This document shows positions 1 to 9,008 of a stretch of 9,008 nucleotides of DNA, in pieces. Where the stretch lies: IMG/VR virus record IMGVR_UViG_2703718855_000006, one strand, 5' to 3'. The notes beneath the pieces are model-generated. The model saw only the letters and a list, made by a program, of their open reading frames with translations. It made no database searches and was not told where the DNA came from. The first letter of the stretch is position 1. Each line of letters starts with the position of its first letter. Origin of the DNA: a virus (taxonomy: Duplodnaviria > Heunggongvirae > Uroviricota > Caudoviricetes). The translations under genes and the position numbers were made by a program.

Positions 1-303
1 TTCTCCCAAACCAAGGTTTTCGAGAGCCGTTTTCACCGTGCCATCCGATTTGATATCGCCAAACGGATTCTTGCGGCTTAACAGCAGCGCACGAAGCGCG
101 GTAAGCAGCTGGTCGTGCCGCCCCTTCTCCAGGCTGGCACCGGATGCCTCCACCACGCTGCAAAGCTCCTCCTGCAACATGTCAAAGTAGTCATCATCCA
201 GATCGGTGGCAGGCGTGCCGGTCTGGGGGTTACCACGGGTAAAACCGTTCTTACCCGCGCCGAACTTATCCTTCTGCGCGGTTTTCGTGTCTATACGATG
301 CAT
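1..303 (-). CDS. Hypothetical phage protein, N-terminal 101 codons only; the gene continues past the window start
   Basis: My own reverse-complement translation (not in the ORF track because there is no stop in the window): [101 protein letters not shown]... ATG at 303-301 is preceded by a stop in the same frame and a GGAG Shine-Dalgarno about 7 nt upstream, and overlaps the stop of the upstream gene (ATGCATCGTATAG). Confidence 0.45.
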
Positions 304-779
304 GGATTACTCCGGATAGCATCCTGCATCTTTGCGGCAAACTCGGCAGCCGCTTCCGGTGTTTTTTTCAGTTGTACCGCAAGATAAGCTGTCGCTTTAC
401 CCACACCGCCAAGAATGTTTTCTGCCGGGATCCCCTGACGCACCAGCATCTGCATCATGTTCTGGAAATCAGCCGTTGTACCGGGTAGCTGATTACCCAG
501 GCCAATAGCCAGTTTATTGATGTCCTGAAAGCTCTTTCCAACCTCGCCGTTCGCATCCATCATGGCGACTTTCAGCCCGGTGGCGGCGTTTTCCTGATCG
601 GCATAAGATTTCAGGGAAAGCGTCAGACCCGCTGCCAGTCCGCCACCAAGCGCCAGCCCACCCTGTGACGCTTCTTCCGCCTGGCGTTTAAATCCCCGGA
701 TTTTCTTTTGCATTTTCGACAGCGCGGGAGAAAGCCTGTCGACACCGGTGATCAACGCCTTAAGCTCAAATTCCGCCAT
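291..779 (-). CDS. Hypothetical phage protein, 162 aa, with a Gly/Ala-rich hydrophobic segment; resembles the N-terminal region of tail tape-measure or minor tail proteins, or a membrane protein
   Basis: ORF track 291..779. ATG start overlaps the end of the upstream reading frame and its stop overlaps the next start. Segment [17 protein letters not shown] followed by an Ala/Gly/Gln-rich helical region. Function is inferred from composition only. Confidence 0.5.
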
Positions 780-1218
780 GTGTGCGTTTCTCCTGCTCTA
801 TCCTGTTTGCCTGACTGACCAGCAAGGGAATTTCACTGATCGGCATATTCAGCAATTCGAAGGGATTAATGCGCCAGTAGCTGGCGCAGTCAAAGAAGCG
901 ATCAGTGAGGTATTCAGCCGTCAGGCCTGGAGGAAAAAACCAGCCACAAGCCACGCCGCTGCATTCAGGTCTGCCGGAGACATCTGGTCGACAGAGCTTT
1001 GCGGCACTTTCGCCAGCCGCACAATGTATTTCGATACCACATGCGCCAGAAGTCTGACGGACTCATCCTGATTCATCTGGTAGGGATACCGCTGCATTCA
1101 CTGAACGGTATCCCAGCATGGTTGCCACCTCCTGATTGGTTGGCGGAAAGCCACGCTCTTTCTGGTAAGAAATCAGCATATCCAGCACCTGCTGCTGGCA
1201 TTGAGTTAACGTCGTCAT
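766..1218 (-). pseudogene. LexA-N-terminal-like DNA-binding protein gene split across three frames (1218-1063, 1097-921, 954-766); either a frameshifted pseudogene or a gene using recoding
   Basis: Frame a (ATG at 1218-1216, ATGA overlap with the Dam stop) encodes MTTLTQCQQQVLDMLISYQKERGFPPTNQEVATMLGYRSVNAAVSLPDESG then TGA; this parallels the LexA DNA-binding domain (LT.RQQEV.D.I...G.PPT..E.A..LG.RS.NAA). Frame b (ATG 1097-1095) encodes MQRYPYQMNQDESVRLLAHVVSKYIVRLAKVPQSSVDQMSPADLNAAAWLVAGFFLQA. The third frame (766..954 in the ORF track) has no ATG; the track assumes a GTG. Frames a and c are the same phase, separated by the TGA at 1065-1063. Confidence 0.4.
933..939 (-). other. Canonical -1 slippery heptamer U_UUU_UUC at the junction of the second and third reading frames of the split gene
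   Basis: Minus-strand mRNA reads GGU UUU UUC CUC CAG GCC UGA in frame b; a -1 slip at U UUU UUC continues in the 766..954 frame (UUU UUU CCU CCA ...). The plus strand shows an A6 run at 934-939. It could equally be a homopolymer indel or a sequencing error. Confidence 0.35.
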
Positions 1219-1868
1219 GCCGCCATCTCCCTGACCAGTTTTTCCGCCTGCTGGCGAACCTGCACCAGAAAGGCTTCACCACATGCCTCAAGTTCATCGC
1301 GCCCGATGTAGCTGATTGCCGGTCCCTTCCAGGTCTTGTCGAAAACAGCAATAGCACCAGCGAAGAAAGCGCCTGTCGGCACCTGCTTCTCATCCTTCGG
1401 GATAAACCAGGCAGGCAGTTCAAAACCAATACGCCCGCGAATAAAAGCAATATGGTCCGCATCTTCCGGCCACCACACTTCGCTGGTGGCAGCTTTGATC
1501 AGGAAAACATAGCGCCCGCCCTTATCACGCATGGCACTGGCATGTTTCATGATGTAACGCATGCCGGTGATGTATTGCCCCTCATGCTGACTGGCGCGGC
1601 TGTATGGGGGATTACCAAAGGCAGCACCTTTAAGCTCCGCAAGACGTTCTGACCAGTCATGCGCCAGCGCGTTATCTTCCGCCGTGTAATACGCGGCACA
1701 TTTGGCGTTATCACCGTCAGTAAACAGATCCAGAACAAACGGGCCAAACAGGGTGTTAATTCCCCAGAAAATGTTGTCCGGCGTGCGCCACTGATCGCCC
1801 ACTTCCTTCAGTTCATGGGCTGGTTTGTTCCGCAGTTCCACCAGCGCCTGGCAATATTTATTACTCAT
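1215..1868 (-). CDS. Phage DNA N6-adenine methyltransferase (Dam family, orphan methylase)
   Basis: 217 aa from ATG 1868-1866 (MSNKYCQALVELRNKPAHELKEVGDQWRTPDNIF...), one nt overlapping the upstream stop (TAATG). Contains the catalytic NPPY motif (GAAFGNPPYSR) and a DxWxTP-like N-terminal motif typical of phage Dam-type methylases. The ORF-track start at 1901 is probably too far upstream. Confidence 0.85.
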   Translation of the reverse strand: MSNKYCQALVELRNKPAHELKEVGDQWRTPDNIFWGINTLFGPFVLDLFTDGDNAKCAAYYTAEDNALAHDWSERLAELKGAAFGNPPYSRASQHEGQYITGMRYIMKHASAMRDKGGRYVFLIKAATSEVWWPEDADHIAFIRGRIGFELPAWFIPKDEKQVPTGAFFAGAIAVFDKTWKGPAISYIGRDELEACGEAFLVQVRQQAEKLVREMAA

Positions 1869-2356
1869 TAAGCCCCCACGTAATTCCCTGACAGATACCA
1901 CTCTTCACCCGATGCAGCGCGCTTGCTGCTTTTCCGTAAGCACCGCTCACGACGCGCCAGAAAATTGTTTCGTTCTGGCTGGGAGTGGCTTTCACGGAAT
2001 GCCGCCATCCACACGGTTGCAGCACGACGGTATAAGCCCCTGGACTCCAGTTCTTCAGCCTGGCGGGTCAGGCACAAAATCACCCGTGGATCGTTAGTGC
2101 CGACATAGAAATTGCGCACAGGTCTGGTTTCTCGAACTGGTTGTGGTTCCGGTTCCTGCGCTCTCTCAGTCAGGCGCGGGAAATGTCTGCGTGTATCTCC
2201 TTCACAACGGTGAGCCACACGCCCACTCTGACGTAACTTGCTTGCTGACTGCAGAACGCGCTGCCGTGAGTAACCTGCAAAAGCATCCGCAATGTCTCCG
2301 GAAGTACATCCCGGATGGGCTTCAATGAATTTCTGAACTTCATTCAAAAGACTCAT
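1868..2356 (-). CDS. PerC-family-like small regulatory protein with an N-terminal winged-helix-like region
   Basis: ORF track 1868..2362 uses a GTG; the ATG at 2356-2354 is preceded by GGGGGTGA and gives 162 aa. The C-terminal segment AEELESRGLYRRAATVWMAAFRESHSQPERNNFLARRERCLRKS resembles the PerC family signature. Assignment is from recalled motif similarity. Confidence 0.5.
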   Translation of the reverse strand: MSLLNEVQKFIEAHPGCTSGDIADAFAGYSRQRVLQSASKLRQSGRVAHRCEGDTRRHFPRLTERAQEPEPQPVRETRPVRNFYVGTNDPRVILCLTRQAEELESRGLYRRAATVWMAAFRESHSQPERNNFLARRERCLRKSSKRAASGEEWYLSGNYVGA

Positions 2357-2358
2357 GA

Positions 2359-3300
2359 TCACCCCCTGAATCCTGCCGGGATCTGGCTGTAGTCCACGTT
2401 GTCGTAACTGGATTTGAAGTACGGGTCTTCGCGTTTTTCGGTGTACGTGCTGACGGACGGTGATAAGCGCAGGGAAAGCTCATCCCATTTTTCCCGCAAC
2501 TTCGACGGGCTGAGCACGTTACGGCACCAGAACGGATCGCGGCTGACGCGGCTGTACATCTCGCAGATTTGTTTGTGAGTACGACCATCCTGCACACACA
2601 TCAGGCGAATTTCGTTTGCCCAGGCTGTCCAGTTCGGTTCTTTGGGACGAACCACCTCGCCGTCACATTCGGCGGCTTGCTCGTACAGGGCGATGATTTT
2701 TTTCCAGAGCCACTGTGCGCAGGTCAAATCATCCTGCGTTCCCCACTGGCGCTTTTTAGGGCTGAATACAACCGCATCAGGATGGCGAGTTAAAAAATCC
2801 TGTTCATCCGTCTGCGTGTCCGGTTGCGAAGCGTCCGGACGAGAAGGTTTTTTATCTGACGGATCATGTTTTGATTTTACTGACGGATCCCCGCCAGATT
2901 CTGACGGATGAAAACCCGCTTTTTTGCCAGATTTCGACGCATCAAATTTTGACGGGTCAGATTTTGATGCGTCAGATTTTGACGGGTCAGAATCTGACAG
3001 TTGAGAAAATGCCGCTGCCTGAAGCTTCGCAACGTTAAGCTGATAAACATTCGACGCATTGCGGTTACCCTGGCGACGCGCCTTACGCGTTAACCAGCCT
3101 TCTGCTTCCAGCCGTGCGATAGCCGTCCTGACGGTACTCATCCCCGCGCCAATCTGACGGGCAATGGTTTCAATTGATGGCCAGCACACACCTTCGTCAT
3201 TACTGAAATCAGCCAGGCGGGCCATAATTGCCACGCTGGATAATTTCATGCCTGATGCAGCGCAACCATCCCATACATAGCCGGTTAATTTAGTGCTCAT
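2359..3300 (-). CDS. Phage replication initiator (lambda O-like); apparently the intact form of what is a pseudogene (oweE) in K-12 e14
   Basis: 313 aa. ATG at 3300 with an AGAGG Shine-Dalgarno, 9 nt after the YmfM-like stop. N-terminal winged-helix-like domain (LADFSNDEGVCWPSIETIARQIGAGMSTVRTAIARLEAEGWLTRK), a central low-complexity pentapeptide linker (SDPSK SDASK SDPSK FDASK) encoded by 15-bp tandem repeats, then a C-terminal domain. Confidence 0.7.
   Translation of the reverse strand: MSTKLTGYVWDGCAASGMKLSSVAIMARLADFSNDEGVCWPSIETIARQIGAGMSTVRTAIARLEAEGWLTRKARRQGNRNASNVYQLNVAKLQAAAFSQLSDSDPSKSDASKSDPSKFDASKSGKKAGFHPSESGGDPSVKSKHDPSDKKPSRPDASQPDTQTDEQDFLTRHPDAVVFSPKKRQWGTQDDLTCAQWLWKKIIALYEQAAECDGEVVRPKEPNWTAWANEIRLMCVQDGRTHKQICEMYSRVSRDPFWCRNVLSPSKLREKWDELSLRLSPSVSTYTEKREDPYFKSSYDNVDYSQIPAGFRG
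2852..3002. repeat. Iteron-like array (putative phage replication origin) inside the O-like gene
   Basis: Five contiguous 15-bp units at 2928-3002 (CAGATTTCGACGCAT, CAAATTTTGACGGGT, CAGATTTTGATGCGT, CAGATTTTGACGGGT, CAGAATCTGACAGTT), plus related copies at 2852-2866, 2873-2889 and 2895-2909. A perfect 16-bp direct repeat ATTTTGACGGGTCAGA occurs at 2946-2961 and 2976-2991. Confidence 0.6.
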
Positions 3301-3309
3301 GACCGACCT

Positions 3310-3648
3310 CTATTTCCCTGAATTTACGACGAAACTGTTCGAGCGGGCTGAAGCACTCATGCTCATAGCCTTCGCGGAGGTAGATAACCCGTTGTGTTTC
3401 CGGCTCCCAACGAATGACTCTGACGGGCACTCCGTAGTGATCTTTGAACCAGCGGTTAACTTGTCGCAAAGGACTGTCTCCTTCTGCCGGTTGAAATCAC
3501 CCACAGCCCACTCAGCAAAGCTGTGGGTTACAATTTCCCTGTCACCTGGTACATTAACTGCATAGCAATACTCCACCTTCGCTTTTCCACCCGGTACAGG
3601 AAGCGCAATCAGTTGCGAGCGACGGTAGTGTGTTGTTAAACTGTTCAT
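3310..3648 (-). CDS. YmfM-like small protein (112 aa), in the position of the e14 SOS-inducible division-inhibitor candidate
   Basis: ORF track 3310..3648. The ATG overlaps the stop of the upstream YmfL-like gene (ATGA), and the stop lies 9 nt before the O-like start. Size and synteny match e14 ymfM (112 aa); I cannot verify sequence identity. Confidence 0.5.
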
Positions 3649-4241
3649 GCGTTAGTTTCTCCACAGTCACGACACGCCACGGCGCCCGGAGCTGCACACT
3701 CGCGGGCGTCATTACTTTCTGAAATGCAAAAGATTTTGTAGACCAGTGCTGCATGCTCCTGCAGCTTCGAAATTGAGAGATACAGCTCGTCGTTAATTGC
3801 TGTCTTCTCATGCGGTTCCACCACACCGTCTTCGATTGCCGAACGAATCTGTCTGGAATAACTGCCAATCTGTTCAATGACTTCCAGCAGGCGCTGGTTA
3901 ATATCGGCGTTGTCCACATCCTCGACGTCAGGAAGAGACACAAAGACGCCATTTGCAGACTGCGCCACAGCGTCAGCAATGAAGTGAGTTCCACCAGCAC
4001 GTTGCAAAATCATTGCCCATCCCAGCGGGAAAATCTGATCGCCATCGGCACGAAGGCGGTTAAATAATGCGTTTTCTGTTACATCCAGCCAGTCAGCTGC
4101 TTCAGCGTAACCACCCGGCAACGCTGCGATAGTTTTTCTGACAGCTTTCACGTACCACTCAGGCTGTTTTTCTACTTTCCAGTGATGCTTACCCACGGTT
4201 AGCCTCATCGTTCTGTGGTTTCTGTTAATCGATTTATCCAT
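3645..4241 (-). CDS. YmfL-like putative early regulatory protein; start codon uncertain
   Basis: Open frame 3645..4310. The first ATG (4310) would overlap cro by 77 nt. More plausible starts are the ATG at 4241 (8-nt overlap with the cro stop), the ATG at 4253 or 4208, or a GTG near 4196 preceded by GAGG. C-terminus is Cys-containing ([17 protein letters not shown]). Confidence 0.5.
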
Positions 4242-4434
4242 TAGATTTTTCATAAAGCTCAGGTTTAAATGGCAACCGTCCGCAAGTTCTATATGCAGCT
4301 TCTGCTGCACGTCCTTTTGGAATTAACTGGCCCGGACGGTTTCGCCACTGATAAACGGCTTCAGTTGTTATGCCGAAAAAAGCAGCAACTTTCTCAATAC
4401 TGCCGAAGTAGCTTTCGATATCGTCAGTTGTCAT
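4234..4434 (-). CDS. cro: Cro-like early repressor (66 aa)
   Basis: ORF track 4234..4434; GGAGGG Shine-Dalgarno 5 nt upstream of the ATG; divergent from the CI-like repressor across an operator-bearing intergenic region; same length as e14 CroE (66 aa). Confidence 0.7.
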   Translation of the reverse strand: MTTDDIESYFGSIEKVAAFFGITTEAVYQWRNRPGQLIPKGRAAEAAYRTCGRLPFKPELYEKSNG

Positions 4435-4531
4435 ACGCCCTCCAAACTAAGTTTTATTAGATGCTAATTACAAATCTATCTTTGGTCAATAAAAACTAAG
4501 ATTACTTAGCAATTCAAGAAATGGTGCTCCT
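4435..4531. promoter_or_regulatory. Divergent promoter/operator region between cro and the CI-like repressor
   Basis: Two operator-like sites of the form CTAAG-N4-CTTAG: CTAAGTTTTATTAG (about 4447-4460) and CTAAGATTACTTAG (about 4495-4508). A TTGACC -35-like hexamer on the cro strand. Promoter elements were not resolved precisely. Confidence 0.6.
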
Positions 4532-5158
4532 ATGGAAACGGTTGGTCAGCGTATAAAAGCTCTGAGAAGAGTTACCGGAACGTCCCAGAAAGAATTGGGT
4601 AAATTTTGTGGAGTAAGCGACGTTGCTGTGGGGTACTGGGAGAAAGACATCAATACCCCTGGTGGGGAGGCACTTTCGAAATTAGCGAAGTTCTTCAATA
4701 CGTCAATAGATTACATTCTTTATGGTGCTGAGTTTGAAGGCAAACTCGTCACAAACATGCGCAGAGTTCCTGTAATATCGTGGGTTCAGGCTGGGCAGTT
4801 TACTGAGTGCAGGGCAGCAGAAGTGTTTAGTGAAGTGGACAAGTGGGTAGATACATCATTAAAGATTGGTGATAACTCATTTGCATTAGAGGTTAAAGGT
4901 GACTCCATGACTAACCCTAATGGCCTCCCAACAATACCAGAAGGCGCAACAGTGATTGTAGATCCAGATGCAGAACCTCGTCATGGAAAAATAGTCATCG
5001 CTCGACTTGATGGAACAAACGAAGCTACAGTAAAAAAATTAGTCATCGATGGCCCTCAAAAGTTTTTAGTGCCATTAAATCCTCGGTATCCCAACATCCC
5101 TATCAATGGTAATTGCCTTATCATTGGTGTAGTCAAAGGAGTTCAATACGAACTCTAA
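4532..5158 (+). CDS. Phage repressor, CI/LexA type (XRE-family HTH plus S24 peptidase autocleavage domain)
   Basis: 208 aa. N-terminal HTH (QRIKALRRVTGTSQKELGKFCGVSDVAVGYWEKDINTPGGEALSKLAKFF). C-terminal S24 domain with catalytic Ser in GDSM and Lys in TVKKL. Candidate Ala-Gly cleavage site in WVQAGQF. Occupies the cohE position but is shorter than K-12 CohE (224 aa), suggesting a different immunity type. Confidence 0.9.
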   Translation: METVGQRIKALRRVTGTSQKELGKFCGVSDVAVGYWEKDINTPGGEALSKLAKFFNTSIDYILYGAEFEGKLVTNMRRVPVISWVQAGQFTECRAAEVFSEVDKWVDTSLKIGDNSFALEVKGDSMTNPNGLPTIPEGATVIVDPDAEPRHGKIVIARLDGTNEATVKKLVIDGPQKFLVPLNPRYPNIPINGNCLIIGVVKGVQYEL

Positions 5159-5180
5159 GACCTCTCTTCTCTAACTAAGG

Positions 5181-5213
5181 CACCAAACTAAGAAAAGTTT
5201 GGTGTTTTCTCTT
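5181..5213 (+). terminator. Rho-independent terminator downstream of the repressor gene
   Basis: CACCAAACT aagaaa AGTTTGGTG followed by TTTTCTCTT: a perfect 9-bp stem, 6-nt loop and T-rich tail, 23 nt after the repressor stop. Confidence 0.7.
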
Positions 5214-5241
5214 GCCATAATAACTAAGTTAAGTTAGATTT
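5212..5241 (+). promoter_or_regulatory. Putative pL-like promoter with a third operator-like site
   Basis: TTGCCA (5212-5217), 17-bp spacer, TAGATT (5235-5240). The spacer contains CTAAGTTAAGTTAG (5224-5237), closely similar to the operator CTAAGTTTTATTAG next to cro. The promoter is oriented toward the 68-aa gene and xis/int. Confidence 0.35.
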
Positions 5242-5320
5242 TATATCAAAGATAACGAACAGGCAGGACGCCCACGAAGTAGCCGCCTGGGGCATATGAA
5301 GTCCAGGATGATTCGTTAGC

Positions 5321-5347
5321 AACAAAAAAGCGCCCTACAGGACGCTT
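5321..5347 (-). terminator. Rho-independent terminator for minus-strand transcription
   Basis: Minus strand reads AAGCGtCCTgtAGGgCGCTT followed by TTTTTTGTT. It lies downstream (minus sense) of the 144-aa gene and beyond the antisense of the 68-aa gene. Confidence 0.6.
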
Positions 5348-5405
5348 AGCTCTTTAACAATCTGGTCCCCATCAACAAGTAACTGATAACTTGAGGAGGT
5401 GTGAA

Positions 5406-5612
5406 ATGCACAAAACAGAACCAAAAATCGTCGCACCCGGATACACAAATGAGGAAATTTACGAGTGGATGGCAAAGAAGCTGGCAGCTATAAACCAGCT
5501 TCGTGAAGTGCTGTCTTATCGACAGGAAACAATAGACTCCTTAAAAAAACTGGATCAGGAAATCACGGTTTTATCACAGGATGTTACTTTAGATATTGTG
5601 CAGACAAATTAG
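5406..5612 (+). CDS. Hypothetical small acidic coiled-coil protein (68 aa); accessory gene
   Basis: ATG at 5406 with a strong GAGGAGGTG Shine-Dalgarno 4-5 nt upstream (the ORF track began at an upstream TTG). MHKTEPKIVAPGYTNEEIYEWMAKKLAAINQLREVLSYRQETIDSLKKLDQEITVLSQDVTLDIVQTN. Its 3' end overlaps the convergent 144-aa gene by 29 nt. Confidence 0.5.
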   Translation: MHKTEPKIVAPGYTNEEIYEWMAKKLAAINQLREVLSYRQETIDSLKKLDQEITVLSQDVTLDIVQTN

Positions 5613-6018
5613 GATCCCATTCATTTTCGTCAAAATCATCAAAGTGATGAATTTGTGATCTCCAGTCTCGATAATCTAAAAATTTCTGGGCGGTTACGCT
5701 TATTTTATCAAGCGTGAGTTCATCCTGAATTGAAAGAAGAAGTTCATCAAATTTCATCTCATTAATCTGTTTTGGCATCCAGTGATGCTTCATCAGAATA
5801 AGGTGAACCAGAGCTTTTTTCCCATTCAACTGATTATAGGGAGTGCCGAATTTCTTCCGGTGCTCATGTAAGACAAGGTCCAGAAGAGTAAGTAATGTTG
5901 CCCTTGATTCAACTTTGCTTATTTCGACTGATGACACTACCCCACTGATTTCAATGCCCCGATACTTTCCAACATTTTCACAGTGGGATTTGTACAGCGT
6001 ATAGATATTACCGGACAT
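5584..6018 (-). CDS. Hypothetical protein (144 aa); AT-rich accessory gene with a C-terminal R-x4-H motif (possible HEPN-like fold)
   Basis: ATG at 6018 with an AAGGA Shine-Dalgarno about 6 nt upstream. Roughly 30% GC on a sampled line versus 50% or more in the core phage genes. Motif RSQIHH near the C-terminus. Same slot and orientation as ymfI in e14, but a different size (144 vs 113 aa). Confidence 0.6.
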   Translation of the reverse strand: MSGNIYTLYKSHCENVGKYRGIEISGVVSSVEISKVESRATLLTLLDLVLHEHRKKFGTPYNQLNGKKALVHLILMKHHWMPKQINEMKFDELLLSIQDELTLDKISVTAQKFLDYRDWRSQIHHFDDFDENEWDPNLSAQYLK

Positions 6019-6034
6019 TTCTTTTCCTTTTGCG

Positions 6035-6085
6035 TTGTTGGGGATAACCAGATTAACCGAATCCTTGTTGTTGGGGAATAACCAG
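6035..6085. repeat. Two direct repeats in the upstream region of the 144-aa gene (candidate regulator binding sites)
   Basis: TTGTTGGGGATAACCAG (6035-6051) and TTGTTGGGGAATAACCAG (6068-6085), 33 bp apart centre to centre (about three helical turns). The reverse complement of the first contains TTATCCCCA, 8/9 to the DnaA-box consensus TTATCCACA. Confidence 0.5.
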
Positions 6086-6305
6086 GTCCACCTCGCCTGA
6101 TGTGGCTAAAAGCAGGCACATAACAGCTAAGTATTTTCAACCAGAGAGAATCCTTAGCGTTGTGGTGAATGCGGCTCAGCGCACGCGGGTTAAGGTTGAG
6201 GCTGACAGTCGACCTTCTGTGGATACCCACCCGTCTGGTGTGCAACCTTCGCCAGGCACCGGGAGGCACCCGGAACCACAACTTTATGCTGTGTGTAGTC
6301 TTGAC

Positions 6306-6349
6306 GGTACCAGTTTGTACCCTTGCTTCCGGCTGGTACCATCCTTTTT
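6306..6349 (+). terminator. Stem-loop with T-tract (candidate plus-strand terminator or RNA 3' end) inside the ORF-poor region upstream of xis
   Basis: GGTACCAG (6306-6313), a 19-nt loop, CTGGTACC (6333-6340), then ATCCTTTTTAC. No T-run on the opposite strand. Confidence 0.45.
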
Positions 6350-6511
6350 ACAAAACAGAGAAGAGCATCACCGGACGACGGGCTCATAACCCAATCCATC
6401 CATGCGGCAGTCATCGCAGGTGTTCTTCTCTGTTTTGTGGAGAAACTAACCGACCTTGCAGGGTCGATATGCAGAGACTGAACAGTTATTGAAGTAATAA
6501 GGTGATCGCAT

Positions 6512-6757
6512 ATGCTTCAAATGTTAACTCTTGAAGAATGGGCTTCTGAAAAATACAGAAGTAATCCTCCAAGCGTTTCCACGTTGCGTCGTTATGCTAA
6601 GCAGAATTTGTTTTGTCCACCGGCAATGAAACAAGGTCGGTTATGGCGAGTGCGTGAGGACGCCGAGTTAGTTGGAGAGCTGGTAACACCAGTAATTAAG
6701 AAAAATGACTCATTACTTTTGCAACGGATTTTGAGTGATGGCAGCCAGACCGCGTAA
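6512..6757 (+). CDS. xis: Excisionase, lambda Xis family (81 aa)
   Basis: MLQMLTLEEWASEKYRSNPPSVSTLRRYAKQNLFCPPAMKQGRLWRV parallels lambda Xis (MYLTLQEWNARQRRPRSLETVRRWVRECRIFPPPVKDGREYLF). AAGGTGAT Shine-Dalgarno upstream. Overlaps the int start by 20 nt; length and overlap match e14 xisE. Confidence 0.85.
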   Translation: MLQMLTLEEWASEKYRSNPPSVSTLRRYAKQNLFCPPAMKQGRLWRVREDAELVGELVTPVIKKNDSLLLQRILSDGSQTA

Positions 6758-7865
6758 GAATAATGTTTCAGTCCCTAACTTATATCCGCTTTATAGCCGA
6801 AAGGTAAATAAAGTCTATTGGCGGTATAAGCATCCAATAACAGGGAAATTCCATGCTTTGGGAACAAACGAAGCTGAAGCTATCGCTATTGCCACTGAAG
6901 CCAATACGCGCCTGGCTGAACAAAGAACCCGGCAGATTCTGGCCATCAGTGACAGGATCGCAACCAGCAAAGGGAAAGCAATCACAACGTCAACTTGGTT
7001 AGATCGCTATCAAGCGATCCAGAATGACAGGCTGAAAAGTGGTGATATAAAGCTCAACACCTACAAGCAGAAAGCCAAACCTGTCTCCTTACTTAGAGAA
7101 CGGGCAGGATTGAAGCTAATTTCAGCTGTTGATGTCCGGGATATTGCACAATTACTTGATGAGTATATTGCCGCTGGGCAACCGAGAATGGCACAAGTAG
7201 TTCGCTCCGTCCTGATTGATGTTTTCAAAGAGGCGCAGCACTACGGAGAAGTACCTCCTGGCTATAACCCTGCATTAGCTACTAAACAGCCAAGAAGAAA
7301 AATTACCCGACAACGGCTGAGCCTCGAAGAATGGAAAAAAATATTCGATATCGCAGATGCCAGCCATCGTTACATGGGAAATGCCATGCTGCTAGCCTTG
7401 GTTACTGGTCAGCGGTTAGGTGATATTTCACGTATGAAATTTAGCGATATTTGGGATGATCATCTTCATGTCGTACAAGAAAAGACAGGGAGCAAAATCG
7501 CAATTCCGCTTTCTCTTCGCCTCAATGCGATTAACTGGAGTTTACGTGATGTAGTAGCTCGCTGCCGTGACTATGCAGTCAGCCCATACTTAGTGCATTT
7601 TTTCCGTTCAACTTCGCAGGCAGAACGTGGAGCACAGGTAAAATCCAATACATTGACGATGAATTTTAGTAAAGCAAGAGATTTAGCAGAAATTAACTGG
7701 GGGGAAGGTTCACCTGCCACATTCCATGAGCAACGATCTTTATCTGAACGCCTTTACAAGGAACAGGGATTAGATACACAAAAACTACTTGGTCACAAAA
7801 CACAGCAACAAACCGATCGTTATCATGATGACCGTGGGAAAGGCTGGAGCAAAGTAGCTTTGTGA
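6738..7865 (+). CDS. int: Tyrosine site-specific integrase (lambda Int family, e14 IntE-like)
   Basis: 375 aa from the ATG at 6738 (the ORF track begins at GTG 6735). N-terminal arm-binding-type domain. Catalytic signature: TGQRLGDI (box I Arg), HEQRSLSERL (H-x-x-R), LLGHKTQQQTDRYHDD (nucleophile Tyr). Confidence 0.92.
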   Translation: MAARPRKNNVSVPNLYPLYSRKVNKVYWRYKHPITGKFHALGTNEAEAIAIATEANTRLAEQRTRQILAISDRIATSKGKAITTSTWLDRYQAIQNDRLKSGDIKLNTYKQKAKPVSLLRERAGLKLISAVDVRDIAQLLDEYIAAGQPRMAQVVRSVLIDVFKEAQHYGEVPPGYNPALATKQPRRKITRQRLSLEEWKKIFDIADASHRYMGNAMLLALVTGQRLGDISRMKFSDIWDDHLHVVQEKTGSKIAIPLSLRLNAINWSLRDVVARCRDYAVSPYLVHFFRSTSQAERGAQVKSNTLTMNFSKARDLAEINWGEGSPATFHEQRSLSERLYKEQGLDTQKLLGHKTQQQTDRYHDDRGKGWSKVAL

Positions 7866-7925
7866 AAATTCAAGCGATTCAACGCCATCTTGATTTTCTT
7901 AACACTCATGAAAAAGCTTCAAACA

Positions 7926-7949
7926 GTCCGCTTAGAGCGAGAAGCGGAC
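7926..7949 (-). terminator. Hairpin between the convergent int and 309-aa genes, with a better T-tract on the minus strand
   Basis: GTCCGCTT agagcgag AAGCGGAC; the minus strand continues TGTTTGAAGCTTTTT. It lies about 130 nt downstream of the 309-aa gene stop. Confidence 0.4.
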
Positions 7950-8078
7950 ATTAAAATCTGCTTCTCCAAAAAATTTTCAGGGTCTTAGCGATATTTTCAG
8001 CTCAAACACTATTCACAATGCGGACTTGGGTTCTCTCATTTTCTATCGTACAGAACAACTAGTTTTATGCTTCACAAG

Positions 8079-9008
8079 CTAATTCTCTTTTATTAATTTC
8101 AGGGAATTACAGAGATTGGCAATTTTAGATTTGCATTCGAGAATAGTTATTGCTTTCTTTATTTCTCTGCATTTATTTAATCTTGCATTGAATACTAACC
8201 TTTCAAAATTATTTATCAGCTTATTTTGAGGTTCTGAGCAGCGCAGCTTATATAGTTTAAACAACCCAGTTCTTTGATAGTCATATCCATACTTTGACAA
8301 AAAGGCCATCAGGATAAAATGGAAACAGTTAATTAAATGCCATTTATTGCAAGATTTGTCACTCATTATGGTGGATATGTACTTGCAAACCTGTGTATAG
8401 TCTAATTCAGACTCTGATTTAGATTTGAATTCTGAATAAGTAATAACTCCTGTAGGTGTAATCATTTTTTCCACAATACTAATAAGGTCATCCTTGAAAA
8501 AATGGTCTACAGCATGCTCATTATCATAACCAGTCCCACTCAACATCGAAGCATCGCAAAATATATTTTGCATGGTTTTAATATACTTCACAAAATAAAT
8601 ATCGTTCTTTTCTGAAAGTGTTACATCTAAATATATCAACTCTCTTTCGAACTTTATACACCAAGCATAAAATGCTAAAAATTGATAACAAAAAGTTTGT
8701 AGGTAATATTTATCACCAATTGATTCATTATTTTTGTAATTATGCCATCCTTTAGTGCAATTTCCTGAAAAATTCCACAACCTATGATTCAATGACTCAG
8801 CTGAATCGAGTAAAGGCATTTTATATTTTGATATCGCCTCTTTGATTTTCTTCTTTTGTTCGTAGCTATGTTCAACTTTGATTTTGTAAACAATGAAATA
8901 TTTATTCCATAAAGGTGTGCATACACCTTTTATAAAAAATAATAAAACCGTAACTAATGCAGATACTAGTGCCGCCATAACAGCAGGAGCTGAAGTTATT
9001 TCAGACAT
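8079..9008 (-). CDS. Hypothetical membrane-anchored protein (309 aa), AT-rich cargo gene in the slot that holds lit in e14; candidate phage-exclusion or defence protein
   Basis: ORF track 8079..9008. Predicted N-terminal transmembrane helix (APAVMAALVSALVTVLLFFIKGV). Roughly 25-30% GC on sampled lines versus about 55% in int. Convergent with int. No HEXXH motif, so it is not the Lit metalloprotease. The start codon coincides with the window end, so the true N-terminus and promoter are not visible. Confidence 0.7.
   Translation of the reverse strand: MSEITSAPAVMAALVSALVTVLLFFIKGVCTPLWNKYFIVYKIKVEHSYEQKKKIKEAISKYKMPLLDSAESLNHRLWNFSGNCTKGWHNYKNNESIGDKYYLQTFCYQFLAFYAWCIKFERELIYLDVTLSEKNDIYFVKYIKTMQNIFCDASMLSGTGYDNEHAVDHFFKDDLISIVEKMITPTGVITYSEFKSKSESELDYTQVCKYISTIMSDKSCNKWHLINCFHFILMAFLSKYGYDYQRTGLFKLYKLRCSEPQNKLINNFERLVFNARLNKCREIKKAITILECKSKIANLCNSLKLIKEN

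What the first reader, a model, noticed from the sequence alone, without database searches (positions are those of the whole stretch)
766..1218. LexA-DBD-like gene split across three frames, with a perfect -1 slippery heptamer (U UUU UUC) at the second junction
The first frame encodes a 50-residue peptide that tracks the LexA N-terminal DNA-binding domain closely and stops at TGA. A second frame (58 codons) and a third frame with no ATG follow, each overlapping the previous by about 30 nt; frames one and three are the same phase. The second-to-third junction sits exactly on U_UUU_UUC, a canonical -1 ribosomal frameshift site. That is also an A6/T6 homopolymer, the commonest site of frameshift mutations and sequencing errors. 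The three readings are a decaying pseudogene, a programmed frameshift (tail-assembly-chaperone G/GT style, which would fit the glycine-rich tape-measure-like protein immediately downstream, although 58 aa is short for a chaperone), or a sequencing artefact. The gene sits where lambdoid phages place their late-gene regulator.
Basis: seen in the sequence. Interest (0 to 1): 0.5.

Follow-up and report, generated by a model that had tools for sequence, protein, structure and literature searches.

The report
Prophage deletion scar plus fossil frameshift site
This is not one broken LexA-like gene: it is a scar in a decayed e14-type E. coli prophage, where a large deletion joined the start of a small LexA-family regulator gene to the back half of a phage tail-assembly-chaperone gene that still carries its normal, conserved programmed -1 frameshift signal. 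It is ordinary and of a well-known kind.

Summary
The three-frame layout and the in-register T_TTT_TTC heptamer (minus strand, 939..933) are real. They have two unrelated causes.

Junction 1 (window 1087-1090) is a deletion joint at a 4-bp microhomology (GGTA). It fuses codon 44 of a 108-aa LexA-family gene, out of frame, to codon 35 of an 89-aa tail assembly chaperone gene (Pfam Phage_TAC_7, the P2 gpE / Mu gp41 family). In intact relatives the two points lie about 15-18 kb apart, separated by the lysis, terminase, head, sheath and tube genes. The same joint occurs in four independent assemblies and in none of 5,426 complete E. coli genomes.

Junction 2 is the chaperone gene's native programmed -1 ribosomal frameshift site. 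In 105 of 109 distinct homologous sequences (down to about 40% protein identity; E. coli, Shigella, Salmonella, Edwardsiella, Pantoea, Burkholderia) the site reads NNT_TTT_TT[C/T] in register; the other 4 read GGG_TTT_TT[C/T]. In every locus examined for it, a 54-59 aa -1 ORF with conserved motifs follows and ends at the tape-measure start. This matches phage P2 E/E+E' (91/142 aa, T_TTT_TTG).

In this window the signal is a fossil. The chaperone has lost its start and 34 codons, and the tape-measure gene is cut by a second deletion (311-318). Sequencing error is excluded. Low interest; already known kind.

The parts
1087..1218 (-). 5' 44 codons of a LexA-family (DNA-binding-domain-only) early gene. 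The chimeric ORF continues to the TGA at 1065..1063 through 7 foreign codons (SLPDESG) read from the -1 frame of the chaperone gene.
   Evidence: Pfam LexA_DNA_bind E 5.7e-10, profile 1-43/65. phrog_362 'transcriptional repressor', positions 1-45/106. The intact 108-aa homologue WP_000210154.1 lies between Dam and RusA in E. coli SZQ1. Megablast homology stops at window 1087.
1087..1090 (.). Deletion joint 1: a 4-bp microhomology (TACC on the plus strand, GGTA on the minus strand) shared by the LexA-family side and the chaperone side.
   Evidence: Three-way alignment and base-by-base comparison with L002. The two sides are 17,888 bp apart in SZQ1. None of 5,426 complete E. coli genomes spans the joint. 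The joint is present and identical in 4 independent assemblies.
921..1090 (-). 3' part (codons 35-89 plus stop) of the tail assembly chaperone gene (P2 gpE / Mu gp41 family). The ATG at 1097 that appears to start 'frame B' lies on the LexA side of the joint and is fortuitous.
   Evidence: Pfam Phage_TAC_7, 27.7 bits (cut-off 25), profile 42-78/79. The intact 89-aa protein scores 58.8 bits over profile 2-78/79. The segment is 99.4-99.7% identical to 'phage tail assembly protein' WP_000661054.1 genes.
933..939 (-). Slippery heptamer T_TTT_TTC in the X_XXY_YYZ register of the chaperone frame: the native programmed -1 ribosomal frameshift site.
   Evidence: Register read. The same site is found in SfV, EPP-1, AH07, F1055, SfIV, ST64B, phiP27 and BgVeeders33. 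It is in register in 45 of 45 distinct diverged IMG/VR loci. 105 of 109 distinct sequences read NNT_TTT_TT[C/T]. P2 has GGT TTT TTG at the aligned position, with an annotated -1 frameshift.
766..939 (-). -1 frame extension (E'-like, 57 aa: [57 protein letters not shown]) through the stop at 768..766. It overlaps the tape-measure ATG at 779..777.
   Evidence: phrog_32181, E 3.7e-41. tblastn finds it in a second frame in 23 phage records. A, W, P, A, R and I are invariant across 7 diverged trans-frame products. In several homologues there is no start codon before the conserved FWRINP motif.
311..779 (-). 5' ~156 codons of the tail tape-measure gene. The ORF runs on through a few foreign codons to a stop at 293..291.
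   Evidence: Pfam PhageMin_Tail E 3e-8. PGAP calls the matching gene 'phage tail tape measure protein'. Homology to the 610-aa gene ends at window 311.
311..318 (.). Deletion joint 2: the tape-measure gene joined to the 3' end of ymfQ, just upstream of the tail-fibre gene. The overlap of up to 8 bp is taken from BLAST alignment boundaries.
   Evidence: Tape-measure homology covers window 311-1090. ymfQ/stfP homology covers window 1-318.
1..303 (-). Start of the tail-fibre gene (StfP-like), which runs off the window.
   Evidence: phrog_1396 'tail fiber protein' E 4e-54. PGAP names it 'stfP: protein StfP'. In L171 the gene product is 266 aa with a Collar domain.
1215..1901 (-). Context: an intact phage Dam N6-adenine methyltransferase gene immediately upstream of the LexA-family remnant, in the same operon.
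   Evidence: Pfam Dam E 1.1e-45. PGAP names it 'phage N-6-adenine-methyltransferase'.

Best explanation
Window 766-1218 is a scar in a defective e14-type (SfV/SfI-related) prophage integrated at icd in E. coli.

First junction. An illegitimate-recombination deletion of about 15-18 kb, at a 4-bp GGTA microhomology (1087-1090), removed everything from codon 45 of a small LexA-family early gene to codon 34 of the tail assembly chaperone gene. The lost genes are RusA, KilA-N, Q, lysis, terminase, portal, capsid, sheath and tube. The two gene remnants were joined out of frame. This is the first 'frame junction'.

Second junction. This is the chaperone gene's own conserved programmed -1 ribosomal frameshift site. 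In intact relatives most ribosomes terminate 12 nt after T_TTT_TTC and make an 89-aa chaperone. A minority slip back one base: two tRNA-Phe re-pair from UUU-UUC to UUU-UUU. Those ribosomes make a ~141-aa chaperone whose C-terminal extension ends at the tape-measure start codon, as in P2 E/E+E' and, by analogy, lambda G/GT.

State in this window. The recoding signal is a non-functional fossil. The chaperone gene lacks its start, its ribosome-binding site and 34 codons. The tape-measure gene is truncated by a second deletion. All tail-tube, sheath and head genes are gone.

Shown: both deletion joints, the homologies, the register, and the conservation of heptamer and -1 ORF. Inferred: that frameshifting actually occurs in the intact relatives (from homology to P2, where it was demonstrated, and from conservation), and that the remnant does nothing here.
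For: Deletion.
- Left-arm homology ends at window 1087 and right-arm homology begins at 1090.
- Both arms lie in one prophage 17,888 bp apart in E. coli SZQ1, with the expected gene order. They lie about 14.6 kb apart in strain FT130 (coordinates).
- The GGTA microhomology is seen.
- The chimeric 51-aa ORF is present in 4 independent assemblies, with 601 nt identical around the joint.
- L171 shows the whole element: int, xis, repressor, cro, YmfL, Dam, LexA', TMP', fibre, Caudo_TAP x2, Pin-type resolvase, HNH, icd fragment.

Gene identities.
- LexA_DNA_bind, profile 1-43/65, and Phage_TAC_7, profile 42-78/79, for the remnants.
- The intact proteins match full-length.

Frameshift.
- The trans-frame product is matched as two tblastn pieces in 23 phage records, down to 39% identity.
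- An in-register TTTTTT[C/T] plus a 54-57 aa -1 ORF ending at the tape-measure start is present in 9 of 9 annotated loci.
- The same is true in 45 of 45 distinct IMG/VR loci.
- The base before TTT is T in 105 of 109 distinct sequences, whether the codon is Gly, Asn or Arg.
- 0-frame tails after the site vary from 9 to 69 nt and are unrelated, while the -1 frame keeps invariant residues.
- The -1 ORF has no usable start before its conserved motif in F1055, SfIV, phiP27, BgVeeders33, AH07 and L107.
- P2 E/E+E' has the same GGT TTT TTG context, 91/142 aa, E' overlapping T by 8 nt, and an annotated -1 frameshift.
Against: - No experiment on this family was found in the searchable literature. Frameshifting is inferred, not shown.
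- Homology of the extension to P2 E' is only marginal: hhalign gives a collinear alignment with E 0.033, and no Pfam PF06528 hit appeared at E <= 1.
- No significant downstream RNA structure was found: z = -1.29, and the nearest hairpin starts about 44 nt downstream. P2 and its relatives also lack one (PMC3091744).
- 4 of 109 variants have G instead of T at heptamer position 1.
- Non-function of the remnant is inferred from what is missing. The remaining frames are still open and 99.4-99.7% identical to intact copies, so decay since the deletion is minimal.
Confidence: 0.93

Rival explanations
1. A single LexA-like gene was inactivated by two frameshift mutations, so all three frames are pieces of one ancestral ORF.
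For: Frames A and C share a phase, and frame A has clear LexA-DBD homology.
Against: Frames B and C match Phage_TAC_7 and phrog_32181, not LexA. The intact LexA-family gene continues with unrelated sequence (VEHLRALEKKGVI...) after codon 44. DNA homology switches abruptly at 1087-1090 between two loci that lie 15-18 kb apart in intact prophages.
Confidence: 0.01
2. A sequencing or assembly artefact: a miscounted A6/T6 homopolymer and/or a chimeric assembly joint.
For: Homopolymers are error-prone. The joint is absent from 5,426 complete E. coli genomes and from the species-representative genomes.
Against: The same 601 nt, with both junctions, are identical in four independent assemblies: three Logan runs and GCA_001441335.1. 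T6 is the count in intact homologues, and it is required for the conserved two-frame architecture.
Confidence: 0.01
3. There is no recoding: the -1 ORF is an independent small gene (or is not expressed), and the heptamer is a by-product of a conserved Gly-Phe-Phe peptide.
For: Gene callers annotate the -1 ORF as a separate 60-63 aa 'hypothetical protein' from a GTG on more than 900 contigs. PHROGs holds it as its own family. The TTTTTTC motif alone is common.
Against: In F1055, SfIV, phiP27, BgVeeders33, AH07 and L107 no start codon precedes the conserved part of the -1 ORF. The third base of the preceding codon is T in 105 of 109 sequences even where the amino acid differs (Gly, Asn, Arg), and the first Phe codon is always TTT. 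That is nucleotide-level constraint, not peptide-level constraint. The homologous P2 site is a demonstrated -1 frameshift.
Confidence: 0.03
4. The long product in intact relatives is made by transcriptional slippage of RNA polymerase on the T6/A6 run rather than by ribosomal slippage.
For: The site is a homopolymer, and both mechanisms would give the same long protein.
Against: Six bases is short for efficient RNA polymerase slippage, which usually needs about 9 or more A/T (general knowledge; reviewed in PMC5009743). The conserved feature is a heptamer in a fixed codon register, including the variable last base C/T/G. Register matters for tRNA re-pairing, not for polymerase slippage.
Confidence: 0.02
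5. The remnant has been co-opted: the truncated chaperone (from the fortuitous ATG at 1097 or the internal Met at 1076) and its frameshift product, or the 51-aa LexA' peptide, are expressed and do something for the host.
For: All remnant frames are still open. The region lies downstream of intact early genes in the same orientation. One gene caller predicts a 51-aa TAC' ORF (L172).
Against: The variant is rare: 4 assemblies and 0 of 5,426 complete genomes. At 99.4-99.7% identity to intact copies there has been too little time for selection to show. The N-terminal half of the chaperone, most of the LexA recognition helix and wing, the tape-measure C-terminus and the tube protein are all missing.
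Confidence: 0.02

Closest known systems
Phage P2 tail genes E / E+E' (programmed -1 frameshift at T_TTT_TTG; Christie et al. 2002, cited in PMC3091744)
   Same: Both belong to Pfam family Phage_TAC_7. The local context is the same (GGT TTT TTN, peptide ..(A/V)GF..). The product sizes are the same (89/141 aa against 91/142 aa). The gene position is the same, between tail tube and tape measure. In both, the -1 extension ends a few nt past the tape-measure ATG.
   Different: The last heptamer base is C or T rather than G. The extension is only marginally similar to P2 E' (hhalign E 0.033; no PF06528 hit). The head, tail and regulatory background is SfV/e14-type, not P2-type. In this window the gene is a 5'-truncated remnant.
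Phage lambda G / GT tail assembly chaperones (Levin et al. 1993; Xu, Hendrix & Duda 2004, 2013, 2014; reviewed in PMC5009743)
   Same: The logic is the same: a short and a long chaperone made from one start by low-level -1 slippage just upstream of the tape-measure gene. The short part binds the tape measure, and the extension recruits the tube protein.
   Different: No detectable sequence homology: only Phage_TAC_7 was hit. The lambda heptamer is G_GGA_AAG (my recollection, not checked here) and its tail is non-contractile. This is an analogy of mechanism, not family membership.
Tail assembly genes of SfV (orf13), SfI, SfII, SfIV, ST64B (sb15), phiP27 (L46), and intact e14-like prophages ('phage tail assembly protein' WP_000661054.1)
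   Same: These are direct homologues at 39-100% protein identity. All have the heptamer and the -1 ORF.
   Different: Those copies are full length (89-111 aa in the 0 frame) and sit between the tube and tape-measure genes. None of the records examined annotates the frameshift product.
e14 defective prophage of E. coli K-12 (at icd)
   Same: The element type and integration site are the same: intE-type integrase, xis, S24 repressor/Cro, YmfL/YmfM, ymfQ-stfP fibre, Pin invertase, an McrA-like HNH protein and an icd fragment. The morphogenesis module is related to SfV and SfI (PMC3636060).
   Different: The set of internal deletions differs. No complete E. coli genome in RefSeq, which would include K-12 strains, spans the joint at 1087-1090. 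Here Dam and PerC are intact and the scar is LexA'-TAC'-TMP'-ymfQ'.

Membership tests
Phage_TAC_7 tail assembly chaperone with -1 PRF (P2 gpE/E+E', Mu gp41 family) | Sequence membership in Pfam PF10109 | tested here: met
   The window fragment scores 27.7 bits against a cut-off of 25, E 2.7e-6, profile 42-78/79. The intact homologue scores 58.8 bits, E 5.6e-16, profile 2-78/79.
Phage_TAC_7 tail assembly chaperone with -1 PRF (P2 gpE/E+E', Mu gp41 family) | Gene lies between the tail tube gene and the tape-measure gene | tested here: met
   This order holds in all intact relatives. In the window the tape-measure gene follows directly, but the tube gene has been deleted.
Phage_TAC_7 tail assembly chaperone with -1 PRF (P2 gpE/E+E', Mu gp41 family) | [quoted passage not shown] | tested here: met
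   T_TTT_TTC at 939..933, 12 nt before the stop. It aligns with P2 T_TTT_TTG.
Phage_TAC_7 tail assembly chaperone with -1 PRF (P2 gpE/E+E', Mu gp41 family) | -1 ORF of about 50-60 codons reaching the tape-measure start, conserved with the heptamer across diverged homologues | tested here: met
   9 of 9 annotated loci and 45 of 45 distinct IMG/VR loci have it. 105 of 109 distinct sequences carry a perfect heptamer. The extension has invariant residues. Several homologues have no independent start.
Phage_TAC_7 tail assembly chaperone with -1 PRF (P2 gpE/E+E', Mu gp41 family) | Extension homologous to P2 E' (Pfam PF06528 Phage_P2_GpE) | tested here: inconclusive
   No Pfam hit at E <= 1 for three extension peptides. 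hhalign of the trans-frame alignment against P2 E+E' is collinear through the extension, but E is only 0.033.
Phage_TAC_7 tail assembly chaperone with -1 PRF (P2 gpE/E+E', Mu gp41 family) | Complete, translatable gene (own start and full N-terminal domain) | tested here: not met
   Codons 1-34 and the start region are deleted, so the window copy begins at Tyr35. It is a gene remnant of this family, not a functional member.
Phage_TAC_7 tail assembly chaperone with -1 PRF (P2 gpE/E+E', Mu gp41 family) | Two proteins actually produced at a fixed ratio | not testable with these tools
   This needs a reporter assay or mass spectrometry in an intact relative such as SfV or SfI.
LexA family (LexA_DNA_bind winged-helix regulators) | N-terminal LexA-type DNA-binding domain | tested here: inconclusive
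   Homology is clear (E 5.7e-10) but covers only profile positions 1-43 of 65. The intact 108-aa homologue covers 1-65 of 65. The remnant lacks the rest of the domain. By the known LexA structure (my knowledge) that is most of the recognition helix and the wing.
LexA family (LexA_DNA_bind winged-helix regulators) | C-terminal S24 peptidase / RecA-stimulated self-cleavage domain | tested here: not met
   Even the intact homologue has only 108 aa, with PF01726 as the only hit above Pfam's cut-off (all other matches fall below theirs) and no Peptidase_S24. It is a DBD-only LexA-family protein, not a LexA-type repressor. The prophage's S24 repressor is a different gene at 4532-5158.
e14-type defective prophage at icd | Integrase/xis, S24 repressor-Cro switch, YmfL/YmfM, ymfQ-stfP fibre, Pin invertase, HNH (McrA-like), duplicated icd fragment | tested here: met
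   PGAP names these genes intE, ymfL, ymfQ and stfP in matching genomes. The gene order with Pfam families, including the Iso_dh fragment, is seen in L171.

The most novel reading that the evidence does not exclude
The most novel reading not excluded is that the scar is not inert. Transcription from the intact early operon (replication gene, PerC, Dam) would run into the remnant. A truncated chaperone and its -1 frameshift product (from the fortuitous ATG at 1097), or the 51-aa LexA' peptide, would then be made and have acquired a host-level or anti-phage role, for example poisoning tail assembly of superinfecting SfV/e14-like phages by binding their tape-measure protein.
Probability: 0.02. 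Interest if true: 0.55.

Novelty: already known. Interest (0 to 1): 0.12.

Why it matters
It matters little beyond annotation hygiene.

First, a 'gene in three frames' in a prophage can be two independent things, a deletion joint and a native recoding site. Treating it as one pseudogene would mis-annotate both.

Second, none of the GenBank/RefSeq records examined for the SfV/SfI/ST64B/phiP27/e14 group annotates the chaperone's frameshift product. The -1 ORF is either left blank or called a 60-63 aa 'hypothetical protein' on hundreds of contigs (phrog_32181, 'unknown function'). The conservation data here (105 of 109 perfect in-register heptamers, and no independent start in several lineages) would justify annotating a join() CDS, as is done for P2 E+E'.

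Third, the two deletion joints document one more independent decay path of e14-type prophages.

Tried and rejected
- Searched for the 42-nt joint sequence in the species-representative genome collection: no match. Complete E. coli genomes also lack it. The source was found through an exact look-up of the chimeric 51-aa protein instead.
- The first IMG/VR scan returned only near-identical E. coli copies (35 distinct nucleotide sequences over the matched segment among 80 loci), which are uninformative for conservation. The scan was repeated with the Burkholderia-type protein placed first to obtain diverged loci.
- Looked for a downstream stimulatory RNA structure. The fold is not better than shuffles (z = -1.29), and the only stable hairpin starts about 44 nt downstream, too far for a canonical stimulator. 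No covariation analysis was attempted.
- Pfam search of the extension peptides for P2 GpE' (PF06528) found nothing. hhalign was marginal.
- Rfam on the whole window found nothing.
- Literature: no held paper describes frameshifting in SfV-group chaperones. Xu et al. 2004, Christie et al. 2002 and the SfV genome paper are not held, so I could not check whether SfV is listed there.
- PADLOC on two neighbouring unknown ORFs found nothing.
- Structure prediction was judged unnecessary and was not run.
Full report
**Observation**

The genes of the finding are on the minus strand.
- Frame A, 1218..1063, encodes 51 aa and ends in TGA.
- Frame B, 1097..921, encodes 58 aa.
- Frame C has the phase of frame A. 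It is open from 1062 to the stop at 768..766 and has no ATG.

The plus-strand A6 run is at 934-939. On the minus strand the frame-B codons read GCT GGT TTT TTC CTC CAG GCC TGA and the frame-C codons read TGG TTT TTT CCT. So T_TTT_TTC (939..933) is in the X_XXY_YYZ register of frame B, and frame C is its -1 frame.

The motif alone is not remarkable. TTTTTTC occurs 9 times in the window against 4.0 expected.

**What the three frames are**

Pfam assigns frame A to LexA_DNA_bind (E 5.7e-10), but only profile positions 1-43 of 65. It assigns frame B to Phage_TAC_7, 'Phage tail assembly chaperone proteins, E, or 41 or 14' (27.7 bits against a cut-off of 25), but only profile positions 42-78 of 79. 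Each is therefore half of a different gene: the front of one and the back of another.

The ORF just downstream (779..291) is the N-terminus of a tape-measure protein (PhageMin_Tail). Upstream lie an intact phage Dam methylase and a PerC-family gene.

**Junction 1 is a deletion joint**

Megablast against 5,426 complete E. coli genomes shows homology breaking exactly here.
- The Dam/LexA-family side aligns down to window 1087 at up to 100% identity.
- The 'phage tail assembly protein' and tape-measure side aligns from window 1090 downward at up to 100% identity.
- No genome spans the joint.

In E. coli SZQ1 both sides lie in one SfV/e14-like prophage. Its gene order is: LexA-family regulator (108 aa), RusA, KilA-N, DUF968, Q (interrupted by IS903B), a P-loop NTPase, holin, lysozyme, lysis protein, a DUF6236 protein, HNH, terminase small and large, YmfR, portal, protease, capsid, connector and closure proteins, sheath, tube, tail assembly protein (89 aa), tape measure.

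Base-by-base comparison puts the two breakpoints 17,888 bp apart in SZQ1. The 4 bp TACC/GGTA at window 1087-1090 are shared by both sides. In strain FT130 the distance is about 14.6 kb (coordinates).

On the LexA side, codons 1-44 are kept. The intact gene continues ...NAAVEHLRALEKKGVI, whereas the window continues ...NAAV|SLPDESG*. On the chaperone side, the gene resumes at Tyr35 of MKELELKKPITAHGETLSVLEFDEPTGKDVRELG|YPYQMNQ.... The ATG at 1097 that seems to start frame B belongs to the LexA side and is fortuitous.

**The deletion is real**

The chimeric 51-aa protein is on record in four independently assembled data sets: Logan SRR32363103, SRR2070767 and SRR29398494, and NCBI GCA_001441335.1. 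In all four, the 601 nt covering both junctions are identical to the window. The whole window differs from the 39.9-kb Logan contig at one base in 9,008.

That contig shows the complete element: integrase, excisionase, S24 repressor, Cro, YmfL, replication protein, PerC, Dam, LexA', TMP', tail fibre, two tail-fibre-assembly genes, a Gp53-like protein, a Pin-type resolvase, an HNH protein and an isocitrate-dehydrogenase fragment. This is an e14-type defective prophage at icd. PGAP names in matching genomes are intE, ymfL, ymfQ and stfP. The literature already links the e14, SfV, SfI, phiP27 and ST64B morphogenesis modules (PMC3636060).

**Junction 2 is the chaperone's native programmed -1 frameshift site**

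In intact copies the 89-aa ORF ends 12 nt after the same T_TTT_TTC. The -1 frame then runs 55-57 codons and stops 8-14 nt past the tape-measure ATG.

- A tblastn search with the conceptual trans-frame product (141 aa) found 30 phage records. In 23 of them the match covers at least 80% of the query as two pieces, i.e. both frames are conserved. These are SfV, SfI, SfII, SfIV, ST64B, phiP27, F1055, Edwardsiella EPP-1, Pantoea AH07 and Burkholderia BgVeeders33, down to 39% identity.
- In every one of nine loci inspected, TTTTTTC or TTTTTTT sits in register at the aligned Phe-Phe (codons 84-88), followed by a 54-57 aa -1 ORF that ends at the tape-measure start.
- A second IMG/VR scan gave 45 further distinct sequences. 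All have the in-register heptamer and a 54-59 aa -1 ORF.
- Over 109 distinct sequences the site is NNT TTT TT[C/T] in 105 and GGG TTT TT[C/T] in 4. The T before the run is kept whether the codon encodes Gly, Asn or Arg. This is constraint at the nucleotide level.
- After the site, the 0-frame tails vary from 9 to 69 nt and are unrelated (LQA*, LTRASQTPTT*, LNQGSGPTTSSEGSSTTLPTSGA*). The -1 frame keeps invariant A, W, P, A, R and I and the motif FW(R/K)(I/L/V)(N/D)P.
- In F1055, SfIV, phiP27, BgVeeders33, AH07 and L107 the -1 ORF has no ATG, GTG or TTG before that conserved motif. It can only be reached from the chaperone frame.

**Comparison with the known system**

Phage P2 genes E and E+E' are annotated in NC_001895 with a -1 frameshift at position 19685. 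The sequence there is GTC GGT TTT TTG. The products are 91 and 142 aa, and E' overlaps the start of T (tape measure) by 8 nt. PMC3091744 states that P2 frameshifts at TTTTTTG and that neither P2 nor its relatives have a downstream hairpin.

The family studied here has the same Pfam domain, the same GGT TTT TTN context, product sizes of 89 and 139-141 aa, and the same overlap with the tape-measure gene. I likewise found no significant structure downstream: z = -1.29, with the nearest hairpin about 44 nt away.

hhalign of the seven-member trans-frame alignment against P2 E+E' is collinear over 118 columns, through the slip site and the extension, but is only marginal (E 0.033). No Pfam PF06528 hit was obtained. 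Homology of the extension to E' therefore remains open.

The functional model is taken from lambda G/GT as reviewed in PMC5009743. There, the short form coats the tape measure and the extension of the long form recruits the tube protein, and P2-type sites shift 2-3 fold more often than lambda's. This is inference for the present family. No experiment on it was found.

**State of the locus in this window**

The chaperone remnant lacks its start and 34 codons. The tape-measure gene is itself cut: its homology ends at window 311, and homology to the 3' end of ymfQ plus the stfP tail-fibre gene begins at 318. This is a second deletion joint with up to 8 bp of overlap.

The 780 bp at 311-1090 are thus an orphan island of the tail module between two deletions. 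It is still 99.4-99.7% identical to intact copies, so the deletions are recent and no further decay is visible. With tube, sheath, baseplate and head genes gone, the frameshift signal here is a fossil.

**Rejected alternatives**

- One LexA gene with two frameshift mutations is refuted by the homology switch.
- Homopolymer miscount or chimeric assembly is refuted by four identical independent assemblies and by the T6 norm in homologues.
- The -1 ORF as an independent gene is contradicted by the lack of start codons and by the nucleotide-level constraint. Many annotations nonetheless call it a 60-63 aa hypothetical protein, and PHROGs lists it as phrog_32181, unknown function.
- Transcriptional slippage is unlikely for a 6-nt run with a conserved codon register.
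- Co-option of the remnant cannot be excluded but has no support.

**Verdict**

This is a correct observation with a mixed interpretation. The explanation is ordinary: a deletion scar in an e14-type prophage that happens to preserve the well-known, conserved tail-assembly-chaperone -1 frameshift site of the P2 gpE family. The only modest take-away is that the frameshift product is systematically missing from annotations of SfV/e14-group phages and prophages.

Noticed in passing
window 311-318 (and 291-779, 1-303, minus strand): There is a second deletion joint. The tape-measure gene is cut after about 156 of 610 codons and joined to the 3' end of ymfQ, just upstream of the stfP-like tail-fibre gene. 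The rest of the tape-measure gene, the DNA-circularization gene and the baseplate genes are gone. The overlap of up to 8 bp is inferred from BLAST boundaries only.
   Followed up: partly
L001 6152-6325; L003-L010; cluster 1: None of the GenBank/RefSeq records examined for SfV, SfI, SfIV, ST64B, phiP27, EPP-1, AH07, F1055, BgVeeders33 or the E. coli prophages annotates the chaperone's -1 frameshift product. The -1 ORF is left as a ~140-nt gap or called a 60-63 aa 'hypothetical protein' (seen on 921 contigs for one exact sequence). In PHROGs it is phrog_32181, 'unknown function'.
   Followed up: yes
L030, L061, L067 (IMG/VR) around locus position 950: A few E. coli-type copies carry GGG TTT TT[C/T] instead of GGT TTT TTC. 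This is a synonymous Gly change that makes the heptamer imperfect at position 1 (G_TTT_TTC). It accounts for 4 of 109 distinct sequences. Whether frameshifting tolerates this was not examined.
   Followed up: no
protein P0002: The exact 141-aa trans-frame product exists once in the protein collection as a called gene, on a single 7.2-kb Logan contig. That implies a copy with a 1-nt indel at the T run, either a real fused mutant or a homopolymer error. It was not inspected.
   Followed up: no
window 8079-9008 (minus strand); L171 492-3140: A 309-aa ORF with no PADLOC hit lies beyond the integrase (it was not scanned against Pfam here; L171 lists no Pfam family for it). It sits in a stretch of 31% G+C, against 52-55% in the window's first 4 kb. 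In the longer contig its neighbour is a 445-aa HEPN_Toprim_N protein. This looks like accessory or defence-type cargo at the integrase end of the element.
   Followed up: partly
L002 17315-18749 (E. coli SZQ1 prophage): In the otherwise complete reference prophage used for comparison, the Q antiterminator gene is split by an IS903B insertion. That relative is therefore probably defective too, and the 17,888-bp distance includes about 1 kb of IS.
   Followed up: no
NZ_CP028732.1 2091771-2092621 (E. coli H3): One complete genome has tape-measure and ymfQ/gp53-like sequence juxtaposed within 851 bp, matching window 1-520 in two pieces. This is apparently a different deletion in the same region of another e14-like remnant.
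   Followed up: no
window 1063-1065 and 1062-766 (minus strand): Frames A and C share a phase because the deletion placed the LexA remnant in the chaperone's -1 frame. The TGA that ends the chimeric LexA' ORF is the native -1-frame stop of the chaperone gene, 41 codons upstream of the heptamer in intact copies. It is a coincidence of the deletion, not a designed feature.
   Followed up: yes

What the first reader, a model, noticed from the sequence alone, without database searches (positions are those of the whole stretch)
5391..6018. Convergent, overlapping AT-rich gene pair (68 aa and 144 aa) between the repressor and xis; possible toxin-antitoxin or abortive-infection moron
Two small genes with strong ribosome-binding sites converge and overlap by 29 nt at their 3' ends. 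A minus-strand intrinsic terminator (5321-5347) lies beyond the 68-aa gene, so the 144-aa mRNA would carry a 3' UTR fully antisense to the 68-aa gene. The 144-aa protein is helical in composition and carries R-S-Q-I-H-H near its C-terminus, which fits the R-x4-6-H motif of HEPN RNases; this is a weak, motif-only hint. The pair occupies the ymfI/ymfJ slot of e14 with different sizes, consistent with a variable accessory locus, and is AT-rich relative to the core phage genes.
Basis: partly seen in the sequence, partly recalled or inferred. Interest (0 to 1): 0.65.

Follow-up and report, generated by a model that had tools for sequence, protein, structure and literature searches.

The report
Conserved convergent prophage accessory gene pair

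Summary
A 68-aa gene (5406-5612, +) and a 144-aa gene (5584-6018, -) converge and overlap by 29 nt. A minus-strand terminator (5347-5328 plus a T-run) lies beyond the 68-aa gene. The locus is AT-rich.

The 144-aa protein belongs to the uncharacterised 'ECs1072 family' (NCBIfam NF033230). The 68-aa protein is a YdfC-family protein: one long helix with a disordered N-terminus.

The pair is a real unit. Twelve of 13 diverse ECs1072-family loci carry a convergent ORF overlapping the 3' end. This partner is YdfC-like in eight, plus two weaker cases. The pair occurs in two different prophage slots: repressor to early-left operon, and late-gene regulator region to holin.

The HEPN idea fails. R-S-Q-I-H-H is not conserved, no HEPN profile hits any of 48 members, and a high-confidence model (pLDDT 94) has no structural neighbour.

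In the window, the 68-aa gene is the first gene after a promoter that carries repressor operators. The 144-aa gene faces that transcription head-on. Published RNA-seq for the Salmonella ST64B homologues shows both genes transcribed in lysogens, with opposite changes on induction.

My best reading is a lysogeny/lytic toggle module, possibly exclusion or toxin-antitoxin-like. The biochemical function remains unknown.

The parts
5177..5209 (+). Intrinsic terminator of the repressor gene (4532-5158)
   Evidence: 13-bp hairpin followed by UUUUCUCUU; -15.4 kcal/mol, z=-4.7, 0 of 200 shuffles fold as well.
5186..5240 (+). OL/PL-type control region: two operator copies (5186-5201, 5222-5237) and a sigma-70-like promoter (TTGCCA-17-TAGATT, 5212-5240) aimed at the 68-aa gene
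   Evidence: AACTAAGN5TTAG occurs 4 times in the window against 0.13 expected. All copies lie in the cro/repressor intergenic region (4445, 4494) or here. Promoter from the scan. A different-immunity relative (L099) has the same layout with its own operator.
5318..5347 (-). Intrinsic terminator for the minus-strand gene of the slot
   Evidence: Scan hit 5347-5328 plus T-run. Stronger on the minus strand. Lies in the left flank shared with cassettes that carry other minus-strand ORFs (L005, L007, L008).
5349..5360 (+). rrn-type boxA-like sequence GCTCTTTAACAA in the leader of the 68-aa gene
   Evidence: Single match in the window, 0.04 expected. Conserved in the same position in L013, L005 and L007. 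Identity to boxA is from my own knowledge; function is inferred.
5406..5612 (+). 68-aa YdfC-family gene (partner)
   Evidence: phrog_1744 over full length. 38-39% identity to proteins annotated YdfC. Gap-free alignment with YdfC, ST64B Sb50 and other partners. AF2: residues 1-14 disordered, single helix 15-67, pLDDT 85, pTM 0.49.
5584..6018 (-). 144-aa ECs1072-family gene
   Evidence: NF033230 at 157.8 bits against a cut-off of 70. phrog_5286. 76 cluster representatives at 50% identity, nearly all full-length ones 143-161 aa. AF2 pLDDT 94.1, pTM 0.88, all-alpha. No structural neighbour.
5584..5612 (.). 29-nt dual-coding 3' overlap next to the GGATCC core (5612-5617) that encodes the family's W134-D-P
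   Evidence: Sequence. The GGATCC core at the W-D-P codons is shared by 9 of 12 comparable loci. The partner reads x-D-P in the same register in 6 loci.
6019..6150 (-). Shared upstream leader/promoter region of the slot's minus-strand gene, with two CTGGTTATyCCCAACAAC repeats
   Evidence: Near-identical up to the RBS in front of four unrelated ORFs (144, 171, 159 and 164 aa; alignment A4). Repeats 6040-6058 and 6074-6092. No consensus sigma-70 promoter found.

Best explanation
This is a conserved two-gene prophage accessory module. It pairs an ECs1072-family protein (144 aa, all-alpha, no known fold neighbour) with a YdfC-family single-helix protein (68 aa). The genes converge and share their 3' ends.

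The small gene lies with the flow of a major lytic promoter. Here that is the operator-bearing early-left promoter just after the repressor gene; in ST64B and Klebsiella phages it is a promoter in the late-gene region upstream of the holin. The large gene lies against that flow and ends at its own terminator just short of the promoter.

Proposed mechanism (inferred). In the lysogen the 144-aa protein is made from its own promoter. When the lytic promoter fires, head-on transcription and the resulting antisense RNA lower 144-aa expression. At the same time the single-helix partner accumulates and binds or neutralises the existing 144-aa protein. The module would therefore switch the 144-aa activity between the lysogenic and lytic states.

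That activity is most likely useful in lysogens but incompatible with the phage's own lytic growth, for example exclusion or abortive infection of other phages. Its biochemistry is unknown.
For: Shown:
- The pairing and the convergent 3' overlap are kept in 12 of 13 diverse family loci, with overlaps of 29-212 nt. The partner is clearly YdfC-like in 8 loci and weakly or transitively so in 2.
- The pair moves between two different prophage slots: after the repressor (window, L012, L099) and between the late-regulator region and the holin (ST64B L003, Klebsiella L004).
- The relative reading frame across the GGATCC core is conserved.
- The flanks break just outside both genes, so the two move as one cassette.
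- Operator copies overlap the promoter upstream of the partner in two different immunity types.
- A minus-strand terminator lies in the shared flank.
- The partner is a single helix with low pTM, so it probably works by binding something.

Literature:
- ST64B STMMW_20121 has the same length and the same 162-nt spacing after the holin as the L003 homologue (435 nt). It is transcribed from its own TSS, antisense to lytic genes, at 61-269 TPM in 16 of 17 conditions (4.9 in late stationary phase).
- Its partner STMMW_20131 (Sb50, 71-nt overlap) reads 23-258 TPM, while the neighbouring holin, Q and sb49 read 0.3-33.
- On peroxide or NO shock, which induce ST64B, the large gene falls from 269 to 113 and 105 TPM and the partner rises from 108 to 148 and 258 TPM (PMC7067206 text and Table S5).
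- ECs1072 was detectable and growth-phase regulated on a Sakai microarray (PMC2241611).
Against: - No experiment or homology assigns any activity to either protein.
- No consensus promoter for the 144-aa gene was found in this window.
- In ST64B both genes are transcribed in lysogens, so the partner is not strictly lytic-phase there. The induction shifts are about 2-fold and come from single TPM values.
- One family locus (L011) lacks a partner, and YdfC proper occurs without an ECs1072 gene in Qin-type operons. The link is therefore not obligatory in either direction.
- A6 and A8 frameshift variants of the partner coexist with an intact 144-aa gene.
Confidence: 0.4

Rival explanations
1. Protein toxin-antitoxin or abortive-infection pair. 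The 144-aa protein is a toxin or effector kept in check by the 68-aa single-helix antitoxin, and infection or stress releases it.
For: Two small conserved, tightly linked genes in moron slots. The partner is a disordered N-terminus plus one helix, as many antitoxins are. Both ST64B homologues are transcribed in lysogens at similar levels. The neighbouring slots hold exclusion genes, e.g. lit in e14.
Against: The genes are not an operon. No toxin fold, motif or defence-family hit was found. In this window and in L099 the presumed antitoxin sits behind a repressor-controlled promoter. The partner is frameshifted in some genomes that keep an intact 144-aa gene. L011 has no partner.
Confidence: 0.25
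2. Independent neighbours. The 68-aa gene is simply the ordinary first gene of the early-left operon (as ydfC is in Qin), and the 144-aa gene is an unrelated single-gene moron that inserted next to it. The overlap has no joint function.
For: YdfC proper occurs in ydfA-ydfB-ydfC-DicF-dicB operons without any ECs1072 gene. L011 carries an ECs1072 homologue alone. The slot also accepts single minus-strand ORFs with no partner.
Against: The pair recurs together, still overlapping and in the same frame register, in a completely different slot upstream of the holin and down to about 22% identity. The flank breakpoints enclose both genes.
Confidence: 0.15
3. Mainly an RNA-level brake on the lytic operon. 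Convergent transcription of the 144-aa gene interferes with early-left or late read-through and stabilises lysogeny. The proteins are secondary.
For: The 144-aa gene lies head-on inside a lytic transcription unit in both slot types. Terminators on both strands bracket the pair in ST64B. The two ST64B genes change in opposite directions on induction.
Against: Both proteins are conserved as proteins. The 144-aa gene shows 11 common synonymous and 0 common non-synonymous SNPs, although that sample was selected for identical protein. It gives a confident fold and has family-wide conserved residues. Other cassettes in the same slot could supply interference without this ORF.
Confidence: 0.1
4. HEPN-type RNase toxin.
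For: Only the R-S-Q-I-H-H string at residues 120-125 of this one sequence.
Confidence: 0.02

Closest known systems
ST64B STMMW_20121 / STMMW_20131 (Sb50) locus of Salmonella Typhimurium (Owen et al. 2020, PMC7067206)
   Same: Homologous pair: ECs1072-family 144-aa gene plus YdfC-like partner. Convergent, with a 71-nt overlap. The large gene is antisense to lytic genes. That paper flagged it as a candidate accessory or regulatory gene transcribed from its own promoter in lysogens.
   Different: It lies upstream of the holin in the late region, not beside the repressor. Protein identity is about 30%. The partner is longer and reads through the palindrome as W-D-P. That paper discusses STMMW_20121 only and does not mention a partner gene or a wider family.
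ydfABC-dicF-dicB operon of the Qin prophage (E. coli K-12)
   Same: The 68-aa protein is a YdfC homologue. It occupies the same place, an early gene downstream of a repressor-controlled promoter, and is followed by an STnc100-like structured region.
   Different: Qin-type loci have DicF where this window has the antisense 144-aa gene. They carry no ECs1072 gene. YdfC itself has no known function.
e14 ymfJ/ymfI
   Same: Same slot between the repressor gene and ymfH-xis. Same convergent layout, with a 63-nt overlap.
   Different: No sequence similarity to either protein. Also uncharacterised.
Type I toxin-antitoxin loci with convergent 3'-overlapping transcripts (e.g. bsrG/SR4 and txpA/RatA on Bacillus prophages; from my own knowledge)
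   Same: Convergent transcription units that overlap at their 3' ends on prophages, where the antisense overlap controls the partner mRNA.
   Different: In those loci one partner is a non-coding RNA and the toxin is a small hydrophobic peptide. Here both partners are conserved soluble proteins.
Repressor-adjacent exclusion/defence morons (lambda rexAB; BstA of BTP1; GiPD474 of Gifsy-1, PMC12724215)
   Same: Accessory genes close to the immunity region, expressed in lysogens and variable between related phages.
   Different: No homology. rexAB is co-transcribed with cI on the same strand. No defence phenotype is known for this pair.

Membership tests
ECs1072 family phage-associated protein (NCBIfam NF033230) | Whole-protein score above the curated cut-off (70 bits) over the full model | tested here: met
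   157.8 bits, E=1.7e-46, model positions 2-142 of 142. Also phrog_5286 positions 1-144 of 144.
YdfC family (68-aa partner) | Full-length sequence similarity to proteins annotated YdfC, with the shared N-terminal motif EPxxxxP/x-G-x-T/S-x-E/D-E/Q-I/L-x-E/D-W | tested here: met
   tblastn 38-39% identity over residues 1-66, E=1e-8 to 2e-8, to ydfC/'YdfC family' genes. Gap-free alignment. No curated Pfam or NCBIfam model matched, so this rests on pairwise and PHROG evidence.
HEPN RNase superfamily | Conserved R-x(4-6)-H catalytic motif | tested here: not met
   R120/H124/H125 vary among the four closest homologues. That segment has no conserved column in 48 members.
HEPN RNase superfamily | HEPN fold or profile similarity | tested here: not met
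Type II toxin-antitoxin system | Two adjacent genes co-transcribed as one operon | tested here: not met
   The genes are on opposite strands and converge. The same holds in 12 of 13 loci.
Type II toxin-antitoxin system | Toxin belonging to a recognised toxin superfamily | tested here: not met
   No Pfam, NCBIfam (other than ECs1072), PADLOC, PDB or BFVD match.
Type II toxin-antitoxin system | Toxicity of one product, neutralised by direct binding of the other | not testable with these tools
   Needs expression and binding experiments.
Type I toxin-antitoxin system | Small hydrophobic toxin peptide plus non-coding antisense RNA | tested here: not met
   Both partners are conserved soluble proteins. 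Only the convergent 3' overlap resembles type I.
Prophage moron / accessory cassette | Sits in a slot that varies between otherwise syntenic phages | tested here: met
   Conserved flanks with at least five alternative contents. 2816 of 5426 E. coli genomes match some part of the query; 406 match at least 80% of it.
Prophage moron / accessory cassette | Own promoter and terminator | tested here: inconclusive
   A terminator is present. No consensus promoter was found upstream of the 144-aa gene. A TSS is reported for the ST64B homologue.
Prophage moron / accessory cassette | Transcribed in the lysogen while lytic genes are silent | not testable with these tools
   Shown in the literature for the ST64B homologues only. 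Not known for this prophage.
Known anti-phage defence systems (PADLOC-DB 2.0) | Match to any defence-system protein model | tested here: not met
   No hits for either protein or for the ST64B homologues.

The most novel reading that the evidence does not exclude
The ECs1072/YdfC pair is a new kind of prophage two-protein system. A lysogeny-expressed effector with a previously unseen all-alpha fold (for example an exclusion or abortive-infection factor) is switched off for the phage's own lytic cycle in two ways: by a single-helix YdfC-family protein made as the first product of a lytic promoter, and by antisense transcription across the shared 3' ends. This would also give the first function to the YdfC family of Qin-type prophages.
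Probability: 0.25. Interest if true: 0.75.

Novelty: new variant of a known kind. Interest (0 to 1): 0.55.

Why it matters
About 7% of complete E. coli genomes (406 of 5426) carry this exact region. Relatives occur in Shigella, Salmonella, Klebsiella, Serratia, Arsenophonus and in phage-plasmids.

The Salmonella homologue is one of a few prophage genes singled out as strongly and independently transcribed in lysogens, yet nothing is known about what it does.

Three results turn an anonymous 'hypothetical protein' into a defined two-gene system that can be tested with simple genetics. The gene always comes with a YdfC-like partner. The two genes are wired in opposite directions relative to a lytic promoter. 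The large protein has a confident fold with no known relative. The work also removes a misleading HEPN lead.

Tried and rejected
- Defence and toxin-antitoxin libraries: PADLOC was negative for both proteins, the ST64B pair and the alternative cassette ORFs.
- Fold searches: BFVD gave nothing below E=0.6. AFDB50 was unavailable.
- Wider locus retrieval: the 48-member alignment was too divergent to search with. The genome-contig scan gave only 3 loci. The viral-contig scan returned 80 loci that all encode the identical protein.
- Homology of e14 YmfJ/YmfI to the pair: none.
- Promoter for the 144-aa gene: none at 8 or more of 12 consensus positions.
- Literature: ECs1072, YdfC, STMMW_20121 and general convergent/antisense prophage searches found no functional study. 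GiPD474 is an unrelated ATPase.
- The inverted repeat at the cassette borders (5359-5378 / 6035-6054, 75% complementary) was considered as a recombination or common regulatory site. It is too weak to claim.
- The mir-5880 hit at 2925-2999 is a chance match in a repetitive coding stretch.

Full report
**Context.** The window is the immunity and integration end of an e14/SfIV-like lambdoid prophage of E. coli.
- cro lies at 4234-4434(-).
- A LexA-like S24 repressor lies at 4532-5158(+) (Peptidase_S24 E=9e-28).
- Excisionase lies at 6512-6757(+) and integrase at 6735-7865(+).
- The region 5160-6471 is 98-99% identical to prophages in hundreds of E. coli genomes and to Shigella phage SfIV.

**Observation.**
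- The 68-aa ORF starts at the ATG at 5406, behind GAGGAGG, and ends at 5612.
- The 144-aa ORF runs 6018 to 5584 on the minus strand.
- The two share 29 nt.
- A minus-strand intrinsic terminator lies at 5347-5328 with a T-run. It folds at -11.5 kcal/mol on the minus strand and is weaker, with no U-run, on the plus strand.
- GC is 0.37-0.40 across the pair, against 0.50-0.57 in the replication genes.
- A 9-bp hairpin with a poor U-tail at 5477-5502 on the minus strand might stop some transcripts earlier.

**What the two proteins are.** The 144-aa protein is a member of NCBIfam NF033230, 'ECs1072 family phage-associated protein' (157.8 bits against a cut-off of 70), and of phrog_5286. Both families have no known function.
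- A full HMMER scan of 1.84 billion cluster representatives found only 76 relatives. Nearly all the full-length ones are 143-161 aa.
- Where I looked, they sit in phage contexts in E. coli, Shigella, E. albertii, Salmonella, Klebsiella and Serratia, on Klebsiella and Arsenophonus plasmids, and in metagenomes.
- In a 48-member alignment W134 is invariant, and L50, R54, L64, G66, A69 and H72 are nearly so.
- AlphaFold2 with that alignment gives a confident all-alpha model (pLDDT 94.1, pTM 0.88).

The 68-aa protein is phrog_1744. It is 38-39% identical over its whole length to proteins annotated YdfC in Qin-type phages. Alone it is predicted as a disordered N-terminus plus one long helix (residues 15-67, pLDDT 85, pTM 0.49). 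That shape suggests it acts by binding something.

**HEPN is rejected.** Three lines of evidence agree.
- R120, H124 and H125 already vary among the closest homologues, and the segment is unconserved family-wide.
- None of the 48 members hits a HEPN-clan Pfam model at E<=1. The PDB profile search is empty.

**The pair is a unit.** I examined 13 distinct family loci spanning 100% to about 22% identity.
- Twelve have a convergent ORF overlapping the 3' end of the family gene. The overlaps are 29, 64, 44, 35, 56, 74, 71, 95, 197, 212, 101 and 101 nt.
- In eight loci the partner carries the YdfC-type motif and aligns without gaps over 60 columns.
- In two more (L104 at E=0.0017, and L103 through L104) the relationship is weak or transitive. 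In two it is unresolved. One locus (L011) has no partner.
- The overlap passes the family's W-D-P codons, which sit on a GGATCC core. In six loci the partner reads x-D-P on the other strand in the same register. In ST64B, Klebsiella and Serratia the DNA is the perfect palindrome TGGGATCCCA, so both proteins carry W-D-P.
- Within E. coli, related prophages keep the flanks and swap the content. The left flank ends at 5317 or at 5362-5374, and the right flank resumes at 6025-6034 or at 6088. Both genes therefore move as one cassette.
- The alternative contents are unrelated ORFs of 171, 159, 164 and 63 aa on the minus strand or 91 aa on the plus strand. None is in any known family.
- The region upstream of the minus-strand gene, down to the RBS, is shared by four different ORFs. 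The terminator lies in the shared left flank. The slot therefore behaves as a fixed expression site with exchangeable ORFs.

**Wiring relative to phage transcription.**
- The operator pattern AACTAAGN5TTAG occurs four times in the window (0.13 expected). Two copies lie between cro and the repressor gene, and two lie just after the repressor gene at 5186 and 5222.
- The second of these overlaps the only good plus-strand promoter before the 68-aa gene (TTGCCA-17-TAGATT, 5212-5240).
- That promoter follows a strong terminator for the repressor gene (5177-5209, z=-4.7).
- An exact rrn-type boxA, GCTCTTTAACAA, lies in the leader at 5349-5360 (0.04 expected) and is conserved in divergent loci.
- In L099, a relative with a different repressor, an 11/12 consensus promoter upstream of the partner overlaps that phage's own operator. 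The same operator is repeated three times in its cro/repressor intergenic region.
- So in repressor-adjacent copies the partner is the first gene of the repressor-controlled early-left operon, just as ydfC is in Qin-type operons. The ECs1072 gene faces that operon head-on.
- In ST64B and in Klebsiella phage KPP5665-2 the pair lies upstream of the holin. The partner again lies with the lytic direction and the ECs1072 gene against it.
- ST64B has a 10/12 promoter just upstream of the partner. A plus-strand terminator for the ECs1072 gene lies inside the partner's coding region. A minus-strand terminator lies before the holin.

**Expression evidence from the literature.** STMMW_20121 of ST64B in S. 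Typhimurium D23580 is 435 nt long and starts 162 nt after the holin gene. These values match the L003 homologue exactly. Its neighbour STMMW_20131 matches Sb50, with the same 71-nt overlap.
- Owen et al. 2020 report that STMMW_20121 is transcribed from its own promoter in almost all conditions, antisense to the lytic genes. They name it a candidate accessory or regulatory gene (PMC7067206).
- Their Table S5 gives 61-269 TPM for it in 16 conditions and 4.9 in late stationary phase. The partner reads 23-258 TPM. The holin reads 0.3-33, and Q and sb49 read below 8.
- Under peroxide and nitric-oxide shock, which induce ST64B, the large gene drops from 269 to 113 and 105 TPM. The partner rises from 108 to 148 and 258 TPM.
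- ECs1072 itself was detectable and growth-phase regulated on a Sakai microarray (PMC2241611).

**Interpretation.** Two conclusions are well supported. The locus is a conserved, mobile two-gene accessory module, and the module is oppositely wired relative to a lytic promoter.

The rest is inferred. When the lytic promoter fires, head-on transcription and antisense RNA would reduce the 144-aa mRNA, while the helical partner accumulates and neutralises the protein. Its activity, useful in the lysogen, would then not interfere with lytic growth.

An exclusion or abortive-infection role is the most natural guess for such a gene in such a slot, but nothing tested here shows it.

A classical protein toxin-antitoxin pair remains possible. 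Several facts count against it:
- the genes converge rather than form an operon;
- the partner's promoter carries operators in this window;
- one family locus lacks a partner;
- natural A6 and A8 frameshift variants at the A7 tract (5545-5551) truncate or recode the partner while the 144-aa gene stays intact.

The partner is nevertheless intact in 83 of 83 loci that were not selected on it. Its common polymorphisms are 7 synonymous against 8 non-synonymous, which points to moderate purifying selection.

**Novelty.** The ECs1072 family is named, and the ST64B member has been flagged as lysogen-expressed. In the literature I could search, I found no description of any of the following:
- the conserved pairing with a YdfC-family protein;
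- the conserved overlapping geometry;
- the recurrence in two slots;
- the opposite wiring.

I rate it a new variant of a known kind, a prophage accessory module, of moderate interest. It would rank higher if a defence or self-immunity function is demonstrated.

Noticed in passing
window 6120-6480 (+), especially 6129-6352: The GC-rich 'non-coding' stretch between the 144-aa gene and xis gives a sub-threshold match to the prophage sRNA family STnc100 (31.8 bits; gathering score 47). It folds far better than shuffles (z=-3.67). RefSeq annotates it as ymfH in e14 or as a 'frameshifted hypothetical protein'. A bona fide STnc100 (108 bits) lies head-to-head with the ECs1072 homologue in Klebsiella phage KPP5665-2. 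STnc100-like sequence follows DicF in Qin-type loci.
   Followed up: partly
window 6301-6471: A 171-bp piece is conserved at 92-96% identity, with no annotated feature, in a large share of the E. coli genomes matched. It contains a long hairpin with 18-nt arms (6350-6367 / 6421-6438, 94% complementary) just upstream of xis here and of yfdP in relatives.
   Followed up: no
window 5349-5360 (+): An exact rrn-type boxA sequence, GCTCTTTAACAA, lies in the leader of the early-left transcript directly after the bidirectional hairpin. This suggests Nus-dependent antitermination of that operon. It is conserved in L013, L005 and L007.
   Followed up: partly
window 5318-6087 and loci L005-L010: The slot between the repressor gene and the ymfH-like region is a cassette hot-spot with fixed flanks. 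Alternatives are unrelated ORFs of 171, 159, 164 and 63 aa (minus strand) or 91 aa (plus strand). None is in Pfam or PADLOC.
   Followed up: partly
L108 1872-2459 (E. coli e14): e14 ymfJ and ymfI occupy the same slot and also converge, with a 63-nt overlap, yet are not homologous to the 68/144-aa pair. The convergent-overlap layout therefore recurs with different proteins.
   Followed up: partly
window 5545-5551: An A7 tract lies inside the 68-aa gene. A6 and A8 variants in other genomes give 61-aa and 80-aa frameshifted partners, with the 144-aa gene intact in 6 of 7 such loci. This could be slippage-prone variation or assembly error.
   Followed up: partly
window 5612-5619 and L003, L004, L016: The family's invariant W-D-P is encoded on a GGATCC core. 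In ST64B, Klebsiella and Serratia it is the perfect palindrome TGGGATCCCA, and both proteins read W-D-P from the same DNA. In the window one base change turns the partner's TGG into the TAG stop.
   Followed up: partly
window 8079-9008 (-): A 309-aa ORF with very low GC (about 0.30) and a hydrophobic N-terminus lies just beyond the integrase gene, where e14 carries the exclusion gene lit. It has no significant hit in Pfam, NCBIfam, PHROGs or PADLOC. It starts at the last base of the window.
   Followed up: no
window 5359-5378 and 6035-6054: A 20-nt inverted repeat (75% complementary) sits at the two borders of the cassette, upstream of each gene's RBS on its own strand. A second direct copy lies at 6074-6092. 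It may be a chance match, a shared leader element or a recombination boundary.
   Followed up: no

Follow-up and report, generated by a model that had tools for sequence, protein, structure and literature searches.

Within a 9,008-nucleotide stretch of caudoviricete DNA (the window), comparative sequence evidence indicates that positions 6156-6349 of the plus strand are a structured RNA of ~194 nt consisting of a core, a linker and an intrinsic terminator. We assign this RNA by sequence and fold to the known STnc100/PasD (EcOnc27) family of prophage sRNAs (RF02076) as a divergent, unannotated member; it is not new in kind. The explanation we favor, at a probability of about 0.6, is that the window carries a STnc100/PasD-type sRNA that is embedded in the early-left (PL) operon and made at induction, and that its leaky terminator and a processing site lie ahead of xis-int. 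A sequence-only reading of the interval 6019-6511 had proposed a plus-strand non-coding RNA or regulatory element, a proposal supported by the fold, the family match, the covariation and the terminator.

The interval 6019-6511 is non-coding and composite. The features singled out by the sequence-only reading (direct repeats, a GC hairpin and a terminator-like stem) were all present, at most 1-2 nt from where it had placed them, and the region is indeed GC-rich, with a GC content of 0.535-0.545 over 6100-6400 versus 0.36-0.47 in the flanks. As single-sequence folding energy was not significant (z = -1.15 for the plus strand and -1.72 for the minus strand), the evidence for structure rests on comparison with other copies. 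A search of the window found no tRNA or tmRNA-like gene. The parts of the interval are:

6019-6087, minus strand: 5'/upstream region of the 144-aa ECs1072-family gene (gene 5584-6018), with both direct repeats; outside the RNA
6088-6158, plus strand: 5' extension with small hairpins, conserved in SfV, K-12 and phiES15, without a consensus promoter
6159-6282, plus strand: pseudoknotted STnc100/PasD-family structured core of five helices, assigned by covariance models and pair counts
6159-6167 / 6274-6282, plus strand: P1, the closing helix; 85.9% paired, 5 pairs changed on both sides
6171-6175 / 6181-6186, plus strand: P2 hairpin with bulged A6183; 99.1% paired, 3 pairs changed on both sides
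6192-6198 / 6243-6249, plus strand: pseudoknot AAGGUUG / CAACCUU
6199-6232, plus strand: P3 region, variable
6233-6240 / 6250-6257, plus strand: P4; 79.2% paired, 5 pairs changed on both sides
6259-6263 / 6269-6273, plus strand: P5, loop AGGCA; covaries in the Qin type (CCUGG/CCAGG)
6283-6302, plus strand: conserved single-stranded linker UUUAUGCUGUGUGUAGUCUU, 20 nt
6303-6349, plus strand: intrinsic terminator; 94.5% of cells paired, 4 pairs changed on both sides
6350-6438, plus strand: long hairpin C, a 20-bp duplex (6350-6369 / 6419-6438) with a conserved C-rich interior; 98% paired
6451-6466, plus strand: small hairpin CGACCU-UGCA-GGGUCG; 4 of 6 pairs changed on both sides among relatives
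6472-6511, plus strand: junction to xis, with the xis ribosome-binding site AAGGUGA

The direct repeats, GTTGTTGGGGATAACCAG (6034-6051) and GTTGTTGGGGAATAACCAG (6067-6085), differ solely by one extra A, and an inverted copy lies at 5359-5379. They are present as the sequence-only reading had said, but they are not part of the RNA and travel with the neighboring minus-strand ECs1072-family gene module. Phages having this module align to the window from 6000 onward, whereas homology to SfV, K-12 e14 and phiES15, which lack the module, begins only at ~6088, and hence we assigned the repeats to the module. The 5' extension that follows contains the hairpins CCAC..GUGG (6088-6105) and GCUAAG (6126-6131) paired with CUUAGC (6153-6158), the latter directly before helix P1. 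Different hairpins, read by eye, take their place in ST64B, phiES15 and phage P1.

The core fold was established by covariation. Across 32 pairs in 45 diverse copies, pairing was 80% versus 68.6% in shuffled alignments, and none of 500 shuffles reached the observed value. The pseudoknot pairing came to 7.5 nt versus 5.4 ± 0.24 nt in shuffles (0/5000), based on 22 distinct sequence types. Over at least 80 distinct phage copies the helices and the pseudoknot vary and covary, and the junction nucleotides GGUGAAU and CACCGGGAGGCACCCGGCACC are invariant. The GC hairpin CCGGG-AGGCA-CCCGG (6259-6273) picked out from the window sequence proved to be P5, the hairpin that marks the STnc100/PasD family and is invariant in it. 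G-U pairs fix the plus strand as the RNA strand. Minimum free energy folding preferred a local hairpin, AAGGUUGA/UCGACCUU, over the pseudoknot; this hairpin was unsupported in phiES15 and ST64B, in both of which the pseudoknot was supported. No pseudoknot was seen in the Rfam STnc100 structure line, and a published study of the family used RNAalifold, which predicts no pseudoknots.

Membership in the family was assessed with two covariance models. The Rfam STnc100 model aligned in full (positions 1-206) at 31.8 bits, below its gathering threshold of 47 bits, with E = 5.6e-4 for the whole window and 3.2e-5 for a 521-nt region. Hence, the Rfam scan gave a match over the full model with a sub-threshold score, and the window copy has gone unannotated owing to that score. 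Relatives scored 35-41 bits with the same model. A second model, R1, was built from 35 family copies of other subtypes with the window subtype left out, and it matched 6156-6285 over its full length at 61.4 bits (E 2.8e-15). The window shares P1, P2, P4, P5, GGUGAAU and CACCGGGAGGCACCCGGCACC with the family, the single deviation being A for C at 6274. It also shares the family 3' end, in that a covarying hairpin (6303-6343) is followed by UUUUU. Among 111 family copies, 73 had a terminator by strict rules within ~40-70 nt downstream and several others had TTTCTT tails. Other STnc100/PasD members are expressed, Hfq-bound sRNAs (PMC8550237, PMC5331693, PMC12711010). Searches of the core, element A (described below) and hairpin C against other Rfam families gave nothing significant, and a literature search using the invariant motifs as text gave no match.

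The linker is conserved in the window, SfV, ST64B, phiES15, phiNP and F1055 and is kept while the flanking helices change. By analogy with DicF, whose 53-nt form has its 5' part at the corresponding position, the linker may serve as a seed and/or an RNase E site; the window itself contains no complement to it of 9 nt or longer. The stem that follows had been read as 8 bp, GGTACCAG (6306-6313) paired with CTGGTACC (6333-6340), followed by C and UUUUU (6345-6349), and taken for an intrinsic terminator or the 3' end of a plus-strand sRNA. That pairing is correct and the hairpin covaries among relatives, in agreement with the terminator assignment. The full stem has 11 pairs (6303-6313 / 6333-6343) with one C.A mismatch. 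With its 19-nt loop, the hairpin escaped a simple terminator scan, which accepts loops of 3-8 nt. The corresponding stems are GUCGGCGUC..GACGCCGAC in ST64B, GCCCGC..GCGGGC in phiES15 and GGCGGUACCAG..CUGGUACCGCC in phiNP, each followed by a U run. Hairpin C starts right after the U-tract, has two pairs changed on both sides and contains G-U pairs that are workable on the plus strand only. It lies downstream of 24 of 27 window-type cores and may be cut by RNase III or serve as a leader structure in the read-through RNA. Taken together, the terminator and downstream hairpins showed 91.5% pairing, and 13 of their pairs were changed on both sides (0/500 shuffles). Both conserved hairpins of 6350-6466 stay in place whatever gene comes next, hairpin C being kept upstream of yfdP, recT-like genes, xis and others.

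Part of the interval is annotated as protein coding. PGAP labels 6162-6481 a 'frameshifted hypothetical protein', and the homologous DNA of E. coli K-12 is annotated as the protein gene ymfH (b1142), an intact ORF of 103 codons. Hence the interval could be read as a decayed protein gene, a frameshifted remnant of ymfH, and both annotations speak for this. We consider it highly improbable. The K-12 ORF exists only through a 1-nt deletion in the family-invariant RNA hairpin, and it begins at the P1 helix. Moreover, no reading frame is conserved across the relatives: in most of them ymfH frame 0 is interrupted after 16-75 codons, at sites that differ among ST64B, phiES15, sal3 and others. Substitutions between the window and ST64B were distributed 23/20/18 by codon position, and a second codon-position comparison of the ymfH region gave 21/24/23, whereas the xis-int control gave 77/13/14 with no indels. 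The lack of codon periodicity, together with indels of 1, 1, 22, 2 and 5 nt that are not multiples of three, bears out the earlier view that the ORFs are not protein-like. The description of the interval as ORF-poor is only partly apt: no ORF is conserved or matches Pfam or NCBIfam, but several frames contain mechanical ORFs of 52-114 aa that overlap it. The conservation that is seen is accounted for by RNA covariation. An intact ORF in a related prophage had been named in advance as evidence against an RNA, and K-12 ymfH formally is such an ORF; it does not refute the RNA because it is made by the hairpin deletion and is not conserved elsewhere.

The window subtype lacks its own promoter and belongs to a repressor-controlled PL operon. 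The element is always found between a cI/dicA-type repressor and the first early-left gene (SfV, ST64B, 118970_sal3, phiES15, phiNP, F1055 and K-12 e14), and the phage P1 copy sits in the C1-controlled ban operon upstream of tciA. Two features of this leader lie upstream of the interval:

5186-5247, plus strand: OL-type operator repeats AACTAAG..TTAG, found also between cI and cro, with the PL-like promoter TTGCCA-17-TAGATT at 5212-5240
5255-5318, plus strand: element A, a conserved PL-proximal leader RNA with a covarying hairpin (5286-5290 / 5303-5307)

For 21 of 24 window-type cores, element A is found upstream at a distance of no more than 1.1 kb. A distance of ~900 nt separates PL from the core, and a convergent gene plus a hairpin (5328-5347) lie between them, which counts against a PL-derived sRNA. 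A promoter scan recognized no promoter for xis-int other than via the PL leader, and thus this leader is the only evident expression route for xis-int. The same arrangement is present, 94.5-99.6% identical, in 17 complete E. coli genomes. The genes ymfH-xisE-intE have been treated as one operon and fall in the YmfT iModulon, listed alongside sulA and recN (PMC12133099).

The alternative that the window RNA is a stand-alone sRNA gene, transcribed in the lysogen independently of PL from a weak non-consensus promoter in 6088-6150 as are STnc100, PasD and EcOnc27, seems to us quite unlikely. Promoters do accompany family members elsewhere, the 6088-6155 segment is conserved among the window, SfV, K-12 and phiES15, and the full Rfam STnc100 model aligns from 6129, ~30 nt before helix P1, where STnc100 proper starts. 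However, the scan of 6019-6511 found no consensus promoter, and the window lacks the promoter of an independent STnc100-type transcription unit. The sequence GAGAAT (6146-6151), considered as such a promoter, has no -35 element and is not conserved, being GAGAAC in ST64B. A promoter next to helix P1 was seen in 0 of 18 contexts of the GCGGC type to which the window belongs versus 19 of 41 of the other type, and no internal promoter was found experimentally in the analogous dicF locus.

In the mechanism that we favor, inactivation of the repressor would allow PL transcripts to enter the region, and a fraction of these would stop at 6349 to give the small RNA in a long form, which may be trimmed within the linker to a ~60-nt form that would act in trans with Hfq on its presumed targets. 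The remaining transcripts would read through and carry xis-int, with the 20-bp hairpin at 6350-6438 folding as a likely target of RNase III. A plain base-pairing sRNA would not need a structure as elaborate as this invariant, pseudoknotted core, and we counted this against the sRNA explanation.

An alternative is that the core is a cis-regulatory domain of the early-left transcript rather than mainly a trans-acting sRNA. Such a domain could modify the elongating RNA polymerase in a put-like manner or control termination, processing or stability, and would set the amount of transcription that passes the terminator at 6349 and reaches xis-int (in relatives, yfdP, kil or dicB). We judge this unlikely. 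Invariant junctions (GGUGAAU, CACCGGGAGGCACCCGGCACC) amid varying helices are what one expects of RNAs with a conserved binding partner; the core occupies an operon leader, with a terminator directly downstream; and family copies are mostly co-directional with the flanking genes (70 versus 23 upstream and 60 versus 20 downstream). The cores of Qin (dicB) and phage P1 (tciA) are in 5' UTRs that lack a terminator, a hint of action in cis. Against this, neither sequence nor structure resembles HK022 putL or putR, and reading of the sequences gave no consistent antiterminator pairing between core and terminator and none conserved between the window and ST64B. Moreover, many of the family's genes stand alone, each with its own terminator and a consensus promoter that starts at helix P1, and have been detected as discrete Hfq-bound sRNAs. 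A broader idea, speculative and rather unlikely, is that the ~125-nt pseudoknotted core is an independent functional RNA domain, more than the body of a base-pairing sRNA, that would bind a conserved host component, for example RNA polymerase, a ribonuclease or the ribosome, and control elongation, termination or processing of phage operon transcripts. Cores are found in late-region sRNAs (STnc100, PasD, EcOnc27), the early-left leader (K-12 'ymfH'), the Qin dicB 5' UTR and upstream of tciA in phage P1; if the idea were true, the core and element A (5255-5318) might jointly gate xis-int expression.

It is unlikely, although some substitutions point that way, that the window copy is an inert relic of a yfdP-type early-left leader left by deletion of yfdP-yfdT in a defective e14-like prophage. 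Homology to yfdP-type phages stops at ~6471 with xis directly after, and P5 of the K-12 e14 copy carries a clear mutation. In the window itself, a C-to-A change at the almost invariant 6274 gives a G.A mismatch at the P1/P5 junction, and owing to this and the C.A mismatch in the terminator stem the copy may be impaired. However, it still scores 61 bits with all helices intact, the arrangement is preserved in the 17 genomes noted above, and the leader remains the only evident route of xis-int expression.

These assignments have consequences for annotation, as K-12 ymfH (b1142) and the PGAP 'frameshifted hypothetical protein' pseudogenes of many genomes cover a structured RNA. The STnc100/PasD family gains a covariation-supported pseudoknotted fold and extends to a promoter-less subtype in repressor-controlled early operons, including the dicB 5' UTR and the phage P1 ban operon. 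In e14-like prophages xis-int lies behind a terminator and a probable processing site, and control of excision by read-through becomes directly testable.

The closest known system is the family itself. STnc100/PasD prophage sRNAs have been studied for roles in EHEC/EPEC virulence. STnc100 (including EcOnc27/sRNA103 of E. coli O157) and PasD1/PasD2 of EPEC have the fold and invariant motifs of the window RNA: GGUGAAU, P2 with its bulged A, the CACCGGGAGGCACCCGGCACC hairpin and the closing helix P1. Also shared are the order core, linker, intrinsic terminator, a length of ~190-210 nt and hosts that are lambdoid prophages of enterobacteria. P2 is GCGGC/GC-CGC in the window versus CCCCC/GG-GGG in STnc100/PasD, the changes being compensatory. 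The stand-alone members of phage late regions have their own promoter and lie near Q, stx, nanS-p or lysis genes, whereas the window RNA has none and is in a repressor-controlled early-left leader. That leader contains two more conserved structures, element A and hairpin C, which also set the window RNA apart.

The dicF locus of prophage Qin is similar in position and architecture. Both loci are downstream of a cI/DicA-type repressor and a PL-type promoter and upstream of early-left genes (kil or dicB in Qin, xis-int in the window), in a repressor-controlled operon where a Rho-independent terminator requires read-through for the downstream genes. Each has a structured domain, a single-stranded stretch, a leaky intrinsic terminator and a long duplex that begins at the U-tract. 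Immediately after dicF, Qin has a genuine family core (59.6 bits, E 5e-16) that makes up the dicB 5' UTR; the long duplex is the extended P1 of this core, ~27 bp beginning at the DicF U-tract. In length, the window RNA is close to the 190-nt DicF described in the literature. By our reading, the domain upstream of DicF is a degenerate family relative without P5, although R1 gives it only 7 bits and its minimum free energy fold differs. The Rfam DicF model (RF00039; gathering score 48 bits) gave the window 13.3 bits (E 4.3, 6290-6344), and K-12 dicF scored 76.7 bits. The similarity is confined to UUGGCGGUAYCAGUUU plus the 3' stem and was significant for SfV and phiNP (0/1000 shuffles) and marginal for the window (5/1000). 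As a check for DicF-like complementarity to the ftsZ ribosome-binding region, the duplex energy with ftsZ was compared with that of shuffled RNA and was no better (249/500 as good), in a crude test in which DicF itself gave 32/500.

Membership in the HK022 put RNAs was considered and rejected: alignments to putL and putR showed chance-level similarity, the best local alignment to putL scoring 30, under a chance match of 35 on the opposite strand, and R1 found nothing in the HK022 loci. The put RNAs and the core are nevertheless both cis-encoded structured RNAs with pseudoknot-like tertiary pairing, located upstream of terminators in early operon leaders of lambdoid phages without an N-type protein. 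The put RNAs, which promote terminator read-through in cis in dependence on the beta' zinc-binding domain, have ~70 nt and two stems and lie directly after PL, whereas the window core has ~125 nt and lies ~900 nt away. Unlike putL plus putR of HK022, the core occurs as a single copy per phage, with none in the PR operon by R1 search. King in 2011 reportedly listed put-like prophage RNAs. The Rfam C4 model had no match in the window, C4 is present in ST64B, and within the window no cis target sites were complementary to the variable parts of the RNA. The c4 antisense RNA of P1/P7 (RF01695) is embedded in a repressor-controlled operon, is cut from the operon transcript and has a conserved scaffold with variable loops. 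The window RNA is likewise a putative phage regulatory RNA within a repressor-controlled operon, would be cut from the operon transcript too and combines a conserved scaffold with variable loops.

The ORF-poor interval 6019-6511, upstream of xis, holds a structured RNA of the STnc100/PasD (EcOnc27) prophage sRNA family at 6156-6349 on the plus strand. An Rfam scan gave one relevant match, STnc100 (RF02076), which covered the full model at 6129-6352 (plus strand; 31.8 bits, E = 5.6e-4) and fell below the gathering score of 47 bits. As an independent homology test we used R1, a covariance model built exclusively from 35 CCCCC-type copies (CCCCC and GCGGC name subtypes by the sequence of helix P2), the GCGGC subtype of the window being left out. 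R1 matched the window over its full length at 6156-6285 (61.4 bits, E = 2.8e-15), and matched SfV, ST64B, sal3, phiES15, phage P1 and K-12 e14 at 55-70 bits. Two successive IMG/VR scans, the first with the hairpin motif and the second with the 5' motif, gave at least 200 loci among the matches listed, with at least 84 distinct cores among those listed for the first scan and at least 78 for the second. GGUGAAU and CACCGGGAGGCACCCGGCACC are invariant in these cores, and nearly all of the sequence between them varies, compensatorily.

Pair counts were taken from a MAFFT alignment of 45 diverse copies.

Pairing of core helices in the 45-copy alignment
P1 (closing helix): 85.9% of cells paired; 5 pairs changed on both sides
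P2: 99.1% of cells paired; 3 pairs changed on both sides (CCCCC/GG-GGG, GCGGC/GC-CGC, CUUUC/GA-AAG)
P4: 79.2% of cells paired; 5 pairs changed on both sides

All helices together had 80% of cells paired versus 68.6% in shuffles (reached by 0 of 500), and pairing fell to 41-49% when the partner was slid by 1-3 columns. P5 is constant across the alignment; Qin-type copies covary to CCUGG-AGGCA-CCAGG. The stretch just after P2 pairs with the P4 loop to form a pseudoknot: AAGGUUG (6192-6198) with CAACCUU (6243-6249) in the window, AAGGCUGG/UCAGCCUU in phiES15 and UGGUUAU/AUAACCA in phage P1. Over 22 unrelated sequence types, the longest complementary run averaged 7.5 nt between cognate partners and 5.4 +/- 0.24 nt once partners were deranged (0 of 5000). 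G-U pairs are common, being the commonest pair at one P4 position, and their frequency identifies the plus strand as the functional strand.

Existing annotation of this DNA is protein-coding: PGAP labels 6162-6481 a 'frameshifted hypothetical protein' and the homologous K-12 e14 DNA is annotated as ymfH (b1142, 103 aa). The overlapping ORFs in several frames mentioned in the sequence-only reading are mechanical ORFs of 52-114 aa, and the ORFs of the interval gave no Pfam or NCBIfam match. Alignment of the window with K-12 placed the ymfH start at the GTG of GTGGTGAAT, the ORF being kept open in K-12 only by a base lost in a hairpin loop (GGGAGGCA to GGG-GGCA) together with CCCGG to CCCGA. The ymfH frame meets a stop after 16-75 codons in ST64B, 118970_sal3, phiES15 and many metagenomic phage copies, across which no other frame is kept open. 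Substitutions separating the window from ST64B or sal3 were even by codon position (23/20/18 and 21/24/23), with indels of 1, 1, 2, 5 and 22 nt, versus 77/13/14 and zero indels for the xis-int control from the same prophage pair. The interval is non-coding, as had been proposed. An intact ORF in a related prophage had been expected of a decayed gene, and K-12 ymfH does provide one, but it needs the base lost from the RNA hairpin and its frame is not kept elsewhere. We therefore reject a decayed gene: the K-12 ORF arose by accident when an RNA copy mutated and does not represent the ancestral state, and ymfH is probably not a real protein gene. In the K-12 e14 locus (2570-2881 of L133), ymfH overlies an RNA copy in which the invariant P5 hairpin bears a 1-nt deletion and a G to A change.

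The GC-rich character noted earlier is real (0.54 over 6100-6400 versus 0.36-0.47 in the flanks), as are the GC hairpin CCGGG-AGGCA-CCCGG (6259-6273) and the stem GGTACCAG/CTGGTACC (6306-6313/6333-6340), which can extend to 6303-6343 and precedes C and UUUUU (6345-6349). In ST64B, phiES15 and phiNP this terminator stem is formed by complementary sequences that are quite unlike those of the window, and a U run follows in each case; 94.5% of cells are paired and four pairs have changed on both sides. The 20-nt linker before it (6283-6302, UUUAUGCUGUGUGUAGUCUU) keeps its sequence where the adjoining helices have changed. Directly after the U-tract comes hairpin C, a perfect 20-bp duplex (6350-6369/6419-6438) around a conserved C-rich loop; 98% of its cells are paired, two pairs are doubly changed and there are G-U pairs specific to the strand. 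A small covarying hairpin (6451-6466) comes next. This downstream block follows 24 of 27 window-type cores and is kept before yfdP, a recT-like gene, xis or another gene. Homology to yfdP-type phages stops near 6471; yfdP-yfdT are absent from the window prophage and xis is directly next. At about 10070-10170 (plus strand) of another locus, L029, a long hairpin with the hairpin C interior (CGGGCUCAUAACCCAAUC in a long duplex) lies directly upstream of a further family core (about 10180), and hairpin C could be a processing module that is reused.

Direct inspection found the two direct repeats (6034-6051 and 6067-6085) that had been grouped with the hairpins into one element. The hairpins belong to the RNA; the repeats do not. 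Positions 6019-6087 are confined to phages in which the ECs1072-family gene is also present (such as Kati and SfIV) and are missing in SfV, K-12 e14 and phiES15, where homology begins at 6088, so this segment is the upstream region of that minus-strand gene. The two-gene insert of orf68 and the ECs1072-family gene is bounded by inverted copies of CTGGT(T/C)(A)(T)CCCCA(T)CAACAA(G) (5359-5379 versus 6034-6054 and 6064-6077), which is suggestive of a module boundary, a scar left by recombination or a regulator site that is shared.

An e14/SfV-like lambdoid prophage, integrated at icd in E. coli, makes up the window; its order is as follows.

Features around the interval
4234-4434, minus strand: cro-like gene
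between the cro-like and cI repressor genes: operator repeats
4532-5158, in plus-strand order: LexA-type cI repressor
5212-5240: PL-like promoter (TTGCCA-17-TAGATT), with the operator repeats present a second time
5406-5612: orf68, a 68-aa ORF
5584-6018, minus strand, convergent: ECs1072-family gene, 144 aa
6019-6511: interval under study
6512-6757: xis
6735-7865: int

By this order the interval belongs to the early-left operon and separates the immunity region from xis-int, a place occupied in lambda by PL operon genes. In SfV, SfII, SfIV, ST64B, 118970_sal3, phiES15, phiNP, F1055 and K-12 e14 the element has a constant site and orientation, with a cI/DicA-type repressor gene on one side and the first early-left gene on the other. 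The family divides by upstream context. A near-consensus promoter (TTGACA-17-TAAATT) that would start transcription at P1 precedes 19 of 41 non-redundant CCCCC-type contexts, whereas none of 18 GCGGC-type contexts has a P1-adjacent promoter and a promoter scan found no promoter-like site in window 5800-6800. A private promoter for the window RNA is thus not supported, and the simplest reading makes its subtype a portion of the PL transcript. This agrees with the treatment of ymfH-xisE-intE as one operon, in the YmfT iModulon of K-12, listed with sulA and recN (PMC12133099).

Further elements were noted. Directly downstream of PL, 5255-5318 (plus strand) holds a second conserved RNA-like element (ACGAACAGGCAGGACGCCCACGAAGUAGCCGCC, a hairpin, GGAUGAUUCG) whose hairpin covaries (CCUGG/CCAGG, CCGGU/ACCGG, CCCGG/CCGGG). 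It lies upstream of 21 of 24 window-type cores and, in SfV, ST64B, phiNP, F1055, K-12 e14 and metagenomic phages, behind PL promoters whose operators differ. It stands in place of nutL or putL, has CGAAC.GGC and AGGAUGA alone in common with HK022 put, and had no match in Rfam or a literature search. At 5328-5360 (plus strand) a hairpin (5328-5347) precedes an exact rrn-type boxA, GCTCTTTAACAA (5349-5360; chance expectation 0.04), found only in phages with the orf68/ECs1072 insert; the boxA may give the PL transcript a site of NusB/NusE-dependent antitermination. Inside a 313-aa replication-initiator-like gene (2359-3300, minus strand), some four 15-nt iterons (CAGATTTTGACGGGT and variants of it) form a long imperfect palindrome at 2928-2991 and are probably the phage replication origin; they caused a spurious mir-5880 Rfam match. 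The early-right region of ST64B (409-597 of L006, minus strand) carries C4 antisense RNA (79.7 bits) and IsrK (64.3 bits), neither of which is in the window.

We infer that derepression of PL would bring RNA polymerase to the element, where termination at 6349 would give an RNA of ~190 nt; RNase E could then cut within the AU-rich linker and leave a ~60-nt form. If it works like EcOnc27, PasD and DicF, the RNA would act on mRNAs together with Hfq. Read-through RNA would carry xis-int and fold hairpin C, which RNase III could plausibly cleave. The window held no complement of the linker of 9 nt or more, and pairing with ftsZ was at shuffle level.

A cis-acting domain, put-like or otherwise, is possible, as a plain antisense sRNA would need neither the invariant nucleotides at the junctions nor the copies that lie in a 5' UTR and lack a terminator (dicB, tciA); however, nothing similar to HK022 put was seen and many family members are stand-alone sRNA genes. 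The window copy could also be partly disabled. One nearly invariant position deviates (C to A6274, which leaves the inner end of P1 with a G.A mismatch) and the terminator has a mismatch, yet R1 still gives 61 bits and the arrangement is present in 17 complete E. coli genomes at 94.5-99.6% identity with at least 80% of the query covered.

A weak Rfam DicF match in the window (13.3 bits) led us to inspect Qin in K-12. There dicF scores 76.7 bits and a family core begins five bases after its U-tract (R1 59.6 bits, E = 5e-16; Rfam STnc100 34.1 bits), so that the dicF-dicB intergenic region (2941-3107 of L236) is a full family member. This core is the dicB 5' UTR; its P1 is lengthened to ~27 bp from the DicF terminator U-tract (fold z = -4.4), and its CCUGG/CCAGG subtype is very common in IMG/VR. 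The phage P1 copy (2499-2628 of L005; 70075-70204 of the record, which bears no annotation there) lacks a terminator and lies in the C1-controlled ban operon between upl and tciA, directly upstream of the tciA ribosome-binding site.

The STnc100/PasD family is already known, PasD having been tied to STnc100 only recently (bioRxiv 10.64898/2026.05.13.724894). As far as the searchable literature shows, the embedded early-operon subtype (which misses the Rfam threshold and bears ymfH or pseudogene annotation), the fold with its pseudoknot, the family copies of the dicB 5' UTR and P1 ban operon, and the architectural tie to DicF appear to be new.

DicF occurs as 190-nt and 53-nt forms, with RNase III and RNase E producing the respective 5' ends, both cut out of the dicBp operon transcript, in which no internal promoter was found (bioRxiv 10.1101/2023.04.14.536235). 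Its 3' end arises by Rho-independent termination or by RNase III 19 nt further on (PMC5069750); by our coordinates, the RNase III end of 72-nt DicF would fall in the extended P1 duplex of the Qin core. Read by eye, the sequence upstream of dicF resembles a degenerate core relative in which P1, P2, a pseudoknot and P4 are present and P5 is absent, although R1 gives it 7 bits and its MFE fold differs. Sequence likeness to DicF is confined to UUGGCGGUAYCAGUUU and the 3' stem, and against shuffles was significant for SfV and phiNP (0 of 1000) and marginal for the window (5 of 1000); we do not class the window RNA as DicF. In layout, the window RNA (6156-6349, 194 nt) is like the dicF locus: a structured domain, a single-stranded stretch, a terminator, a long duplex adjoining the U-tract and a downstream gene.
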